Made by a program: the position numbers and the translations under genes
The notes under the pieces: generated by a model
What the model was told of the DNA's origin: nothing
Databases searched by the model: none
What the model saw: the letters and a program-made list of their open reading frames with translations, nothing else
Shown: in pieces, positions 1 to 57,645 of the stretch
How the letters are laid out: each line of letters starts with the position of its first letter
Numbering within the stretch: the stretch's first letter is position 1
Origin: a virus
Strand: one strand, 5' to 3'
Length of the DNA: 57,645 nucleotides
Virus record (IMG/VR): IMGVR_UViG_3300030451_004451

Positions 1-75
1 CGATTATGCCGTTAACATCAGGGATTCCGTTGATTGTGCTTGATTCTATTCTGACTAAATGCCATGTTGGTTCAG
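1..75. repeat. 75-bp exact terminal duplication, left copy (= 57571-57645); circular-assembly overlap or very short direct terminal repeat
   Basis: cgattatgccgttaacatcagggattccg...gccatgttggttcag occurs verbatim at both window ends; an ORF reads straight through the junction. Confidence 0.95.
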
Positions 76-121
76 TCTTTTGAATCAGGTTAATGTACCT
101 CCAAAGTTGTGACTCTTTCAA
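1..121 (-). CDS. VRR-NUC family nuclease, N-terminal segment (ORF crosses the circular junction and continues from 57570 downward)
   Basis: Minus-strand frame reads (TTG)KESQLWRYINLIQKTEPTWHLVRIESSTINGIPDVNGII and continues DGKEFWVELKANDAKNAGLSKFQINFHLKRIKLGGRCFIL. GIPD...ELK (PD-(D/E)XK) plus LSxxQ fit the VRR-NUC pattern. No in-frame ATG, so the start is uncertain (TTG at 121, or CTG at 88 after GGAGG 98-102). Confidence 0.6.
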   Translation of the reverse strand, partial: MKESQLWRYINLIQKTEPTWHLVRIESSTINGIPDVNGII

Positions 122-123
122 GG

Positions 124-279
124 CTAATCTTTTGTATTTTGTTTAGGTAAATATACGGACACAAAGGCACCACATTCGGGACAACTTAGATGAGTTTCCA
201 TACCATAATCATCGTTTTCATCTTCAATGTTATAATCATTTTCCCATTTTAATTCTGTATTACAATGCCAACAATTCAT
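124..279 (-). CDS. small zinc-ribbon protein (51 aa), below ORF-track size cutoff
   Basis: ATG at 279 overlaps the terS stop (ATGA). Translates MNCWHCNTELKWENDYNIEDENDDYGMETHLSCPECGAFVSVYLPKQNTKD with two CxxC pairs. Confidence 0.55.
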   Translation of the reverse strand: MNCWHCNTELKWENDYNIEDENDDYGMETHLSCPECGAFVSVYLPKQNTKD

Positions 280-776
280 TTTTCTGGTGTTACATCTATA
301 ATATTAGCATTATCATTTATTTTGTTTTCTAATTCCTCAAGTCTTTTTTCAAGTTGATCGCGTGACATTCCCTCTAGTGTTGTATGTGCAATTTCTTTTT
401 TATCTACAAATTGTCCTGCCAGCTGGCCTGATCTAAACTCAGCATTTATAGCTCCAGTGTATTGACCTTTAATTTCAGCTCCGTTTCGCAACCTTTCAAA
501 TATTTTATACCTTCTCAATTTATCTTTTTCATACTTCTCTTGCTCTTGCTGTAATTTTATTTCTAAATATCTACACACGTGTGGGTTTAAATTAGGATTT
601 GTCAATCTGGACGCTAATACCATAGCAGCATCCTTACTTTTAGAACTATATCCAGCTTTTATCAGGGCGTCTGTCTTAGTAATCTGTCCCCAATTGTCAA
701 CAAGAATATCTATGAATGTTTTTTGCTTTGTTGTTAAGTCATCTACAGTTCTTAACTGTTTGCTTTTTTGGGGCAT
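276..776 (-). CDS. terS: terminase small subunit (Terminase_2/P27-like)
   Basis: N-terminus LTTKQKTFIDILVDNWGQITKTDALIKAGYSSKSKDAAMVLASRLTNPNL matches the LTxKQxxF...A...AGYS...A...ASRLL HTH pattern of small terminases; coiled-coil C-terminal half. Confidence 0.7.
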   Translation of the reverse strand: MPQKSKQLRTVDDLTTKQKTFIDILVDNWGQITKTDALIKAGYSSKSKDAAMVLASRLTNPNLNPHVCRYLEIKLQQEQEKYEKDKLRRYKIFERLRNGAEIKGQYTGAINAEFRSGQLAGQFVDKKEIAHTTLEGMSRDQLEKRLEELENKINDNANIIDVTPEK

Positions 777-850
777 CTTTTTTTACCTTTTTATAAATGA
801 ATGGACTGTAGCCATTATAAGTAAATTTTTCATCATAATTCATACAAAAT

Positions 851-878
851 AGTATAATGTATTTACATAGAAAGTAAA
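851..878 (-). promoter_or_regulatory. candidate sigma70-type promoter for the terS operon
   Basis: Minus strand reads TTTACT-N16-TATACT (-35 at 873-878, -10 at 851-856), about 75 nt upstream of the terS ATG. Confidence 0.4.
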
Positions 879-925
879 TTTTAAAAAAGAAATTGCAGCA
901 CTTTGTCCATTAGAACTAAGGTCTA

Positions 926-1020
926 TTCCTAGTTTTTAGGAATTATTCCTAGTTTTTTCCTAAAATATTTTGCAATATTTCCTAGTTTTCTCTTGTTTTT
1001 CCTAGTTTCCTAAAATATTT
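926..1020. repeat. iteron-like array: 6 direct TTCCTA copies plus 1 inverted TAGGAA; larger unit TTCCTAGTTT(TT)TCCTAAAATATTT occurs twice
   Basis: TTCCTA at 926, 946, 957, 979, 999 and 1007; TAGGAA at 937. TTCCTAAAATATTT at 957-970 and 1007-1020. Lies in the 460-bp divergent non-coding region between terS and the plus-strand ORF. Confidence 0.85.
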
Positions 1021-1105
1021 ACTATGTTTTGAACTTTTTTAAAAAAAAGTTTGTATAGAATGACATTGTAGGGTATATTATTAATGTTAGCTGATTTATC
1101 AGTCA

Positions 1106-1153
1106 GGGGGGTTTGGTTAGATTTGTCACATAAATTCATACCCCCCTTTTTTT
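1106..1153 (+). other. G6-N29-C6 stem followed by T7 (terminator-like or structural element)
   Basis: gggggg (1106-1111) ... cccccc (1141-1146) then ttttttt (1147-1153), directly abutting the -35 of the 1155 promoter. Confidence 0.3.
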
Positions 1154-1154
1154 C

Positions 1155-1182
1155 TTGACTTTTGAGAGTTTGCTTATATTAT
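1155..1182 (+). promoter_or_regulatory. sigma70-type promoter of the 1236 ORF
   Basis: TTGACT (1155-1160) -N16- TATTAT (1177-1182); same architecture as the promoter at 11978-12005. Confidence 0.6.
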
Positions 1183-1235
1183 CTTTTTAAGGTAGTATAT
1201 GACATGTGAGTTAATATTACAAACGCCTTTCTGCA

Positions 1236-1499
1236 ATGTTGTATACTACCCTTCTTGAAATATTCTGCGCAATCACAGCTGTTATAAGCATCTATTTTTA
1301 TGGTAGTAAATCTTGGTACGCACCATTGTTTGGTTTTTTTTCACAGATATTTTGGGTTTGGTGGGCTTTTTTAGGGTTTCATTATCCCATGCTGCTATTA
1401 AGCGCAGCAATGATATTGACACATTTCAGAAATCTAAAAACTATGGGCACTATGCGAAAACTGAAACAAATACTGTCGAACAAGAAACGTCTTCGGTAA
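1236..1499 (+). CDS. small integral membrane protein (about 3 TM; PnuC-half-like by eye)
   Basis: 87 aa, hydrophobic/aromatic-rich (LLEIFCAITAVISIYFYG, LFGFFSQIFWVWWAFLGF, MLLLSAAMILTHF) with a basic tail; own promoter. One of only three plus-strand genes; 3' end overlaps the convergent ORF 1450-1920 by 50 nt. Confidence 0.5.
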   Translation: MLYTTLLEIFCAITAVISIYFYGSKSWYAPLFGFFSQIFWVWWAFLGFHYPMLLLSAAMILTHFRNLKTMGTMRKLKQILSNKKRLR

Positions 1500-1920
1500 A
1501 ATTAATTGTGTCACGCAGTTCATCTAATTTCTTTCTAATTAATCTTTTTGAATTAGGCTCAGCTACTAACATTTTTTTGTACAATTTGTCATAGGGCCAC
1601 CACATAACTTGACGCACATTAAAATAAATTTTTTTTTGCTTTATAGCTCTTATGTAACACTGCTGCACATCTTCTGGATCAATTCTGCCCCAGTTACAAA
1701 CATCATTAAAATCTTTTGAATTGCCGGTTATCCAATTATGGGCGTAAATTTTTTGCAAACTGGACTTTCTATCAGAATTTAGGTTAGAGCAATCTTCAAG
1801 AGCGTTAACGACTACAGCTCTCCACAATTTTTCTTCAGGATAAAAATCTTCTGAGCTAACAAATATACGGGTAAACTTCAAACCCATGATTCTATACAAT
1901 TGCGGTGAGGCTCCCATCAA
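1450..1920 (-). CDS. hypothetical protein
   Basis: 156-aa ORF co-oriented with the early block; 4-nt overlap with the upstream ORF; no motif recognised; internal Met (MGLKF) is a possible alternative start. Confidence 0.55.
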   Translation of the reverse strand: MMGASPQLYRIMGLKFTRIFVSSEDFYPEEKLWRAVVVNALEDCSNLNSDRKSSLQKIYAHNWITGNSKDFNDVCNWGRIDPEDVQQCYIRAIKQKKIYFNVRQVMWWPYDKLYKKMLVAEPNSKRLIRKKLDELRDTINFTEDVSCSTVFVSVFA

Positions 1921-2171
1921 TGACCATAAGTTTTAATTAAAGTAACAAGTAGATCTTGATATTTTTCTTTAAATGGCATCAAAGATACATCTTTTTTAGA
2001 TTCTTCCTTAAATTTTCTGTAATCTACATATATTCCGTTAATAAAATCGGTTCTCTCGTCTGGATCCATACCATTAGGGTCCACTAACTCGACATTTACT
2101 TCAGTGTCTAGTATTGCTTCCCAATCAAATTTTTTATTAATAGCCACTTTAGTATTATATCTTTGCGTCAT
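1917..2171 (-). CDS. hypothetical protein
   Basis: 84-aa ORF, tightly packed and overlapping neighbours in the early block. Confidence 0.55.
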   Translation of the reverse strand: MTQRYNTKVAINKKFDWEAILDTEVNVELVDPNGMDPDERTDFINGIYVDYRKFKEESKKDVSLMPFKEKYQDLLVTLIKTYGH

Positions 2172-2400
2172 CTTTAAAACTACCCTTTATTAACTTAAAT
2201 TTTTGTTTTCTTTTAATATCCTTGTCTTTCTTTGCCATAGAGGCATCATGCAGAAGCCCCAAGATATCATCATTATCATATCCAGGATTCGCTCCCATGT
2301 ACAATTCATACATTAATTGCACAATTCTGTCGTAGTCTCGTTCATCTAAACGAGCTGCCATGATTTTAAATTCTTCGTAAACACGCTTACAAATAGCCAT
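2155..2400 (-). CDS. hypothetical protein
   Basis: 81-aa ORF, AGGAG-like SD (aggagttactATG) upstream. Confidence 0.55.
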   Translation of the reverse strand: MAICKRVYEEFKIMAARLDERDYDRIVQLMYELYMGANPGYDNDDILGLLHDASMAKKDKDIKRKQKFKLIKGSFKDDAKI

Positions 2401-2416
2401 AGTAACTCCTTTCTAA

Positions 2417-2749
2417 TTAACTATCCTGGCCCCTGTTCCGTGATTCTTGGTACTTGATATTTCTACTTTTATACGTGGGTAACTGGCTATCGCAGTTTGG
2501 GCACACGAACCTAAGGTTCTCGAGCCTATGATCTAGTTTTACACCATTTTTATGGTCTAAGACAAGTGTTAATTTTTTTCCTTGCCATTTTCCTTTATTA
2601 CCGCACTTAAAACAACGATAAGGTATTTTACCGGTTTTTAAAACGCGCGTTTTAAGGCGATGTCTATTTCTATACTGAGAATCTTTAATGAATAACTCTT
2701 TACTAGAGATACTCGTAAAACTATTTGCTGGTTTGTAGTAGCGCGGCAT
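2417..2749 (-). CDS. HNH endonuclease
   Basis: CFKCGNKG...LDHKNGVKLDHRLENLRFVCPNCDSQ: CxxC...DH-N-G...N-L...CPNC is the HNH beta-beta-alpha-metal finger signature. Confidence 0.8.
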   Translation of the reverse strand: MPRYYKPANSFTSISSKELFIKDSQYRNRHRLKTRVLKTGKIPYRCFKCGNKGKWQGKKLTLVLDHKNGVKLDHRLENLRFVCPNCDSQLPTYKSRNIKYQESRNRGQDS

Positions 2750-2861
2750 TTTCTTTGATCTCTTGAAGTTGACTCATAGTAAGACCATATTTATTCATTA
2801 AGGTATTTACCGCATAGTTTGGGTGTTTAATACATTTTAATAATAATTCTTTTTCAGTCAT
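2721..2861 (-). CDS. hypothetical protein (start trimmed to ATG 2861)
   Basis: Track ORF begins at GTG 2909 but overlaps the newly found zinc-finger ORF. ATG at 2861 lies 1 nt after that ORF's TAA, giving MTEKELLLKCIKHPNYAVNTLMNKYGLTMSQLQEIK... (46 aa). Confidence 0.45.
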   Translation of the reverse strand: MTEKELLLKCIKHPNYAVNTLMNKYGLTMSQLQEIKENAALLQTSK

Positions 2862-2862
2862 T

Positions 2863-3039
2863 TTAGCACCAGTATTGTATTTCATCATCGTAACTAATCC
2901 TGCAATCACCTACTGATCCTTCACCTTGACAAGCAGAACAAATATGTGTGTTTTCAGCTGTTATAGGTTTATTATGATCGGTGCGGATATATCCATTACC
3001 TTTACATTCTTCACAAATTATATCTTTTCGTTTGGTCAT
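2863..3039 (-). CDS. DnaJ-type zinc-finger mini-protein (58 aa), missed by ORF track
   Basis: taAGGAGGaaaaATG SD; ATGA overlap with the upstream ORF stop. MTKRKDIICEECKGNGYIRTDHNKPITAENTHICSACQGEGSVGDCRISYDDEIQYWC contains two CxxCxGxG repeats (CEECKGNG, CSACQGEG). Confidence 0.6.
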   Translation of the reverse strand: MTKRKDIICEECKGNGYIRTDHNKPITAENTHICSACQGEGSVGDCRISYDDEIQYWC

Positions 3040-3278
3040 TTTTCCTCCTTATTATACAAAAATTTATCCCAGTCATTATATCTATATTTTCTTACCCAGT
3101 CGCTAGCTTTATTACATTTTGCAGCACGAAACTTTCTAAATGGATATTCTTTTTCGTATACGTCTATCAGTTCTACTACTGCTGATTTACAATTAGTTAT
3201 TAATTGATTTGGGTAATGTTTCATATACAACCTATCATTGAGCTCAAACCATAACGTAACAATAAACCAATCAAACAT
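3036..3278 (-). CDS. hypothetical protein
   Basis: 80-aa ORF translationally coupled to neighbours. Confidence 0.55.
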   Translation of the reverse strand: MFDWFIVTLWFELNDRLYMKHYPNQLITNCKSAVVELIDVYEKEYPFRKFRAAKCNKASDWVRKYRYNDWDKFLYNKEEK

Positions 3279-3477
3279 CGATACCTAAACTTTCTCGAGC
3301 CTTTTGACGTATGATAAATGTTTTCTCATCATAACAGCCCCAACCTTGAATATCTATGTTATTTTCTTGCTCAAACATTTCAACTTTGTTCCAGATTTTA
3401 TTTACGTCACAAGATTCTAATTCGCCGTATACAATTTCTTCCCCACTAAATAGGAATAGTATCAGAATCCATTTCAT
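3271..3477 (-). CDS. hypothetical protein
   Basis: 68-aa ORF, N-terminal hydrophobic segment (MKWILILFLFSG), overlapping neighbours. Confidence 0.5.
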   Translation of the reverse strand: MKWILILFLFSGEEIVYGELESCDVNKIWNKVEMFEQENNIDIQGWGCYDEKTFIIRQKARESLGIDV

Positions 3478-3737
3478 TCGACCTCTCTAGCAAAAACATA
3501 CACAGAATCGTCCCAATGCGGACATTTATGAACTGTCAATGCTTTCATTTTTTTACCATTATACTCAAACTCTGAATCAGTAACGAGTTCAAGGTCCGTG
3601 GGTATTGATATGTGTATACCTTTTCTATAATCTTCATGCGCTAATGACATGTCTAGATAACCTGTTCCATATTTTTTAGTATCGATAAAAGCCAAAAAGG
3701 GCGCCCATCTTACTTCTTGTTTTTCAGTTTCAGTCAT
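3474..3737 (-). CDS. hypothetical protein
   Basis: 87-aa ORF, ATGA-type overlaps on both sides. Confidence 0.55.
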   Translation of the reverse strand: MTETEKQEVRWAPFLAFIDTKKYGTGYLDMSLAHEDYRKGIHISIPTDLELVTDSEFEYNGKKMKALTVHKCPHWDDSVYVFAREVE

Positions 3738-3931
3738 TTATCCTCCAATAAAAGTTCTTTATATTTTTCTTCTGATACTTTTTCTTTGTTTGCTTGAAAT
3801 GTAATATAGTCCGTAATTAATTTTTCAACAAATGCGCCAGGTGTTCTAAATTTCTTTTTACACAAAGCTTTCAATAATTGATAGTTTGAAGTACGCACTG
3901 CAATACTTTTCCAACGTTTAGGGTCTGTCAT
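3734..3931 (-). CDS. hypothetical protein, possible ribbon-helix-helix DNA-binding protein
   Basis: 65 aa; KSIAVRTSNYQLLKALCKKKFRTPGAFVEKLI fits a beta-strand/helix/helix (Arc/CopG-like) layout by eye only. Confidence 0.35.
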   Translation of the reverse strand: MTDPKRWKSIAVRTSNYQLLKALCKKKFRTPGAFVEKLITDYITFQANKEKVSEEKYKELLLEDK

Positions 3932-3943
3932 AAAATCTCCTTT

Positions 3944-4789
3944 CTAATCATGACAAAAGCAGGTGTCAGTAGCCTGGTCAAATTCAAATAGTTCTAATTG
4001 ATCCTTGGTGTTTTGTAATAACTTAGCGTAGCTTGGTCTGTCCTTACGAAAGTATGCAGCACGATCATTACCAGTGCCCATCTTTTTACTTTCTTGAGCG
4101 ATCCACCAATCAGCTAATTTAGGATCTGACTTCATTATATTTCTTATTGTGTTAGCGCCTTTTAAAAAACATAGATCACAATTACCTTGTGGTGTTTTAC
4201 CACCAATGTTTGGTAAACGTAAATCAAAATCGTTGTCTTTCCAAAAGTCAAAAACATCTTGAACTGTTTTCCGTGCGTCGTGTAGCGGTGCTTCTGTTTC
4301 CCATCTTTCTTTTTTATTACGATTAGACAGTCTAGCTACCCTATGTGGCTCATCATATCTAAGACCAACATAAGACATCCAATGTTCAAAACCCAAATGA
4401 AACATGCAATAGGCACGCATAGTTTTGATCTTTAAATAAGACGTGCAATATCTTGTAACAGGGTTAGGTAAAAATCTTTTACTATCTATTAATTTTTCGT
4501 AAGGTTCACCATCTCTTGATGCTGTTTCATAATCAACAATTTTTAAATGATTTTCTGATTCATTATCCCACTCCATCCATACGATAGGAACGTTCCATTT
4601 TGTCGAGCAATCATGTACAAAATCAAGTGTTTGTGGCATTTCTTTTCCGGTGTTAGCAAAACAAACTGGTAAGTCGTCCGGCAGCTTGTTATCAAAAGCA
4701 TCTAATATCTTTCGTAACATATAACCTGATGTTCTACCACCAGAAAAATTTATAACACCAGGTGTTTCTAGTAAAAAGGGGTCACTCAT
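3944..4789 (-). CDS. PAPS reductase / PP-loop ATP-pyrophosphatase family protein
   Basis: N-terminal VINFSGGRTSGYML (SGGxxS PP-loop), YCTSYLKIK core, C-terminal Cys cluster (CDLCFLK ... DTCFCHD), as in phage PAPS-reductase-like/DndC-like proteins. Confidence 0.75.
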   Translation of the reverse strand: MSDPFLLETPGVINFSGGRTSGYMLRKILDAFDNKLPDDLPVCFANTGKEMPQTLDFVHDCSTKWNVPIVWMEWDNESENHLKIVDYETASRDGEPYEKLIDSKRFLPNPVTRYCTSYLKIKTMRAYCMFHLGFEHWMSYVGLRYDEPHRVARLSNRNKKERWETEAPLHDARKTVQDVFDFWKDNDFDLRLPNIGGKTPQGNCDLCFLKGANTIRNIMKSDPKLADWWIAQESKKMGTGNDRAAYFRKDRPSYAKLLQNTKDQLELFEFDQATDTCFCHD

Positions 4790-5013
4790 TTGAAAATATC
4801 CTCTAAATCCTGTCTTGTTTCCAACTCATCGTGTATCAATTCAGTAGCTTGTACTGTATCAATATTACAATCATACAATCTGGCTACATAAATATCAAAC
4901 TCTGGACAATTTCTAATATCTTGACCTTCGTAATCAGTTTTTGGGACAGATTTTAGAATATCATCAATCTTTTTTACCCACATTTTAAATTTTTTTGAAT
5001 TACTTTTCAACAT
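4786..5013 (-). CDS. hypothetical protein
   Basis: 75-aa acidic ORF; ATG only 6 nt downstream of a -10-like hexamer (near-leaderless). Confidence 0.5.
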   Translation of the reverse strand: MLKSNSKKFKMWVKKIDDILKSVPKTDYEGQDIRNCPEFDIYVARLYDCNIDTVQATELIHDELETRQDLEDIFK

Positions 5014-5019
5014 AACCTA

Positions 5020-5048
5020 AACTTATAGGAAATTCCTATGGGTGTCAA
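5020..5048 (-). promoter_or_regulatory. sigma70-type promoter restarting minus-strand transcription after polA
   Basis: Minus strand: TTGACA (5048-5043) -N17- TAAGTT (5025-5020); the spacer is filled by the 5025-5039 palindrome. Confidence 0.5.
5025..5039. promoter_or_regulatory. perfect 7-1-7 palindrome ATAGGAA-A-TTCCTAT (candidate operator)
   Basis: Same TAGGAA/TTCCTA half-sites as the 926-1012 iteron array; lies between -35 and -10 of the 5020-5048 promoter and 16 bp from the -35 of the plus promoter. Confidence 0.6.
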
Positions 5049-5054
5049 GAAATA

Positions 5055-5083
5055 TTGACATTTTTGTATATAATTTGTATTAT
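5055..5083 (+). promoter_or_regulatory. sigma70-type promoter of the 5102 ORF
   Basis: TTGACA (5055-5060) -N17- TATTAT (5078-5083), then AGGAG (5091-5095) and ATG 5102. Confidence 0.65.
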
Positions 5084-5101
5084 AAACATAAGGAGAACAT
5101 T

Positions 5102-5272
5102 ATGGACGCTTTGTTAGCTGAAAAAATGGCACTGGAAAACCAATGGAATAACATTTATCTTACAAAAGGTATGTATACTATTGACATGAAATCTCTTGAA
5201 TCAAAGATAACTGATGTAAAATCAAAAATTATACAAAGAGATATTCTACGTGCTAAAATAAATACTAGGTAG
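5102..5272 (+). CDS. small coiled-coil protein (56 aa; start trimmed from track GTG 5042)
   Basis: The promoter lies inside the track ORF; AGGAG-N6-ATG at 5102 gives MDALLAEKMALENQWNNIYL.... Converges on and overlaps the polA 3' end by 8 nt. Confidence 0.5.
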   Translation: MDALLAEKMALENQWNNIYLTKGMYTIDMKSLESKITDVKSKIIQRDILRAKINTR

Positions 5273-7136
5273 CCTCACCAAAATCATTACCTAAGGCTAC
5301 ATCTACAACACTTGGAACTTTCAGTTTCACGCAACCCTCCATCTCCCTCTTAATTTTGTCCACATCACTTGAATCGCTAATGTTAAAACAAAGCTCATCA
5401 TGTATTTGTAGGATGGGTGTAAACCCAATCTGATCACAAGATACAATTGCCTGTTTTGTTTGATCTGCCGCACTGCCTTGAATTAATCTGTTTAGTGATT
5501 TATATGTAAAAGCTCTTTTTATGTTGCTAGCACCATATTTTGCAGAAGCATTCTCAAACTTCTCTGGATTATGAACACCAAAATCTTTTGGTTCCCACAT
5601 ATCAAATCTACACTTACGACCAAGTTTAGTTCTAATTACGCCCTCTGAATTTGCCTTTTGCATACATCTATCAGATAACATTTTTACAAAAGGTGCTTTT
5701 TTATTATACTTGTTTATTAATTCTTTAGCTTCATCAAAAGATACACCTAACATGTTAGCTAATTTATTTTTACCCATGCCATACATTAAACCTAACCCGA
5801 TAGTTTTCGCTTGCTTACGATCTATGCCGACAAGATCAGCGACAGTCTGATGAAAGTCCGCATCAGCATTAGTATACGCTTCGACTAATTCTTGCGAACC
5901 TTCATAACCCTCACCGATACTTGCAGCATAATGTACAACCAATCGAGGCTCTTGTTGAGAATAATCAAAAGAGCCCCATTGACAGCCTTCTTCAGGGAGA
6001 AAAAGGCCTCTGATCAAAGGACCGAAATCCTTATTCCTTGCAGGTAGTTGCTGTAAATTAGGGTTCGACATACTTAATCGACCTGATACAGTACCACCAG
6101 TATCCGTGCGCAGTTGATTTATTTCTCCATGAATACGACCTTTGTATTCGTATTTCATAATTGAATTTAAAAAAGTGTTGTGAAATTTGTTTATCTCCCT
6201 AGCTTCAACAATTAATTTAGAAATTTCTTGATTAGAATTCATTAACCAATTTTGTGTAAAACTAGGTTCTCCTGACTTTGGTGTTTTTGGATAATCAATA
6301 CCTAATTTATCAAAGGCAAATCCTATTTGTCTGGCTGCCCAAATATCAATTTCCTGACCTACTAAATTTTTTATATGCAGATTAACTTTCTGTTCACGAG
6401 CTTCAAAATCTTTCTTTAATTTTTCAGCGCGTTCAATATCAACTCGTATACCTTTTTTACGCATACGTATTAAAATCGGCAGCAAGTTTTTTTCTAAACC
6501 CCAAATTGTTTCTAAATTTTGTTGAAATATTTCATGCTTAAATCTTTGCCACAAAAGGTACGTGAGCCGTGCATCTTGTTCCGCGTAATAACCAACATGT
6601 TCAGCTGGCAGCTTCCACATCTCCATCTTAGGATCAACACCATGTGCCTTAGCAGCTTCTAGCAAATCGGTTTCAGCTTTTAACTCTCCTATATAATCTT
6701 TGGCTAAAGCATTTAGTTTATAAGTATATCTATTCTCATCTATCAGGGCGCCGGCTACCATGGTATCAATTATCTCACCTTTAACATCGATTCCATACGC
6801 TTGCAGCCATCCCACATCATACTGCGCATTATGAAAGATTTTAGCGCAAGGTAAACTGCATATATCATGCATATATTTAAGGACTTGCTCTTTTATTAAA
6901 TTACCACCACCAAAGTGACCAAAGGGATAATAACCTTGCCAACCTTCAGTAGCTACAGCAAACCCAATTATTTCACCAGCTCCTGTAGCCCAACCTGCTC
7001 CAAGACCTTTTGATATACCATCATCTCTTGTCTCTAAGTCTATTGCAATTTCTTTAGCTTCAGACAAATCTTTATAATCACTTGGTGCTGACCAAATGTG
7101 TTTTTTAAAATTAAAAGTGAGTTGTAAGCTAGTCAT
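5265..7136 (-). CDS. polA: family A DNA polymerase with 3'-5' exonuclease domain
   Basis: Exo motifs AIDLETRDDG, NAQYDVGWL, YYAEQDARL. Pol motif A FDYSQQEPRLVVHYA, motif B RKQAKTIGLGLMYGMG, motif C LQIHDELCF, plus SMSNPNLQQLP. Confidence 0.95.
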   Translation of the reverse strand: MTSLQLTFNFKKHIWSAPSDYKDLSEAKEIAIDLETRDDGISKGLGAGWATGAGEIIGFAVATEGWQGYYPFGHFGGGNLIKEQVLKYMHDICSLPCAKIFHNAQYDVGWLQAYGIDVKGEIIDTMVAGALIDENRYTYKLNALAKDYIGELKAETDLLEAAKAHGVDPKMEMWKLPAEHVGYYAEQDARLTYLLWQRFKHEIFQQNLETIWGLEKNLLPILIRMRKKGIRVDIERAEKLKKDFEAREQKVNLHIKNLVGQEIDIWAARQIGFAFDKLGIDYPKTPKSGEPSFTQNWLMNSNQEISKLIVEAREINKFHNTFLNSIMKYEYKGRIHGEINQLRTDTGGTVSGRLSMSNPNLQQLPARNKDFGPLIRGLFLPEEGCQWGSFDYSQQEPRLVVHYAASIGEGYEGSQELVEAYTNADADFHQTVADLVGIDRKQAKTIGLGLMYGMGKNKLANMLGVSFDEAKELINKYNKKAPFVKMLSDRCMQKANSEGVIRTKLGRKCRFDMWEPKDFGVHNPEKFENASAKYGASNIKRAFTYKSLNRLIQGSAADQTKQAIVSCDQIGFTPILQIHDELCFNISDSSDVDKIKREMEGCVKLKVPSVVDVALGNDFGEAT

Positions 7137-7455
7137 AGTCTCTTTCGATTATCATCTCTAAATAATGAATTGCTTTCTGGATATCCTCTTTACCGTTTTT
7201 TAATTTATGTCTACAAACATACTTTATTACATTGCCCTCTGCAAATAGTAAGTTGTTTTCATTGATAAATTTTGAAGGTTGAATTTTAAAGTCTTTGTAA
7301 TGCTTGCCGCCTTTACTCCAGATGTTGTCTTCATCATCAACAGTTTCATAGAAACTTTTCCATAGATCGTTGAACTTTTCTAAATCTTCACTAGCAAATT
7401 GTTTACCAAATTTTTCAAAAAATTTTATTAATCGTAGTGAAATTTCGTCTTTCAT
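7129..7455 (-). CDS. DUF3310-like protein
   Basis: QPSKFINENNLLFAEGNVIKYVCRHKLKNGKEDIQKAIHYLEMII matches the GNxIKYxxRxxxKxGxEDLxKAxxYL signature as I remember it. Confidence 0.55.
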   Translation of the reverse strand: MKDEISLRLIKFFEKFGKQFASEDLEKFNDLWKSFYETVDDEDNIWSKGGKHYKDFKIQPSKFINENNLLFAEGNVIKYVCRHKLKNGKEDIQKAIHYLEMIIERDYD

Positions 7456-9083
7456 TTTTTCTCCTGCAAGTAAACCAAATAATCAGAACCAATTGGATAG
7501 TTATATTTATAGTCTGTGGATAAAATATGTAAAGTGTTTTTTGCCCTTGTCACGCCCGTATAGTAAACCCTTTTTTCATCTGATTTTTCGTCAACATTTT
7601 TATTCATGAACGCAGAAGGCCAATTAGTTTTTGAATATATTAACACATTATCAGCCTCACCACCTTTTACAGAATGTATAGTATCTATGATTATCTGCGG
7701 ATCCGTGTTTAATTGTCTAGTTCCATATCTTTGCAATAATCTTATAAAATATGTAACTTGTTCTGGTTTAAAGTTACGTTGTAATATCTCCCACCATGGT
7801 TTTTTCTTAGCTTCATCGGGCAAGTCTAAGCCACACCAATCTTTTAATCCTTCAAAATCATATTCTTGGTAGTCAGGCAGGTCACTCCAAAATTTATCAC
7901 GTCTGTAACTTAAATCCTTTATATCTCTTATGTACTTAAACATTATCTCGGCTTCTTTTTTATTTATTTTTTTACCTTTTGAAACCTTAGTCCAGGCTTT
8001 TATAGCCATCCATTGTGAGTTATCAAACGAACGACTACCTTTATTATCACCATAATACAAACCTGCATCTTTAGCACACATTCTAAGTTCGTTTACTGTT
8101 GTATTTACTCTACCTAAAATATACCAAGTGCCAGGCAGTTTACCTACTGGAACTTCATTGAAATTTAAATATCGAGTTACGACACCTTTTTTTTCTAACG
8201 CCTCATACTCTTTTTCTACGCTATCTAAAATACCACGTCTGATTATCTGTGAGAAATGATGAATAGCTTCTCCGAACCTTCTGGTTTTTCTTAGTATAAC
8301 TTTGCGCCCTGGAAAATAAGTGGTGAAATATTTAGGATCGGCTCCGTTCCATTTATAAATACCTTGATCATCATCACCGGCTAAGTAAATTCTTTTTACT
8401 CTTGAGCACATTTTGTATAACACCGACCATTGTAAAGGTGTGAAGTCTTGAGCTTCATCTAGTATCAAAACCTCCAGTGGGGGAAAGTCAACCTCATCAA
8501 TAGCTCGTTCGATCATGTCTGTAAAATCAATAAAGCTCTCTCTTTTGTAATTTTCATAAGTATCAATCTTTCTTAAAAAAATATCTAAGCTATCCCTTTT
8601 ATAAGATTCTCTTTTATATACAAGTTTTGGATCCGTCATCATGTTTCTGGCTTTGTCGTAAATACCAAGAGACCAATCTTTATATGTAAAATTATCATCT
8701 GATAAACGCGCGTCAGATGTTTTAATTATTCTAGCTTGTAAAGCATAATCAAGCATACAGTTCTTTGGGTCAAACACTTCTTCCTCAAAGTAACGTCTAC
8801 AATATTTGTGTAATGTTTTAAACCTTTGAAAGTCATCTTCTGTGTATTCTGTAAAAGTTGCAAGTGCTCTGTCTCGTGCTGTGTTCACAGCCTTGTTAGT
8901 AAAAGAAATAAAAGCAATATCCTTTGGGTGAATACCTTTTGCAAGATGTTTTTTTAAAACACGTTCTATGAGTGTGTAAGTCTTACCCGTACCAGGTGGA
9001 CCAAAAATTTTAATTGTTTTGTTGTGTATCAGCTTGTGCTTGTGCAGGTCTGAATTTTTCGTGGTAACTGTCATCCATTTCAC
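7452..9083 (-). CDS. UvrD/Rep-like superfamily 1 DNA helicase
   Basis: Walker A FGPPGTGKTYT, Walker B ILDEAQDF, LAGDDDQGIYKWNGADP, TRRFG, TIHSVKGGEADNV, YTGVTRAKNTLHIL. GTG 9083 or ATG 9074 start overlaps the prim-pol 3' end by 65-74 nt. Confidence 0.85.
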   Translation of the reverse strand: MKWMTVTTKNSDLHKHKLIHNKTIKIFGPPGTGKTYTLIERVLKKHLAKGIHPKDIAFISFTNKAVNTARDRALATFTEYTEDDFQRFKTLHKYCRRYFEEEVFDPKNCMLDYALQARIIKTSDARLSDDNFTYKDWSLGIYDKARNMMTDPKLVYKRESYKRDSLDIFLRKIDTYENYKRESFIDFTDMIERAIDEVDFPPLEVLILDEAQDFTPLQWSVLYKMCSRVKRIYLAGDDDQGIYKWNGADPKYFTTYFPGRKVILRKTRRFGEAIHHFSQIIRRGILDSVEKEYEALEKKGVVTRYLNFNEVPVGKLPGTWYILGRVNTTVNELRMCAKDAGLYYGDNKGSRSFDNSQWMAIKAWTKVSKGKKINKKEAEIMFKYIRDIKDLSYRRDKFWSDLPDYQEYDFEGLKDWCGLDLPDEAKKKPWWEILQRNFKPEQVTYFIRLLQRYGTRQLNTDPQIIIDTIHSVKGGEADNVLIYSKTNWPSAFMNKNVDEKSDEKRVYYTGVTRAKNTLHILSTDYKYNYPIGSDYLVYLQEKK

Positions 9084-10590
9084 TTTCGGTTTTGCTTGTT
9101 TTTGGTTTTATCGCTTGATGGTTTACGAACTCTGGCATTTCTACTGACCAAACATTTTTTTCACCCTCATGATAATCTTTTCTTCTACAACCTAATAAAC
9201 GCAAAGCATCTGCTGTTGTATTAAATATTTTACCAGCATTCTTTTTTATAAATTTATCAAGTGTAAGTTTTTTAAAATAACATGTGTTCGTTTTACTATC
9301 TAAAACAACATACCCATCCTTAAGTTTATCATATTTATCTTGTTCAATGTGTGATTCAAAAAAGTTTTTTAAGACAGAATATCTTTCTTCTTCAAGAGTG
9401 TCCGCATATATATGCTCTTGGCTTTCCTCAGCTTTTTCGACAATAGACTTCATAAGTAGTTCAAAAGGGCTAGGGCCTTTTCTTGGTTTAGGTAATGTCA
9501 ACCAATACACACGATGTCTTAACAATCGCACTCTAAAAGATTTTTCATCTTTCATATCATCTGGAGTGACAGTAATGTGTTGACCTTTATAATCAAACTC
9601 ATACCATATATTTTTTGTATCCTGAATGTATCTAATGTTATCAAAACTATCAATAATATCAGGGACCGCATCACCAATACCTAAACTTCTTGACTTACAT
9701 AAATCTTTGTTACAAATCGGTTGATACTCAGGATGTTTCGGTGGACATTGGAATTGATAGCTGCCTTTTGACACAGACTTTGCTAGCGCAATAACTTCTG
9801 ATGCTGGTAATGGTTTTGTGAATATTTGATTGTTCCTATTTATGGCAATATTTTCAAGCTGCTGCACAGATAAAGATGAGTCTTTTTTTAATTCCAAAAC
9901 TAATACATTAAATAAAAAATTATTTCTATTATTACCACTCCAACCCTCTTGTATTAATTTTTGAACACATGGAGGATAATTGTTCCACTGCGACTCAGCC
10001 TCATATTCTTGAACTTTTAAACCATAAAAATCTTGTGGAGCTAACATTTTTTCCATTGCCAGCTCGTAAAATCTACCTACCAATACAGGTGTATTGTTGT
10101 CATCGAAGGCATACTCCATTGTAGCTGTCTCATTATGATAAGGCATATTCACTGCTTTATTACATGGAAAAACCTCTTGTGCTAAAAAATACTGTTGGTT
10201 TATTTCAGATAATTTTTTAACAACCTTATCGACATCCGCGAAATCACTAAAGAATACAAATATATGTAAACCTCCTGATTTTGACTTAACAGGCACAAAA
10301 GGTAATTTATATTTTTTAATAATTTCTACATACTTTTTTTCTGAATAATCTTTATAGTTATTTGGATCAACATCAATGCAACCCCATTTACATTTACCGT
10401 CTTTTTCGGGTCTTAAACCTAAACGTAATGAACCATTAAGATGCTTACGCCATAGGTCGCTGGTCACTGGTTCGTGTTTCGTGACATAGTTAGCTGACTT
10501 CTTGCCTCTTTCATCGCCCTCACCTGTAAGTGAGGACGATAAAAATTGAGTAGTGTCACCTTTAAATAAATTAAAGAGCTTATCTTCCAT
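9010..10590 (-). CDS. primase-polymerase (AEP superfamily prim-pol)
   Basis: WGCIDVDPN (DxD metal site) and KSKSGGLHIFVFF (sGxGxH motif) in the N-terminal ~130 aa; large C-terminal extension without a P-loop. Confidence 0.65.
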   Translation of the reverse strand: MEDKLFNLFKGDTTQFLSSSLTGEGDERGKKSANYVTKHEPVTSDLWRKHLNGSLRLGLRPEKDGKCKWGCIDVDPNNYKDYSEKKYVEIIKKYKLPFVPVKSKSGGLHIFVFFSDFADVDKVVKKLSEINQQYFLAQEVFPCNKAVNMPYHNETATMEYAFDDNNTPVLVGRFYELAMEKMLAPQDFYGLKVQEYEAESQWNNYPPCVQKLIQEGWSGNNRNNFLFNVLVLELKKDSSLSVQQLENIAINRNNQIFTKPLPASEVIALAKSVSKGSYQFQCPPKHPEYQPICNKDLCKSRSLGIGDAVPDIIDSFDNIRYIQDTKNIWYEFDYKGQHITVTPDDMKDEKSFRVRLLRHRVYWLTLPKPRKGPSPFELLMKSIVEKAEESQEHIYADTLEEERYSVLKNFFESHIEQDKYDKLKDGYVVLDSKTNTCYFKKLTLDKFIKKNAGKIFNTTADALRLLGCRRKDYHEGEKNVWSVEMPEFVNHQAIKPKTSKTESEMDDSYHEKFRPAQAQADTQQNN

Positions 10591-11390
10591 TAGAAAGGTA
10601 CATCTCCACTTTTTTCTTTAGGCGATTCGTTCATAGCATTCTCTTGACCAAAGTCAACTTTACCAAAAATTTCGGAGGATTTGGCACCCTCATAAAAATC
10701 TCTAGTAACTTTTAACGTATTGTCATGTTCCGCTATAATTTTATCAAACTCAAGAACCCAACCATACCAAGAATTCTGTGAATTAGATTCTTTGGTAGTT
10801 GTAAGTCTATACGTTGTAGCCCAAGAAGGCGGAGTGAAAAAACCATTTTTACCCTGCATCCTTCTTGATTGAATCATAGAATTCCACAGTTTTGATTTTT
10901 TCTTTTGTGTAGATTTCATAGTAATTAAAGCACTCTCGATAGGCACATAATCTTTATTTACAATATAAACAAAGTGGTTACCAGTATCTTCAATGTAATT
11001 ACCATTTTCAAGTCTATCTTTACCATCATCACCACGTGATGTTTGACGTAGTATTGATGGGTCAGTGTGAATTGCAATTGGTCTGCCAGGAGAATCACCC
11101 CTGTCTTTCCATTCATTAAAGGTGTTAATATATAAACATGGTACCACTAAAATACCATCTTTACCCTTGTACAATGATCCAGTGATTTCATTGTAGATAT
11201 CACCTTGTCTTGCTTTTTCATTAAACTTACCATCACTTTCGTCAAGCACTGGTGAGTTTGCATAAAGAATTTTAAGTATAGGCAGCTTAGTATCACGCGC
11301 TGTGATATTTTCAGCACCTTGACCTGCAAATTCTTCTAATGCAGATGCAGTTTGTACTGCGTTTTCTTTTTTAGTTGCGACTTGATTCAT
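10590..11390 (-). CDS. hypothetical replication/recombination protein, possible ssDNA-binding protein
   Basis: 266 aa between prim-pol and the early promoter; the C-terminus ...KEKSGDVPF mimics the acidic D-(I/V)-P-F tip of bacterial SSB. No fold evidence from sequence alone. Confidence 0.35.
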   Translation of the reverse strand: MNQVATKKENAVQTASALEEFAGQGAENITARDTKLPILKILYANSPVLDESDGKFNEKARQGDIYNEITGSLYKGKDGILVVPCLYINTFNEWKDRGDSPGRPIAIHTDPSILRQTSRGDDGKDRLENGNYIEDTGNHFVYIVNKDYVPIESALITMKSTQKKKSKLWNSMIQSRRMQGKNGFFTPPSWATTYRLTTTKESNSQNSWYGWVLEFDKIIAEHDNTLKVTRDFYEGAKSSEIFGKVDFGQENAMNESPKEKSGDVPF

Positions 11391-11392
11391 AT

Positions 11393-11938
11393 TTATTTTT
11401 CTCCTTTTATATTTGTCTTGTTAGCAACATATACCCCAAAAAGATCCATAGGTAAGTTATGACCATTCTGAATTTGTTCTTTTACAAACGCTTTCAAAGT
11501 CATAGGTTCTACTTTTTCTTTTTGAGTTACATTATGTCCTGCTTCTTTTAGATCATGAAATACACTACTAGCTGCATTGTCTTCTGATTTACCAAAAGTA
11601 ACAGTGACATTATTTTTAATGATATCCCCATATCCATTATCACGAAGCCATGTAAAAGCCTCATCTTGTTTAGATACAGGAATTTTTGCTGTATAAAAAG
11701 GCTTTACCTCAACAGATGAACCATCCGCTAATTTAAGCATTGATATGCCAGCTTTTTGCATTAAGTTTGGAATTTCTTGTTCAGAAAGCAAACGTTCTTC
11801 TTCATGAAGTTTCTTAAGATGATCTTCACATTTTTTAGTTTGTTCCTGAAGCTCCAATAACTTATTGCAAGATTGTGCGATGTCATTAGTGACACCAGTG
11901 TCTACCTTGATACGGGTAGATTCTGCTTCTAAGTCCAT
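11393..11938 (-). CDS. hypothetical protein (first gene of the replication block)
   Basis: 181 aa, N-terminal coiled coil, strong SD aaAGGAGGtcctATG. Confidence 0.6.
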   Translation of the reverse strand: MDLEAESTRIKVDTGVTNDIAQSCNKLLELQEQTKKCEDHLKKLHEEERLLSEQEIPNLMQKAGISMLKLADGSSVEVKPFYTAKIPVSKQDEAFTWLRDNGYGDIIKNNVTVTFGKSEDNAASSVFHDLKEAGHNVTQKEKVEPMTLKAFVKEQIQNGHNLPMDLFGVYVANKTNIKGEK

Positions 11939-11961
11939 AGGACCTCCTTTCTACACTATCT

Positions 11962-11989
11962 TTTATAAATATTTTATTTGACTTGTCAA
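11962..11989 (-). promoter_or_regulatory. sigma70-type promoter of the replication block
   Basis: Minus strand: TTGACA (11989-11984) -N16- TATAAA (11967-11962). The -35 is one arm of the palindrome TTTGACTTGTCAAA (11977-11990). Confidence 0.6.
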
Positions 11990-12005
11990 ACTTTTTTTAT
12001 ATTAT
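11978..12005 (+). promoter_or_regulatory. sigma70-type promoter of the SNF2 gene
   Basis: TTGACT (11978-11983) -N16- TATTAT (12000-12005); only 8 nt (gttaggag) separate the -10 from ATG 12014. Confidence 0.6.
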
Positions 12006-12013
12006 GTTAGGAG

Positions 12014-13420
12014 ATGGCGTATCAATATAAAACAAATCCTTATGAACATCAAAGACAAGCCCTAATAAAAGGTGCTGATAAACACTTGTATGCATACTTT
12101 ATGGAAATGGGTACAGGTAAAACAAAAGTAAGTATAGATAATGCCTGTTATCTTTATAAAGAAAATAAAATTAATGTCGTTTTGGTAGTGGCACCAAACT
12201 CGGTTTATCGTAATTGGCAGGACGAAATAAACACTCATAGTCCTGTCGACACAGCCATACACATCCATAAAGTAAACAAAAAATTTGTAAGAGAATCAAA
12301 CAAACTAACATTCTTTTTAATAAATATAGAAGCATTTTCTCGCACCTCAGGCATCAAAGCCGTTCAAGATATTATTGATGAGTATCATGATACCATGATG
12401 GTGATAGTGGACGAAGCTACCACTATTAAAAACAGATCAGCCAAAAGAACAAAAGCTCTTACAAAAATTTGTAAACCAATTGCTTTTAAAAGAATTTTAA
12501 CAGGATCGCCGGTAACAAAGTCTCCGCTTGATTTGTTTAGTCAGTGTAATTTTCTTAATCCAGAACTCTTAGGATATTCAAACTACTATGCTTTTAGAGC
12601 ACGTTTTTGTGTTATGAAAACTATAGGTGTGGGTGGTACTGGTAGACAGATATCTTTACCTTTATATTTTCATAATTTAGATGAGCTAGAAAAAAAATTG
12701 AAAAGTTTTTCTTTTCGTGTTAAAAAAAAAGAGTGCCTTGATTTACCAGATAAAGTTTATACAAAAAGATATGTTGATCTAAAAGGTGATCAAAAACAAG
12801 CTTACGATAGTTTGAAATTATACGCGCGTACAATATTTGAAGACCAAGAAGCGTCTTACACAAACAAATTAACAGAAATTATTAAGTTGCATCAAGTGTG
12901 CTGTGGCTATGTCGTATCCGATGAAGGTGTAAAAAAGGAATTAAGTAACCCAAAACTTGACGAACTTATAAATATTATAGAAGAGACAGATGGAAAAATT
13001 ATAATTTGGGCTAACTATGTACACAGTCTTGAAACAATTATAAAACTACTTCAGGATAAATATGGATCAATGTCTGTAGTTTCTATTTATGGAGATGTGC
13101 CGGTTGAGGCTCGTAGCTCAGCTGTTAAAAACTTTCAAGAAAACAAAAACGTTAGATTTTTTGTAGGTAATCCAGTCACAGGTGGCTATGGTCTTAATCT
13201 AACAAAAGCCAGCACAGTGATTTATTATAGCAATAGTTATGATTTAGAAGTAAGACAGCAATCTGAAGATCGTGCTCACAGAATAGGGCAGAAAAATAAT
13301 GTTACATATATTGATTTAATAGTGAGAAATACAATAGATGAATTTATTATCAAGGCTCTTAACAAAAAAATTAAAATAAGTGCTCAAACGTTAGGTGAAG
13401 AAGTATTAGAATTTTTATAA
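12014..13420 (+). CDS. SNF2-family (DEAD/H-like) helicase/ATPase
   Basis: MEMGTGKT (motif I), VDEATTIKN (motif II), LTGSPVTKSPLDLFSQCNFL (III), QSEDRAHRIGQKN (VI). Confidence 0.9.
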   Translation: MAYQYKTNPYEHQRQALIKGADKHLYAYFMEMGTGKTKVSIDNACYLYKENKINVVLVVAPNSVYRNWQDEINTHSPVDTAIHIHKVNKKFVRESNKLTFFLINIEAFSRTSGIKAVQDIIDEYHDTMMVIVDEATTIKNRSAKRTKALTKICKPIAFKRILTGSPVTKSPLDLFSQCNFLNPELLGYSNYYAFRARFCVMKTIGVGGTGRQISLPLYFHNLDELEKKLKSFSFRVKKKECLDLPDKVYTKRYVDLKGDQKQAYDSLKLYARTIFEDQEASYTNKLTEIIKLHQVCCGYVVSDEGVKKELSNPKLDELINIIEETDGKIIIWANYVHSLETIIKLLQDKYGSMSVVSIYGDVPVEARSSAVKNFQENKNVRFFVGNPVTGGYGLNLTKASTVIYYSNSYDLEVRQQSEDRAHRIGQKNNVTYIDLIVRNTIDEFIIKALNKKIKISAQTLGEEVLEFL

Positions 13421-13491
13421 AAAAAACTTGCATTAAATAAATAAACTATTATTATAAACACTTGCGACAGGCTTATCTCAATAAGCAAAAA

Positions 13492-13525
13492 GGGGATTTG
13501 TTTTATTTCAAATCCCCTTTTTTTT
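13492..13525. terminator. bidirectional rho-independent terminator between convergent SNF2 and exonuclease genes
   Basis: GGGGATTTG (13492-13500) loop ttttattt CAAATCCCC (13509-13517) then T8; A5 on the other side serves the minus strand. The stem overlaps the exonuclease stop codon. Confidence 0.75.
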
Positions 13526-14224
13526 GTAATATCTTTCTACCCTGGCCATCCATTTATCTTCATATTCAGATAACATATTTGCATTCATCTTAAACTGTTG
13601 ATATTGCAAGTCTTTTGTGCATATACAAATTAAACCTTGTTCAATAGGACCAAAATTTAATTTATGAGCTAATGAATACGCCGCTATCTGATAATAATAA
13701 TCTTCAATCCATTCCTCTCTTTTTGGTTTATTAGCTTGTTTGAAATCAACAATCGTAGATTTGTCATCATACACACCGACTACATCTGTCATGCCTGCCC
13801 ATTTATCTTTGTAAAACAAACTTACTTCTGTACCATATACCTGACTGAATTGGTCAAGATTAGAAACTATCGTATGTGCCATCATACGAGGTAAAGCACC
13901 CTCTTTTGATAGGTTAATATATCCTATTCCATTTAAATATTGTTCTAGGACATAATGCATTTCTGTGCCTCTTTTGGATGCCTGAGCCGTGATCCGTGCA
14001 GCTTCTTGATATCCTACACGTTCTCTCCATGCATCAAGCGATCTTCTTTTTTCTTCGCTTTGTGTTTTGTTTAGAATAGTTGTGACAGATGGTATTTTAA
14101 ACTCACCGACATTGTAAGTTCTACCTGATTCTTCATCATTTCTTGAATATTCTTTGTAGCTGTACTTTTTATTTATAGTAAAGCCGGATACTTCAAACTG
14201 TTTATTCTTCTTCGTTATCTGCAT
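13508..14224 (-). CDS. PD-(D/E)XK (RecB/Cas4-like) exonuclease (start trimmed to ATG 14224)
   Basis: SVTTILNK..., GTEMHYVLEQYL, GMTDVVGVYDDKSTIVDFKQ (D...D/ExK), YYYQIAAYSLAH (QxxxY). The track start 14278 would overlap the upstream ORF by 77 nt. Confidence 0.65.
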   Translation of the reverse strand: MQITKKNKQFEVSGFTINKKYSYKEYSRNDEESGRTYNVGEFKIPSVTTILNKTQSEEKRRSLDAWRERVGYQEAARITAQASKRGTEMHYVLEQYLNGIGYINLSKEGALPRMMAHTIVSNLDQFSQVYGTEVSLFYKDKWAGMTDVVGVYDDKSTIVDFKQANKPKREEWIEDYYYQIAAYSLAHKLNFGPIEQGLICICTKDLQYQQFKMNANMLSEYEDKWMARVERYYKKKGI

Positions 14225-14879
14225 ACAGATTATTAAAAGTAGTTTCCCAATCCATATAGCTATCGTGTCCTTCAGCACTGTGAGTCCATTGACTCGGTAT
14301 AAAATCAGGGGCTCCTTTACCTGTGACCCACATAGCTGGTGATGTAACTCTTACTCTATTATTAGGTAAAGCTACAATACAGCCCTTCCATGGACCACTT
14401 GTTAGTTCAATGACGTGTGATTGTTTGTGTTGAGCAGGATCATCAGCTATTTCTGATCCAGTATAATCAACAGTAAAATAATATTTGCCAGTATAAAATT
14501 CTCCATCTATTTTACATTGCCATGGACTGCTTGAAGTTCTATCAAATTTTATTACCTCAAAGTTACGTGCTGAACAATCCCATGGTTGTGCCAGATGAGT
14601 TTGAAGGGGAGGAGGAAAAGTATCCAAAGGTTCATCTGCCACAAGAGCCGTGATAGGCATCCGTGCCCACATTGCTCCACCATGTGGATTTTCAAGTCTA
14701 TTCTCTTCGTCTTCACAGCCTGTGAAAATGACCTGAAAACTTAAACATCTATCAGGAATACTGGTGACAGCACATGCAAGTGCATGAATGTACTCGCCCT
14801 GATATTTTCTGTGATTGTGTGTAAATTCTTTTCTTACCCATACCTTAAAATAGGGTATGTTTTTAATAAGATATGCCAT
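14202..14879 (-). CDS. hypothetical protein
   Basis: 225-aa ORF with normal composition; no motif recognised. Confidence 0.6.
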   Translation of the reverse strand: MAYLIKNIPYFKVWVRKEFTHNHRKYQGEYIHALACAVTSIPDRCLSFQVIFTGCEDEENRLENPHGGAMWARMPITALVADEPLDTFPPPLQTHLAQPWDCSARNFEVIKFDRTSSSPWQCKIDGEFYTGKYYFTVDYTGSEIADDPAQHKQSHVIELTSGPWKGCIVALPNNRVRVTSPAMWVTGKGAPDFIPSQWTHSAEGHDSYMDWETTFNNLYADNEEE

Positions 14880-14917
14880 ACCCCATAATAAGTGTTACTA
14901 GCCGTAAAGCAAGAAGT

Positions 14918-15250
14918 TTATGATTTTTTCTTTTTTAGACCACCTAAATTTTTTCTTCTTTTCATAAAAGAGCTATCTTCCATTTTGACTAACTTGTAGC
15001 CTTTTTCCTTCGCAGCTGATCTCATAGCTGCCATACCCATAGAAGCTGTCATAACTTTTTTAGCTCCACCTTTAGCATAGCCTTTTGCCATTTTGCCACC
15101 CATAGCTTTCATCATTTTAGCTCCGCCTTTAGCGTAACCTTTGGACTTCATCATTTTTCCGCCCATAGCTTTCATCATTTTACCTGATTTAGCTTTCATC
15201 ATTTTAGCTCCGCCTTTGGCATAGCCTTTAGATTTCATACCTTTTTTCAT
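14918..15250 (-). CDS. lysine/glycine/methionine-rich tandem-repeat protein
   Basis: MKKGMKSKGYAKGGAKMMKAKSGKMMKAMGGKMMKSKGYAKGGAKMMKAMGGKMAKGYAKGGAKK...; three KGYAKGGAK units; SD aaGGAGataataATG. Confidence 0.6.
   Translation of the reverse strand: MKKGMKSKGYAKGGAKMMKAKSGKMMKAMGGKMMKSKGYAKGGAKMMKAMGGKMAKGYAKGGAKKVMTASMGMAAMRSAAKEKGYKLVKMEDSSFMKRRKNLGGLKKKKS
15060..15229. repeat. three copies of a 26-nt coding repeat TTAGCTCCRCCTTTRGCRTARCCTTT
   Basis: Copies start at 15060, 15117 and 15204; they encode the KGYAKGGAK units on the minus strand. Confidence 0.85.
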
Positions 15251-15384
15251 TATTATCTCCTTATAAGGTTTATTAGTTAACTAGATGTATTTTAGTGCTT
15301 TTTAGCCAGGTAGTAAAGGTCATCTTATATAAAAGATACGCGCTGACGGCTCTTAAAATCGGTCGTTTTTTCCCAGATTTAAGC

Positions 15385-15816
15385 CTAATTTAGCATCATT
15401 ATCAAAAATCCAGCAAACCCTATTAAAGTCAATGCAAGTAAAGCATACGAACAATTTATCATAAATTGTCTCTTTTGAGCCTTACGTTTTGCCTCTGCTG
15501 CTAGTTTCTTTTTTCTAATGTCTGTCCTAATAGCAACGAATTCACTCCAAGCACCTGGAGCTCCATGCCATGTAAAAATTTCTCTTAATTGATTTTCCAT
15601 ATCATGAACTTGTTTCAAAGCAAAATATGTATGCAAGGCTTCTTCATTTGAAGATGTAAACCATTTGCTTTTTTCTTTTTTATGTTCTTCTTCAACATCA
15701 CTCATTTGTTTAACAAATTTTATGATGTGACCAGAAAGGCTGTTTAATTCCTTCCCGACTTCTATTCCAGATTTAATAGCCCCAAAAGCGGCTGTTGCGA
15801 TACTTATTGGATCCAT
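15385..15816 (-). CDS. C-terminally membrane-anchored protein (start trimmed to ATG 15816)
   Basis: MDPISIATAAFGAIKSGIEVGKEL... ending in the TM segment CSYALLALTLIGFAGFLIMML. Confidence 0.5.
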   Translation of the reverse strand: MDPISIATAAFGAIKSGIEVGKELNSLSGHIIKFVKQMSDVEEEHKKEKSKWFTSSNEEALHTYFALKQVHDMENQLREIFTWHGAPGAWSEFVAIRTDIRKKKLAAEAKRKAQKRQFMINCSYALLALTLIGFAGFLIMMLN

Positions 15817-16025
15817 GCCACAAGTCCTATTATTGTAATGATTATAGTGAGCATACCACTCATTAACCAAAATAACAACTTGTCTACTTTTTCACCAAGC
15901 TTATCAATGTCTTCGTGAATGTGTGTCAAATGATTCTCTTTGATTGTTCTTACATCTTTTTTAACACCTTCAATGTGTCCATACAAAGATATAATATGTT
16001 CTTTAGTTGTTCTTGGTTCAGGCAT
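15804..16025 (-). CDS. small C-terminally anchored membrane protein
   Basis: 73 aa, C-terminal TM LLFWLMSGMLTIIITIIGLVAWI; start overlaps the stop of the 1044-aa ORF. Confidence 0.5.
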   Translation of the reverse strand: MPEPRTTKEHIISLYGHIEGVKKDVRTIKENHLTHIHEDIDKLGEKVDKLLFWLMSGMLTIIITIIGLVAWIQ

Positions 16026-19000
16026 TACGCATTCCTCATATCTATTCCAACACCTAATTCATCATTTGGAAATAATTGTTGGTACGTGGGCCCTGTTTGT
16101 TGCTGTCCCATAGGTGGTACTTGAGGTAAACCCTGTGCAACTTGAGCGGGTTGTTGAATTTCTGGTGGTTCAGTTCTAGCTGCGTTTTCAATCTCAAGTT
16201 GAATAAGACCATTATAATCTCTGGCTGCTTTTCTGTTACCATTTAAGTAATCATTATACATACTTCTTTCAGCAACATCCATTTTTTCCATTCTATAGAC
16301 CTCAGGATACAAATGAGCTTTATTTTTAGGTGGTAGTTGTGCAGGATCAAAAGGTTCATCAGGTATAATTACAGGCGTTTTCTCTGCTTCTATTTTTAAC
16401 AGATGCTGTCTAATGTCTTCACCAGTCACCTTCATTGGATTTGTGCCTGGAAAATCTTCTTCTTCTTCATTTAGATATTGTAAAACTCTTTGTAGAGATT
16501 GTCTTTTTCTAGGAGATAGTCCCTTACCTAATGGCTCAAGCATGCTTGTTCTATATCTTTCTCCAACAACCTCACCAGTTTTTCTGTCTACAACATTTTT
16601 TATAAGCATGTCTTTTCTCTCGCCCGTTGTATAAATATCAAGTAAAGCTTTTGTATTATCAGCATTGTTTAAAAAACCACCTAACCTTCTCAAAAGATAT
16701 GTTGGTAATAAAGCAGCTATTACCCCACCACCACCTGAAGCTATACTAAAACCAGCAACACCACCAGTCATTGCTGCCATACCACCTAAACCTGCTCTTC
16801 TGGCAAGGAAGGTCGATGTGTCTCCAAGTACATTACCATAGTGAGCTTGTAAAACATCTAAAACTTTATCCATATCTTGTACATGAGCTATACCTTTTTT
16901 TATGTCACCATCACCAAAAATTTCATATAATCTTCTTTTAGTCAGCTCATCATCCACACCTAAACCAAGTTCTTTTTTAAAATTTGCAAAATTAAAATCA
17001 CCAAGAGAGTTAATGTCAATAATCTCATTAACAGGTGTTTTTGATGTTTGAACTTGTCCAGATCTAAAACCAGCTGCCTGACTAGCTAATCTAGGATCTT
17101 TTTTTAACATTAACGAATCGACAGCAGAATCACCACCCATTTTACCTATTCTCGATACTAATTCATCCTCTAAAAAAGTTCTTGGTTCTGTAAAACTTTT
17201 TATGTAAGCATCAAACACAAAACGACTTCTCATAGCATTAAATAATTTTTTACCTTGTTCGCCTTGATCATATCCAACTAAAGTTTTTAATTCTCTTATA
17301 GTTCTATCTGTTCCGTCTCTAAATACTACATTACCTACTTCTCTAAATAATTTCTCAGGTTCAATAACAGCATTACCTGCTACATTTAATTCACCTAATG
17401 ATGTAAACAAATTAGCATCTGATTTTTTTGCAAGTTTCTGTAGAATACCCTCGTTATATGGACTTATCACTCTACTATAAAATTCATTTGCAGAGTCCAA
17501 TCTTTTCTTAAAAGTTCCTACAGTTTCAAGTGTATTATCTCTAAATTTATCAGCAGCAGCCTTACCTTTGTTTTGTAAAATATTTGCATATTTAGTTTTA
17601 AATGTTTCGTTGTTAAATAGCTTACCAATATTTTCTTCACTAGCTACAGAATCCAGATCAATGTCCATAGCATTTCTCGCATCTCTTATAAGTAAATTCA
17701 TACGACCTTTACCTTCTTGCTGTAAAGCTGCATTTAAATCTCTTTTAATTTGTTGAAATTGTCCTAGTGTAACTGTTTCTGGAAAAGCTGGATCACTAAA
17801 TCTAAGAACAGTTCTAAACATAGGATTTTCAAAACCTTTTATTTTACCAGCAGTGAAATCGGCAAGATCTCTTTCAAAGACCTCACGGCCACCAGGTGTG
17901 TTAGCTATATATTCATCTTTTAGCTCTTTTGACATTTTTTTCAAATTTTTTGTTGGTACAAATTTTATGTCACTCATTGGTTTTATGATATTTTCTAAAT
18001 TTTTATACACAGCATCAGTCATGGTTAAATATTTGGCATGTTGTTTTTTTACTGTGTCTTGAAATTCTTTACCTAATAAATCAGCATAACCAATTGGACC
18101 TAGTGTAGCTAAATAATCACCATAATATTGTACAACTTTTTGTTGAAACTTTTTATTCTCCTGAATAATTCGTGAGTTAACAAAAGGTAAAACACCAAAC
18201 ACTTTACCAAACCCACCTGCTAGTTTACCAAAAGTCGAATCTTCGTCAGCTACAGCAGCAAGTGAAAGAGGTAATCCTTTTTTAGATGCTTGTGCTGCTA
18301 AAATTTTTGCTTGAGGGTTACCTGTACCTGTCAGACCTTTACCGAAAGATCGTATCAGTCTACCTGTCATACCAAATAGTCCAGTGGCTCCAGCTCCCCA
18401 TGCAAGAGATGTAACACCTGCATCAAGACTTTTGGTTACAAGCCGCTCTGGTAAACTCATTGAGTCTAAATCATTATCACTAATAGTTGATAAATCAACC
18501 TGTGAGTTTGCCGTTAATTCAGCAGCAAAATCAGCTATGTCATAAGTAGCACTACCTACAGCTGCACCCGCAGCACCCAAACCAATAGATTTAGCCTCCG
18601 TTTTTAAAGGTTGTGCGACACCATATTTTTGTAATCTTTTACCAGTTTTAAGTAAATTTTTTCCACTATCTTCAACTCTATTTAAAAAGCCAGTTAAAGA
18701 AAAAAAAGCACGTCCTGGTGCTGATTTCTTTGCAACCTTTGCAGCTGTCGCTTTCATAGCTGCTACAGAATCTAAAAATCTAGTAGGATAAGCAATACCA
18801 AATCTTTGTCTGTAATTATTGTCTGTAAAATATTTTTTTAATTTATCACGGTCTTTTACATAACCCATTATTGAACCAAATATATCTCCCACACTTTCAA
18901 AGGTAGTTCTATTGACCTCACCAAATACAGGTAAATTTTCTCTTGTAAAAGTTTCAATCGGTCTGTCAGCTCTTTCTGCTTCAATCGCTAGTTGTTCAGC

Positions 19001-19159
19001 TGCACTTTTTCGTTCTTCCATCAACTCTCTAGTGTTTTTATAACCTTTAAGCTGACCCGATTCAAAAAGCTGGTCCATTTGATTAACTTGGTCGTTTGAT
19101 AATTTTAAAGGATCAAACGCTTTATTATCAAGCATGTTCTGTAATTGTTTTAAACTCAT
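16025..19159 (-). CDS. large internal virion / ejection protein candidate (1044 aa)
   Basis: Second-largest gene class of the virion operon; Gly/Ala-rich hydrophobic patches (GLGAAGAAVGSATYDI; GGMAAMTGGVAGFSIASGGGGVIAALL); 4-nt overlap with the 835-aa ORF. Confidence 0.45.
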   Translation of the reverse strand: MSLKQLQNMLDNKAFDPLKLSNDQVNQMDQLFESGQLKGYKNTRELMEERKSAAEQLAIEAERADRPIETFTRENLPVFGEVNRTTFESVGDIFGSIMGYVKDRDKLKKYFTDNNYRQRFGIAYPTRFLDSVAAMKATAAKVAKKSAPGRAFFSLTGFLNRVEDSGKNLLKTGKRLQKYGVAQPLKTEAKSIGLGAAGAAVGSATYDIADFAAELTANSQVDLSTISDNDLDSMSLPERLVTKSLDAGVTSLAWGAGATGLFGMTGRLIRSFGKGLTGTGNPQAKILAAQASKKGLPLSLAAVADEDSTFGKLAGGFGKVFGVLPFVNSRIIQENKKFQQKVVQYYGDYLATLGPIGYADLLGKEFQDTVKKQHAKYLTMTDAVYKNLENIIKPMSDIKFVPTKNLKKMSKELKDEYIANTPGGREVFERDLADFTAGKIKGFENPMFRTVLRFSDPAFPETVTLGQFQQIKRDLNAALQQEGKGRMNLLIRDARNAMDIDLDSVASEENIGKLFNNETFKTKYANILQNKGKAAADKFRDNTLETVGTFKKRLDSANEFYSRVISPYNEGILQKLAKKSDANLFTSLGELNVAGNAVIEPEKLFREVGNVVFRDGTDRTIRELKTLVGYDQGEQGKKLFNAMRSRFVFDAYIKSFTEPRTFLEDELVSRIGKMGGDSAVDSLMLKKDPRLASQAAGFRSGQVQTSKTPVNEIIDINSLGDFNFANFKKELGLGVDDELTKRRLYEIFGDGDIKKGIAHVQDMDKVLDVLQAHYGNVLGDTSTFLARRAGLGGMAAMTGGVAGFSIASGGGGVIAALLPTYLLRRLGGFLNNADNTKALLDIYTTGERKDMLIKNVVDRKTGEVVGERYRTSMLEPLGKGLSPRKRQSLQRVLQYLNEEEEDFPGTNPMKVTGEDIRQHLLKIEAEKTPVIIPDEPFDPAQLPPKNKAHLYPEVYRMEKMDVAERSMYNDYLNGNRKAARDYNGLIQLEIENAARTEPPEIQQPAQVAQGLPQVPPMGQQQTGPTYQQLFPNDELGVGIDMRNA

Positions 19160-21663
19160 TTTTGTGTTTCCAATAAGTTAGCTGAAGCTGCATCTCCATC
19201 AATTTCACGTTCTACAGTAGCTGCTTGCTGTCCTGGCATTTGTCTAGATGTAACAACTTTTAGACCTTGCAGATTTGGATTGGCTAAAATATCAGCAGCT
19301 GTACCACCAAATCCTCTATATCTTTGTAATTGGTTAGTAAAGTTATTTTCAAGAATTTGTTTTTGCGTTAACATTTGAGCCTCTACTGTTCTAAAATCTT
19401 TAAACAGATCAATAATAGACGTTTGTCCTTCTGCGTCATCAATATCAGCACGTGTCAATCTATCTTGTGCTTTTAAAGCATTTGCAATTAAATATTTCAA
19501 TTTGTGTTGATACACAGCTAATTTTGCAATAGTAATTTTTTTGGTATCTGCTGTACTATCAGAATCATCAATCAAATTATCAAATGATGTTCCGTAAACT
19601 TCTTTTGCAAGTGCGTTCATATTTGCTGGACTTGTTGAGTTTTTATAATCTCTAGCCATAGACTCTTGCAATTCTTGAGCTGTAATTGGATCATTTTTAT
19701 TTTTTGATCGTTCTGTAGCAAACCCTATCATTGTCATTTGTTCAGGGTCACCACTCATTCTACCTTTTGATATGTATCCTAAAACATCTGAGCTACCTGA
19801 TTTTTGTAAGATATCATTAGCAGTAGGACCCTCTCTCCCAAAAACATCTATACCTACAGCTTGTGGAAGACCTTTTAAGAAATTGACAACTTTAATACCT
19901 TTCTCTCTTAAAGCACCACCAGCACCTACTACCTCATCTATATTGATTCCCTGTTTTTCAAGTGTTGGTCTTATTTCTAAAACATCGTTGATAATATTTA
20001 TACCCTCACCTGTGTATTGTATACCACTTAAAACCTCATCTGCCTTACCACCATCGAATTGACGTATTGCATAATCACCCTTTTCATTACCTCCTCTTTT
20101 ACCAAAACGTCCATAAACTTGTTGTACTTCTGGACTATTTAAAGCAAAAATCTGGTTGTTTATTTCTACACCTAAAGTTCCGTCTTCTAATTGAACAGCA
20201 GGCACATCTACAATTCCACCAAATTGGTCTGGGTGATCTGGGTTATTAAGCGAAAGATACAAATTTCTTTCTTTTATCTTACTGTTTTTTGCTATAGTCT
20301 TTTGTGCGTCTAACTGAGCTTTAAATACATCTATTTGTCTATCTTGAGCTTTTTGATCTAAATCAATGGCTGTTCCAAGTATGCTTTGTGTTAATAATCT
20401 TTGTTCTTTATCTAAAGCTTTGCCTTCAAGTCTTTGTTGTTCTTCAAAAGTTCTTTCATAATCTAAGAAATTAGCTGCTAAACTTTGTCTTAATTTTTTA
20501 TCTTCCTGATTTAAAGCAAAAGCAGTTTCCATTACTTCTCCACCTGCTTGATTAGCTGCTTCAAGTAAACCAAGAAAACCTCTGTTTGATGTTTTTGCAT
20601 TAGCTAAACCACTACCCATTTTCCATAATAAATACATGGCTCTGTTGTTATTGTCAGCACCACTATATTCTTTAAATTTTTGTAAATACTCATCAAAGTT
20701 TTGTTTTTCTCTTTGACTTAATTTTTCTCTTGCTGCGGTAATATCGTCAAATGCTACTTGATATTCTTTTTTAAGTTGTCTTGCAATTTCAGAAACTGAT
20801 GAAAGTCTTCTGGGATTAGTGTTATCAAAAGTTTGTTTTGTTTTACCTATAGCTTCTTTACCAGATTCGTTTAATTTACCAGCAACATCAGAATCACTAT
20901 CATTATCTTCAATTGTTTTAGCTCTTCGTATTCTCTCATCTTCAATTGCTAAATTAGATTTTAATTCACCAGGTGGACCACCTGAAGTAAAAGGACCAAC
21001 ATCTCCTTGAAAGTTTGGATCAGCTTTTCTTGTTTGTCCTTCTTGAACTTTCTCTTGTTGTTGTTGTCTAATTTCTTGTTGTTTTTTTAAATTATCAAGT
21101 TGATCTTGTTCAAGTATTTGTTGAGTTTTTAATTCTTCTTCTGATAATGGAGAACCTAAAACCTCTCCAGCACCTGCTATACCAGCAGCACCCAAGAAAG
21201 ATTTACCTGGATTTTTACGTGTCTTTTCTAACACTTTTCCTAAATATGGTGTTTGTTCTGCTCTTCTTCTTAGTCTACTAATACCTCTTGTATCTTTTTT
21301 ACCAAAAGCACTGGCTAATCTTCTAGCGCCTGGAAGAAATGTTCCTGAACCTGCTCCTAAAAAAGCTAAACCTCCAGCAACATCACCCATGTCACCTTCT
21401 TCAGACAGCATGCCTTCACCTACTTGATAAGCACCATAAGGCACTTCAGATGTTTCTAAGGCACCTATTACTCCTCTTTTAGCTCTTGGAGACACAAGTT
21501 TTTTAACTTGTCTGGCAAGAAAAGGACCAACTCGTGCTGCTAAACTCAAAGCAGCAGGAGTTCCTGCTGCGATTCCACCTACTACAGCCCTAACAGGTTC
21601 TACCTTACCTGCTCGCAAAGCTTTTTGTCTAAACAATTTTCTATGTAAAACTTTGTCTACCAT
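19156..21663 (-). CDS. large internal virion / ejection protein candidate (835 aa)
   Basis: N-terminal G/A-rich hydrophobic segments, Q/E-rich coiled-coil centre; contiguous with the other internal-protein candidates. Confidence 0.45.
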   Translation of the reverse strand: MVDKVLHRKLFRQKALRAGKVEPVRAVVGGIAAGTPAALSLAARVGPFLARQVKKLVSPRAKRGVIGALETSEVPYGAYQVGEGMLSEEGDMGDVAGGLAFLGAGSGTFLPGARRLASAFGKKDTRGISRLRRRAEQTPYLGKVLEKTRKNPGKSFLGAAGIAGAGEVLGSPLSEEELKTQQILEQDQLDNLKKQQEIRQQQQEKVQEGQTRKADPNFQGDVGPFTSGGPPGELKSNLAIEDERIRRAKTIEDNDSDSDVAGKLNESGKEAIGKTKQTFDNTNPRRLSSVSEIARQLKKEYQVAFDDITAAREKLSQREKQNFDEYLQKFKEYSGADNNNRAMYLLWKMGSGLANAKTSNRGFLGLLEAANQAGGEVMETAFALNQEDKKLRQSLAANFLDYERTFEEQQRLEGKALDKEQRLLTQSILGTAIDLDQKAQDRQIDVFKAQLDAQKTIAKNSKIKERNLYLSLNNPDHPDQFGGIVDVPAVQLEDGTLGVEINNQIFALNSPEVQQVYGRFGKRGGNEKGDYAIRQFDGGKADEVLSGIQYTGEGINIINDVLEIRPTLEKQGINIDEVVGAGGALREKGIKVVNFLKGLPQAVGIDVFGREGPTANDILQKSGSSDVLGYISKGRMSGDPEQMTMIGFATERSKNKNDPITAQELQESMARDYKNSTSPANMNALAKEVYGTSFDNLIDDSDSTADTKKITIAKLAVYQHKLKYLIANALKAQDRLTRADIDDAEGQTSIIDLFKDFRTVEAQMLTQKQILENNFTNQLQRYRGFGGTAADILANPNLQGLKVVTSRQMPGQQAATVEREIDGDAASANLLETQK

Positions 21664-22745
21664 TATTTAGTTCCCCCGCCAATGCCTGTTCCACCAAATA
21701 TGTTATAAGCAGCATAAGCTTGTAGACCTGCACCTGCTGCTTGAGCTAGAGGATTCACTCCAGGACCTGTGCCCGCTGTTACTTGTGAAGCAGCTGTTGG
21801 AAGGGCTGTCATAATACCTTTTTGAAACTCTATTCTTTGAAACGGTTCATATGCTCTTGCAATTTCTGTTTGTCTTTGAGCTGTTAAGGCTTGTTGTGCA
21901 ATATCTCTCTGCGCTTGACCACCAGTAAGTTGAGCTTGAGCTTCCGTCAAAGCCATTTGTTGTTGTTGTGCACCTAGGTTTGCTAATTGCGCACCAGTGG
22001 CTTGTTGTGCCTGAGTTTGAAATTGTTGTTGTCTTTGAGCTGCTGATAAAGCTGTACCAAAACCTGCTGCTTGAGCTTGACCGATCTGTGCTAATCTTCC
22101 TCTTTCTTGTTCTGCTCTTTGCACACCTTCTCTACCACCACCGAAAGCACCACCAGCAACAGCTTCTGCTGACAATCTATTTTCAGAAATTTTTGCTTGC
22201 CTGTTTATTTCATCAATTACATACCTTTGGTAAGGATTCATGAAAGCATCTATATCAGGTTGCTGCATAGCTGTTTGCTGAGCTCCTAATGTAGATAATA
22301 TGCCTTCACCCAAAGCATCGGCACCAATACCTGCTGTGCCAATAGTTTGAAATGCTCGTTGTTGTAAAGGTGAAGCACCTGCAATTTCGTATTCAGGAAT
22401 ACGTATTGGAACTTTAGATAACTCGATAGCCTCATCATACAAAGCTAATTTTCTTGCCTCTATTTCAGGAGCTTCTCTTGAAAATGTTGTTTGTGTCGTA
22501 TTAGCTGGTTGAGCTGGTGCTGCAGGGGCACCTCCACCTCCACCGCCTTTTTTATACTCTTTTAAGCCTGTGCATTCATTAACAGTTCCTGAGCCACCTG
22601 CAAGTTTTAATAATCGAGCTTCATCTTTGTTGATATGCGCAAGTTCAGTGTCACCATCAACACCTTTACCTGCTATATCTTTATATAAAACATTTAGTAA
22701 CCAAATTTTTATTTTATTAGGTATTATTTTAAGCAAAAAATTCAT
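21663..22745 (-). CDS. internal virion protein candidate (360 aa)
   Basis: GVDGDTELAHINKDEARLLKLAGGSGTVNECTGLKEY N-terminal motif, G6 run, long Q/A-rich repetitive C-terminal half. Confidence 0.45.
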   Translation of the reverse strand: MNFLLKIIPNKIKIWLLNVLYKDIAGKGVDGDTELAHINKDEARLLKLAGGSGTVNECTGLKEYKKGGGGGGAPAAPAQPANTTQTTFSREAPEIEARKLALYDEAIELSKVPIRIPEYEIAGASPLQQRAFQTIGTAGIGADALGEGILSTLGAQQTAMQQPDIDAFMNPYQRYVIDEINRQAKISENRLSAEAVAGGAFGGGREGVQRAEQERGRLAQIGQAQAAGFGTALSAAQRQQQFQTQAQQATGAQLANLGAQQQQMALTEAQAQLTGGQAQRDIAQQALTAQRQTEIARAYEPFQRIEFQKGIMTALPTAASQVTAGTGPGVNPLAQAAGAGLQAYAAYNIFGGTGIGGGTK

Positions 22746-23145
22746 AAGTATATCCTGATAATTTCATTGTCATTTTTTGTTTTTTCATAACTTTCATCCA
22801 TCCTTTTCTACCAAAACACTCAACTGTGTCTAACCCTAAACTTCTTGCATATTCTTTCATAAAATCCTCAAGTTGTTTTAAATATTTACAAACTTTAGTG
22901 CCTCCTACAAATAAAAAACACAAAACCTCTTTTGCTGGATAATAAACTTTTTGTGTAACTACCACAGCTGTAATCTTTTTATCGTGGATTATAAGAAACA
23001 TGGTCATTGTTCCTTGTTTTAAGAGATCGTATGTAGTTTCAAGAGTATGTCGACCATCAGTGTCTTCTAATAAACCCTTTAGCCACCCTTTTACTTTATC
23101 CCAAAAAACATCCACACACTCTACACTAACTTGTTTTATTTCCAT
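22729..23145 (-). CDS. N4 gp49 / Sf6 gp66-family-like protein
   Basis: 138 aa; W..V..WL, ...FLFVGGTKV...LEDFMKEYARSLGLDTVECFGRKGWMKVM resembles the GG...W...le.wAr..G...i...GR.GW pattern of that family (from memory). Confidence 0.45.
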   Translation of the reverse strand: MEIKQVSVECVDVFWDKVKGWLKGLLEDTDGRHTLETTYDLLKQGTMTMFLIIHDKKITAVVVTQKVYYPAKEVLCFLFVGGTKVCKYLKQLEDFMKEYARSLGLDTVECFGRKGWMKVMKKQKMTMKLSGYTYEFFA

Positions 23146-24202
23146 CGTTTACAATGTCATAAATTCTTTTTAATTGATCCTGTTGATTATAAAAAAACTT
23201 TGCTCCTTTACTTCTCATATCTTTCATATCTTTTGGGTTTGCTCCTGACATGATTCCCGCGCCCAAAATTGCATCAGCTCTTGACACAAATTCACCATCA
23301 GCAAGTTGTGCTAACATAGTGTCCTCATCTTTGTCACCATTACCTGAGCCATCTTCTACATAGCCCATGGCTCTTACATAATTATTTGAGTCATTTTCAT
23401 CATGATCCGATTTGCTTGGTAGATAATTTATACCACCCTCTGCAAAATTTTTAAAAGAAATCAAACCACCTTGATTTGCATAAATTGGATTTACAGGATT
23501 GTAAATATCCCCTCTATCTCTATCAGGATCTAAATCGTAATCGTAACGTCCCGCCATCCCTTCTATTGCAGCATCTTGTCTGGCTTTAGCTGCCTTGTAA
23601 TCAGACTCTGGATATGCCTGTCCAGCTTGTTGTACTGTCATGGGATCTTCTGCCATAGCTGAACCAAGTAGATTTGCTGCTGCTACACCTCCTGCTAAAG
23701 ACAAACCTGGATTTTCTTTAATAAAATTACCAGCTTGACTTGCTAATGTTGGAGCTGCGGCTACGTCCGCTACTGCTGGAGCTGCGGCTGCTAAATCTGT
23801 CGCTACAGAAGTTCCTGTACCAAAAGCAGCCTCTAGCTGACCTCCTGGTATAAAATTAGCTGCTGCCGGAGTTGATGTAACTATGGGTGTTCCTCCAGCC
23901 AATCCACTTGTAGTAGCGGCTGTTGAGGCTAATTCTGGAGTAGAAGAACCAACTGCAGCTTTAAATGCTGCATCCATACCAGTGCCTTGTGCGGTCAACC
24001 CACCACCTGCTGCGGCTTTACTTCCTGATAAACCTGCTTTACCAAAAATTGATGAATAAGTTTGAGGTGCCATTGATTGAAATGCAGCTAAGCCACCAAA
24101 GGTTCCTAGACCCGCTAATAAAGATGTTTTTGTTGATGCACCGGCAAGTTTTGCTATCCCGAAAGCAGCGGTTCCCAATAACAGTGGTACCATTAAACTC
24201 AT
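23126..24202 (-). CDS. membrane-anchored G/A/T-rich virion protein candidate
   Basis: N-terminal TM MSLMVPLLLGTAAFGIAKLAG, low-complexity middle, C-terminal DTMLAQLADGEFVSRADAILGAG motif; SD AGGAGttatatATG. Confidence 0.5.
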   Translation of the reverse strand: MSLMVPLLLGTAAFGIAKLAGASTKTSLLAGLGTFGGLAAFQSMAPQTYSSIFGKAGLSGSKAAAGGGLTAQGTGMDAAFKAAVGSSTPELASTAATTSGLAGGTPIVTSTPAAANFIPGGQLEAAFGTGTSVATDLAAAAPAVADVAAAPTLASQAGNFIKENPGLSLAGGVAAANLLGSAMAEDPMTVQQAGQAYPESDYKAAKARQDAAIEGMAGRYDYDLDPDRDRGDIYNPVNPIYANQGGLISFKNFAEGGINYLPSKSDHDENDSNNYVRAMGYVEDGSGNGDKDEDTMLAQLADGEFVSRADAILGAGIMSGANPKDMKDMRSKGAKFFYNQQDQLKRIYDIVNDGNKTS

Positions 24203-24234
24203 ATATAACTCCTAAGTAATTACTAGCATTTATT

Positions 24235-25065
24235 TTACTCTGATTGTGCGGGTTTTTCAACCACCTGCTTAGTCATCTCATCATACAAACGTCCTGTATA
24301 CTGAAACTCACCTACGTGAGTTATATAATCCAGTATGTAACAATACAATTTACCACCTATATTTTTCCATAAACGACAGAAAGCAAAGTCTTCTCCGTAA
24401 TATCTTTTATTTTCTGGATCATAATAAGTATCAAAAAAAGCATAGAAATGTGGTCTATCTTTAAACTCACCATCTATTACAGTTTTTTGCACAATATCCA
24501 TATTTGGGTAAGCTTTTATTAATTTATCAAAAACTTGTCTTTGTATTAACATACAACCGGTCGGTGCATGTGTAACTTCAATTACACCTTCTTTACATTT
24601 TACGTCATGTTCTTCATCTTCTAAAAGTATTGGATATTGATTTATATGAAACTGACAATGTTTAGGTTCTTTAATTAGTCCGCCCTCAATTTTAGTAATT
24701 AAATTTTCCCACTTGGCTGTTTTAATAGGGTAGGGTTGTGAAATTATTTCTTTGTCCTTATTTATCATTTTAAATATGCTGTCAACATCGAAAGCAATAT
24801 CAGAGTCAACAAATAAAAGATGTGTATAATCTGTTTGTAAGAAAGCACTGACACATAAATTACGTCCTTGTGTAACTAGCGAAGATTTCATTAATTGAAA
24901 TGTTACAAGTATATCTCTTTTCATACATTCTTTTTGTAGCTCAAGCATTGTTTGTGTAAAATGTATGGATACTTCACTGTGAACAGGTGTAGCTACAAAA
25001 AGTTTAGTTTTATAATTATCTGTATTTTTAGGTTTTTTTATCCAAATCGGTTTATTGTTTTGCAT
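24235..25065 (-). CDS. GT-A fold glycosyltransferase
   Basis: FVATPVHSEV..., QGRNLCVSAFLQTDYTHLLFVDSDIAF (DxD), ...YGEDFAFCRLW... typical of family-2-like phage glycosyltransferases. Confidence 0.6.
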   Translation of the reverse strand: MQNNKPIWIKKPKNTDNYKTKLFVATPVHSEVSIHFTQTMLELQKECMKRDILVTFQLMKSSLVTQGRNLCVSAFLQTDYTHLLFVDSDIAFDVDSIFKMINKDKEIISQPYPIKTAKWENLITKIEGGLIKEPKHCQFHINQYPILLEDEEHDVKCKEGVIEVTHAPTGCMLIQRQVFDKLIKAYPNMDIVQKTVIDGEFKDRPHFYAFFDTYYDPENKRYYGEDFAFCRLWKNIGGKLYCYILDYITHVGEFQYTGRLYDEMTKQVVEKPAQSE

Positions 25066-25981
25066 TTAAAACACCTGTAAGAAAATTAGTCCATTCATGT
25101 GCCTTCTTTTCCCAACAATAAAATCTTTTTACAAAGGCTTGTTGTAAAGACAAATGTTTTCTTATCATAGGTTCGTGGAGCGTGTCTCGTGCTACTTTAA
25201 TAGCTTCTGCAAATTGAAAAGCAAGATTGTTAAAATTTGTTTCATAGTTGATATATATAGGAAACTCTGACCCTGTTTCGTAAATAGCACCGTAATTAGT
25301 CACGACACAGTATAAGCCAGCAGCCATAGACTCTAACAAAGAAATACAGGACGTTTCTTCCCATATACTTGGATACACATACAGGTGATAATTTGGTAAT
25401 TTACTCAATATAAAATCATTTGGTCTATAACCAATATAATTTACATTCGGCAACTTTCTAGCTTGATCATACAACTCTTGATAATTATGGTCATTATCTT
25501 TTTTAAACTCATCTCCATATATTTCACAACTACTATATACATCAAGCTCAATGTTTTCACCTTCAAGATACTGCATAGCACCCAATAATACATTTAAACC
25601 TCTCCAGGGCGTGTTATGATGTATAATTCTTAAACGATCTCCTTCGTTAAAATTATTTGTTTTTGGAAAACTTGTCACACCATTTTTGATTACATGACAC
25701 CTGTCAGTTGGTAGATTAAAACTTTTTCTAAACTGTTCGTAATTCCAATGTGAATTAAATACATACCAATCGTACTTTGTGTGGTTTTCTTTATTTTTAA
25801 ACCAAGGCTCAATATTAGGTTGGTTTGGGGCATTTTTTTGCCATAAGATATTTACTTTATCTTTAGATAGCGGTGTTTTTTCAGGAACAGATAAACAGAT
25901 TTGAACACCTTCTAACAACTCTTTTTTAACATGTTTATGTAAAAAGTTGTGTTGAAGTTCAGTTCCTCCCAACGGATTCAA
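25052..25981 (-). CDS. GT-B fold (GT4/GT1-like) glycosyltransferase
   Basis: YVYPSIWEETSCISLLESMAAGLYCVVTNYGAIYETG contains the E-x7-E motif. TTG start with AAGGAGG SD, TTGA overlap with the upstream ORF. Confidence 0.65.
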   Translation of the reverse strand: MNPLGGTELQHNFLHKHVKKELLEGVQICLSVPEKTPLSKDKVNILWQKNAPNQPNIEPWFKNKENHTKYDWYVFNSHWNYEQFRKSFNLPTDRCHVIKNGVTSFPKTNNFNEGDRLRIIHHNTPWRGLNVLLGAMQYLEGENIELDVYSSCEIYGDEFKKDNDHNYQELYDQARKLPNVNYIGYRPNDFILSKLPNYHLYVYPSIWEETSCISLLESMAAGLYCVVTNYGAIYETGSEFPIYINYETNFNNLAFQFAEAIKVARDTLHEPMIRKHLSLQQAFVKRFYCWEKKAHEWTNFLTGVLNAKQ

Positions 25982-26166
25982 TCTGTTCCTCCTTCAATAT
26001 CCAACTGCGGAACGATAATTGTAACGTCCCTTTGAATGTCTTCTTCAGTTGTTGCAGACAGTTTGTCCTCGACATCGAATTTGGCTTCTTTTTCTGATGC
26101 ATATTCTTTACCAGTTCTTTTGTTTGTGATCTTAGTTTTTGATTCACAATGTATTACTTTTGTCAT
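25978..26166 (-). CDS. hypothetical protein
   Basis: 62-aa ORF whose stop overlaps the glycosyltransferase start and which carries that gene's SD; preferred over the alternative frame 25959-26147. Confidence 0.5.
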   Translation of the reverse strand: MTKVIHCESKTKITNKRTGKEYASEKEAKFDVEDKLSATTEEDIQRDVTIIVPQLDIEGGTD

Positions 26167-26247
26167 AACTAAAAAATCAAATAAAGAACTAAATTTACTA
26201 TTATATATGTTGTCATGTATTTAAATTTACATAATTAAAAAATTAAA

Positions 26248-26589
26248 TCAACCATTTTCTTGAGAGCGATCAATAAGAGCGTAAGATATTATACCTTGTA
26301 TTTCATTAGCTGTGCTTGCTGTCATCTTTAGTATATCACCTTCCTCTAATACTAACGTTTGAGATATGACTTGTCGTGTTGTATTAGCGGCTATGGCAGC
26401 ATTATCAATTCTAAATGTTCCTGATGCACTTGTGTCGGTTACCTGTGTTGCTAAATTTACTACACCGCTAGCACCATTATGAACTTGTATTTGTTTTACT
26501 AAACAACGTCCACTTGTCGGTGATGTTAAGACACTCACCGTGTCAGTTGTTGTTAGCGAAAACCCTTGATTTTTATATCGTATTGTCAT
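26248..26589 (-). CDS. hypothetical beta-rich protein
   Basis: 113 aa, T/S/V-rich; compositionally similar to ORF 41363-41671. Confidence 0.55.
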   Translation of the reverse strand: MTIRYKNQGFSLTTTDTVSVLTSPTSGRCLVKQIQVHNGASGVVNLATQVTDTSASGTFRIDNAAIAANTTRQVISQTLVLEEGDILKMTASTANEIQGIISYALIDRSQENG

Positions 26590-26705
26590 TAGCTCATAAA
26601 AAAGTTAAATGCATCTTGTTCTTTTTTTAATTCATTTTGATATGAAAAATTTAGTTGATTGACTAACGTTTCAATACTGTAAGACATTTGTCTTTGATTT
26701 TCCAT
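26589..26705 (-). CDS. possible mini-ORF (38 aa)
   Basis: MENQRQMSYSIETLVNQLNFSYQNELKKEQDAFNFFMS; its TAA overlaps the ATG of the next gene (TAATG). Weak SD, so tentative. Confidence 0.25.
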   Translation of the reverse strand: MENQRQMSYSIETLVNQLNFSYQNELKKEQDAFNFFMS

Positions 26706-26745
26706 AACATATTCTTCATTAAGTTGTGGTATAAGTAAATTTATT

Positions 26746-27033
26746 TTAGCCAATTTTCCTCGCTTTTTTTAAAGATTCTTTTGCTTTTTTAGCAATACTA
26801 ACAACCTGATTTTTTCCCATTACTTTAGCACGTTGTTCCATTACTGTCAGTATTTGTATTTTTCTTGCATACGGTTTATTTATTTTTTTTACTTTAGCTA
26901 CTGTTTTTCTTGCATCAGTTGGTGTAGCAAATTTAATACTAACAGTGTCTTTAGGGTTTTCATCGGTATAAAGTCTTCTGCCACTTTTTTTTGGTTTTTT
27001 ACCAGTGCCTACTTTAGGGTCTCTTTTTGTCAT
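26746..27033 (-). CDS. conserved basic protein of unknown function
   Basis: GTGKKPKKSGRRLYTDENPKDTVSIKFATPTDARKTV...MEQRAKV; a pattern I recall from marine phage and giant-virus hypotheticals. Confidence 0.55.
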   Translation of the reverse strand: MTKRDPKVGTGKKPKKSGRRLYTDENPKDTVSIKFATPTDARKTVAKVKKINKPYARKIQILTVMEQRAKVMGKNQVVSIAKKAKESLKKARKIG

Positions 27034-27036
27034 TGT

Positions 27037-28956
27037 TTATCTCCTTCCATCTGGCTGGACATCAGCACGGAAAGAACCAAAACGCCAGCTTTCGTTTATA
27101 CTTTCATTCTCTATTTTCAAAGCTGCAAAACGTCCTCGTGCTCTTGTGTCAATTTTATTTGTAGATGATGTTATTGTAAAAGGTCCTAAACTTGATGATG
27201 TCTCTGTTTCTGCTGGAAAGTCTTTTAATAACAATGATATTTTTGCGTTACCATCTATCTTAGCAAAGTCTGGTATAAAACGTCTTATCTTAATAAAAAA
27301 CTCACCTTGTGTTCCCTCAAAGTCTAAACTAAAATCACCCGACTCAATAAAGGCGGGTATAGCTGTTCTGCCACCAGCACTATCTACTTGATCAGTTCCT
27401 GTTTCATGTTCATAAAAAGTGGTTGCACCTGCAGTATTTGTAATACCATTAATAGAAAAGTTAGGAACAGCTGTTGAATTAAATTCAGTTGCATAAGGAT
27501 TATCAAAAGTAATTTTATCTACATAAGTTGTTCTTGCAAGTGAGCTAGTTGTCCAAACACCCTCTCTGTAATTTAGAGTTACACATCTATCAATTACATC
27601 AGACCCAAATTTTGGATAGAACCAATTTATCTCTGTGAATAAAGAATTATATCCTGCAAAGATAATTTCATTTTGTTGAAAATTAAAACCTAAATCATCG
27701 CTGGATTGTGTGGTAAACACAAAATCTTCAACAGAACATGGTATTTTTTTTACACCACCTCCGTCATATACAAAGAAACCCCCAGTTCGTCCCATCCAGT
27801 ACACTACACCATCTACATGCACTATTGAATGTTGTGACATGGCTCCACAGTTTGTACCGACCTGTCTAATAGAAAATGTAAAAGGAGGACCCACAAATTG
27901 CATAATATAAGCTGAAGTATCTGTTACAATAAAAGTAACATCTTTAGCTCGTACAGCTCCTACAATTTTTGATCCAGAGTCTAACTGAAAAGTTCCTGCT
28001 GTGTTTGTAGAGGTAGCAGCATATGTTGTTCTGTCCTCTTGATCTGAAAAACGTATGAACATTTTGTCTTGTGATGCAACTGTGCCTATAGTGGTTTCAG
28101 TGCCTAAATGAATTAAATGTCTGTCTGTATCTGATACAATAGTTTGCACTGAGGCTGTCGGATTTGAAGTTACAAAAGTTGCTCTTGTAGTCAAAGCGTT
28201 TGAAGCTGAAGGATTCCATTCAAATGTTCTTCCGTTACGAACTGTGGCTATAAGAATTTCACCATAATTGTCTAATGACCAATTTCCCGGTTCAAGCACA
28301 GTGTCATCCGTGCTACTTGCCTCGCCCCAATTTTGGCTTCCACTCCAAGTCCCAGTACCCCAACCAAAACCTTGTGTCTGAATTAAAGGACCAATTTCTT
28401 CATAAGGAGTCACCGTAGCTGAGCCAGCTGCTGTAATACCAGATCCAGATTCATTAGCTGACATAGTAATTGTAAAAGTATTCGCACTTGGAACAGAGAT
28501 AACTTCAAAAGGATTTGTTGTGAAATCAGCAGTTGCAAACCCAGTCCCAGATCCCGGTAAAGTAACACTTGAAAAAACAACATACTCTCCAACTTTTAAC
28601 TCATGCCCAGTTTTATTTATTGTTACTGTAGCCGAGCCATTTGTTGTTGTAATTGTACAAGATGTTAAGGCTGTTCCGAGCGGTGAAATATCATAGAAGG
28701 CTCCCTCATAATATAAGAACAAACCTTTAGTAGTTCCTATTGCAATATATTTGTTGCCGTCTAAGGCAACCCAGTTGTGTATACCTCTTGCTACACCCGG
28801 TAAGGTGTTTACTATGGGTTGTGTCCACCCACCAATTTTTTCTGGTTCTCCATAACGAAATCTAACAAAATCACCATCTGTCCACTGATATTCAGCAGTG
28901 GTTTTTGTCATTTGTTTATTAAACCCTGGTTTGAATGGAATCTTTATTAAAGGCAT
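27037..28956 (-). CDS. tail protein candidate (639 aa)
   Basis: Large beta-rich ORF immediately downstream of the fibre genes; N-terminus MPLIKIPFKPGFNKQMTKTTAEYQWTDGDFVRFRYGEPEKIGGW. Confidence 0.4.
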   Translation of the reverse strand: MPLIKIPFKPGFNKQMTKTTAEYQWTDGDFVRFRYGEPEKIGGWTQPIVNTLPGVARGIHNWVALDGNKYIAIGTTKGLFLYYEGAFYDISPLGTALTSCTITTTNGSATVTINKTGHELKVGEYVVFSSVTLPGSGTGFATADFTTNPFEVISVPSANTFTITMSANESGSGITAAGSATVTPYEEIGPLIQTQGFGWGTGTWSGSQNWGEASSTDDTVLEPGNWSLDNYGEILIATVRNGRTFEWNPSASNALTTRATFVTSNPTASVQTIVSDTDRHLIHLGTETTIGTVASQDKMFIRFSDQEDRTTYAATSTNTAGTFQLDSGSKIVGAVRAKDVTFIVTDTSAYIMQFVGPPFTFSIRQVGTNCGAMSQHSIVHVDGVVYWMGRTGGFFVYDGGGVKKIPCSVEDFVFTTQSSDDLGFNFQQNEIIFAGYNSLFTEINWFYPKFGSDVIDRCVTLNYREGVWTTSSLARTTYVDKITFDNPYATEFNSTAVPNFSINGITNTAGATTFYEHETGTDQVDSAGGRTAIPAFIESGDFSLDFEGTQGEFFIKIRRFIPDFAKIDGNAKISLLLKDFPAETETSSSLGPFTITSSTNKIDTRARGRFAALKIENESINESWRFGSFRADVQPDGRR

Positions 28957-28957
28957 T

Positions 28958-31414
28958 TTACCTCGCAGTCACAAAGCTAGTCCCATCGCCATTGAAGGGG
29001 TTTTTAGCGAAGGCCATGTACGCATAAACGCCAGTACTTCTGTTAATTTGAGTATTAGTAGTTCTAGGTTTAAAACCATTTGATAATACGTCTAAATCTA
29101 TTGATGAACCATTATCACCTTGCGTTAAATCAGCAAACAAAGAATTATTAGTTGGATTTGAAATAAACCTTGCACCATCCCAAATTGGCCAGTTTTGATT
29201 ATTTCCTATTTCTTTGAACATTATCCACGCTGGCAAAAATCCTGTATAAATAAACGGACCATTTGCATGTCCGTTTCCATTGTATTTTCCAAATTTACTA
29301 AAGCCATCAACGCCATGCCAGCAGTACGCAATCATGCTATCGCCAGACCCATTAACAGAATTTGCATTAGTACCCCCACTTGCGACTTCAAATTTAGTTG
29401 CATCAATTTCACTATAATCAAATTTACCAGTTACGAAACTACCTGGTTTAATGGTATCATTTAATTTTGCATTTTGATCAGCGGTAAATTTATGATGATA
29501 AACCCACCAATCCGTTGTATCAGACATATTTTTAATTAATATCCATTCTGGTGCTGCAGAAAGTCCGTGCCCTATACCTGCCGTTGAAGCATTATTACCA
29601 GTCCATTGTACGATTGAGAAGCCTGCTGTCGTGTTTTTCTGTACGGTTGAGGCTATGTCAATATCTCCTGTAGCACTTATAGATTCTGTTGTCCCCGCAT
29701 TTGCTACCCAATTCCAAGCTACCATAGAATCATCGGCAGTATTTAAAACATTAATATCACCAGTTGCATAACCACCTTTTAAAAATTTAGTTAAATGATT
29801 TGAATCAAATGCTTCCGTATTTGTTCCACTAGAAATCAATCTTTTACCTACTCCTCTACTACTATCTACAAGTTGACTTGGTAAGGTAGCACCAGTGTTA
29901 TCTCGTGATTTAGCCCACACTAATCCACTTACACCTCTAGATGTTTCTGGTAAGTTGTCTTGTTGTATAGCAGAAAATCCATCTGGCGGGGTTGCTGCAA
30001 AAGTTCTTTGTCCAAAATTATATTCTCCAACACTATTAGAATCAGACCTAACCGCACAAGGATAGAATTTATTTATTCCATTTGCTCTGTGACAACCACC
30101 AACATCACCTACACCAGTAGCTGGATTTCCACTGTTAAACCAACCTGTCGTACCTCCAGAGCCTGAAACAGCTTTTCCGACGAACCCTTTTCCATTATCT
30201 AAATCCATAGCAAACATTAAAACATCATTTGCTTCAACTGTTGTATAATTTACTTCTTTAGTGTATTCGTGGTCAACAAACCAAGACCCAGCAGAATATT
30301 GTCCAGAAGCACCAGTTGATAAGGCACCAGAAAAATTACCACTACCTTGTGTACCAGTAGTACTAGCTTGAGAGCCTCCCGCACTTCCGTCATCTTTCCA
30401 ACCCCATAATCCAGCACCAACAGTTGTGATTTTTACCTCCCAATACCATTTGCCAGTATTTACCCCAAAACTCGGTTGTGCTACTGCTTGTGCAAATCCA
30501 CCTGATGTTCCTGTACTGACTGTTAAATTACCCTCACTCAAAGATGCACCAGAAGTAACATCAGCAAATGTGTTGTGATTTTGAGTGGGACTATCTGTGG
30601 TCTGGTCTGTGGTGGCTAAATTAGTTACACTAAAATCGTTAGTTGTGGATCTATCACTCGTTTGATAGTCATAACCTAAATTTGCAGCAGCACTATTGTT
30701 TTGAAAAGTTAAACGAAAACCATTCGTACCATAAGTGATACCACTTAGTGTCTTGGGGACCCAGCGTCCGGTTGAGGTGTCGGTGACGCCAAAGGTTTCT
30801 GGTCCATAGTTTGTGCCATCAATCCAATTTACTTCTGCTAAATATCCGTCAAAATATTCTGAGTTATTATATTGATATTTACCTATAGCGTGTACTACGT
30901 TTGCGTTAAAGTTTCCATTAGTATCAGTTATTGATCCAGTTGTTCCAAAAGTTTGCAAATCACCATCTACATAAATTTGTAATCTATCGCCTGCTGTTCC
31001 ATTGGATGCTTCATATCGTATTAAAAAATGATAGAATTTACTTGTATCTTCAAAAGTTCTATTAGTTATATATTCACCACCATTTGAAGGGTCATAAAAA
31101 TTAAATTGGTCAGATGAATTAAAACCCATAGTTGCAGCAGTGGAACCTCCCCCAGTTCTTCTTGATATTATTCTTTGACTCGCACCTAGTGTGCATCTTT
31201 TCACCCAAAAACTAAATGTCCATATTTTTTGATTACCAGAACCAAAAGTTCTATCTAAGTAAGCACTATCCCCATCATTAAATATAACACTATTAGCAAT
31301 TGTACCATTATCAGTAAAAGGTACGAACTTACCGACCCTTTGCCCAGTACCATTCCCTTCGTAAATAATTGGAAAGAAATATTCTTCGCCATTTGGTATC
31401 GTTGGTTCTGCCAT
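28958..31414 (-). CDS. tail fibre / receptor-binding protein with LamG-like and SPRY-like domains (818 aa)
   Basis: WTFSFWVKR...FDGYLAEVNWIDG (LamG-like); TGKWYWEVKITTVGAGLWGW (SPRY hallmark); C-terminal GFSIVQWTGNNASTAGIGHGL...WWVYHH module. Confidence 0.6.
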   Translation of the reverse strand: MAEPTIPNGEEYFFPIIYEGNGTGQRVGKFVPFTDNGTIANSVIFNDGDSAYLDRTFGSGNQKIWTFSFWVKRCTLGASQRIISRRTGGGSTAATMGFNSSDQFNFYDPSNGGEYITNRTFEDTSKFYHFLIRYEASNGTAGDRLQIYVDGDLQTFGTTGSITDTNGNFNANVVHAIGKYQYNNSEYFDGYLAEVNWIDGTNYGPETFGVTDTSTGRWVPKTLSGITYGTNGFRLTFQNNSAAANLGYDYQTSDRSTTNDFSVTNLATTDQTTDSPTQNHNTFADVTSGASLSEGNLTVSTGTSGGFAQAVAQPSFGVNTGKWYWEVKITTVGAGLWGWKDDGSAGGSQASTTGTQGSGNFSGALSTGASGQYSAGSWFVDHEYTKEVNYTTVEANDVLMFAMDLDNGKGFVGKAVSGSGGTTGWFNSGNPATGVGDVGGCHRANGINKFYPCAVRSDSNSVGEYNFGQRTFAATPPDGFSAIQQDNLPETSRGVSGLVWAKSRDNTGATLPSQLVDSSRGVGKRLISSGTNTEAFDSNHLTKFLKGGYATGDINVLNTADDSMVAWNWVANAGTTESISATGDIDIASTVQKNTTAGFSIVQWTGNNASTAGIGHGLSAAPEWILIKNMSDTTDWWVYHHKFTADQNAKLNDTIKPGSFVTGKFDYSEIDATKFEVASGGTNANSVNGSGDSMIAYCWHGVDGFSKFGKYNGNGHANGPFIYTGFLPAWIMFKEIGNNQNWPIWDGARFISNPTNNSLFADLTQGDNGSSIDLDVLSNGFKPRTTNTQINRSTGVYAYMAFAKNPFNGDGTSFVTAR

Positions 31415-31415
31415 A

Positions 31416-32831
31416 TTAACTCCCTATTAAATCCTTTACATTTTCAAAATATGTAAAACCTGTTGGTGTTGTTCCAGATAATTCTGACGATTTTTTTAAA
31501 TTAATAAATTGACTTGTTTGTTTTGAACAAACAGAAAATAAAACATTATCTCTTGGCATTTGTGTTGTGGTAGCTGTTAAAGTTGGATTAGTACCATTTG
31601 CAGGGTCTCCATCTGTGCCACCATCGGCTGCTATAAATTTCATAGTCGTATCACTAGCATCATATATACCTAAAAATATATTACCTGTATTCATATCAAC
31701 TACAACCCAAAATTCATCACTTGTTGAAAGTGGTACAGCTGGACTTGGACTAATATAACTATTGTTAATTCTATCATTTACTTCTGCATTTGAACTACTA
31801 GGTTGTATTCTTACTATATCTAAATCTTCATTTGACCCTGCCGCATCACCAAAGTCATCATCATCAGCAAATGATAATCCTATTTGCCAACCTGCTGTAG
31901 TGCTTACTTGGTCAACTGTATATGCAACTGCCCATTTACCAGTGCTCGGTACATTAGCTGTTAAACCAATAAGTGTTCTCGTCCCTGGACCAACATATCT
32001 TAAATTACCCTCAGATAATGTTCCTCCACTTCTTTGATTATTTAAAAAATTAAATGTAATCTGATTATTGGTAGGTGTATCAGCTCTTTGATCATTTGCT
32101 TCCATGTTATATGTAGTGTAATTATTACTACCCGCTTCATCATCTCCTAATTTCACAGGAGTTCCACTTGCATCACTTCCATTGATGTAAAAACCATTAG
32201 TACCAAATGTCAAACCACTTACATTTTTGGGAATCCATAAACCAGAACTATTAAATTCACCAAAACTAGAAGGGTATAGTGCTTGTCCATCAACTAATAC
32301 AATTTCTGCAAGGTAACCATCAAGATGTTGAGTGTCACTAAATAATCTACCAATATTATGAGCTTCAGTGTTATTTATATCTGTATCAAAGTCTTTAGTA
32401 GGGTAATCGGTTATAGACAAATCAGTTATTCTTCGTCCGTTTACAAAAATTCGTAATCTTTCTTCGTCAACAGGATGCGTTGTATCAGCAACAAGCTGGA
32501 TATTGTACCAAGCAGCGGTATCTCTAATTTTCATACTTGTTTTTACTTGATCTGTTACTGACCCTGAATCTGCGTGAACATATGAAATAACATCATCACT
32601 GTTAATTTGAAATCTACTGTTATTACTATCATCAGCACCAGCATTGAATAGCTGCATTGTTGAAGTTATATTACCTCTTTTAAGCCAACAACTAAATGTC
32701 CAAGTTCTTCTATTTCCAGCACTAGATGGAGTTCGTGCCATATATGCATCATCAGCAGAGTTAAACCTAATTGATTGGCTCACTGAGTGAACAGTATCTG
32801 CTGCGCTGTTGGCTCCTAAAATGAATGGCAT
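31416..32831 (-). CDS. paralogous LamG/SPRY-like fibre protein (471 aa)
   Basis: Collinear with the first ~330 aa of the 818-aa protein: WTFSCWLKR, LDGYLAEIVLVDG, GLWIPKNVSGLTFGTNGF, DTPTNNQITF, GTLSEGNL, STGKWAV. Confidence 0.6.
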   Translation of the reverse strand: MPFILGANSAADTVHSVSQSIRFNSADDAYMARTPSSAGNRRTWTFSCWLKRGNITSTMQLFNAGADDSNNSRFQINSDDVISYVHADSGSVTDQVKTSMKIRDTAAWYNIQLVADTTHPVDEERLRIFVNGRRITDLSITDYPTKDFDTDINNTEAHNIGRLFSDTQHLDGYLAEIVLVDGQALYPSSFGEFNSSGLWIPKNVSGLTFGTNGFYINGSDASGTPVKLGDDEAGSNNYTTYNMEANDQRADTPTNNQITFNFLNNQRSGGTLSEGNLRYVGPGTRTLIGLTANVPSTGKWAVAYTVDQVSTTAGWQIGLSFADDDDFGDAAGSNEDLDIVRIQPSSSNAEVNDRINNSYISPSPAVPLSTSDEFWVVVDMNTGNIFLGIYDASDTTMKFIAADGGTDGDPANGTNPTLTATTTQMPRDNVLFSVCSKQTSQFINLKKSSELSGTTPTGFTYFENVKDLIGS

Positions 32832-33464
32832 TTAGAAATCCTCCAGCTTTGGAAACTCCCCTAAAGGTCTTGTCATATCTGGACTTTCTTCTGTTCCAGT
32901 ATTTGTATATTCATAAAGAGTTTTTAGAGCATCAACATCACTTGCATTATCAATTTGTGTTTGCATTGCATTACATTTCGTTCTAACTGCTGCTCTAAAT
33001 TTTGCTATATTTGTTGGTAGAGTGTAATCAGACACTTCGCTGGCTTTAATAACATACCAATCGGTATTATTTAAAATACTTTGAGCTTCATCATTTATTT
33101 GTTTTTTCTTTACTGTTTTAAGACCCTCATTAATAATTTTATTACCATCTGCATCTAAAATATTTTTTCCATCCTCATCTTTGACCTCTACATCAACCAA
33201 ACTGTGTGCAGTAGCTTTGCCCCAAGTCATTTTTACAACTTTATTTTTGTCATCCACAGTATAAGTATGGGTAGTATTTCTATGGTATTCTGTATTTTTG
33301 TAATTTGTTCTGTCTTGTTGAACAGGGTATACACCTATTTCTGCTAACTCTGATTTACTCCATTTTGAGAAAACACCACTTGAATATTGATAATCACCAA
33401 TTTTAAAAGCTTGTGCTCCGTTAAAAATTTTTATAACCTGTCCATTTTTTACTTGTGCCCACAT
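32832..33464 (-). CDS. tail fibre accessory/assembly-like protein
   Basis: N-terminus MWAQVKNGQVIKIF...SKSELAEIGVYPV; C-terminus ILNNTDWYVIKASE...FRAAVRTKCNAMQTQI resembles the DUF4376-type pattern (memory). Confidence 0.35.
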   Translation of the reverse strand: MWAQVKNGQVIKIFNGAQAFKIGDYQYSSGVFSKWSKSELAEIGVYPVQQDRTNYKNTEYHRNTTHTYTVDDKNKVVKMTWGKATAHSLVDVEVKDEDGKNILDADGNKIINEGLKTVKKKQINDEAQSILNNTDWYVIKASEVSDYTLPTNIAKFRAAVRTKCNAMQTQIDNASDVDALKTLYEYTNTGTEESPDMTRPLGEFPKLEDF

Positions 33465-33472
33465 AATATTTC

Positions 33473-34522
33473 CTAACTAAGTGTTAAATTTAAATTTCTT
33501 CCTACTTCAAGAAACTTTGAACCATTATAATAGAATACAAAAAGATCACCTTTTGCAGCAGTGGTGGTTAATGTTGGAGCAGTGTCTCCAGTAAATTCAA
33601 ATACTGCATTAAATGTTGGTTCACGAGTTCCTGTTCCATCCTGAATTATTAAGAGTGATACAAACTGTCCTGTTGAACCATTTGTAGGTGCAGCAAAAGT
33701 TCTATTTCCACCTAAAGTTACCTTTGCAACTGGTGCTGCTTGCACATCCCAATTTATTGTTGCACCATCTGTTAATGTGGCTTCTGGAAAATAAGCCGCA
33801 TCGTTAAATTTAAACTTACCATTACCTTTAGCGGTAAAAGCTAAACCTACATTCGTATCACCACCACTTACTGCAAGTCCTACATCATTTCCCGTAGCTG
33901 CGTTTGTAATTTCTAATTCATTTACAGCACTAGCTGTTTCTTGAAATATTATTTGTTCGTTTCCGTTTGAATCTGCAATAAAACCAGCATCTGCAAATTT
34001 AGGCTTAGTTAAAGTTACAGCACTAACACCACCACCAACAATTGTTCCTGAATTTGTTATTGTGCCTGAAAAGGTTTTGTTAGATAAAGTATCTGTTGAT
34101 GCCGTTGTAACAATTCCTGTATCAACAATATTAGTTCCATCCGAATATAAAACTCGTTTTGTTTTATCGGCTGCTGCAAAAGTGTAGCCAGTGCCACTTA
34201 CAGTTTTGAATTGAACTGTGTGTGCACCCGAAGTCTCGTTTGATATTATGTAAACTTTTTCTATACTGTTCGGAATAGTTACAATTTGATTACCTGTTAT
34301 TGTTCCTGATAATTTTATAACTGCGTTTCGAGCATTGGATATTGTCGCATCCGACATTAATAAAGCTGTTGTTTGTGCACCACCTGCAATCGAAACATCT
34401 TGATAGCCAGCAATAGCTTGTTCAAATAATTCAAAATTGTTATTTGTTTTTGTACCCCAAGTTCCTGAATTAGTACCTGTGACCTGAAGCTCAATTCCTA
34501 AACTGTTTGTGTATGAAACCAT
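33473..34522 (-). CDS. tail fibre-like protein
   Basis: 349 aa, G/T/A-rich beta repeats, TDTLSNKTFSG motif typical of fibre shafts. Confidence 0.5.
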   Translation of the reverse strand: MVSYTNSLGIELQVTGTNSGTWGTKTNNNFELFEQAIAGYQDVSIAGGAQTTALLMSDATISNARNAVIKLSGTITGNQIVTIPNSIEKVYIISNETSGAHTVQFKTVSGTGYTFAAADKTKRVLYSDGTNIVDTGIVTTASTDTLSNKTFSGTITNSGTIVGGGVSAVTLTKPKFADAGFIADSNGNEQIIFQETASAVNELEITNAATGNDVGLAVSGGDTNVGLAFTAKGNGKFKFNDAAYFPEATLTDGATINWDVQAAPVAKVTLGGNRTFAAPTNGSTGQFVSLLIIQDGTGTREPTFNAVFEFTGDTAPTLTTTAAKGDLFVFYYNGSKFLEVGRNLNLTLS

Positions 34523-34551
34523 AATTATCCTTTTAATGTATTATAAGCGAC

Positions 34552-34992
34552 TTACGCAGCTTTATCAACCTCTGTCCAAGTTGAAGTCGAGCCTCTGTTA
34601 ACTTCTGCCCAACCTGTTACAGCGACACTTCCTAAACCACTTGTTAAATTAAAACCTGTTACTAATATTGGAGAACTTATTACATCATCTGCATCTCCTA
34701 ATGTAATACTTAAACTTAATCCAGTTAACGCTACTTCTTGTCCAGGTGTAGCCGAAAAAGATCCAAAAGATAAAGTGCTACTTAGTCCAGTAAGTGTAAC
34801 TAGAGCGTCACCTGTAATTGAAGGAGTGCCTATAGAAGAAGTTAAAAGAAGGCTTACGGCTTCTCCTACACTAGCTAATTCAGCGTTACCAACAGCAGAT
34901 GTAAGTGTAAGACCACTTAACGTTACGTCAGTATCGGCGTTTTCTCCCCAGTTACCTTGTCCCCAAGTATACGAACCCCAAGTGCTAGACAT
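34552..34992 (-). CDS. virion protein with about five tandem ~22-aa V.LTGL.L.S.LG repeats
   Basis: WGSYTWGQGNWG N-terminus, then VTLSGLTLTSAVG / VSLLLTSSIG / VTLTGLSSTLSFG / VALTGLSLSITLG / LVTGFNLTSGLG. Confidence 0.5.
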   Translation of the reverse strand: MSSTWGSYTWGQGNWGENADTDVTLSGLTLTSAVGNAELASVGEAVSLLLTSSIGTPSITGDALVTLTGLSSTLSFGSFSATPGQEVALTGLSLSITLGDADDVISSPILVTGFNLTSGLGSVAVTGWAEVNRGSTSTWTEVDKAA

Positions 34993-34998
34993 TCTAAC

Positions 34999-35436
34999 CT
35001 AGCTAATTCTTATAATTGCAGCTGATGTGGTAAATGCAGGAAACTGAATGGTAAACGTTCCAGAAGTTGCAGTTTTTTCAGAACCAAAATCTAAAACAGC
35101 TACAGCAGGATCTCCTGATGCAGTATCATTATATATCAAAGCTCCTTTTGCAGTCAAAGTTACACCAGTGTAAGATCTATCAGCAAAATCAACTATTGCA
35201 GTATTAGTAGCAACTGATGTTCCACCATTAACTAAAGCTTTACCACTAGCAACGTATTGACCAGAAGCCGATACCTCACCATCTGTTGTGTAACTGGTAG
35301 TTGATTTACCAAGAACAGCAGAGGCGGTGTACAAAGCTAATTTAAAACTGTTTCCTCCAGTTTGTTTGAAGTTATGTGTTCCTTCAAGCAACTCTTTCTT
35401 AAACGAATTTGTTAATACACTTGTTGTTATAGCCAT
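34999..35436 (-). CDS. hypothetical virion protein
   Basis: 145-aa beta-rich ORF in the tail/adaptor cluster. Confidence 0.5.
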   Translation of the reverse strand: MAITTSVLTNSFKKELLEGTHNFKQTGGNSFKLALYTASAVLGKSTTSYTTDGEVSASGQYVASGKALVNGGTSVATNTAIVDFADRSYTGVTLTAKGALIYNDTASGDPAVAVLDFGSEKTATSGTFTIQFPAFTTSAAIIRIS

Positions 35437-35453
35437 ATTATTACTCCATAAAA

Positions 35454-36104
35454 TTAAGGTGAAGGTGACGGTATGGGCAATCTTGGAACGCCTTCTTCAT
35501 ACTGTCCTCTTCTACGTTGTCCCATTTGCTGTAATGCAAATGCTTGAACATCTTCATTATACTTATCTAAGTACACTTTGTATAGCTCTGCTGGTCCTTT
35601 TAAATACCTGAAACATTCACTCAAAACACCATTGAGTAACATAGCTTCTTGGTAAGTCGATAGATAAGTATTGTTAGATGAATCAAAATGTGGTGGGTCT
35701 ATTATATAATTAATCTGAACTGTGTATTCGGCATTAGGTACAGGCGCCATTACAATTGTTAAATCATCCCAATTCGCGTAATATTTAGGAACTCCTGTTG
35801 CATCTGATGAATTATATTCTGATATAAAACTCGTATCTCTTTTTTCTAAAAAAGTCCGTACTCCAGAATTTGTTACTTGTACAGACCTTAAATAAATTAA
35901 ATCTGAAGGCATTGTAAGATATCTTTGTGAAGTAATCGTATTGGAAGTTGAGTATTTTCTTAAATCGTCATAATCAACTTTACCTGCAATATCAACCTCG
36001 ACATGTCTTATAAATTCATCTAAAAGATTATCTGTTAAAACATTTGAATCCACTTCTGTATAATTACGTACTTGTGTTAAAAAATTTGAATTAGTTATTG
36101 CCAT
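35454..36104 (-). CDS. hypothetical virion protein (adaptor/connector candidate)
   Basis: 216 aa; assignment rests on position between the head-proximal genes and the fibres. Confidence 0.3.
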   Translation of the reverse strand: MAITNSNFLTQVRNYTEVDSNVLTDNLLDEFIRHVEVDIAGKVDYDDLRKYSTSNTITSQRYLTMPSDLIYLRSVQVTNSGVRTFLEKRDTSFISEYNSSDATGVPKYYANWDDLTIVMAPVPNAEYTVQINYIIDPPHFDSSNNTYLSTYQEAMLLNGVLSECFRYLKGPAELYKVYLDKYNEDVQAFALQQMGQRRRGQYEEGVPRLPIPSPSP

Positions 36105-36107
36105 AAT

Positions 36108-36800
36108 TTACCCTGAAATATTTATTGTACCACCCATACCTGAATGATTAGAACAGTAGTAGTATAAAGTATCTGGTGCATCACCTGCCACAGTTATTTG
36201 CGTATAAGCACCTGACGTACCTGGCACTCCACTTGTAGTCACCCCTGTTGTGTATGGTGAACCTCCGGCATGCGTCCCGTTACTTGTGGTTGAAAGCCTT
36301 AGTGGGTGGTTGTCATTTGTGCTAGCCGACTGATCAAATTTATAAGTTTGACCTCTAGTGAAAGATAAGGTTTTCTGCTGAACACCATCTATAAAATAAT
36401 AATTACTGCCACTTACATTCGCAACGGTTGTGGTCAGTGTCGTTAAAGTATCTGTGCTTACAATACTAACAGTTCCTAATGACATTGTTGCACTATAGCT
36501 TGTAAGTTCTGTGCCTAAAATACCTTGACCATCAGTGGGTCTCATACCAGGATTTGTGAGCAAACCATTTGTAATATATAAAAGAAAATCACCTGTATTA
36601 TCAGGTGTTCTTGGTCTTGCATTTGCTAATGCTATTGCATCAGCTTTAATATGTTTTCTTCTTATCTGAGGATGTTTTGCCTCAAATTCAGATTTATGAA
36701 CAAAAGAACCATTCCATTCTTTAACCATCTCATTGTATGGAAAAGCCATGCCAGAGCGGTCTGAAATTGCTTGAGCATATTTACCTCTAGCGTATCCCAT
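36108..36800 (-). CDS. virion-module protein with C-terminal cupredoxin-like domain
   Basis: ...GQTYKFDQSASTNDNHPLRLSTT...(about 45 aa)...DTLYYYCSNHSGMGGTINI: His ... Cys-x2-His-x2-Met spacing, as in type-1 copper sites. Confidence 0.5.
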   Translation of the reverse strand: MGYARGKYAQAISDRSGMAFPYNEMVKEWNGSFVHKSEFEAKHPQIRRKHIKADAIALANARPRTPDNTGDFLLYITNGLLTNPGMRPTDGQGILGTELTSYSATMSLGTVSIVSTDTLTTLTTTVANVSGSNYYFIDGVQQKTLSFTRGQTYKFDQSASTNDNHPLRLSTTSNGTHAGGSPYTTGVTTSGVPGTSGAYTQITVAGDAPDTLYYYCSNHSGMGGTINISG

Positions 36801-37864
36801 TATTTAATTCCTCCAAATTTAAAACCTCGAACAGCTTTGCCTTTTCCTTTTATTTCACCACCTTTATTCATCTGCATTGTGGGGTTAGTAGTTGAAGGTA
36901 TAGGTTGATTGAAAGGAGTCCCTGTGACTATGGGTTGTTTACCAAACCCTCCCCCTCTCGAAGGTATGGGTTGAGCGAAAGGGGTTGTTGGTGTAGGCAT
37001 AGGAACGCCAAACATACCAAATTTTGAAGTAGGTGTTCCAGTCATTCCAAGTTTTTCATAAATATTTGAACCTGTCATTTGAGACTTACTAGGTGTGCTG
37101 TAAAGATTTCTATATTTGTGTCGTGTTTGAAGTCTACCTAATTCTGCAAAAGCCTTGTCATATTCAGGGTCTCCTGCTTTAGCTTGTCTTTCAAATTTTT
37201 CTGTAATTTTTTTACTACCTACTCTTCTATATGTCGGGTTTGTATTTGCTTGATAAAAATTTGCACCTTTCATTGGAGCTTGATAAAACTGTGCACCATA
37301 ATTTCCTTGTGTTAATCTAGCATCTTTAGGTAATTCAGTGACCATTTTAGTTTGGGCTGGTCTTCCACCAGCTAATCCATATCCAGGAGGAAGAGTTGTC
37401 ATTTCATATTGAGGAACTGTTCTGGTTCTAGTCTCTGTGAATTTCAAGTCATCTAAAAATTTTTGTTTTTCATCAATTTCTTTTTGAAGATTTCTATAAT
37501 ACCCTGTTGTTGGACCAAATGGTTCGTCAGCACTTTTAGTGGTTGTGGTTGCCTGTGGTTTATAATATCTATACGTTGGTACAAAGGTTTTTGATTCAAG
37601 AGATTTATCTAAAGCTTTGAATTGATCTTCAGTTGGTTTAGCGTATTCTTTTTCAATACTTGCATAATAATCTTTTCTCATTTCTTCTGGCATGTTTAGT
37701 GACGCAGCATATTGAATCTGACCTCTTTTATCAAATATTTTTTGTTTGTCTTCATCTAACCTAGACCTATAATTTGATATTGTTTTGTATAAATCAGGTC
37801 TTGTTTGTTCAAGTGCAGTCATGAAACCGCCACCTTGTTTTCTATGTAATCTCATACCTTTCAT
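36800..37864 (-). CDS. basic virion protein candidate (354 aa)
   Basis: K/R/P/T-rich, C-terminus MQMNKGGEIKGKGKAVRGFKFGGIK. Confidence 0.5.
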   Translation of the reverse strand: MKGMRLHRKQGGGFMTALEQTRPDLYKTISNYRSRLDEDKQKIFDKRGQIQYAASLNMPEEMRKDYYASIEKEYAKPTEDQFKALDKSLESKTFVPTYRYYKPQATTTTKSADEPFGPTTGYYRNLQKEIDEKQKFLDDLKFTETRTRTVPQYEMTTLPPGYGLAGGRPAQTKMVTELPKDARLTQGNYGAQFYQAPMKGANFYQANTNPTYRRVGSKKITEKFERQAKAGDPEYDKAFAELGRLQTRHKYRNLYSTPSKSQMTGSNIYEKLGMTGTPTSKFGMFGVPMPTPTTPFAQPIPSRGGGFGKQPIVTGTPFNQPIPSTTNPTMQMNKGGEIKGKGKAVRGFKFGGIK

Positions 37865-38554
37865 TTAAAACCCCTGTGGATAATATGTTTGTGGAGTAAT
37901 ATACACTGATGTTCTTTGTCCATCTTCATTCAATGCTCTGGAAAGTTCATCTTCGTATATCAATTTGTTTTGTTGTGTAAGCTGTGGATTTACTTTCATA
38001 CTTATATAATACGCTAAACCTGCTACCATGCAAGGTATGAACCTAAAAACAACATCAGCTGTATTTGTGTAAGCTCCAGAATCTTCTATTCGTTTAAGAT
38101 AATAATATTTTAAATATGTGTATGTTGAAGCATCTGGTGTTTGATAAAGTGTTATAGTTGGGGTGGTTTGTCTATCAACATAATACTGACTAGGCTGCCC
38201 TTTAGAACCTTTGTTTGGTAGAGCAGCATATTCACTTCTGCTAATCTTTGTTAGAGAAACATCGTTGGTAGTGGTAGATTGACCCGTAGTTGTGCTTACA
38301 TACGCTTCTAGAATGTCGTTCGCATTTGTCGGTGCTGTGTATGTCGCTGTCCCGTTTGTCAGTAACTGCTCTTGAAGGGCGACCTTCCATAAATGAACAC
38401 CTCGGTTTCCCCATTCGCTGAAAAGAATATTTAAACTTCGCCTTGCCGATTTTAAATCATACCCACTATTAGTGCGTCCTCCGCATCTTTCGTACGCCTC
38501 TTGAATGATATCATCAATATTGAGATCAAATGAAGTTGTTCCTGAAGTTGCCAT
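37865..38554 (-). CDS. virion structural protein (head-tail adaptor candidate)
   Basis: IIQEAYERCGG...ARRSLNILFSEWGNRGVHLWK pattern recalled from podovirus adaptor-like proteins. Confidence 0.35.
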   Translation of the reverse strand: MATSGTTSFDLNIDDIIQEAYERCGGRTNSGYDLKSARRSLNILFSEWGNRGVHLWKVALQEQLLTNGTATYTAPTNANDILEAYVSTTTGQSTTTNDVSLTKISRSEYAALPNKGSKGQPSQYYVDRQTTPTITLYQTPDASTYTYLKYYYLKRIEDSGAYTNTADVVFRFIPCMVAGLAYYISMKVNPQLTQQNKLIYEDELSRALNEDGQRTSVYITPQTYYPQGF

Positions 38555-38563
38555 TATACATCT

Positions 38564-39337
38564 CTAGTAAATTGGTGTTTTCTTTTTAAAACCACCTTTT
38601 GCCATTTTAACACCTAGTGGCCCACCTTTTTTTCTTCTGTAAGGTTCAGCTATATCATCTAAAACAGATGGGTAGGCTTTTTGTGAACCTAAAGAACCAA
38701 GTAACCCACTAAAAAAATCAGAAAATTGTTTTCTATTTTCACGTTGTCTTGTTCTTATACGCCCACTTTGTTCTTTCATCTCTCTTCTTGTTCTCGCTCT
38801 TGGAGTTTCCTCAGTTGTTCTTTTCATAATAGAGCTAGTAGCGCCAGGTACTGTTGTAATTGCAGGAAAAGTAGGAGCCCCGTTTTGTTTGCGTATTGTC
38901 TTTTTGGGTTTTGGAGTTTCGCTTTGTTCATAAGATCTTAGCGCGTCTGCATCTGAATATCTAGGGTTTGTTATGGCAGGAACTGGTAAGCCCGTTGTTT
39001 TTTTTGCTTTAGATTTAATTTTTTTTGATGTATACCTTATTGGTGGTTTTTCACCTTTAAAAGTATCATCAGCAACTTTTTTATTTTTTTCCTTTATTTC
39101 TTTTATTTTTTTTGTTGATTTAGGTTTGTCACCCATTCCAGCTATGCTCTTATAATCAATGAAAGGTACAAGAACATTACCACCATTTCTAAACATCTTC
39201 CCTTTTTTTGCTTTTTTAGATTTCATTTTTGCGCCAGCAATTTTATCAGCATGTGTAGGGTTTGGGTTGTTATCAATGCCTGCTTTTACAGACAACATAC
39301 CAAAAGAACTTTTTTTATCTGTTTTTTTCATAGTCAT
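38564..39337 (-). CDS. highly basic protein (257 aa)
   Basis: K/R-rich throughout; MFRNGGNV and C-terminal RRKKGGPLGVKMAKGGFKKKTPIY. Confidence 0.5.
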   Translation of the reverse strand: MTMKKTDKKSSFGMLSVKAGIDNNPNPTHADKIAGAKMKSKKAKKGKMFRNGGNVLVPFIDYKSIAGMGDKPKSTKKIKEIKEKNKKVADDTFKGEKPPIRYTSKKIKSKAKKTTGLPVPAITNPRYSDADALRSYEQSETPKPKKTIRKQNGAPTFPAITTVPGATSSIMKRTTEETPRARTRREMKEQSGRIRTRQRENRKQFSDFFSGLLGSLGSQKAYPSVLDDIAEPYRRKKGGPLGVKMAKGGFKKKTPIY

Positions 39338-39624
39338 AGTATATCGTTATAATAGGTTTGAATCAACATGCCCTTACTTGCAAAGGTTTTTACATTAGTA
39401 GGTTTCCCACCCACACCTTGTGCTTTTGCTCTTTTTCTTTTTACCGCGCTCCTTCTTTGTGATTCTGACATTCTTCTAGCTTTAGCTAAAGGAACACATT
39501 TTGGGTATTTTCTTTTTTTGTCTTCTTTTAATTTACTTCTTCCACACTTAGCGTAAGACCCATCCTTTTTCTTTGAGCCAATATCAACCCATTTTTCGGA
39601 AAACCACTTTTTTAGACCGCCCAT
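39334..39624 (-). CDS. conserved basic Cys-containing protein
   Basis: MGGLKKWFSEKWVDIGSKKKDGSYAKCGRS...KYPKCVPLAKARRMS... Confidence 0.5.
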   Translation of the reverse strand: MGGLKKWFSEKWVDIGSKKKDGSYAKCGRSKLKEDKKRKYPKCVPLAKARRMSESQRRSAVKRKRAKAQGVGGKPTNVKTFASKGMLIQTYYNDIL

Positions 39625-40298
39625 TACAACAAATCTTTGTAATATGCCGTAGCTGAGGAATTTGTTAGATTATCGTCATCAACATCAACAGATATAGGTG
39701 AACCCATAACATCGTGCATACCAACTTTGTTGAAACCACCATCTGCAAAATTAGCAGTCTTTTGTTGATATTTTTTACTTTTTCTCATAAAGGTAGCTGT
39801 TGTTGGTTTTTTATATCTTTTTGCTTTTGCAATATCTTCAGAAATTTTATCACTAAATTCTTTACCTTTTACTGCAAGAATAGCTGAGCCCACATATGTT
39901 GGTCCAACTGCTGCTCCCGACTTGTCATATAGTTCAGGTTTTTTTTGGTTGCGTGCTTTTCCAACAATTGCACTCATTTTATTTTTTCTTGTTTGTTTTG
40001 CCGGATCAGATTCGTAACCTTCTTTTTTCAGTTGTTTAAAAAAACTCTTTTCTGCCCTTTTCTCTGCTATTTTTTTTATTGCTTTTTTACCTAGTCCTAA
40101 GGCTCCTCTAACCACAGGTCCAATAAAGGTGCCAAGAGCTGCTGGCTTTGGTCCTTTAAAATCTTTTCGTTTTACACCACTGGGGTCTTTTATTTTACCG
40201 GCACAAATCTTTGATGCATAAGCATTTGCATAGGCACTTGGATAGACCTTAAATTTTCTTTTTGCTGCTGCTTTCCCTCTCGGGCATAATTTTGTCAT
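39624..40298 (-). CDS. conserved basic protein
   Basis: CPRGKAAAKRKFKVYPSAYANAYASKICAGK N-terminus; FADGGF motif near the C-terminus. Confidence 0.5.
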   Translation of the reverse strand: MTKLCPRGKAAAKRKFKVYPSAYANAYASKICAGKIKDPSGVKRKDFKGPKPAALGTFIGPVVRGALGLGKKAIKKIAEKRAEKSFFKQLKKEGYESDPAKQTRKNKMSAIVGKARNQKKPELYDKSGAAVGPTYVGSAILAVKGKEFSDKISEDIAKAKRYKKPTTATFMRKSKKYQQKTANFADGGFNKVGMHDVMGSPISVDVDDDNLTNSSATAYYKDLL

Positions 40299-40396
40299 AA
40301 CTTATACTACCCTTTTTTTAGAATTATTTCTACCCCTCACTATTTTTCTCTTTTTGCCAGGAGGTGTTTCTATTTGTTTTTTCATTTGTGATCTTG

Positions 40397-40855
40397 TTAT
40401 TGCCATGGTATATACCTCGTCTTTCCTTTCGCATCTTTATATGCTTTTAAAAATTGTTTACGACACTCATCAGTGTATGATACATGCACCCATCCACTTT
40501 GTGGGTCTGAAGGTTTATAAAACTCAAGTATTAACTGATCATACTTAATATTCGCATGAATCCAACTAGCGAGTGTTTTGTTATCTAAACCAAATATTTC
40601 TATGTCCGCAGCCTCACCTTTACAATGTTGAGATTTGCCTGAAGAGCCAATAGCTTCACTCAAACGAGCTGATCTAAAACCAGAAGAAATTATTACTGGC
40701 TTTTCGAATTTATTACGTATGGGTTGAAGAACATTCTCGCATAGTTTAGTTAATGCCAAAACCTGATTTTGATTTGGTTTGTTTTCAAACCCCAGACGTG
40801 TTGCTGTCTGTGACTTCGTTAACTCTGCTAGTGAAAAATTTTCTGTAAGTTGCAT
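40397..40855 (-). CDS. Peptidase_M15 (zinc D-Ala-D-Ala carboxypeptidase-like) endolysin
   Basis: FSLAELTKS..., ISSGFRS, SQHCKGEAADI (H-x6-D) and WVHVSY second His. Confidence 0.85.
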   Translation of the reverse strand: MQLTENFSLAELTKSQTATRLGFENKPNQNQVLALTKLCENVLQPIRNKFEKPVIISSGFRSARLSEAIGSSGKSQHCKGEAADIEIFGLDNKTLASWIHANIKYDQLILEFYKPSDPQSGWVHVSYTDECRKQFLKAYKDAKGKTRYIPWQ

Positions 40856-40976
40856 GACATTTATTTATGAAAAGTGACATAACCGTCCATAATCCCCATA
40901 TTGCTAAAAATAATATAAATCCTGAAAATAATATAGAAGTTACTAAAAAATCCAACAAAGGCTCAAAAGCACGCAT
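40785..40976 (-). CDS. small membrane protein upstream of endolysin (holin/pinholin candidate)
   Basis: MRAFEPLLDFLVTSILFSGFILFLAIWGLWTVMSLFI...; 3' end overlaps the endolysin start by 71 nt in another frame. Confidence 0.4.
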   Translation of the reverse strand: MRAFEPLLDFLVTSILFSGFILFLAIWGLWTVMSLFINKCHATYRKFFTSRVNEVTDSNTSGV

Positions 40977-41049
40977 AATACAACTACTATATAGTCTTTG
41001 TTATCAATATACAAGTTTTTAATTAATTCTATTTTTTCTTTTACTTTAT

Positions 41050-41370
41050 CTAACATTTCCATCTCCTTCTCGCCTGACAAATTCTTTTGTTTGGCGTTTT
41101 TTGACAATTAATATTATGCATTTTCATCTGCCCCTTACTTCTAGAACAGTATGACTTTCTACGTTTAGCTGCTTTGCTACCTTTTTTGACTTTACCAGTA
41201 ACAGCAGTTTTTAACTTAGAGCCGGGGTTTAAACGTCTATACGCTTTCACCCCAGCTTCAGTCATTCCCGCACCTGATTTTGTAGACCTATAGTTTTTTT
41301 TATTACGAGGAGGCATACCACCTTTCGCTAAACCAAAAAGGTCTAAATCATCATAGTAACTATTATCCAT
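41050..41370 (-). CDS. conserved basic protein
   Basis: LAKGGMPPRNKK..., GAGMTEAGVKAYRRLNPGSKLKTAVTGK...RRKSYCSRSKGQ...ARRRWKC. Confidence 0.5.
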   Translation of the reverse strand: MDNSYYDDLDLFGLAKGGMPPRNKKNYRSTKSGAGMTEAGVKAYRRLNPGSKLKTAVTGKVKKGSKAAKRRKSYCSRSKGQMKMHNINCQKTPNKRICQARRRWKC

Positions 41371-41671
41371 TGTCAGTATCAGCAGTTACTGGTGTTACAA
41401 ACACAGTTACTGAAGTAACGTTGGAAATTGTTAAATGCATATCTGTTTTAAAAACAATACCATCAAGAGGGATATCAATTTGATATTGATCTGCTGCACT
41501 ACTAGCTGGTGTTGTGATAACTAATTTTTGTGTACCACTTGCTCCTCCATCTTTAAACGTAAGAGTACCTGCTGAAGCATGACCAACATAATATATTGAT
41601 AATAGTCTAGTTCTACCAGATTGAATCGTACCTGTTGATGTTAACGTTTTTGCACCTACATCAGAGTTCAT
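41363..41671 (-). CDS. hypothetical beta-rich virion protein
   Basis: 102 aa, T/S/G-rich, downstream of the 238-aa head-associated ORF. Confidence 0.5.
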   Translation of the reverse strand: MNSDVGAKTLTSTGTIQSGRTRLLSIYYVGHASAGTLTFKDGGASGTQKLVITTPASSAADQYQIDIPLDGIVFKTDMHLTISNVTSVTVFVTPVTADTDNG

Positions 41672-41680
41672 AATTTACTC

Positions 41681-42397
41681 CTATCTGTCTGCTGCTGCAA
41701 ACATATAATCTAAAGTAGTAGCTTTAGTTCCTGTAGCATCACCAGATATTGACATAGCTGCAATAGTTAAGTTTTCATCATCAGGAATGTTAGTTGTATG
41801 TGTTGCAACTAAACTTCTGTTAACAAAGAAGTCAACTTTACCCGTGCTTTGAACTCTAATACTTAGTGTTGCAAAAGTGTCGTCAGCAAAATCAATACCT
41901 GAATCAGTAGATGTTTCTGTACCATCTTTTTCTGTTTTGCAAAGAATAGAAGCATCGCCATCATCTACTTGGAAACAAATTCTGTCAGCTGCAGACAACA
42001 TTGCCTCTGGGTTTGTCGCAAAATTAACTGTAAAACCTGCACAAAAATCCATTTGATCTGCATCAGATAGTTTTGCTTTAGTTTCAAACCATAGATCTTT
42101 ACCTGATTGTACTGCAAAAATTTCATTTTTTTGAATTGAAGCACCATCATTATCAGTAGTTCCTGCTGAAGTAAGTGCTACTTCACCATTTACTGTATCT
42201 GCAACAATTGCTACAGAAGCTCCTGAGTCTTTTACAACTGTCCATCTATGACCTGTGTTTGAATCAAATCCGATTCTGTCAAAGTCGTCCATGTAAGCCA
42301 CGTAGTCAGGGTTTCTGTCTATTGGTAAGTTTTCAAACCATTTTTTTGTCCCGTCTTTACCCGCAAACAAAATAGGTCCTGTAAAATGTACTGCCAT
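41681..42397 (-). CDS. head-associated jelly-roll-like protein (decoration/fibre candidate)
   Basis: 238-aa acidic beta-rich ORF directly after the capsid-gene terminator, with its own SD (AGGAGaaaaaATG). Confidence 0.35.
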   Translation of the reverse strand: MAVHFTGPILFAGKDGTKKWFENLPIDRNPDYVAYMDDFDRIGFDSNTGHRWTVVKDSGASVAIVADTVNGEVALTSAGTTDNDGASIQKNEIFAVQSGKDLWFETKAKLSDADQMDFCAGFTVNFATNPEAMLSAADRICFQVDDGDASILCKTEKDGTETSTDSGIDFADDTFATLSIRVQSTGKVDFFVNRSLVATHTTNIPDDENLTIAAMSISGDATGTKATTLDYMFAAADR

Positions 42398-42488
42398 TTT
42401 TTCTCCTAGTTAAAAAGATATAGTCCTCTAGGGTGTCTGCCAAGTCAGTCTATATCTAGTTTATATAATCTTGGTTTTTATATTATAC

Positions 42489-42515
42489 AAAAAAAAAGGG
42501 GACTCGTAAGTCCCC
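42489..42515 (-). terminator. rho-independent terminator after the major capsid gene
   Basis: Minus strand: GGGGACT-tacg-AGTCCCC followed by T9 (plus-strand A-run 42489-42497, stem 42498-42515), 27 nt after the capsid stop. Confidence 0.85.
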
Positions 42516-42541
42516 TTCTTTAATTTATTTCACCACTGAAA

Positions 42542-43453
42542 CTATGCAGCGCCAGGTGAACCAAAAATACCTCTTGGATCAGAGAAACCAAAAGAATATC
42601 TTTCTCTTGCTTTAAATCTGACGTTACCAGTATCAAAGTCACCTTCAATTGCAGTTTTGATTGGGCTTCTAACAAACTGTTTAAGTCCATTAGGAGCATC
42701 AGTCATGATGAAGAAAGCATCAGTATCTGTTAGATAATGATTAACTCTATAACCTTGTGGGATCATGCCCATAGAAGCCATAGCGTTGATGTCATTATCA
42801 GCAGTACCAACTCTCTGAGGTGATCTTAAAATTCTTTCAGCAGTAAACTGAAGTTCTTTTGGAATAATCAGTTTAACACCTTGCATTGCAATTTTAAGTC
42901 CTCTTTCATCAACGAAAGCAGCAATATCAATTAATGATTGCTCTAGTGATGTTTCAGATAAATCGGCAGCTGTTGATAGTTCGTTTGCGAACGTACCACC
43001 AGTAGCGATTGGATGAGCAGTCGAACATAGTTCAACACCATCACCACCAGCAAAGTTAGAGTTAAACGCATTGTTAAGTACGTTTGCAGCTTTAACTTGT
43101 TTGGTGTTGGACATTGAACGAGCAAGTGCTCTTGTGTATCTTGCAGCTAATCTGTCGTACAGATTATCTTCAATTGCTTCTTCAGTAATAGCAAATGCCA
43201 TTGCGATTGTTTCATGAGTATATCTCGCAGTGAAAGATTCAGTTGCTTGGTCGAATGCGACGCCTGAACCCTCTTCTTTTACTGGAGCACTACCGAAACC
43301 GCTTAGCATTACTTCTTCTTCAAAAGCTCTATCCGATGCTTCTGCAACGAAAATTTCTGCATGTTCGTTTTCGTAACGATTATATTCTAAGCCAAAGAGA
43401 GCATTTAAACCAGGCTCTAGCTCTTTGACCAGTTGTGATCTTGAAATAGCCAT
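42542..43453 (-). CDS. major capsid protein (HK97-fold type)
   Basis: 303 aa, follows the scaffold-like gene, followed by a strong terminator. N-terminus MAISRSQLVKELEPGLNALFG and overall pattern resemble P2/Mu-type major head proteins. Confidence 0.75.
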   Translation of the reverse strand: MAISRSQLVKELEPGLNALFGLEYNRYENEHAEIFVAEASDRAFEEEVMLSGFGSAPVKEEGSGVAFDQATESFTARYTHETIAMAFAITEEAIEDNLYDRLAARYTRALARSMSNTKQVKAANVLNNAFNSNFAGGDGVELCSTAHPIATGGTFANELSTAADLSETSLEQSLIDIAAFVDERGLKIAMQGVKLIIPKELQFTAERILRSPQRVGTADNDINAMASMGMIPQGYRVNHYLTDTDAFFIMTDAPNGLKQFVRSPIKTAIEGDFDTGNVRFKARERYSFGFSDPRGIFGSPGAA

Positions 43454-43465
43454 ATAATATCTCCC

Positions 43466-44065
43466 TTATACCCCTGTATCCCCAGCAGCAGCTGGTGGAT
43501 TCAGAAAATGGTTTTGAATACGGACAACAATGTTTGCGTTAGCAGCAGTTGTGTCCTCATTGTTAACATCTTGGCATATATCTACAGCTTGAAGAGGTAT
43601 AGCATTCGTTGAGTCTGCTGTACTTGTATCAAGTTGTACTTTAGATATACCGGTTACTGTGTTCCCTGTTACGTTAGTAGTTTTATAACCAATAAACAGA
43701 CCTGCTCTTGTAAAAGCTTCATCTGAATCAATTAAAAATAACGTGTTAGGGTCATCAATTACATTAGCAACAATATCACTAGCGTTTATACTACCAGGAT
43801 AATAGTTACCAAACGTTGGTTTGCTCGTAGTTGGGTCAGTGTAAAATACACCATTAAACACACCAATAGGTTTTACAGCTCCTGAGCTTGCAGTCACATC
43901 ATAACGTTCAATGTTACCTGCAGCAGTTGGTACAACCAAGTCGCCTTGGAAGATAGCTGTTCCGTAGTTGGCTGCAATAGTATACCTATTCTGAGCACCG
44001 TTCCATGGAGCACCATTAAGAGATTTATAAGGTCTTAGACCAAATTTTTCACTTACATTTGCCAT
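43466..44065 (-). CDS. hypothetical head protein (decoration candidate)
   Basis: 199-aa beta-rich ORF immediately upstream of the capsid gene. Confidence 0.35.
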   Translation of the reverse strand: MANVSEKFGLRPYKSLNGAPWNGAQNRYTIAANYGTAIFQGDLVVPTAAGNIERYDVTASSGAVKPIGVFNGVFYTDPTTSKPTFGNYYPGSINASDIVANVIDDPNTLFLIDSDEAFTRAGLFIGYKTTNVTGNTVTGISKVQLDTSTADSTNAIPLQAVDICQDVNNEDTTAANANIVVRIQNHFLNPPAAAGDTGV

Positions 44066-44119
44066 TTAGATTCTCCTTAAATAAGCATTAATATTACAGC
44101 GATGGCTTTTATCAAAAAA

Positions 44120-44590
44120 TTATTCTGATTTACGACCACCACCAAAAGTTACACGAGATTGTCTGCTAATATTAACAGGCATCTCTGGTCGTTGCTCCCT
44201 TAGAATATCTTGATCAACAGATTTAACTTGATCAGCAGTAAGATTTTTAAAATACTGCTTGCGTTGCTCAACAATTTCTTCAGGTATCCTTGCCAACACA
44301 AGGCCACCAACCCCGATTAACCCCTGATATTGTCCTTTTTGTATCACTGGATAACTGTGATCCCCGAGTTTATTTTGTATTTCCTCTGATCTCACAAATT
44401 CCCAACCCTCTCTGAGTTTTTTAGATACATTACCTGTATCCTCTTGACCCATCAGTTCGGTTCTTATCCATCTGTGTACAAAACCCTGTGGTGCAGGGGG
44501 TGCATCCAGACTTGATGGTGGCGTCCAAGGTTTATTCCTTAATGGCTTATTATCTTGTGACGCGCGTGAGGTTTTTTTAATTTCATTCAT
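44120..44590 (-). CDS. hypothetical head-module protein
   Basis: 156 aa; WTPPSSLDAPPAPQGFVHRWIR...REGWEFV. Confidence 0.45.
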   Translation of the reverse strand: MNEIKKTSRASQDNKPLRNKPWTPPSSLDAPPAPQGFVHRWIRTELMGQEDTGNVSKKLREGWEFVRSEEIQNKLGDHSYPVIQKGQYQGLIGVGGLVLARIPEEIVEQRKQYFKNLTADQVKSVDQDILREQRPEMPVNISRQSRVTFGGGRKSE

Positions 44591-44597
44591 AATACTT

Positions 44598-45503
44598 TTA
44601 CTCCTTCACGTGTTTTGCGTATTCTTCTAGTGGCACTCCTAATTTTTTGGCAATAGCCACCTGTGATCGAGTGAGTTTCACAGACTTGCGTCCCTGCTGT
44701 TTACGCCCCGCAGAGGCAACAGTTTGGACGGGTTTTTGTTCAGTTGCAAACTTTTGAGGAAAGTAATCCCTAATTCGTTTGTTAACTTCATTGTAATAGT
44801 CATCGGACTCCGCGTCAAACCCCTCACTCACTAATTGTTGATGTATGGAGAATGCCGCATCTGTCATTACTTGATCATTACCAAACCATGTATTCTCCTC
44901 AGCCCACTCTTTTGCTTTTGGAGAAGGTGCTTGTTGCAGTTGTTGTGGTTGTGGCTGTTGCACTTGTTGTGGCTGTTCTTTTTCTTCTTTTTCGTATTGT
45001 TCTTTTTTTATTCTAGCTTTTTCTTTTTCAACCGATAGTTGAGTAAGCTGATCATTATATTCCATAATTTTATCAGCATCATTTTCCTCAATAGCTTTTT
45101 TCAGACTTTGCTTTACTTGCTCTCGTTGAGAATCAACTCTCGTTTCAAATTCTTGAGTGTAATTTTTATCGTTCAACTTAGCAGCCGATTCGACCTCACT
45201 CATTTTTTTTTGTAAACCTTTAGCATAATCTAAAGCTGCTTTTTCTCTTCTTTCAGCTTCTCTATACTTTCTTGTAAGTTTATCAATTCTTTTTTGAACA
45301 CCTTCTGACAAATCTGATAAATTATCTTCAGCAGGTTTAGTCTCTTCTTTTACAGTTGCTTTTGTGTCTGCTTTTATTGGGTCTGTATAACCTAAATCAA
45401 CTTCAACCTGTTCTGGTTTTTCTTCTTTAGGCTGTTCTTTTATAGATAATGTTTCTTCTTGAACATCATCTGTATCTAGTTCGACTTTATTATCTTCAGT
45501 CAT
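44598..45503 (-). CDS. scaffolding protein candidate
   Basis: 301 aa, acidic, heptad-rich coiled coil with a QPQQVQQPQPQQLQQ tract; sits between the chaperonin-like and capsid genes. Confidence 0.55.
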   Translation of the reverse strand: MTEDNKVELDTDDVQEETLSIKEQPKEEKPEQVEVDLGYTDPIKADTKATVKEETKPAEDNLSDLSEGVQKRIDKLTRKYREAERREKAALDYAKGLQKKMSEVESAAKLNDKNYTQEFETRVDSQREQVKQSLKKAIEENDADKIMEYNDQLTQLSVEKEKARIKKEQYEKEEKEQPQQVQQPQPQQLQQAPSPKAKEWAEENTWFGNDQVMTDAAFSIHQQLVSEGFDAESDDYYNEVNKRIRDYFPQKFATEQKPVQTVASAGRKQQGRKSVKLTRSQVAIAKKLGVPLEEYAKHVKE

Positions 45504-45512
45504 GATTACTCC

Positions 45513-45947
45513 TTAGAATAATGCGAGGATATCCTCGGGTTTATTAATAGTTCCTATGATCTCGTCGTCATTCAAAATGCGATGTTCACCATATTTTGTT
45601 TTAAATCGAGCGCCAGCATATCGTCCATAAACAATAAACTGTCCCTCTTTACACCAAGGTCCAGTCGGAAACTTCTCCTTATCTTTGTAACAAAGGTCAC
45701 CCATTTTGACGACAAGTCCAACGACTGTTGTCATTTGTTGAGTTTCAAGAGTTTTTTCAGTTAGATAAAGACCACCTTTTGTTTTAGCCTTAGGTTGATA
45801 AGGTCTTATCAAAAGTCTGTATCCTACTGGTTTTGGTAATAATTTAAGATATTCTTCCGTTTCTTTTGCACCCTTCGGAACTAAGGGTTCGTCGTCATCA
45901 TCTTTAGCAGGTGTGACTAACTTAGTATTAGGTTTGATCAATGTCAT
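45513..45947 (-). CDS. GroES/Cpn10-like co-chaperonin with N-terminal extension
   Basis: KPVGYRLLIRPYQPKAKTKGGLYLTEKT...VVGLVVKMGD...KEGQFIVYGRYAG...ILNDDEIIGTI parallels GroES (P..dRvlv...e.kT.gGi.l......V.avG.G...vk.GD.V.f..y.g...il.e.DIl.i). Confidence 0.55.
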   Translation of the reverse strand: MTLIKPNTKLVTPAKDDDDEPLVPKGAKETEEYLKLLPKPVGYRLLIRPYQPKAKTKGGLYLTEKTLETQQMTTVVGLVVKMGDLCYKDKEKFPTGPWCKEGQFIVYGRYAGARFKTKYGEHRILNDDEIIGTINKPEDILALF

Positions 45948-46134
45948 CTACACTATCCTCTCTATTTTGCAGGTCTTTAAGATCCTGAAGCAACGATTCT
46001 AATCCGTTGAGCTTGCCCTTAGCATAATGTAGTTGATCTAGTTTGTCTATACCATAACATATATGGTCTTTAGTTTGTTGAATTTCTTTTTTTATGTAAT
46101 GTCGAATTGTTTGTATTGTGTCAATATCAAGCAT
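45928..46134 (-). CDS. hypothetical protein
   Basis: 68-aa coiled-coil ORF overlapping the GroES-like gene start. Confidence 0.5.
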   Translation of the reverse strand: MLDIDTIQTIRHYIKKEIQQTKDHICYGIDKLDQLHYAKGKLNGLESLLQDLKDLQNREDSVDDIDQT

Positions 46135-46323
46135 GTCTTAAATGAGACTTCGGTCCAAGTTTCTTTCTATGTGTAAGTCCCTTTTTGTTATACCTTCTCT
46201 TTGTCTTTTTTGCAATTATTATTTCGACTTTGTGAAACCTTTTTACCATAACATACTACTGGTGACTTATACTCTAGTATACGTCTTTTTTTTGGAAACC
46301 TTTCACCACTACAATCTTTTATC

Positions 46324-46446
46324 TTAAATATTTCTGACAAGTTTGTAACCCCACCTGTTTTCAGATAAGTCCCAAACCCTTTTTGTAGCAGAAGGTATTT
46401 TTACAATAAGATTGTTAAATTTAATTAATTTTTTAGTTAATAACAT
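46324..46446 (-). CDS. possible mini-ORF (40 aa)
   Basis: AGGAAAGtaatATG; MLLTKKLIKFNNLIVKIPSATKRVWDLSENRWGYKLVRNI; directly downstream of the pqqA-like ORF hairpin. Confidence 0.25.
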   Translation of the reverse strand: MLLTKKLIKFNNLIVKIPSATKRVWDLSENRWGYKLVRNI

Positions 46447-46461
46447 ATTACTTTCCTAAAT

Positions 46462-46487
46462 AGTGAGGGGACTAGGTCCCCATCACT
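46462..46487 (-). other. GC-rich stem-loop abutting the stop codon of the PqqA-like ORF
   Basis: agtgaggggac-tag-gtcccc(a)tcact: 11-bp stem with one bulge; no T-run on the sense strand, so more likely an attenuator or RNA-stability element than a full terminator. Confidence 0.5.
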
Positions 46488-46562
46488 TTATTTTTCAGCA
46501 CAGGCATAACTGTTAATCTCAAGACCAACAGAAATTTCTGTAATTACAGGTTTAGACCACAT
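46488..46562 (-). CDS. pqqA: PqqA-like peptide (24 aa), not in ORF track
   Basis: AGGAGataattATG; MWSKPVITEISVGLEINSYACAEK. Length, the W-x-K-P start and the G-x-E-I-x-x-Y core (Glu and Tyr three residues apart) match PQQ precursor peptides. Confidence 0.65.
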   Translation of the reverse strand: MWSKPVITEISVGLEINSYACAEK

Positions 46563-46627
46563 AATTATCTCCTAAAATTAAAGTGCTGGTTGTCCTCGTG
46601 ACCGCAGTCCACTAAACATATTTTAAT

Positions 46628-46996
46628 CTATTTTTTGAACTTGGCAATACTCTTCAACCCGAATGATCCTGCAATCGAAGCTAAAATTCCCCAGCTGAGC
46701 CATTCAGGACAATCGTTTTTTAGAAAAACAAATCCTTCTTTCATGTACGGTTGCAAAGAAGGTACGAAGGAGGCAAAAATTATGGCTATGAACGCAAGGG
46801 TCCAGGCTTCGTCTTTCCAGGAATCCGCTGCAGCATCTGCTTGTTTTTCGTCCCAAGTTCCTTCTTTCTCTATTCTTGTCTTAGTTGCTTCTAGTTTAGT
46901 TAACTCAACTTTTGATTTAAGTTCAGCTTTTTTTTGACGTCCTTCGATCCAAGTTGAAGCTAACTTGGCGACTGGACCTAATATGGCTTGAAACAT
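46628..46996 (-). CDS. holin-like membrane protein (3TM GTA-holin-like by eye)
   Basis: 122 aa: amphipathic charged N-terminal half, SWKDEAW, then TM segments TLAFIAIIFASFV and WLSWGILASIAGSFG. Confidence 0.4.
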   Translation of the reverse strand: MFQAILGPVAKLASTWIEGRQKKAELKSKVELTKLEATKTRIEKEGTWDEKQADAAADSWKDEAWTLAFIAIIFASFVPSLQPYMKEGFVFLKNDCPEWLSWGILASIAGSFGLKSIAKFKK

Positions 46997-46998
46997 AT

Positions 46999-47598
46999 CT
47001 ACTCCTTTTTGTAAATAATTTTATTGTCGCCTTCTTCAGCAACATTAAAATTATAAGTCTTCAGGAGCATATCCACAATACCCATCTTAAGGCGTGTGTA
47101 ATCATCTATAATTATTAAACCCTCTTCATCTATACGTGGAATAAAAAACTTTAATTCTTCTAAGACAGCATGTGTTGTATGTGGTCCATCAAGGTGAACA
47201 ACTTTGTATAAGCCATATATCATACAGTTACCATTAATTGAGAACTGATGCCCGTCTTTCATGGTTTCAAAATAATACTCATCTGTCATGTGATAAAAAT
47301 CAAACTCTTGATAGTTTTGATAAAAATAAGAAACAATTCTTTGTTTCATGTCTTCTGTATAATCAGCACTGGTCTCTTTCTCATCATCAGTATGCTGATA
47401 ACTTAAATTATTGTACGGATCAACAGCAACATGCTTATAAAGGGGTGGTTTATGATCTCTAACGGCATCCATAATAATCTTGGAACCTAAACCTTCTCTT
47501 AGACCAATCTCACAAGTCAAAGTGACTCTATCTATTTTAAGTTTACCTATGTGTTTAGTGAGTAAATGGTATTCTGAGGAGTCGCCTTTTATAATCAT
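46999..47598 (-). CDS. class I SAM-dependent methyltransferase-like protein
   Basis: CEIGLREGLGS (motif I-like) and VVHLDGPHTTHAVLEELKFFIPRIDEEGLIIIDDY resemble the Methyltransf_24 pattern IDGDH....V..EL......L..GG.I..DD. Confidence 0.4.
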   Translation of the reverse strand: MIIKGDSSEYHLLTKHIGKLKIDRVTLTCEIGLREGLGSKIIMDAVRDHKPPLYKHVAVDPYNNLSYQHTDDEKETSADYTEDMKQRIVSYFYQNYQEFDFYHMTDEYYFETMKDGHQFSINGNCMIYGLYKVVHLDGPHTTHAVLEELKFFIPRIDEEGLIIIDDYTRLKMGIVDMLLKTYNFNVAEEGDNKIIYKKE

Positions 47599-47694
47599 TT
47601 TATGTATGGTAGTGTATCAATTATTACTTCTACAGAATGTATCATAATTTCTATAATACACAAAACAATAATTATATTTACCAATTTTTCAAGT

Positions 47695-48042
47695 TTATCT
47701 GACACCTACAAACTTTTTACCTTTGACTTGAATATCAGAAATTCCTTTGATATCACTCTTGACTCCGTTTTCTCGGTACGGACAGCCAGCAAACTCACCT
47801 GTTTTCATCCCCTGAGGTTGTGGTCCTTTTTCTGGAGGAGGTCCATACTCTTGTCCTAAGTAATCGTAAGCTTGTGCAACTTGTTTTTGTTTTTCTAGCT
47901 TTTTAGCTGCCTGTTTTCTTCTTTTTTCGTTTTCAGTTGCTAACTTAACTTTAATAGCTGTAGGGAAAACAACAGAATCTAAAAGTTTCACCATATTCAT
48001 ATAACCGCCTATGTTAAGTTTTTTCATTTTTATTTTCCTCAT
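47695..48042 (-). CDS. hypothetical protein
   Basis: 115-aa basic ORF after the portal; N-terminus has several Met (true start may be 48027); contains KKLNIGGY. Confidence 0.5.
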   Translation of the reverse strand: MRKIKMKKLNIGGYMNMVKLLDSVVFPTAIKVKLATENEKRRKQAAKKLEKQKQVAQAYDYLGQEYGPPPEKGPQPQGMKTGEFAGCPYRENGVKSDIKGISDIQVKGKKFVGVR

Positions 48043-50347
48043 TTTCTATTTTTCTTTCAGTTAGGTCTAGTTTCTCATCAGCTACTCTAATTCTTTCTTG
48101 TGATGCAACTTCAGCATCCTCTCTTTTCATTTTATCTAAATCAATACGTTGTTCAAACTCATACAGTTTTCTTTGTTGATCTTGTTGAGTTTCAGCTGCT
48201 TTTCTTTGCATATCCATAGCTTTTAAATCTAATTCTCTTGATTTCAACGCAACAAGTGGATCTTGACTACCGCCTTCAGCATCAACTAATTCTTTTGTTA
48301 AAGCTGCAATTTGTAGAGCAATTAAAGATTCTGTTTCCATTTGGAAAGCTTCCATGTTCTCCTCTTTTAGCTTTTGTAAGTTTTCATCAGCCATGACCAT
48401 AGCCATTACAACAGCGCGTGCTTTGTATGATATATGCTCAGATATATGTCCTTGTAATAAAGCATATACCATCGGGTTAGCCTGCACCATTCTTGACTTT
48501 ATAAAGTTAGCATGAGCTAAAATATGAGCATCATGGTTTTGAAATGGAAAAGCTCTTGGCACTTTCATCTGAAGTGCCTCTAAATTCTCGATAGCCGGGT
48601 CCTTTGGTGTTGGTGCAGGTTCCGGTTTTAACAAAGTATCAATTTGTTTGGTTCCAAGTGCTTCATATACACGTCTATAAGCCTCTCTCATGTCATGCAT
48701 CTGTGGATTTGACTGAGCAATCTGTAATTGTTGACTAGCGAGTGTAATTCTTTGTGACAAAGAGAAAACATTAGGGTCTGCAACAGGAATTACATCAACT
48801 TCATCAGTAAAATCAGCTAATTTTACAAGTCTATCGCCTCCATATACGGCGTAAGGGTAAATTGGAGGCAAATATGTAGCAAAAACATTATGTAAAAGCC
48901 TAAATTCTTGACGCATCGCATAATACAGACGCTTGTGAATGGCACTCATGACCCTTGAGCCACGTTCCAAGAGAGCTAAAGTAGTTCCGACAGCCCTATT
49001 TTGCTTATCTTCACCAATTTGCATGTCTGCAATCGCTGCAAAACGCTGTCCTGCTTGTACAACAAAGCCTAAAAGTTGAAAAAGTGTGCCACTTGGCTCT
49101 TTAAATGGTAAAATTTGAAATTGATCCTTAATGTTTCCGCCTGGTGCATCAACATCCCTAAATTCACCAGGTTGAAAAGGTTGTTCATCGTCCCTAATTC
49201 TTAATCCTCTCGATTTAAAGCCAGCTGGCAAGTTACTTAGAGTACCTGCATCCAACAATTGTCGCAATGCCGCTGTCGCAGTTTTGCTCAAACCACCAAT
49301 CATGTGTATCAGACCAAAACCGTAGAAGCCTAGTCCCGGTAAAAATTTATAATGAACAAAAAAATCTTTTCTTCTAAACAATTCATCATTAGGGGCATAG
49401 TTTCTATAGATACTTAATATTTCATGTGAGCCCTCATCAATTGTTACGATGTATGGAACTTTAACATTTTTGTCGTCACTCTCTCCAGCAAGATCCTCAG
49501 GGTCTAAATCTACATGCATTTCTAAAATATTAAACTGATAATCAGAGTCACCCTGTTTAGAAACACCTTCTAACTCTTCGTACTTGTTTTGGACATCATC
49601 GTCCATTTGAGATGGTAATATTTTAACATCTCTGTAAAAACCGCTTTTTTGTTTTTTTAGAATGTCATTCTCTGACATTTTAATTACGTGCGTTACTCTC
49701 TCTGCATCTTTTAAATCAGATGCATAATAAGGAACAATCAAATCTTCAGCAGGTACAAACTTACTTACAGCACGCTGCATAATTTCATCATAATAAACTT
49801 TTTTAAAAGCTGATCCTGCTAAAGGTAAATAAAATAAAAGTTGATCAAACTCAGGAGTGTATTCCTCCATCTGTTCCATCAACATATAATTCATAAATTC
49901 TTTTATACGTCCTGCCTGTTCTTCTCTTTGTGGATTTCTTTCACCAACAATTTGTGTGTTCACAGGACCCTCAGAAGGTAATAATTCTTTGTAAGCCTGA
50001 GCTTGAAACTGTGTTACAGATTCAGCAAGTAAAGGATGTGTTACACTAGAAGCACCTCTGAAAGGTTGTGACTCATCACTATATTTAAAACCAAGTAGAT
50101 CAAGTCCAGAGGTATACCCTTTTTCCCAATCACTTCTTGATTCTTTATCTTTTCTATAATCTGTAATTAATTGTGAAGCTAGAGAACCTAAAATTCTTTC
50201 ATCTAAATCTTCAGCAATATTTTTATAAAATTCTTGTTCTGCTTGAGCCTCTTCCGCAGCCATTTCCATTTCATCACTTGGCTCTTGAATCTCAACTTCA
50301 ACAGGTTCAAGTTCGACCTGCTGGTCTAAATTATCTTCTTCATCCAT
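48014..50347 (-). CDS. portal protein
   Basis: 777 aa in the terL-to-capsid interval; acidic N-terminus, conserved core (RGASSVTHPLLAESVTQFQAQAYKELLP...), C-terminal charged coiled coil as in large podovirus portals. Confidence 0.7.
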   Translation of the reverse strand: MDEEDNLDQQVELEPVEVEIQEPSDEMEMAAEEAQAEQEFYKNIAEDLDERILGSLASQLITDYRKDKESRSDWEKGYTSGLDLLGFKYSDESQPFRGASSVTHPLLAESVTQFQAQAYKELLPSEGPVNTQIVGERNPQREEQAGRIKEFMNYMLMEQMEEYTPEFDQLLFYLPLAGSAFKKVYYDEIMQRAVSKFVPAEDLIVPYYASDLKDAERVTHVIKMSENDILKKQKSGFYRDVKILPSQMDDDVQNKYEELEGVSKQGDSDYQFNILEMHVDLDPEDLAGESDDKNVKVPYIVTIDEGSHEILSIYRNYAPNDELFRRKDFFVHYKFLPGLGFYGFGLIHMIGGLSKTATAALRQLLDAGTLSNLPAGFKSRGLRIRDDEQPFQPGEFRDVDAPGGNIKDQFQILPFKEPSGTLFQLLGFVVQAGQRFAAIADMQIGEDKQNRAVGTTLALLERGSRVMSAIHKRLYYAMRQEFRLLHNVFATYLPPIYPYAVYGGDRLVKLADFTDEVDVIPVADPNVFSLSQRITLASQQLQIAQSNPQMHDMREAYRRVYEALGTKQIDTLLKPEPAPTPKDPAIENLEALQMKVPRAFPFQNHDAHILAHANFIKSRMVQANPMVYALLQGHISEHISYKARAVVMAMVMADENLQKLKEENMEAFQMETESLIALQIAALTKELVDAEGGSQDPLVALKSRELDLKAMDMQRKAAETQQDQQRKLYEFEQRIDLDKMKREDAEVASQERIRVADEKLDLTERKIENEENKNEKT

Positions 50348-50655
50348 TAGTACAACCTAGTTTTTTTTGTTCTTGCAAGTTTAACAGGTACTTCAACAAA
50401 GTCACCTTCTTTTTTTCCCATACCCCTGATTCTTGAACTTATATTATCAGGATCAGGCATTGTAAACATACGTTCTTTTTGCATATCTGCTCTTTTTCTA
50501 GCTGCATCTTTTGCTTCAATGTCAGCTATTAAATCAGGCGGATCAAGTTCAGTTATAACATCTTCTCCTGATTCAAATGGGTTGGCATCACCAAGCATAT
50601 CAAGTGCCATTTGTTCTTTAACTGAATCTCTTATTCTTTTTTTATCTATTGCCAT
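50347..50655 (-). CDS. hypothetical protein
   Basis: 102-aa acidic/basic ORF abutting the portal start. Confidence 0.5.
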   Translation of the reverse strand: MAIDKKRIRDSVKEQMALDMLGDANPFESGEDVITELDPPDLIADIEAKDAARKRADMQKERMFTMPDPDNISSRIRGMGKKEGDFVEVPVKLARTKKTRLY

Positions 50656-50663
50656 GCGTTATA

Positions 50664-52847
50664 TTACCATTTAAAAATGTCTACGACTAGCCCACCTGTT
50701 TTCTTATACAGTTTAAATCTACTGTTTCTTAAATTATCATTAATCTTTATAGCGTATGTAGTAAAATAATTTCTTGAATCGCCAGGATCCATTCGTTCAA
50801 CAGTAGCACCGCTTCCAAAACTATATCTTTGAAAATATTCCTGAGCTTCGCTTGCTGTTCTGAAAGCTGCTTCCACTGACACATCATCATCTTTGTCATA
50901 TAACATGTGTTGGTTTTTAAGTTTTGAAATTATTTTATATGGTTTAGCAGGATTACTTTTAGCCACTTTGATTAATTTATATTCTGTGTCGTATTGTTTA
51001 GCAATTTCTTTAAAAACTTTTGCCATAATTGAGTCTGCCTTTTCATTTGTTTGTACAGCCCTGTCTACACCCTCAGGTGGATTTTTTATTGCAGCTTTGA
51101 CACCCTTCATACCCATTTTGCCTGTGGGTGTTCCATAAAATTCAAAGTCTCCGACATACCCTTGTAGTTTAGGTCCAAATGATCTGTCACTCATTTTTGT
51201 TGCCATTGCTAAAGTTGTGGGTTGTCCTGCTACCCACTCAACTTTTTCATCAAGTTTTGGTGCTTGTTTAATAATACCTTTTACAAAGAAACGTGCATAG
51301 TTTTCTCTGTCTTTTTTACCACCCGTAATTAGAGGCATGTAATCATAACTTTCACGATTGGTCACGTTTGCATCTTTCATAGCTTGAAAGGTCTCAACAC
51401 GTGCTTTTGCATCTGTTACTTCTTTTCTTATTTTTTGTGGATCAAGTTTATAAAAGTTTTGTGGGTCTGTAACAAAGTCTTGTAATCTTTTTTGGTTTTG
51501 TGCTACATCATCAGCTGCCTCATCAAGAATTGCATCTATTTCTTGTCTGCCCATAGGCATTGCTCTTTGTTTCTGTGCACGTATTGAATTTCTAAATTGT
51601 TTAGATACGTCTGATTGTATCTCTCCAATTAAGGCAACTTTTTTATCATCTACCTGATTTGTGGTTGGGTTCAGCATATTGTTTATAGAGTAACGCGCGT
51701 GTCCTATGGTGTTTTTATTACCTAAACCTGAATGACCCACACCTTGTAAGTCTCGTGGTAATTTGTCTATGTCCACAAATGTTTCAACATAGTGATCCGA
51801 TCCTGTAATCCTGTAACTACCTTGACTCGCATAAGAAGGCATTTGCAAATTAGACATATTCATCAATCCTTGAACTTCTTTATGTGCCTGTTGATACGCT
51901 TTGATTTTGTTTGGTAAGTCAGAGGGTACATCTTTACTAAAACTCTTTTCAACCAGGTTTCTAATTCCCGTTACTAAAGGACTTCCTTTAGAAAAATTTG
52001 TTAAATTTTCAATCCTCACGCCTTGTGCTGCAACAGCAAAATTAGAGCTACTGCTATATTTTTGCGCGTCTTTTAAACCATCTTCTAAGTATTCTACGGG
52101 TATAGATGCTTTTTTTAAAACCTCTGGTTTAGTTTGTCCAAGTTTAATAACATCTTCATAAATACTTACTTTTAATTTATTCAAATCATTAATCTCATCC
52201 TGAATTTTAGGATCAATTTGTTTAACTGTGTACTTAAAATTGTTGAGAGGGTTTTCTCTTATAAATCTAAATAACGTTTGTTTTGAAATAGATTGATTAG
52301 CATCAGCTGCTGCTTTTAATAAACCACCAACAGCTTTACCTGAATCATCAAATCTGAGTATGTTTGTATCTTCTAACTCATCCCTTGTAGTATTTCGCAC
52401 CACATTTTGGTAACCAGGCATTTTATATTTACCATGATCCTTTATAGGATTTAAAACATTCATCCAATACTGTGCAGGCATTTTTTTTACATTTGGATCT
52501 GTAGCTACAATGTCGTACAACGATGAACCATAATCACCTGCTCCACCTGGTTGATTTATTTTCATAGCAAAATCACCATTACTCAGAGGAGAGTTTGTAG
52601 CAACCTTTTGTTGACGCTTGTAAAGATCAACTAATTCTGGATCTTCAACTTCAGCACGACCTCTGGCTGAAAGGGTCGTGAGCCCTTGTTCTTGTTTACT
52701 GATTGCTGGTAAAGTAGTCTGAGTTATCGGATCAACGTCCATGGTAACTTCTTCAGCTACTTCAGTTTGTTTTGGTTTTGTGCCGTAGAATTCATCTACA
52801 GCAGCTTTACCTTTTTTAAGTAATGAAATTATTCCTTTTATCGCCAT
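50664..52847 (-). CDS. large hypothetical protein between terL and portal (727 aa)
   Basis: Stop of terL overlaps its ATG; no catalytic motif recognised with confidence; ALIGEIQSDVSKQF segment; C-terminus YKKTGGLVVDIFKW. Confidence 0.55.
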   Translation of the reverse strand: MAIKGIISLLKKGKAAVDEFYGTKPKQTEVAEEVTMDVDPITQTTLPAISKQEQGLTTLSARGRAEVEDPELVDLYKRQQKVATNSPLSNGDFAMKINQPGGAGDYGSSLYDIVATDPNVKKMPAQYWMNVLNPIKDHGKYKMPGYQNVVRNTTRDELEDTNILRFDDSGKAVGGLLKAAADANQSISKQTLFRFIRENPLNNFKYTVKQIDPKIQDEINDLNKLKVSIYEDVIKLGQTKPEVLKKASIPVEYLEDGLKDAQKYSSSSNFAVAAQGVRIENLTNFSKGSPLVTGIRNLVEKSFSKDVPSDLPNKIKAYQQAHKEVQGLMNMSNLQMPSYASQGSYRITGSDHYVETFVDIDKLPRDLQGVGHSGLGNKNTIGHARYSINNMLNPTTNQVDDKKVALIGEIQSDVSKQFRNSIRAQKQRAMPMGRQEIDAILDEAADDVAQNQKRLQDFVTDPQNFYKLDPQKIRKEVTDAKARVETFQAMKDANVTNRESYDYMPLITGGKKDRENYARFFVKGIIKQAPKLDEKVEWVAGQPTTLAMATKMSDRSFGPKLQGYVGDFEFYGTPTGKMGMKGVKAAIKNPPEGVDRAVQTNEKADSIMAKVFKEIAKQYDTEYKLIKVAKSNPAKPYKIISKLKNQHMLYDKDDDVSVEAAFRTASEAQEYFQRYSFGSGATVERMDPGDSRNYFTTYAIKINDNLRNSRFKLYKKTGGLVVDIFKW

Positions 52848-54358
52848 TAGTAATACCTGTATTCTTTTGGAGGTCTATCCTCGTTATCTACATAGTCTGA
52901 GTATAACGCAACAAAGTTGCCTTGACGATACCTTAGTAACGCTTGTGTTGTTGAATCAACAAAATCATCATTAGCACCATTTGGAAACGCAGCACATTCG
53001 TCAATAACATCATACGCAAATTTTTCACCAAATGGAAACCATACTTGTCCTGATTCAAAAATTGGTGCCACAACATTTACGCGCGTATGTTTATCATTAC
53101 CACGTGTCGGAACAAAAGGAACAACAGGTATACCCATTTTTCTAAACTCTTGTGTCAAAGGTTCACCACTCGCTTTCTGCTCGATAACAATTGTTTCAGG
53201 TTCCCAATACTTGTATGTCGACATCGCTACAGCCTTTAATTCTGGAAAATCAAATTTACCCCGTAAGGCATCAAGTAAAATTATATGTGGTGAGCCTCCT
53301 TCTTCTGGAAAAAAAATACCCCACGTTGTAATTGCAGAATAGTCAGCTGTTTCTTTTTTACTAAACGCTGTATCATAACTCTGTATCACATGCATCAAAT
53401 TAGGTATGTGCCCTTTCCATGCTTGCCACCATTCTCGTTTTATAATTGCACCTTCCTCACTGGTAGGATTCTGCATATACTGTGCAGACCAGTTTCGTAT
53501 AGGCACAGATGCTTTGATCTTTTCTAATTCTTCTAAGTTCCAATACTCAGGCCAGACTGGGTTCCCTGAGTCGAGGATCGCTGGAAATGAAATTTGACGC
53601 CATGTATCTGCTTTAGGTTCCGTTTGAGCCTTCAATAATCTACCTGTTAAATCATCTTCTGCCCACCTTGTCATTACAAGCAAAATTGAGCCTCCAGGTT
53701 GTAAACGTTGTCTTGGTCCGGAGGTATACCAATCAAAAGCACGTTCCATAGCAGAATCAGACATTGAGTCTTGTTCCGTGTGTGGGTCATCAATAATCAG
53801 TAAATCCGCACCACGACCCGTGATGGACGCACCGACGCCAGCTGCATAGTATTCGCCACCATGATTAGTTTCCCATCTACCTTTTGCTTTGGAGTCCTCC
53901 CTGAGTTTTACGTCACCGAATATTTGTTTGTACTCTTTAGAATCAATTATGTTTCGAACCTTAGAACCGAATCTTACTGCAAGTTCTGTGTTGTGAGACA
54001 CTTGCATTATTTTCATTTTCGGGTACTTACCGATGATCCATGCTGGAAAATATACGGAAGCAAATTCAGATTTAGTATGTCTAGGGGGCATATTTATAAT
54101 GAGCCTCCCTTTTTTTTCATAAGCTATGTTTGTAAACTCATTAGCGATTATCTGGTGATGTCCCCATTTATTCTTGTCTTTTTCTTTTCTACATATAAAG
54201 TCTGGCCATACCTCTTGAACAAAATATAAAAAATTATCCTGACAAAGTTTTATGTGCTGTATCCACAGCTGTTCTACTTTGAGCCTCAACTTTTCAGTAG
54301 GCATTACTGATGGTTTCATGGGCGATATTATAACTAAAGTTTTGTGTTCTGTATACAT
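52847..54358 (-). CDS. terL: terminase large subunit
   Basis: Walker A-like NMPPRHTKSEF, Walker B LLIIDDPH, nuclease half with SYDTAFSKKETADYSAITTWG and PNGANDDFVDSTTQAL. Confidence 0.9.
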   Translation of the reverse strand: MYTEHKTLVIISPMKPSVMPTEKLRLKVEQLWIQHIKLCQDNFLYFVQEVWPDFICRKEKDKNKWGHHQIIANEFTNIAYEKKGRLIINMPPRHTKSEFASVYFPAWIIGKYPKMKIMQVSHNTELAVRFGSKVRNIIDSKEYKQIFGDVKLREDSKAKGRWETNHGGEYYAAGVGASITGRGADLLIIDDPHTEQDSMSDSAMERAFDWYTSGPRQRLQPGGSILLVMTRWAEDDLTGRLLKAQTEPKADTWRQISFPAILDSGNPVWPEYWNLEELEKIKASVPIRNWSAQYMQNPTSEEGAIIKREWWQAWKGHIPNLMHVIQSYDTAFSKKETADYSAITTWGIFFPEEGGSPHIILLDALRGKFDFPELKAVAMSTYKYWEPETIVIEQKASGEPLTQEFRKMGIPVVPFVPTRGNDKHTRVNVVAPIFESGQVWFPFGEKFAYDVIDECAAFPNGANDDFVDSTTQALLRYRQGNFVALYSDYVDNEDRPPKEYRYY

Positions 54359-54473
54359 TTATGTATCTTGACTAAAGCCGCCACGTCGAGTGCTGTCGTG
54401 GTTTTTCTAACGAGATTTTAAAACGACAATTTAAATTTATGTCTAAACGTGAATTGAGCCTTGTAAATTTGAC

Positions 54474-54510
54474 AAAAAAAAACGGCATGGGAAATTTCTC
54501 ATGCCGTTTT
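54474..54510. terminator. bidirectional rho-independent terminator closing the accessory island
   Basis: A-run (54474-54482), ACGGCATG (54482-54489), loop ggaaatttct, CATGCCGT (54500-54507), TTT. On the minus strand the hairpin is followed by T8-9. Confidence 0.8.
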
Positions 54511-54530
54511 AAGTTAGGAAAGTATATAAA

Positions 54531-54719
54531 TTATACTTTATTAAAATAATTATCTTTTAAAAAATCTAATGCATTATAAACAATTTCACTATCCAAATTC
54601 TCTCGAATATCTTTAGATTGTTCATCGTCTAAATATCCTGCAATATCAATTTTATTTTCTAAAGCAGTACGCATAAATTTATATGCGTACTTGTAATTTT
54701 TTACTTTATTATCAGTCAT
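54531..54719 (-). CDS. hypothetical protein (accessory island)
   Basis: 62-aa ORF, very AT-rich. Confidence 0.5.
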   Translation of the reverse strand: MTDNKVKNYKYAYKFMRTALENKIDIAGYLDDEQSKDIRENLDSEIVYNALDFLKDNYFNKV

Positions 54720-54721
54720 AA

Positions 54722-54988
54722 CTACCTACCTAATATTTGAAGTCTTACTGCTTGTAAGTCCTGTTGAATATCATTCATCAAATCTTGAGATTGTTCATTC
54801 TGATATTTAGAACAATGTTCAACAATTCTATCTTCAAGAATTTTAGCAATAAGCATATTGTTAAGTCTATGTCTAGTCTCCATAGAATTAACTTCATTAT
54901 TATTAGTGTTTTCGGTGATAGAAGTATCCCCATTATTTAGGGATACTTCATTATTCATTAAGTTAACAATGTCTCTTACTCTAGTCAT
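54722..54988 (-). CDS. hypothetical protein (accessory island; start trimmed to ATG 54988)
   Basis: MTRVRDIVNLMNNE...; ATG overlaps the stop of the upstream ORF (ATGACTAG). Confidence 0.5.
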   Translation of the reverse strand: MTRVRDIVNLMNNEVSLNNGDTSITENTNNNEVNSMETRHRLNNMLIAKILEDRIVEHCSKYQNEQSQDLMNDIQQDLQAVRLQILGR

Positions 54989-55328
54989 TATTAACCTCAA
55001 CAATTAAATCTTTTCTCACAGAATTTTTTTTGTGATACTTTGATTTACTTTTTTCGCTAGTTAATATTTCTGGAATTACTTTTGCAATTTCAGACTGATT
55101 AATGGAATAACTATTAGATAGTTTTAAAACAATATCAACATTTCCAATAGTCTTATGATGTAAAGATTTTTTAGAATTTTCTACATCAACATTAAGAATG
55201 TCATTAATGATAGTATTCATTAATTCTTTTCTTACTTTAGTTAATTGTGAAATTTTATTCACAGTCAACAAATATTTCTTAAGAGTTTGTTCCTCTTTAG
55301 AAGTTTTTATTTTTGTAATTTTTTTCAT
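54981..55328 (-). CDS. hypothetical protein (accessory island; start trimmed to ATG 55328)
   Basis: AAGGAAGGtacacaaATG gives MKKITKIKTSKEEQTLKKYL... (115 aa). Confidence 0.5.
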   Translation of the reverse strand: MKKITKIKTSKEEQTLKKYLLTVNKISQLTKVRKELMNTIINDILNVDVENSKKSLHHKTIGNVDIVLKLSNSYSINQSEIAKVIPEILTSEKSKSKYHKKNSVRKDLIVEVNND

Positions 55329-55440
55329 TTGTGTACCTTCCTTAAAATGAGTTATTATTACTCTTTCAGTATACATTTTTTTTAAAGAAAAAAAAACAAT
55401 TTTTTTACTTCATTTTTATTTTTTTTAATAAAAATTTTTT

Positions 55441-55524
55441 CGCCTGGCGCCCGCGGCGAACTTTTACGAAAGTCCCGAACCCGTTTATTTTTGGCACAAA
55501 CGGGAACGGGACAGGGGAAGGAAC
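55441..55524. repeat. GC-rich repeat module A (with 15-bp-stem hairpin 55472-55512)
   Basis: CGCCTGGCGCCCGCGGCG, ACGAAAGTCCC, and GTCCCGAACCCGTTT-loop-AAACGGGAACGGGAC (13/15 paired). On the sense strand the hairpin ends GGGAC-TTT. Confidence 0.8.
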
Positions 55525-55527
55525 TGT

Positions 55528-55731
55528 TTAATCTGTGACTATGTTTACTTGTTTATCCATAGGGAATAATTTTCTTAATCTTTTAAATGAATGATAGACA
55601 TGATTTTTTGGCTTGCCCTCCTCTTGCCAATGTCGTTCTTCTTCCTTGCTATACATACTGAGTATGTATAGCAAGTCATTCATTTCTTGTAAGTTTAGTT
55701 CTACGAATGTATCACCTTTTGTTTTTAACAT
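55528..55731 (-). CDS. hypothetical protein (accessory island)
   Basis: 67-aa ORF overlapping the 3' end of the 198-aa ORF by 7 nt. Confidence 0.5.
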   Translation of the reverse strand: MLKTKGDTFVELNLQEMNDLLYILSMYSKEEERHWQEEGKPKNHVYHSFKRLRKLFPMDKQVNIVTD

Positions 55732-56321
55732 ATTCTAAAACCTCCTGAGTACCTCGCAAATTTTATGAACTCCTTGACATTTTCTACATCGAATGGATAG
55801 CTATCGTCCCAACTTCTAGTAGCATAGACTTCTTGCCATTGTGTCTTATATGGTTCAGGATAATCTCGTGGCACAAAGTTATCATCAGGAAAATTTCTTT
55901 TGACTGCGTCTTGAACTTCTTTCAATCTCGCCTCCATTTTTTTATTATGCTCTCTTGCAATTTTACTATTCTTCTCGATAGATTTCTGCAAGTCATCACA
56001 ATATCCAGATTTAATTAAATCGCTTAACTTGTTAGCAATTTTAATCGCTTGTACCTTAGTGTATGTAGTGCCATCATTATGGTGCAAACTCTTTCTTTGT
56101 TCTTCAGAAAGATATTCGCCACATTTATCGTGTATAAGTTCTGCTAATGGTCTCCACCACCACACATTATTACGGAAATAAACACCAGGGTTTTCTTCTT
56201 CAAATTTTTGGCTAGCTTTGAAGAAATTATCTTTTTCTTCTTCGGTTGCTGTATTCCAATTAATTTGTTTTGGTCTTTTGCTTTTAAGTTTTGGCTGTAA
56301 GCCGTATATATCAAATCCCAT
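55725..56321 (-). CDS. hypothetical protein (accessory island, 198 aa)
   Basis: Own promoter and SD (AAAGGAcgaaaaaATG); YFRNNVWWWRPLAELIHDKCG; no family recognised. Confidence 0.6.
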   Translation of the reverse strand: MGFDIYGLQPKLKSKRPKQINWNTATEEEKDNFFKASQKFEEENPGVYFRNNVWWWRPLAELIHDKCGEYLSEEQRKSLHHNDGTTYTKVQAIKIANKLSDLIKSGYCDDLQKSIEKNSKIAREHNKKMEARLKEVQDAVKRNFPDDNFVPRDYPEPYKTQWQEVYATRSWDDSYPFDVENVKEFIKFARYSGGFRIC

Positions 56322-56363
56322 TTTTTCGTCCTTTCTAATGAGTTAATAAAATGGTTCATTATT

Positions 56364-56391
56364 ATTATAACAATTTTTTACATATTCGCAA
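56364..56391 (-). promoter_or_regulatory. sigma70-type promoter of the 198-aa cassette
   Basis: Minus strand: TTGCGA (56391-56386) -N16- TATAAT (56369-56364) with TG two bases upstream of the -10. Confidence 0.6.
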
Positions 56392-56424
56392 AACTTTTTT
56401 TGTCCTATTTAATTTTTTTGTACA

Positions 56425-56531
56425 CCAGTCCATCCGCCATCACGGCGCTGCGCTGCAGGGCCGTTGAAACTACAAATACGGTCCAAGATCCTTACGAAAC
56501 GAGAAACGGGAAACGGCATGTCAAAAGATCC
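56425..56531. repeat. GC-rich repeat module B
   Basis: GGCGCTGCGCTGCAGGGCCGTTGAAAC (56444-56470); TTACGAAACGAGAAACGGGAAACGG flanked by direct AAGATCC copies (56485-56491, 56525-56531). Confidence 0.75.
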
Positions 56532-56573
56532 AGCATAACCAAATGAGTATGCCCACACATAAATAAGACATTA

Positions 56574-56604
56574 CTCGTGGCATTAAAACAAATAACACCA
56601 CGAG
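56574..56604 (-). other. stem-loop after the 98-aa gene
   Basis: CTCGTGG (56574-56580) / CCACGAG (56598-56604), 17-nt loop; weak U-tract on the sense strand. Confidence 0.35.
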
Positions 56605-56622
56605 GAACATAAAGTAATACAA

Positions 56623-56919
56623 TTAATGTACTCCTTGACTTGCAGGAAAGTTTACCACTTTCTTTTCAAACTTTTCTTCTGCCTCTTTTTCATCATCTAG
56701 CTTTTGAGTAATCATACGTACCATAGAAATAATTGTATCGCTAGCCGCTTCTCTAGATGGAGCGCATTCGAAAACACCCTCAAGTGCCGCGAACAACCCT
56801 CCTTTGATTAAAGCTTCAGGACTATACCTTTCATGCATCTCGCCATACTTAACCATCATTTCTACGTATGCCTTGTGCATTTCTTCAGCTTTGAATTTTG
56901 TTGATTTTTTTTTCTTCAT
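56623..56919 (-). CDS. hypothetical protein (accessory island, 98 aa)
   Basis: Own strong promoter; helical, charged; no family recognised. Confidence 0.6.
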   Translation of the reverse strand: MKKKKSTKFKAEEMHKAYVEMMVKYGEMHERYSPEALIKGGLFAALEGVFECAPSREAASDTIISMVRMITQKLDDEKEAEEKFEKKVVNFPASQGVH

Positions 56920-56963
56920 ATAAACACCTATATTATAAAAGTTAAAGTTAATATTACAACCCT

Positions 56964-56991
56964 AGTATATAAGAGCATGTGCTGCTGTCAA
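56964..56991 (-). promoter_or_regulatory. sigma70-type promoter of the 98-aa cassette
   Basis: Minus strand: TTGACA (56991-56986) -N16- TATACT (56969-56964). Confidence 0.7.
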
Positions 56992-57101
56992 TAAAATTCT
57001 ACAGGCTGCGCCTGTTTTTTGTGAGCTGGCCGCGCACGAAAAAAGTCCCCAATGACTGCGTGTTTCAGGACACTGTTTCATCACGCACCGCCGATGGATT
57101 T

Positions 57102-57123
57102 AAAAAAGCCCAGAAAACTGGGC
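57102..57123 (-). terminator. rho-independent terminator downstream of VRR-NUC
   Basis: Minus strand: GCCCAG-tttt-CTGGGC followed by T6. Confidence 0.7.
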
Positions 57124-57283
57124 TTCTTGTGTGATGTTTTCCCCGCTGCGCGCAGCGGAGAAACGAATATATAAAAAGTCCCAGTTTTTCGGTATTTTGA
57201 AACGGGAATCCAGATCCGAGAAGCTGTGTCCTGGATCAGGACTGGATGGCAGGAAATCAAAAAACCCAAGAAAACTGCATGTT

Positions 57284-57645
57284 TCAAGAGGTAGCTGATG
57301 GATCTAATTCCGCTGCGCCCGCGGGGTCAGCTGCTAACAACAACAAATCACGAATGTGTTTTTTGTGAAACGGGAAACGGGAAACGGGAATCGGGATTCC
57401 AGGCTCACGAACCACGAGAAGTTCGAGGCACCTCTTCGAGGGGGACGCATTCAGAATAAAACATCTGCCACCAAGTTTGATACGTTTCAAATGAAAGTTA
57501 ATCTGAAATTTAGAAAGCCCTGCATTCTTAGCATCATTTGCTTTTAATTCTACCCAAAATTCTTTACCATCGATTATGCCGTTAACATCAGGGATTCCGT
57601 TGATTGTGCTTGATTCTATTCTGACTAAATGCCATGTTGGTTCAG
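57284..57645 (-). CDS. VRR-NUC family nuclease, C-terminal segment (57571-57645 duplicates 1-75; full ORF is 121..1 + 57570..57284, 135 aa)
   Basis: ...GIPDVNGIIDGKEFWVELKANDAKNAGLSKFQINFHLKRIKLGGRCFILNASPSKRCLELLVV then REPGIPIPVSRFPFHKKHIRDLLLLAADPAGAAELDPSATS, which is encoded by GC-rich module C3. Confidence 0.6.
   Translation of the reverse strand, partial: EPTWHLVRIESSTINGIPDVNGIIDGKEFWVELKANDAKNAGLSKFQINFHLKRIKLGGRCFILNASPSKRCLELLVVREPGIPIPVSRFPFHKKHIRDLLLLAADPAGAAELDPSATS
57367..57396 (+). repeat. tandem heptamer GAAACGG x3.5 forming a G3N4G3N4G3N4G3 quadruplex motif
   Basis: gaaacGGGaaacGGGaaacGGGaatcGGGa; G-runs at 57372, 57379, 57386 and 57393. Confidence 0.9.
57571..57645. repeat. 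75-bp exact terminal duplication, right copy (= 1-75)
   Basis: Identical to bases 1-75. Confidence 0.95.

Follow-up and report, generated by a model that had tools for sequence, protein, structure and literature searches.

An orphan pqqA gene in a marine HTVC023P-type podophage genome probably supplies precursor peptide to the host PQQ pathway

IMG/VR record IMGVR_UViG_3300030451_004451, a viral stretch of 57,645 nucleotides that was analyzed as a whole and is referred to here as the window, carries a minus-strand ORF at positions 46488 to 46562 that is almost certainly a real, selected pqqA gene, coding for the precursor peptide of PQQ. At the level of sequence, orphan viral pqqA genes are widespread and recur across many phage lineages, and the best explanation of their role, taken as a whole, is that the phage gene feeds the host PQQ pathway with substrate; we put the probability of this reading at roughly 0.7. 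The gene lies in a compact cassette on the minus strand, with the following features listed in the direction of transcription.

46628 to 46996, minus strand: upstream neighbor coding for a 122-aa protein of unknown function (phrog_2524), which served as the anchor gene and has no part in PQQ function
46620 to 46647, minus strand: sigma-70-like site TTGCCA-16-TAAAAT, a 10/12 match and candidate cassette promoter
46455 to 46627, minus strand: whole pqqA cassette (∼170 bp), a moron-like insert, between the upstream gene for a membrane protein and the next small ORF, with leader block, Shine-Dalgarno (SD) sequence, ORF and 3′ hairpin
46582 to 46613, minus strand: structured leader hairpin of 32 nt, with 11 bp, invariant bulges and a free loop of 3 to 7 nt, 20 nt before the ATG
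46569 to 46573, minus strand: SD sequence AGGAG, 6 nt 5′ of the pqqA ATG
46488 to 46562, minus strand: pqqA ORF, with ATG, 24 codons and TAA; the product, MWSKPVITEISVGLEINSYACAEK, is the PQQ precursor peptide
46462 to 46487, minus strand: GC-rich 3′ hairpin of 26 nt adjoining the stop codon, AGUGA-U-GGGGAC CUA GUCCCC UCACU
46324 to 46446, minus strand: downstream neighbor, a conserved 40-aa ORF (MLLTKK...) that relatives have whether or not they carry the cassette

A sequence-only reading of the window had proposed this ORF with its AGGAG SD sequence as an unannotated PqqA-like gene, and it is present exactly as described, in coordinates, start and stop. The proposed identity also holds up against profile models, with both scores above the cutoffs: the peptide scores 29.3 bits against Pfam PF08042 (cutoff, 21.1; E value, 8.6e-7) and 36.4 bits against the NCBIfam equivalog TIGR02107 (cutoff, 20; E value, 3.3e-9). 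At 24 aa, it has the size of PqqA peptides (about 20 to 30 residues) and their E-x-x-x-Y pair, and the N-terminal W-x-x-P leader of PqqA, which is used for recognition by the chaperone PqqD, is present as W2 and P5. Glu15 and Tyr19 correspond to the residues that PqqE joins by a C-C cross-link. A variant of the peptide that differs by V6I is NCBI entry MAR57927.1, named 'PqqA [Rickettsiales bacterium]', which lies on a phage-sized MAG contig of 58,366 bp.

The window is the genome of a lytic HTVC023P-type marine podophage, as given by its TerL, which is 74% identical to that of Pelagibacter phage HTVC023P, 62% to that of HTVC027P and 60% to that of phage 023Pt_psg01, and by its phage gene set. 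This includes a family-A DNA polymerase, a UvrD-like helicase, a primase-like protein, an SNF2 helicase, portal and major head proteins, a GroES-like protein and an M15 endolysin; the GC content is 35%, and no tRNA genes were found in the window. The pqqA gene sits inside the structural-gene block, on the same strand as and between the portal gene (48014 to 50347) and the head gene (42542 to 43453). It is thus a host-type metabolic gene inside a bona fide phage genome (TerL, portal, head, endolysin and DNA polymerase), as befits an auxiliary metabolic gene (AMG).

None of the other pqq genes accompanies it. Searches of the window by tblastn with probes verified as PqqB, PqqC, PqqD and PqqE equivalogs gave no match, and no radical-SAM, metallo-beta-lactamase-type PqqB, PqqC or PqqD/RRE domain was found by Pfam or PHROGs among ∼50 ORFs of at least 68 aa, so that the orphan status claimed for the gene at first reading stands. 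The same verified probes gave no tblastn match in any of 200 viral loci. Linkage to pqqB-E, usual for pqqA, is thus seen neither in the window nor in those loci, although it does not strictly define the PqqA family because lone copies occur in cells too. Family scans found no methanol dehydrogenase in the window, unlike in the Baikal phages discussed below, and an ORF at 40397 to 40855, common to many pqqA-bearing contigs and considered as a PQQ-related partner, is a Peptidase_M15 endolysin.

Conservation of the gene was followed in 80 related IMG/VR loci gathered with the adjacent 122-aa gene as anchor; further viral and cellular pqqA loci were gathered by degenerate DNA patterns. The same ORF is at the same place in 23 of the 80 related loci, with V6I as the sole amino acid change, and the eight nucleotide haplotypes hold 10 synonymous codon variants against this one conservative replacement. 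The GGAG of the SD sequence is kept in all cassette versions, and the peptide remains at least 96% identical where the anchor gene is down to 75% amino acid identity. Such retention with almost only synonymous change places the ORF far beyond chance, and bears out the selection expected of a functional gene by the sequence-only reading. The 17-residue C-terminal core is identical to cellular copies at 16 of 17 positions, whereas its 51 nt are only 67 to 82% identical; since the peptide core was kept while the nucleotides diverged from cellular genes, the gene has been held for long under purifying selection and is not a recent capture. Together, the substitution patterns indicate that pqqA is under strong purifying selection and maintained across related phages.

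The cassette is missing from the other 57 of the 80 related loci. In eight of these (L011 and L017 to L023, with the neighbor gene 78 to 94% identical), the flanking genes are joined directly, from which it follows that the pqqA unit is a discrete insert of ∼170 bp; more distant relatives have a lysozyme-like gene at the cassette position, and pqqA-positive loci have three different contexts downstream of the cassette. Absence from so many close relatives also means that the cassette is dispensable or host specific. Single-linkage clustering of flanks is too coarse for counting independent acquisitions, as 208 of 247 cassettes are chained into a single component through shared structural genes.

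The least expected part of the locus is the structured leader upstream of the SD sequence, which had not been noticed in the first reading. Its layout is A-GUG-[GA]-CUG-[C]-G-GUC-loop-GAC-[AA]-C-CAG-CAC-U, in which the bulged G, C and AA and four G-C pairs are invariant, and the loop is free in sequence and has a length of 3, 4, 5 or 7 nt. In a first set of 12 distinct versions (set A1), 100% of the cells are paired and four pairs show double compensatory changes, values that are reached by none of 500 shuffles and compare with 24 to 59% paired in slid controls; the same helices come out of RNAalifold independently. Set A1 gave a covariance model that finds 32 further instances in newly fetched loci, 25 of them distinct (set A2); in these, 98.5% of the cells pair and 7 of the 11 pairs have changed on both sides, in an alignment that is fitted to the A1 model and hence biased towards structure. 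The slid controls of set A2 are at 24 to 54% and the set contains new pair types (U-A to C-G, G-C to A-U and C-G to U-A), and these two observations are hard to explain otherwise than by the predicted leader fold.

The leader is always 19 to 40 nt 5′ of an alpha-type (alphaproteobacterial-type) phage pqqA, where it accompanies at least seven peptide subtypes on different phage backbones. It is missing, by regular-expression search, from 86 of 145 alpha-type cassettes, and the covariance model has no match on any methylotroph-type locus among those searched. Searches of the window with Rfam 15 gave no gathering-level match, with only chance-level ones (E value of 3 or more) near the cassette and none on the leader. 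Several other accounts of the element were considered and rejected. A captured host 5′ untranslated region is not supported, as the element is missing beside 99 cellular pqqA loci; the only 'genome' matches, L208 (labeled 'Maricaulis') and L274 (labeled 'Flavobacteriaceae' and encoding a DNA polymerase and a ribonucleotide-reductase-like protein), are mis-binned phage contigs. It is not a repeated phage promoter or regulatory site, since there is a single copy in the 57.6-kb window, or an upstream mini-ORF or leader peptide, as the loop, at 3, 4, 5 or 7 nt, changes the reading frame from one version to another although the nucleotides on either side of it are fixed. A pairing of the leader CAGCAC with GUGCUG at the 3′ end of the ORF, present in the single-sequence minimum free energy fold, is discounted by uncompensated changes of one side in L090, L094 and L152.

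The leader thus appears to be a covarying, phage-cassette-specific hairpin and a candidate new RNA motif, undescribed in the literature searched and with no Rfam family. A role as a 5′-terminal stem-loop that acts with the 3′ hairpin to prolong the life of the short message is favored but unproven. Alternatively, an RNA-binding protein of the host or the phage might use it as an operator, or it might be a small ligand-sensing element tuning precursor supply to the status of the PQQ pathway. That it is a new cis-regulatory RNA that moves with alpha-type pqqA between unrelated phages, making provisioning of a cofactor substrate a general and regulated phage strategy, is a larger claim and an unlikely one; if true, regulated provisioning would act on the organisms behind most PQQ/lanthanide-dependent methanol oxidation in surface waters.

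The sigma-70-like site would put the start of transcription at the foot of the leader stem, its TAAAAT −10 hexamer coming directly after the upstream gene's stop codon and being separated from the stem by 6 nt. TAAAAT/TAGAAT/TATAAT-like hexamers are found 5 to 10 nt 5′ of the stem in most, but not all, of the distinct versions. Promoter-like sites in the region are no more numerous than in shuffles, and in a genome of this GC content the site is only suggestive.

At the other end of the cassette, the GC-rich hairpin reported at first reading is real, with 5 + 6 bp, one bulged U (1 nt) and a predicted stability of −15.7 kcal/mol, and relatives have compensatory stem variants (GGGGAC/GUCCCC versus GGGAGC/GCUCCC). 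It has no U-run, and a terminator scan does not call an intrinsic terminator there; it is probably a stabilizer of the mRNA 3′ end or a partial terminator. Hairpins of −10 kcal/mol or lower are present within 45 nt of the stop codon in 49 to 62% of viral cassettes, and comparably stable ones follow pqqA in ∼30% of low-GC cellular copies and are found in 6% of random 45-mers from the same contigs. The parallel drawn earlier with pqq operons, in which a hairpin after pqqA was said to set the precursor excess, therefore holds only in part, for the ∼30% of low-GC cellular copies that have one.

Viral pqqA genes extend well beyond this group of phages. A degenerate pattern of the family core matches at least 120 viral stretches, and the matches listed include 119 short PqqA-like ORFs, none of them inside a larger gene; a second scan, with the alpha-type core, also has at least 120 viral matches. 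Including the anchor-derived loci, there are at least 247 viral cassettes, from marine and freshwater contigs, of which at least 145 are alpha type with at least 75 distinct peptides. Among the matches listed, all 124 distinct viral peptides pass TIGR02107 and W2, P5, G13, E15 and Y19 are invariant in them, and the core VGLEIN[SC]Y.CAE is invariant in the 145 alpha-type cassettes listed. The phages concerned have different backbones and morphotypes.

Cultured phages are among them. A methylotroph-type peptide query matches 12 GenBank phage records, nine of which are isolates on Methylophilales/Methylophilaceae (Venkman, P19250A, MEP301, MEP401, MEP402 and four Melnitz phages) that we take to span sipho-, podo- and myoviruses. 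In every matched record of a cultured Methylophilales phage, the pqqA ORF is unannotated or a 'hypothetical protein'; that of Venkman (MWTKPSATEMRFGFEVTMYVMNK) is in an intergenic gap, on the strand opposite to its neighbors, and is followed by a GC hairpin. Alpha-type queries gave no match in 50,697 phage records, and HTVC023P and HTVC027P are therefore without pqqA; both were isolated on SAR11 Ia strain HTCC1062.

With a leader hairpin that is strongly conserved and phage specific, and no partner enzyme encoded nearby, the locus could in principle serve a purpose unrelated to PQQ, as a precursor for another modification system, as a signaling or regulatory peptide, or as a structured RNA with an incidental ORF. 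This is very unlikely, because the almost purely synonymous variation of the ORF shows that selection acts on the protein, and all the viral peptides listed score as PqqA equivalogs. The scans of the window also turned up no radical-SAM, RRE or other RiPP enzyme, and the many viral cassettes without the leader tell against an RNA whose ORF is incidental.

The alpha-type core has at least 120 matches in species-representative genomes, and those listed are almost all in Alphaproteobacteria, in keeping with the affinity to alphaproteobacterial forms that had been suggested at first reading. The closest cellular form among the matches listed is MAWTKP[M/T/I]ISEISVGLEINSYACAEK, whose C-terminal core differs from that of the window peptide at one position (TEISVGLEINSYACAEK in the window versus SEISVGLEINSYACAEK in cells). 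It is from low-GC (26 to 36%) marine SAGs and MAGs labeled 'Alphaproteobacteria', 'Rickettsiales' (MED657) and 'Pelagibacteraceae' (TMED13). The N-terminal leader is less similar, MWSKPVIT in the phage and MAWTKPMIS in cells, with several positions differing and the phage version shorter by one residue. In 12 of 25 loci, these closest cellular genes are 68 to 112 nt 5′ of pqqB-C-D-E, and the others are lone copies; the same genomes have one operon-linked pqqA and one to three dispersed lone copies. Of the methylotroph type, the two most common viral peptides among the matches listed are identical (100%) to PqqA of Methylophilaceae (“Ca. Methylopumilus,” Methylotenera and Methylophilus).

These comparisons also bear on whether the phage peptide could be a decoy or inhibitor that occupies host PqqD/PqqE and yields no PQQ, so shutting down PQQ synthesis, for example to redirect radical-SAM/SAM resources or to block superinfection-related metabolism. 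Its orphan status and a leader region unlike that of the closest cellular peptides would suit such a role, but a decoy needs no reactive residues, yet E15, Y19 and the alpha-type core do not vary in the 145 alpha-type cassettes listed. The two common methylotroph-type viral peptides, being the PqqA of the presumed hosts, cannot be other than normal substrates, and cells carry extra lone copies of the same peptide, all of which makes a decoy highly improbable. Substrate supply is favored over it because the Glu, the Tyr and the whole core are invariant and the methylotroph-type phage peptides equal those of the hosts. That pqqA is a neutral passenger, a recently captured host fragment of no benefit to the phage, is scarcely credible despite its very small size and patchiness among close relatives, as the cassette has been kept where its flanking genes are down to 75% identity. 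The gene itself differs from cellular copies by synonymous changes to the point of saturation and is carried by phages of different backbones and morphotypes, and the cassette has its own conserved structured leader, with none beside cellular copies.

The type of viral PqqA tracks the class of the host, in agreement with the early view that the ORF constrains the host to a PQQ-making lineage: methylotroph-type peptides equal Methylophilaceae PqqA, and cultured phages of the PQQ-dependent Methylophilales carry the ORF. Because these matches are exact, viral pqqA is a cheap marker for host prediction. For the window, we predict a host among low-GC marine Alphaproteobacteria, one that has pqqBCDE together with a cluster for a methanol/ethanol-family (XoxF-like) dehydrogenase. 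The operon of the closest cellular lineage is flanked by a PQQ methanol/ethanol-family dehydrogenase (TIGR03075, 666 bits), and also by a MoxJ-like protein, a methanol-related cytochrome c, a pseudoazurin and an associated ABC transporter. Its PqqE belongs to a cluster of 1,273 sequences, including Tara data, and is named only 'Rickettsiales bacterium'; the labels among PqqE matches were confined to this one and 'Alphaproteobacteria bacterium.' An uncultured alphaproteobacterial lineage formerly classed within Rickettsiales, 'Clade X,' has the most highly expressed xoxF5 genes of the surface ocean (ISME J 2025, PMC11996626), and SAR11 Ia strains are without the classical PQQ methanol dehydrogenase (PMC3160333). 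As a host marker, pqqA suggests that the present branch of 'pelagiphage-like' HTVC023P-type phages infects PQQ-producing marine Alphaproteobacteria with methanol/ethanol dehydrogenases and not the SAR11 Ia hosts of the type phages.

Supply of substrate to the host pathway is thus the preferred reading, and the scheme that we infer for it covers the expression of pqqA and its timing, recognition by PqqD/E, the effect on PQQ level and phage fitness, the roles of the hairpins and the identity of the host. The cassette would act as a compact, self-contained expression unit of leader hairpin, SD sequence, 24-codon ORF and 3′ hairpin, and the two hairpins flanking a very short message would most likely make that message long-lived and abundant. 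Recognition of the phage peptide by host PqqD is assumed, and host PqqD/PqqE would then make the Glu15-Tyr19 C-C cross-link in it. As the phage encodes no processing enzymes, the peptide could become PQQ only by way of host PqqD/PqqE, proteases, PqqB and PqqC. Each PQQ made uses up one PqqA, which ties the supply of precursor directly to ongoing pqqA expression; as gene expression in the host collapses, the phage copy would maintain or increase that supply. This would sustain the PQQ-dependent dehydrogenases of the periplasm, and with them respiratory energy, for virion production. From its place in the structural module, pqqA would seem to be expressed late, and a multistep, O2-dependent pathway may then have little time to run.

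The proposal made at first reading, that the phage supplies only the consumed substrate, is therefore supported by the invariant reactive residues, the orphan status, the selection on the peptide and the identity of the common methylotroph-type phage peptides to those of hosts. Two further observations lend it weight, as pqqA is confined to phages with hosts that are known or inferred to use PQQ, and the host lineage itself multiplies pqqA copies. Most phage AMGs encode enzymes; here the phage would contribute nothing but a 24-residue substrate to be sacrificed, and this suggests that the supply of precursor is the step that fails first in the infected cell.

The idea of viral pqqA has precedents from 2020 and 2026. 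PqqA was found in a Lake Baikal population of methylotroph phages with a viral methanol dehydrogenase and read as an AMG for PQQ-dependent methanol oxidation (Coutinho et al. 2020, Microbiome 8:163, PMC7678222), and viral PqqA is among the P-cycling AMGs of reservoir sediments (AEM 2026, PMC13188868). Cassette anatomy, a leader RNA, the extent of viral pqqA and its occurrence in cultured phages are described in neither study. HTVC023P-type phages were treated in one main genomic study, of 80 genomes, that says nothing of PQQ (PMC9599517), and in the Melnitz paper PQQ appears only as a component of the medium. What is added here is an alphaproteobacterial-type pqqA in a marine HTVC023P-type podophage; pqqA in records of cultured Methylophilales phages, and the breadth and diversity of the alpha-type viral family, also appear to be undescribed in the literature searched. 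The OM43/LD28 methylotroph phage-host pairs offer tractable systems for viral pqqA. PQQ/lanthanide-dependent methanol dehydrogenases are among the most highly transcribed dehydrogenases of the surface ocean (PMC11996626), and viral control of PQQ supply for this reason bears on marine C1 and volatile-carbon turnover.

Compared with known systems, the window shares with the Baikal and sediment cases a phage-borne precursor peptide gene that is read as an AMG. Those are methylotroph-type genes on freshwater or sediment contigs, in one case with a viral methanol dehydrogenase, whereas the present gene codes for an alphaproteobacterial-type peptide in a marine HTVC023P-type podophage that has neither a dehydrogenase nor any further pqq gene. 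With cellular pqqA it shares the family, the W..P...E...G.E...Y positions and the C-terminal core, and the closest cellular lineage also keeps lone copies. Methylorubrum extorquens and Klebsiella are known for several pqqA copies and for a short pqqA transcript of high abundance. Unlike cellular pqqA, the phage gene is never linked to pqqB-E (in 200 viral loci) and has another N-terminal leader, as well as a 5′ structured element that is missing beside the 99 cellular copies. As in phage morons, the cassette is a discrete insert between conserved genes, missing in close relatives, with a candidate promoter and a 3′ hairpin; it departs from the moron description in that the hairpin has no U-run, the promoter is only a candidate and a covarying leader structure is present. 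Cyanophage psbA, coding for D1, and similar AMGs replace a rapidly consumed component of the host. The logic of phage pqqA would be the same, with one used-up component of the host energy system, which has to be re-expressed continually, supplied and not a whole pathway. What pqqA provides, however, is no structural protein or enzyme but a peptide of 24 residues, a substrate that is itself destroyed when the small-molecule cofactor is made.

The 5' leader of alpha-type phage pqqA, the viral class resembling the alphaproteobacterial gene, contains a covarying hairpin that is single-copy in the window. Its position, and those of other window genes of interest, are as follows:

3944-4789, minus strand: PAPS-reductase-domain protein, early region
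45513-45947, minus strand: GroES-like co-chaperonin gene (phrog_3188), in the structural module
46582-46613, minus strand: bulged 11-bp hairpin in the pqqA leader
46999-47598, minus strand: Methyltransf_24 protein, directly upstream of the phrog_2524 gene beside the pqqA cassette

The same hairpin is present in six other loci retrieved for comparison (L090, L094, L096, L152, L181, and L274), with 32 further matches within L321-L420, and was not found next to cellular pqqA at the 99 loci examined. It has no matching family in Rfam and is a candidate new cis-regulatory RNA motif. The PAPS-reductase-domain and Methyltransf_24 proteins may be additional auxiliary or modification genes, and the GroES-like gene is two genes downstream of pqqA.

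Downstream of the phrog_2524 homologue, at a distance of about 100-230 nt, the related loci L039 and L060 have a tRNA-like sequence (e.g., ...GGTTCGAATCCCC...) and then a terminator-like hairpin at the position of the pqqA cassette, which suggests that small inserts have a hot spot at this junction.

Some phage contigs are binned into bacterial MAGs. L208 (NZMJ01000006.1, 'Maricaulis sp. IN14') shares portal, GroES-like, and neighbouring genes with the window at 68-94% identity, and L274 (PANU01000007.1, 'Flavobacteriaceae SAT25') has a pqqA cassette with genes for a DNA polymerase and an RNR-like protein beside it. MAR57927.1 (NCBI), a V6I variant of the window's PqqA peptide, is likewise on a phage contig in a bacterial MAG, a 58,366-bp 'Rickettsiales bacterium' contig.

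Low-GC marine alphaproteobacterial genomes each have one operon-linked pqqA and one to three scattered lone copies encoding an almost identical peptide, as in AG-404-M02 (L209 and L320), MED657 (L215, L252, L309, and L314), LRMED-288 (L255, L266, and L301), and TMED13 (L234 and L312). In the cellular lineage with the closest PqqA peptide, possibly 'Clade X' of PMC11996626, pqqABCDE lies within a XoxF-like cluster (L320 4433-7946; L223 533-3144 and 6628-7059) with a PQQ methanol/ethanol dehydrogenase, a MoxJ-like protein, cytochrome c, pseudoazurin, and an ABC transporter.

The major head proteins of nine viral contigs (L103, L109, L115, L133, L137, L143, L174, L179, and L194) are 43-64% identical to that of the window; most of these contigs have methylotroph-type pqqA, and L194 has the alpha type. 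Because similar head proteins accompany both pqqA types, related podophage backbones may infect both methylotrophic Methylophilaceae and Alphaproteobacteria. Among cultured Methylophilales/Methylophilaceae phages, nine GenBank records contain a PqqA-like ORF, unannotated or labelled 'hypothetical protein': MT375522 (Venkman), KX815270 (P19250A), MW452941 (MEP301), OP830906/7 (MEP401/402), and MZ577095-98 (Melnitz). The Venkman ORF (L424 2501-2572) is antisense to its neighbouring genes and is followed by a GC hairpin.

Follow-up and report, generated by a model that had tools for sequence, protein, structure and literature searches.

The window, a stretch of 57,645 nt, is the circular genome of an HTVC023P-type pelagiphage whose host group is SAR11; the ends of the contig are an assembly overlap within a nuclease gene (1–75 equals 57571–57645). 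Its hypervariable terS–terL interval, located between two DNA-packaging genes, contains the five GC-rich segments that an earlier note had reported: A (55441–55524), B (56425–56531), C1 (57003–57090), C2 (57091–57215) and C3 (57244–57400), with GC fractions of 0.58, 0.54, 0.55, 0.44 and 0.48, that is, 44–58% against 35% genome-wide (0.354). Read on the mRNA-sense strand, which is the minus strand in the window, the modules follow the order C-rich heptads, GC hairpins (some with U-runs), G-rich box, A-rich stretch and sigma-70-type promoter, and they always point along the direction of transcription. The heptad TTTCCCG, in 1–4 copies, opens a module 0–20 nt after the upstream stop codon, and the G-rich box that closes it usually reads ..GCGCAGCGGGGAAA, its GGGGAAA tail being complementary to the heptad. 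Modules are 80–440 nt long and are frequently multiplied in tandem; within the 57.6 kb genome, their motifs all lie in one interval of ~2 kb. The placement of the modules at cassette boundaries in mRNA sense, as first proposed, was confirmed both here and among relatives. Upstream of terS (928–1010) lies an iteron array of another kind, TTCCTAGTTTT.

The sequence that the earlier note called box iii, GAAACGGGAA, has six exact matches in the window, every one within 55441–57400, and ten matches at one mismatch, a number reached by none of 100 shuffled sequences, so that its occurrence is far beyond chance. TCCCGTT occurs seven times on the gene-sense (minus) strand, only in modules, and Tandem Repeats Finder reported heptamer arrays of 3.0 copies (56496–56516) and, in C3, of 4.3 copies (57367–57396). 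By comparison, CGCTGCGC at one mismatch is not enriched across the genome (9 found versus 5.75 expected), with six of the nine sites in modules. GC palindromes (box i) were found in all five segments; the ACGAAA..GTCCC element (box ii) is clear in A, C1 and C2 but not in B and C3, and no heptad is present in C1.

Module C3 overlaps the 3′ part (57284–57645, minus) of an ORF for a PD-(D/E)xK-like nuclease, which we reconstructed on the circularised contig: this minus-strand ORF begins at position 121, passes over the junction of the circle and ends at a TGA at 57286–57284. The last ~40 codons are read from C3 and include the heptads, and the statement that coding cannot explain these segments therefore needs a qualification for C3. 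Matches of the nuclease to PHROG 2165/93 cover residues 1–81 only. As far as 'REPG(I/L)P', coding is supported by third-position changes in relatives that are synonymous; past this point the changes are compensatory for small hairpins and not protein-conservative. The C3 heptad array (57367–57396, minus; sense TCCCGATTCCCGTTTCCCGTTTCCCGTTTC, 4.3 copies) has orthologues of 2–4 heptads 3′ of the nuclease gene in all relatives of the window clade. It is followed by a GC box (57310–57326, minus; sense CCCCGCGGGCGCAGCGG) set within AGCTGA/TCAGCT arms, similar boxes with the pattern '..GCGC(GC)AGCGG(GG)AA' being present in relatives, and by a degenerate hairpin-plus-T-run copy (57259–57283, minus; sense GAAACATGCAGTTTTCTTGGGTTTTTT), which is a direct repeat with C1/C2 and is homologous to a hairpin of relatives, CCYAG-UUUU-CUGGG plus U-run. 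C3 as a whole folds no better than shuffled sequence.

The plus strand of C3, GGGAAACGGGAAACGGGAATCGGG, raises the question of whether the heptads form G-quadruplexes (G3N4 × 4) on the template (plus) strand, or i-motifs, that stall polymerases. Four G3 tracts with loops of 1–7 nt are present in C3 and in the four-heptad arrays of relatives, and four is the commonest number of heptads in the first array after the nuclease gene (10 of 17 loci, with the window among the 17). However, A, B and C2 lack this pattern, most arrays have only two or three tracts, TCTCG variants in window module B and throughout whole clades interrupt the G-tracts so that those clades lose the pattern, and the G following CCC is conserved although a quadruplex does not need it. 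We consider this explanation highly improbable.

Module C2 comprises, on the minus strand, a single heptad (57199–57208; sense TTCCCGTTTC), a GC palindrome (57136–57164; sense GTTTCTCCGCTGCGCGCAGCGGGGAAAAC) whose arms are the heptad-like GTTTCTCCG and its complement CGGGGAAAAC, and a canonical intrinsic terminator (57102–57124; sense AGCCCAGTTTTCTGGGCT followed by TTTTT); its predicted fold has an energy of −44.2 kcal/mol (z = −4.9). The terminator, 57124–57107, was found by a separate scan of our own and was overlooked by the terminator-finding tool because its T-run is able to pair with an A-tract that lies upstream. C1 (57001–57090, minus) has a GGGGAC with T6 (57049–57036) and a hairpin, ACAGGCGCAGCCTGT (57015–57001), directly upstream of the next promoter; its fold (z = −1.2) does not differ significantly from shuffles.

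This promoter, of sigma-70 type (56964–56991, minus; TTGACA-16-TATACT, 11 of 12 consensus matches), has TTGACA counterparts at the same place in relatives and precedes a first cassette (56521–56919, minus) made up of ORF98 (56623–56919) and a gene for a hydrophobic 'PR' peptide of ~29–33 aa (56521–56622), which correspond in relatives to family F8 and to peptide families F7, F11 and F14, respectively. Six nucleotides past the TGA of the peptide gene, module B begins with a heptad array (56496–56514, minus; sense GTTTCCCGTTTCTCGTTTC) and continues to a GC box (56425–56461, minus; sense GGCCCTGCAGCGCAGCGCC...GGATGGACTGG); it has neither a U-run nor a GGGAAA tail, and it folds no better than shuffled sequence (z = +0.9). 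A second sigma-70-type promoter (56364–56391, minus; TTGCGA-16-TATAAT with a TG, 10 of 12 consensus matches), kept in relatives as TTGCAA/TTGACT..TATAAT, precedes a second cassette (55528–56321, minus) of ORF198 and ORF67; the ORF198 family has at least 393 relatives in IMG/VR. Module A contains a hairpin (55472–55512, minus; 6 + 9 bp, then UUUCGU) whose 5′ arm consists of two hexad/heptad repeats (GTCCCGTTCCCGTTT); its 15-nt arms (55472–55486 and 55498–55512) show 87% complementarity (sense-strand z = −3.9, antisense −2.0). The same design with full U-runs is found in the relatives L037, L113, L121, L129, L146 and L151. A GC palindrome (55441–55458, minus; sense CGCCGCGGGCGCCAGGCG) and an A/T-rich stretch follow, and TGTATACT at 55375–55368 is a putative extended −10 after module A. 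Both promoters named in the earlier note and the hairpin in A were thus upheld, as was the general rule, in the window and in relatives, that a promoter stands behind each module, the one after A being read from sequence.

Folding better than shuffled sequence was limited to two of the five window modules (A and C2), and a canonical intrinsic terminator to one of five (C2); in A a strong hairpin is followed by a weak U-run, C1 has a weak combination of the two, and B and C3 have none. The proposal that the hairpins with their T-runs are terminators is accordingly supported for 57124–57107 and for the hairpin conserved in relatives but not for the modules at large. In alignments of relatives, 84% of the cells of CCYAG-UUUU-CUGGG are paired, compared with 33–63% when the partner is slid, with exchanges between UA and CG and with 23 G.U cells versus 4 A.C cells; this tolerance of G.U points to RNA of the sense strand. 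Terminators adjoining the arrays are in sense orientation in 29 cases and antisense in 6, and 19 distinct arrays supply, with their own heptads or hexads, one arm (the 5′ one) of a hairpin with U-run, as module A does. By a strict and crude test for a hairpin plus U-run within 75 nt, whose counts include some false positives in coding sequence, such an element accompanies 23 of the 195 distinct arrays in relatives and is lacking from 172. An ordinary terminator free of repeats lies just upstream of terL, which indicates that termination needs neither heptads nor GC boxes; termination alone does not explain the conservation of these blocks and their clade variants.

That A and C2 beat their shuffles and that the segments are GC-enriched in an AT-rich genome would suit modules that encode, on either strand, a ribozyme or another stable, structured non-coding RNA. 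RNAfold closes most units with a helix between the heptad and GGGGAAA; this helix is a prediction with almost no covariation and an invariant sequence, and the conserved structure is restricted to the small, G.U-tolerant hairpin plus U-run, with B, C1 and C3 unstructured and the interiors highly variable. Neither Rfam at the gathering score, covering riboswitches, ribozymes, sRNAs and group I/II introns, nor ARAGORN (tRNA/tmRNA) matched anything in the window or the 20 relatives scanned; a scan of 55300–57645 at E ≤ 10 returned only weak, unrelated Rfam matches. A structured RNA is, in our judgement, very unlikely.

The modules constitute an undescribed family of one-directional repeats at the ends of small accessory units, conserved in dozens of uncultured relatives; the family is lineage-specific and belongs to only some of the HTVC023P-type pelagiphages. 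Across 80 related loci, the GC islands contain 218 copies of TCCCGTT on the sense strand and a single copy of its complement. The heptads and GC-box blocks of 18–20 nt are strongly conserved with clade-specific variants, and the repeat variant is uniform across the modules of one genome: heptads in the window clade, hexads in L121, L125, L129 and L153, GTCCCG(CC) in L137 and L141, and TCTCG in L130 and L148. A cassette map of 17 loci including the window revealed three conserved module positions, after the nuclease gene, after the PR peptide gene and after the ORF198 family, with varying gene sets between them. Replacement breakpoints between L033 and L008 fall in GC boxes, L033 and L102 are 90.7% identical with the last C unit swapped, and unit number differs among near-identical genomes. 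Comparison of the terS–terL interval among relatives, as the earlier note had advised, supports a link between gene exchange and the modules, with some gains and losses occurring inside units instead. The related phage HTVC027P has mosaic temporal classes, with gp33, of the ORF198 family, in an expression class of its own (PMC12753301), which fits independently transcribed cassettes.

The same variation could be read as showing that the modules have no function and are by-products of cassette insertion, in which a block of nuclease 3′ end, terminator and promoter was duplicated and homogenised by gene conversion. The own 3′ end of the nuclease gene (CGTGAnnCTGGAnTCCCGTTTCCCG) is indeed repeated in internal units, the unit count varies as described, and window module B and unit 3932 of L037, at different positions, both have TTTGTAGTTTCAAC..CTGCAGC. 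On the other hand, the motifs and their strict orientation persist across lineages whose ORF198 proteins are 40–60% identical, a GC content of 44–58% is kept within a 35% GC genome and the hairpin has compensatory and G.U changes, all of which indicate selection, and we regard a by-product as improbable.

We rate about as low, or slightly lower, the idea that the arrays are DNA sites for packaging or for the adjacent nuclease, that is, pac/cos-like sites that TerS would bind, with cleavage close to the repeats. The interval that holds the arrays runs from terS to terL, and GC islands or tandem repeats trail the nuclease gene wherever it is located: directly after terS and the nuclease gene in the window clade, and also behind the relocated gene in L166, L167, L169, L182–184, L187 and L189; in HTVC023P, AT-rich repeats of 417 nt come after gp25. 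Yet the modules occupy three separate intergenic positions over about 2 kb, each with a stop codon and a promoter, the G.U-tolerant hairpins and U-runs indicate RNA, and a 7-bp period is ill-suited to duplex binding. The contig ends, being an assembly overlap, are uninformative on termini, and the array of TTCCTAGTTTT that precedes terS is a pac candidate of equal or greater merit.

The earlier note also suggested that the modules resemble solitary CRISPR repeats and may be RNA decoys against host CRISPR–Cas; decoys of this kind for Cas proteins are termed RNA anti-CRISPRs (Racrs). On its plus strand C2 (TTTTCCCCGCTGCGCGCAGCGGAGAAAC) superficially resembles a type I-E repeat such as that of E. 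coli, with a GC hairpin and then AAAC. Racrs are recognised by close similarity to a host CRISPR repeat (PMC10651486); the modules showed neither such similarity, in Rfam or in bacterial and archaeal genomes, nor a conserved repeat-like sequence, since their palindromes and interiors vary between units and genomes and it is the heptad, not the hairpin, that is conserved. The Rfam CRISPR-DR models did not match the modules even at E ≤ 10, and a search of 185,579 bacterial and archaeal species genomes with the specific module pattern gave three matches, at chance level and in GC-rich bacteria only. CRISPR–Cas is moreover rare in SAR11 (PMC6811365; one bathypelagic report, PMC7029224). With these searches empty and the host group seldom equipped with CRISPR, the decoy reading is already largely refuted, and we give it next to no credence.

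We therefore tentatively favour the view, based on sequence comparison, that the modules are cis-acting boundary elements of transcription units that also serve as recombination scaffolds; most likely they are transcript-end and insulator signals and sites of gene swapping, not CRISPR decoys. They would act in cis on the transcript, stopping or structuring the 3′ end of one unit and insulating the finished unit from the promoter that follows, which would allow the host RNA polymerase to express the small accessory cassettes independently. As dispersed stretches of similar sequence, they could be the sites at which cassettes are duplicated, lost and exchanged. Termination, insulation and recombination at the modules are steps that we infer, as is any role of the heptads and G-rich boxes beyond supplying hairpin arms.

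Such a role may be served by a sequence-specific factor of phage or host that binds single-stranded nucleic acid, with the heptads and perhaps the G-rich boxes as its platforms; although we think it unlikely, it is the alternative to which we give most weight. The factor would read the transcript just before or within the 5′ arm of the terminator and switch all cassette ends between termination and read-through, in the manner of RNA-binding regulators such as TRAP, HutP or those of Bgl type; in this way, the switch to the late operon of terL would be coordinated. Direct repeats with a period of 5–7 nt, mostly unpaired, are of the type read by RNA or single-stranded DNA binders and not by duplex binders; each genome uses one variant, differing between clades; the 19 arrays whose last repeats form the terminator 5′ arm have extra, unpaired copies upstream; and the arrays are limited to one regulatory region of the genome. 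No candidate was found, however: neighbouring proteins lack RNA-binding annotation, and the small Zn-ribbon ORF beside terS is missing from relatives such as L033. Gene conversion can also yield uniformity within a genome, and many arrays have no terminator to regulate.

Boundary elements of this kind can be set beside several known systems. MITE- or REP-type repeats, which are dispersed over a genome and also present in the host, with terminal inverted repeats and target-site duplications or with GTAG, a palindrome and a RAYT, do not apply: the motifs occur in one ~2 kb interval with only chance-level matches in bacterial genomes, and the ORFs that were scanned include no transposase. Integron attC sites stand one per cassette at its 3′ end, with core sites RYYYAAC/GTTRRRY, an integrase and promoterless cassettes. 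The modules likewise are cassette 3′-end elements in one orientation, with conserved, complementary ends (GTTTCCCG ... CGGGGAAAC) around a variable centre, but here the cassettes have promoters, the end motifs differ from RYYYAAC/GTTRRRY and the G.U-tolerant hairpins and U-runs indicate RNA rather than a folded DNA strand; with no integrase among the 20 ORFs scanned, attC sites were rejected. The (G/U)AG repeats of TRAP and the UAG repeats of HutP are cis sites of RNA-binding attenuation proteins and, as here, are short, spaced direct repeats on the transcript that lie before or overlap the terminator 5′ arm; the modules differ in their CCCG-based motif, in their position at the 3′ ends of units instead of in 5′ leaders, and in that many arrays have no terminator. 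Morons of lambdoid and other phages are promoter–gene–terminator units between conserved genes. The cassettes described here resemble them as small accessory genes with their own promoters amid conserved genes, closed by a terminator-type element, whereas morons share no common family of end repeats and here a strand-specific motif set stands at every unit end.

The closest parallel is offered by the promoter-early stem-loops (PeSLs) of T4-like myoviruses, composite terminator/promoter motifs that flank small ORFs (PMC2839356, PMC4122927). The modules likewise combine, in some units, a terminator-like element with a promoter beside small uncharacterised ORFs of a hyperplastic region; each genome has several of them, all in a single orientation, and indels and replacements have their ends in the repeats; in the 17-locus cassette map, variable small ORFs and breakpoints coincide with the motif. 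They differ in belonging to a podovirus-type pelagiphage with host-type sigma-70 promoters (TTGACA/TATAAT), apparently in sequence, in being much longer (80–440 nt), GC-rich and often tandem, in having C-rich heptad arrays and a G-rich box that lack a PeSL counterpart, and in having a real terminator in only some units. PeSLs are near-identical conserved composite blocks, highly similar over lengths sufficient for homologous recombination, whereas module copies within a genome share only motifs of 7–20 nt and, in the window, common stretches of only 7–32 nt at 60–90% identity. The copies are thus too dissimilar for the modules to be counted among PeSLs, but the resemblance drawn in the earlier note holds for the logic of the promoter/stem-loop cassette, which fits the boundary position, the promoters, the conserved hairpin and the breakpoints.

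The first 75 bases of the contig are identical to its last 75 (1-75 = 57571-57645), so the genome is a circle, or was circularly permuted in assembly, and its effective length is 57,570 bp; the overlap falls within a nuclease open reading frame (ORF), and the contig ends therefore do not indicate the true termini. When the circle is closed, the five GC-rich modules (A 55441-55524, B 56425-56531, C1 57003-57090, C2 57091-57215 and C3 57244-57400) do lie between terS and terL, where the earlier note had placed them. The minus strand, taken here as sense, carries nearly all genes. Replication genes (SNF2 and UvrD helicases, primase and Pol A) occupy the upstream region. In sense order, the genes of the interval are TerS (776-276, weak matches to Terminase_2 and PHROG terS), a 51-aa double CxxC zinc-ribbon ORF (124-279, minus strand; weak Pfam Zn_ribbon_Brz match, below cutoff) that is missing in relatives such as locus L033, and a PD-(D/E)xK-like nuclease ORF spanning the contig junction (57284-57570 + 1-121, minus strand; GIPD...ELK motif, PHROG 2165/93 over residues 1-81). 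Next come C3-C2-C1, ORF98 with a hydrophobic peptide gene of ~33 aa, module B, ORF198 with ORF67, module A, three small ORFs and TerL (52847-54358, minus strand), which is 74% identical to TerL of Pelagibacter phage HTVC023P. The peptide gene (56521-56622, minus strand; ~29-33 aa, MFLVVLFVLMPRVMSYLCVGILIWLCWIF), previously unannotated, has a conserved central P-R and sits directly upstream of module B in relatives (small-protein families F7/F11/F14). Among the 20 ORFs scanned, no integrase, transposase or reverse transcriptase was found near the modules, and PDB sequence searches with the nuclease and with ORF198 gave no informative match.

The segments stand out by composition as first described (0.44-0.58 GC against 0.354 genome-wide), and the GC palindromes, the hairpin in A and the two promoters were found where expected. 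The strongest of the noted signals is the heptamer: GAAACGGGAA has six exact copies, confined to this region; with one mismatch allowed the window has 10 matches, a count reached by 0 of 100 shuffles; TRF reports 3.0 and 4.3 tandem copies, and all seven sense-strand occurrences of its core, TCCCGTT, are within modules. The proposal that every module carries the same boxes held in part, since the heptad is present in modules other than C1 but absent from C1, and box ii (ACGAAA(A)AGTCCC) is clear in three modules but not in the other two. Modules A (sense z = -3.9) and C2 (z = -4.9) fold better than dinucleotide shuffles; B, C1 and C3 do not. Because only A and C2 fold above shuffles, what the modules have in common is mainly a sequence motif in fixed order and orientation, not a common fold.

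An exact IMG/VR search with two heptads as query returned about twenty low-GC contigs (0.32-0.37 as listed) with the same arrangement, the remaining matches being chance. Anchored on protein instead, the search found at least 393 loci encoding the ORF198 family, of which 80 were fetched and their genes turned to the plus strand. In these 80 the ORF198 homologue is flanked by GC islands, with CCCGTTTC on the sense strand in all cases, and across 578 distinct GC islands TCCCGTT occurs 218 times versus once for its complement. The specific module pattern was also present in 21 metagenome stretches, comprising Tara and other ocean contigs and some chance matches from soil. Close or distant DNA matches among GenBank phages were limited to a 43-nt coding match in HTVC023P. 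The GC-rich family is missing from the cultured phages HTVC023P and HTVC027P, whose terS-terL interval contains other, AT-richer families of intergenic repeats. In HTVC023P and its close relatives, an AT-rich repeat family (..TTGAGAWTA..CGAAAAnTTTT..) follows both terS and the nuclease gene (L001, which is HTVC023P, 3137-3329 and 5652-6068; L182 3160-3400; L184 5780-6020), thereby occupying positions equivalent to those of the GC-rich modules. HTVC027P (L193) carries tandem heptamers (TCAAGCY)n at 5772-5951 and 6093-6200, which abut the -35 box (TTGACA) of two promoters on its upstream side and extend into it. One of these promoters drives gp33, an ORF198-family gene whose temporal expression forms a class of its own. 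Intergenic repeats go unmentioned in the main comparative study of the phage group. The GC-rich repeat family is real, conserved and apparently undescribed.

On the sense strand, a module begins with direct C-rich repeats 0-20 nt past the upstream stop codon or within the last nuclease codons. In the window clade this repeat reads TTTCCCG; a second clade has TTCCCG, other clades GTCCCG(CC) or TCTCG, and within a genome all modules carry one and the same variant. A spacer of 25-50 nt follows, which in many units holds a small hairpin (consensus CCYAG-UUUU-CUGGG) and then a U-run; in other units, module A among them, the last repeats supply the 5' arm of a hairpin plus U-run. Beyond the spacer lies a GC box of 20-35 nt built of CCAG/CTGG/GCTG/CAGC/GCGC words, with semi-conserved blocks (..AGCTGGCC.. 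and ..GCGC(GC)AGCGGGGAAA in the window clade, GGATCGCACGGGTGGGAAA in the hexad clade) and a GGGAAA tail complementary to the repeat. What follows the GC box is a further unit, up to five standing in tandem after the nuclease gene, or else an A-rich stretch with a TTGACA/TTGCAA...TATAAT promoter behind it. This plan fits C3, C2, B and A, and C1 is a promoter-proximal remainder. GANTC is the CcrM methylation motif of alphaproteobacteria. Many array starts (CTGGAnTCCCG; window junctions such as 57390-57400, and relatives) contain it as GAATC, GATTC or GACTC, which may be coincidence.

Among the module elements tested, comparative support for structure was obtained for the small hairpin only: 84% of cells are paired, versus 33-63% with the 3' partner slid; there are eight double-sided changes, as many being seen in 21 of 500 shuffles; and G.U cells outnumber A.C cells 23 to 4. 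Taken together, these patterns indicate an RNA hairpin of the sense strand. RNAfold and RNAalifold also close most units with a helix between heptad and GGGGAAA tail, both sides of which are nearly invariant, so comparison neither supports nor excludes it. A conserved structured RNA was rejected, as RNAalifold on three unit classes returned the small hairpin and the invariant closing helix only; no consensus fold emerged for the first unit or the GC boxes, and local folds of 40 GC boxes had no structure in common. Known RNA families and tRNAs were likewise rejected (none by Rfam at gathering score and ARAGORN in the window and 20 relatives), and Rfam at E <= 10 gave nothing usable over the module region. 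The second reading of the earlier note, that the palindromes resemble solitary CRISPR repeats acting as RNA decoys (the Racr concept, PMC10651486), is rejected because the hairpins are not conserved, neither Rfam CRISPR models nor bacterial genomes gave a match, and CRISPR-Cas is rare in SAR11 (PMC6811365, PMC7029224). A host origin or CRISPR link was also set aside, as a search of 185,579 species genomes with the specific gapped module pattern gave 3 matches, all at chance level and in GC-rich bacteria. Upstream of terS, a long non-coding region contains an iteron array (928-1010) of four or five copies of TTCCTAGTTTT (CTAGGAAAA in gene sense), a motif similar to the loop plus arm of the hairpin conserved in modules (CCTAGTTTTCT). 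The CTAGGAAAA repeats are also kept in HTVC023P (L001 2084-2629), and candidate roles for the array are those of pac site, origin or regulator site.

It had been claimed that coding cannot explain these segments, which stands for A and B, as both lie after stop codons, and needs qualifying for the first repeat unit, which encodes the C-terminal ~40 residues of the nuclease. In every window-clade relative the nuclease ORF extends into the first unit and stops just ahead of the second array. Coding is backed by codon third-position changes through REPG(I/L)P; past this point, close relatives show compensatory changes in the small hairpins, not conservative amino-acid changes. Coding was therefore rejected as the explanation, given that hairpins are kept over amino acids, heptad copy number varies between relatives, and A and B are past stop codons. 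In L166, L167, L169, L182-184, L187, L189 and HTVC023P (gp25), the nuclease gene is relocated downstream of ORF198, where long non-coding repeat regions or GC islands come after it and the ORF198 flanks are plain, so that non-coding repeat regions trail this gene at each of its locations in the phage group. Given this association, we assign a low but real probability to a reading of the modules as a packaging site or nuclease target.

Inside the window modules the only canonical intrinsic terminator is AGCCCAGUUUUCUGGGCU + U5 (57124-57107, minus strand), the best one found, which the built-in terminator scan overlooked because an upstream A-tract can pair with the T-run. In module A the hairpin is strong and the U-run weak; in C1, GGGGAC + U6 comes with a stem that is weak; B and C3 lack a terminator. 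Terminators adjoining arrays in relatives number 29 sense versus 6 antisense; distinct arrays have one in 23 of 195 cases (sense), against 6 antisense among all 236 arrays, and in 19 cases the repeats are the terminator 5' arm. Most arrays are without a terminator by this strict, crude test, and terL is preceded by an ordinary bidirectional intrinsic terminator (~54510-54473, minus strand; AAAACGGCAUG...CAUGCCGUUUUUUUUU, AAAACGGCATG-N10-CATGCCGTTTTTTTTT) with zero repeat-family motifs; hence termination would account for part of the module role, not all of it. Strong bidirectional terminators at 42493-42520 and 13488-13521 (stems GGGGAC..GTCCCC and GGGGATTTG..CAAATCCCC, with flanking A-/T-runs) have the GGGAC/GTCCC arm motif in common with the modules. 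As a Rho-loading (rut) candidate the C3 array is only about the eighth strongest C>G window of the genome, behind coding regions, by a measure that does not discriminate.

In a cassette map of 17 loci, window included, repeat runs recur at three conserved sites: one follows the nuclease, a second the PR peptide gene, and a third the ORF198 family, alone or together with one further gene. Between the first two, relatives carry the ORF98 family, a 'NTYNGWTNYETW' family, this latter family behind one or two further small genes, or no gene at all. Between L033 and L008, homology breaks off within the GC box of the final C unit and restarts in that of module B; L033 and L102 differ in their last units despite 90.7% identity over 2.4 kb; the window unit at position B resembles the L037 unit at position A; and the 3' end of the nuclease gene is itself repeated in internal units. 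This pattern is consistent with duplication and exchange at the modules; some indels, however, fall within units.

The best-supported reading, which we hold tentatively, is that the modules are cis-acting transcription-unit boundaries doubling as recombination scaffolds: they would serve as transcript ends and insulators in front of the promoters at which host RNA polymerase restarts, and recombination would use the same elements as scaffolds. HTVC027P has mosaic temporal classes with gp33 in a separate expression class (PMC12753301), consistent with independently transcribed cassettes in the terS-terL interval. The strict conservation of the heptads, their clade-specific variants and their mostly unpaired state suggest an additional reader, perhaps a single-strand binding factor. 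We think it improbable that the arrays are cis sites of an unrecognised phage regulatory system. In that scheme an RNA- or ssDNA-binding factor specific to the lineage would recognise (UCCCGUU)n right after stops, at or inside terminator 5' arms. It would jointly set all terS-terL cassette ends either to insulation or to read-through into the late packaging/structural operon, and would co-evolve with each clade's heptad, hexad or pentad. In a variant of this reading, the array would work together with the PD-(D/E)xK nuclease gene that it always follows. Were the heptads factor-binding sites, they would be a new cis-regulatory code in one of Earth's commonest virus-host systems; were the modules elaborated terminators only, they would be a useful annotation feature and no discovery. 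The modules provide a concrete, searchable signature of accessory-gene cassette boundaries in these genomes, a way to study how transcription is divided up by a phage that has no RNA polymerase of its own and whose host has very few regulators, and a plausible substrate of the cassette turnover behind much of the group's gene-content diversity. In function they are most likely a more elaborate form of an element type already known, the terminator/promoter cassette boundary; the transcription-unit boundary reading has analogues in the promoter/stem-loop cassettes (PeSLs) of T4-type phages (PMC2839356, PMC4122927) and in moron organisation.
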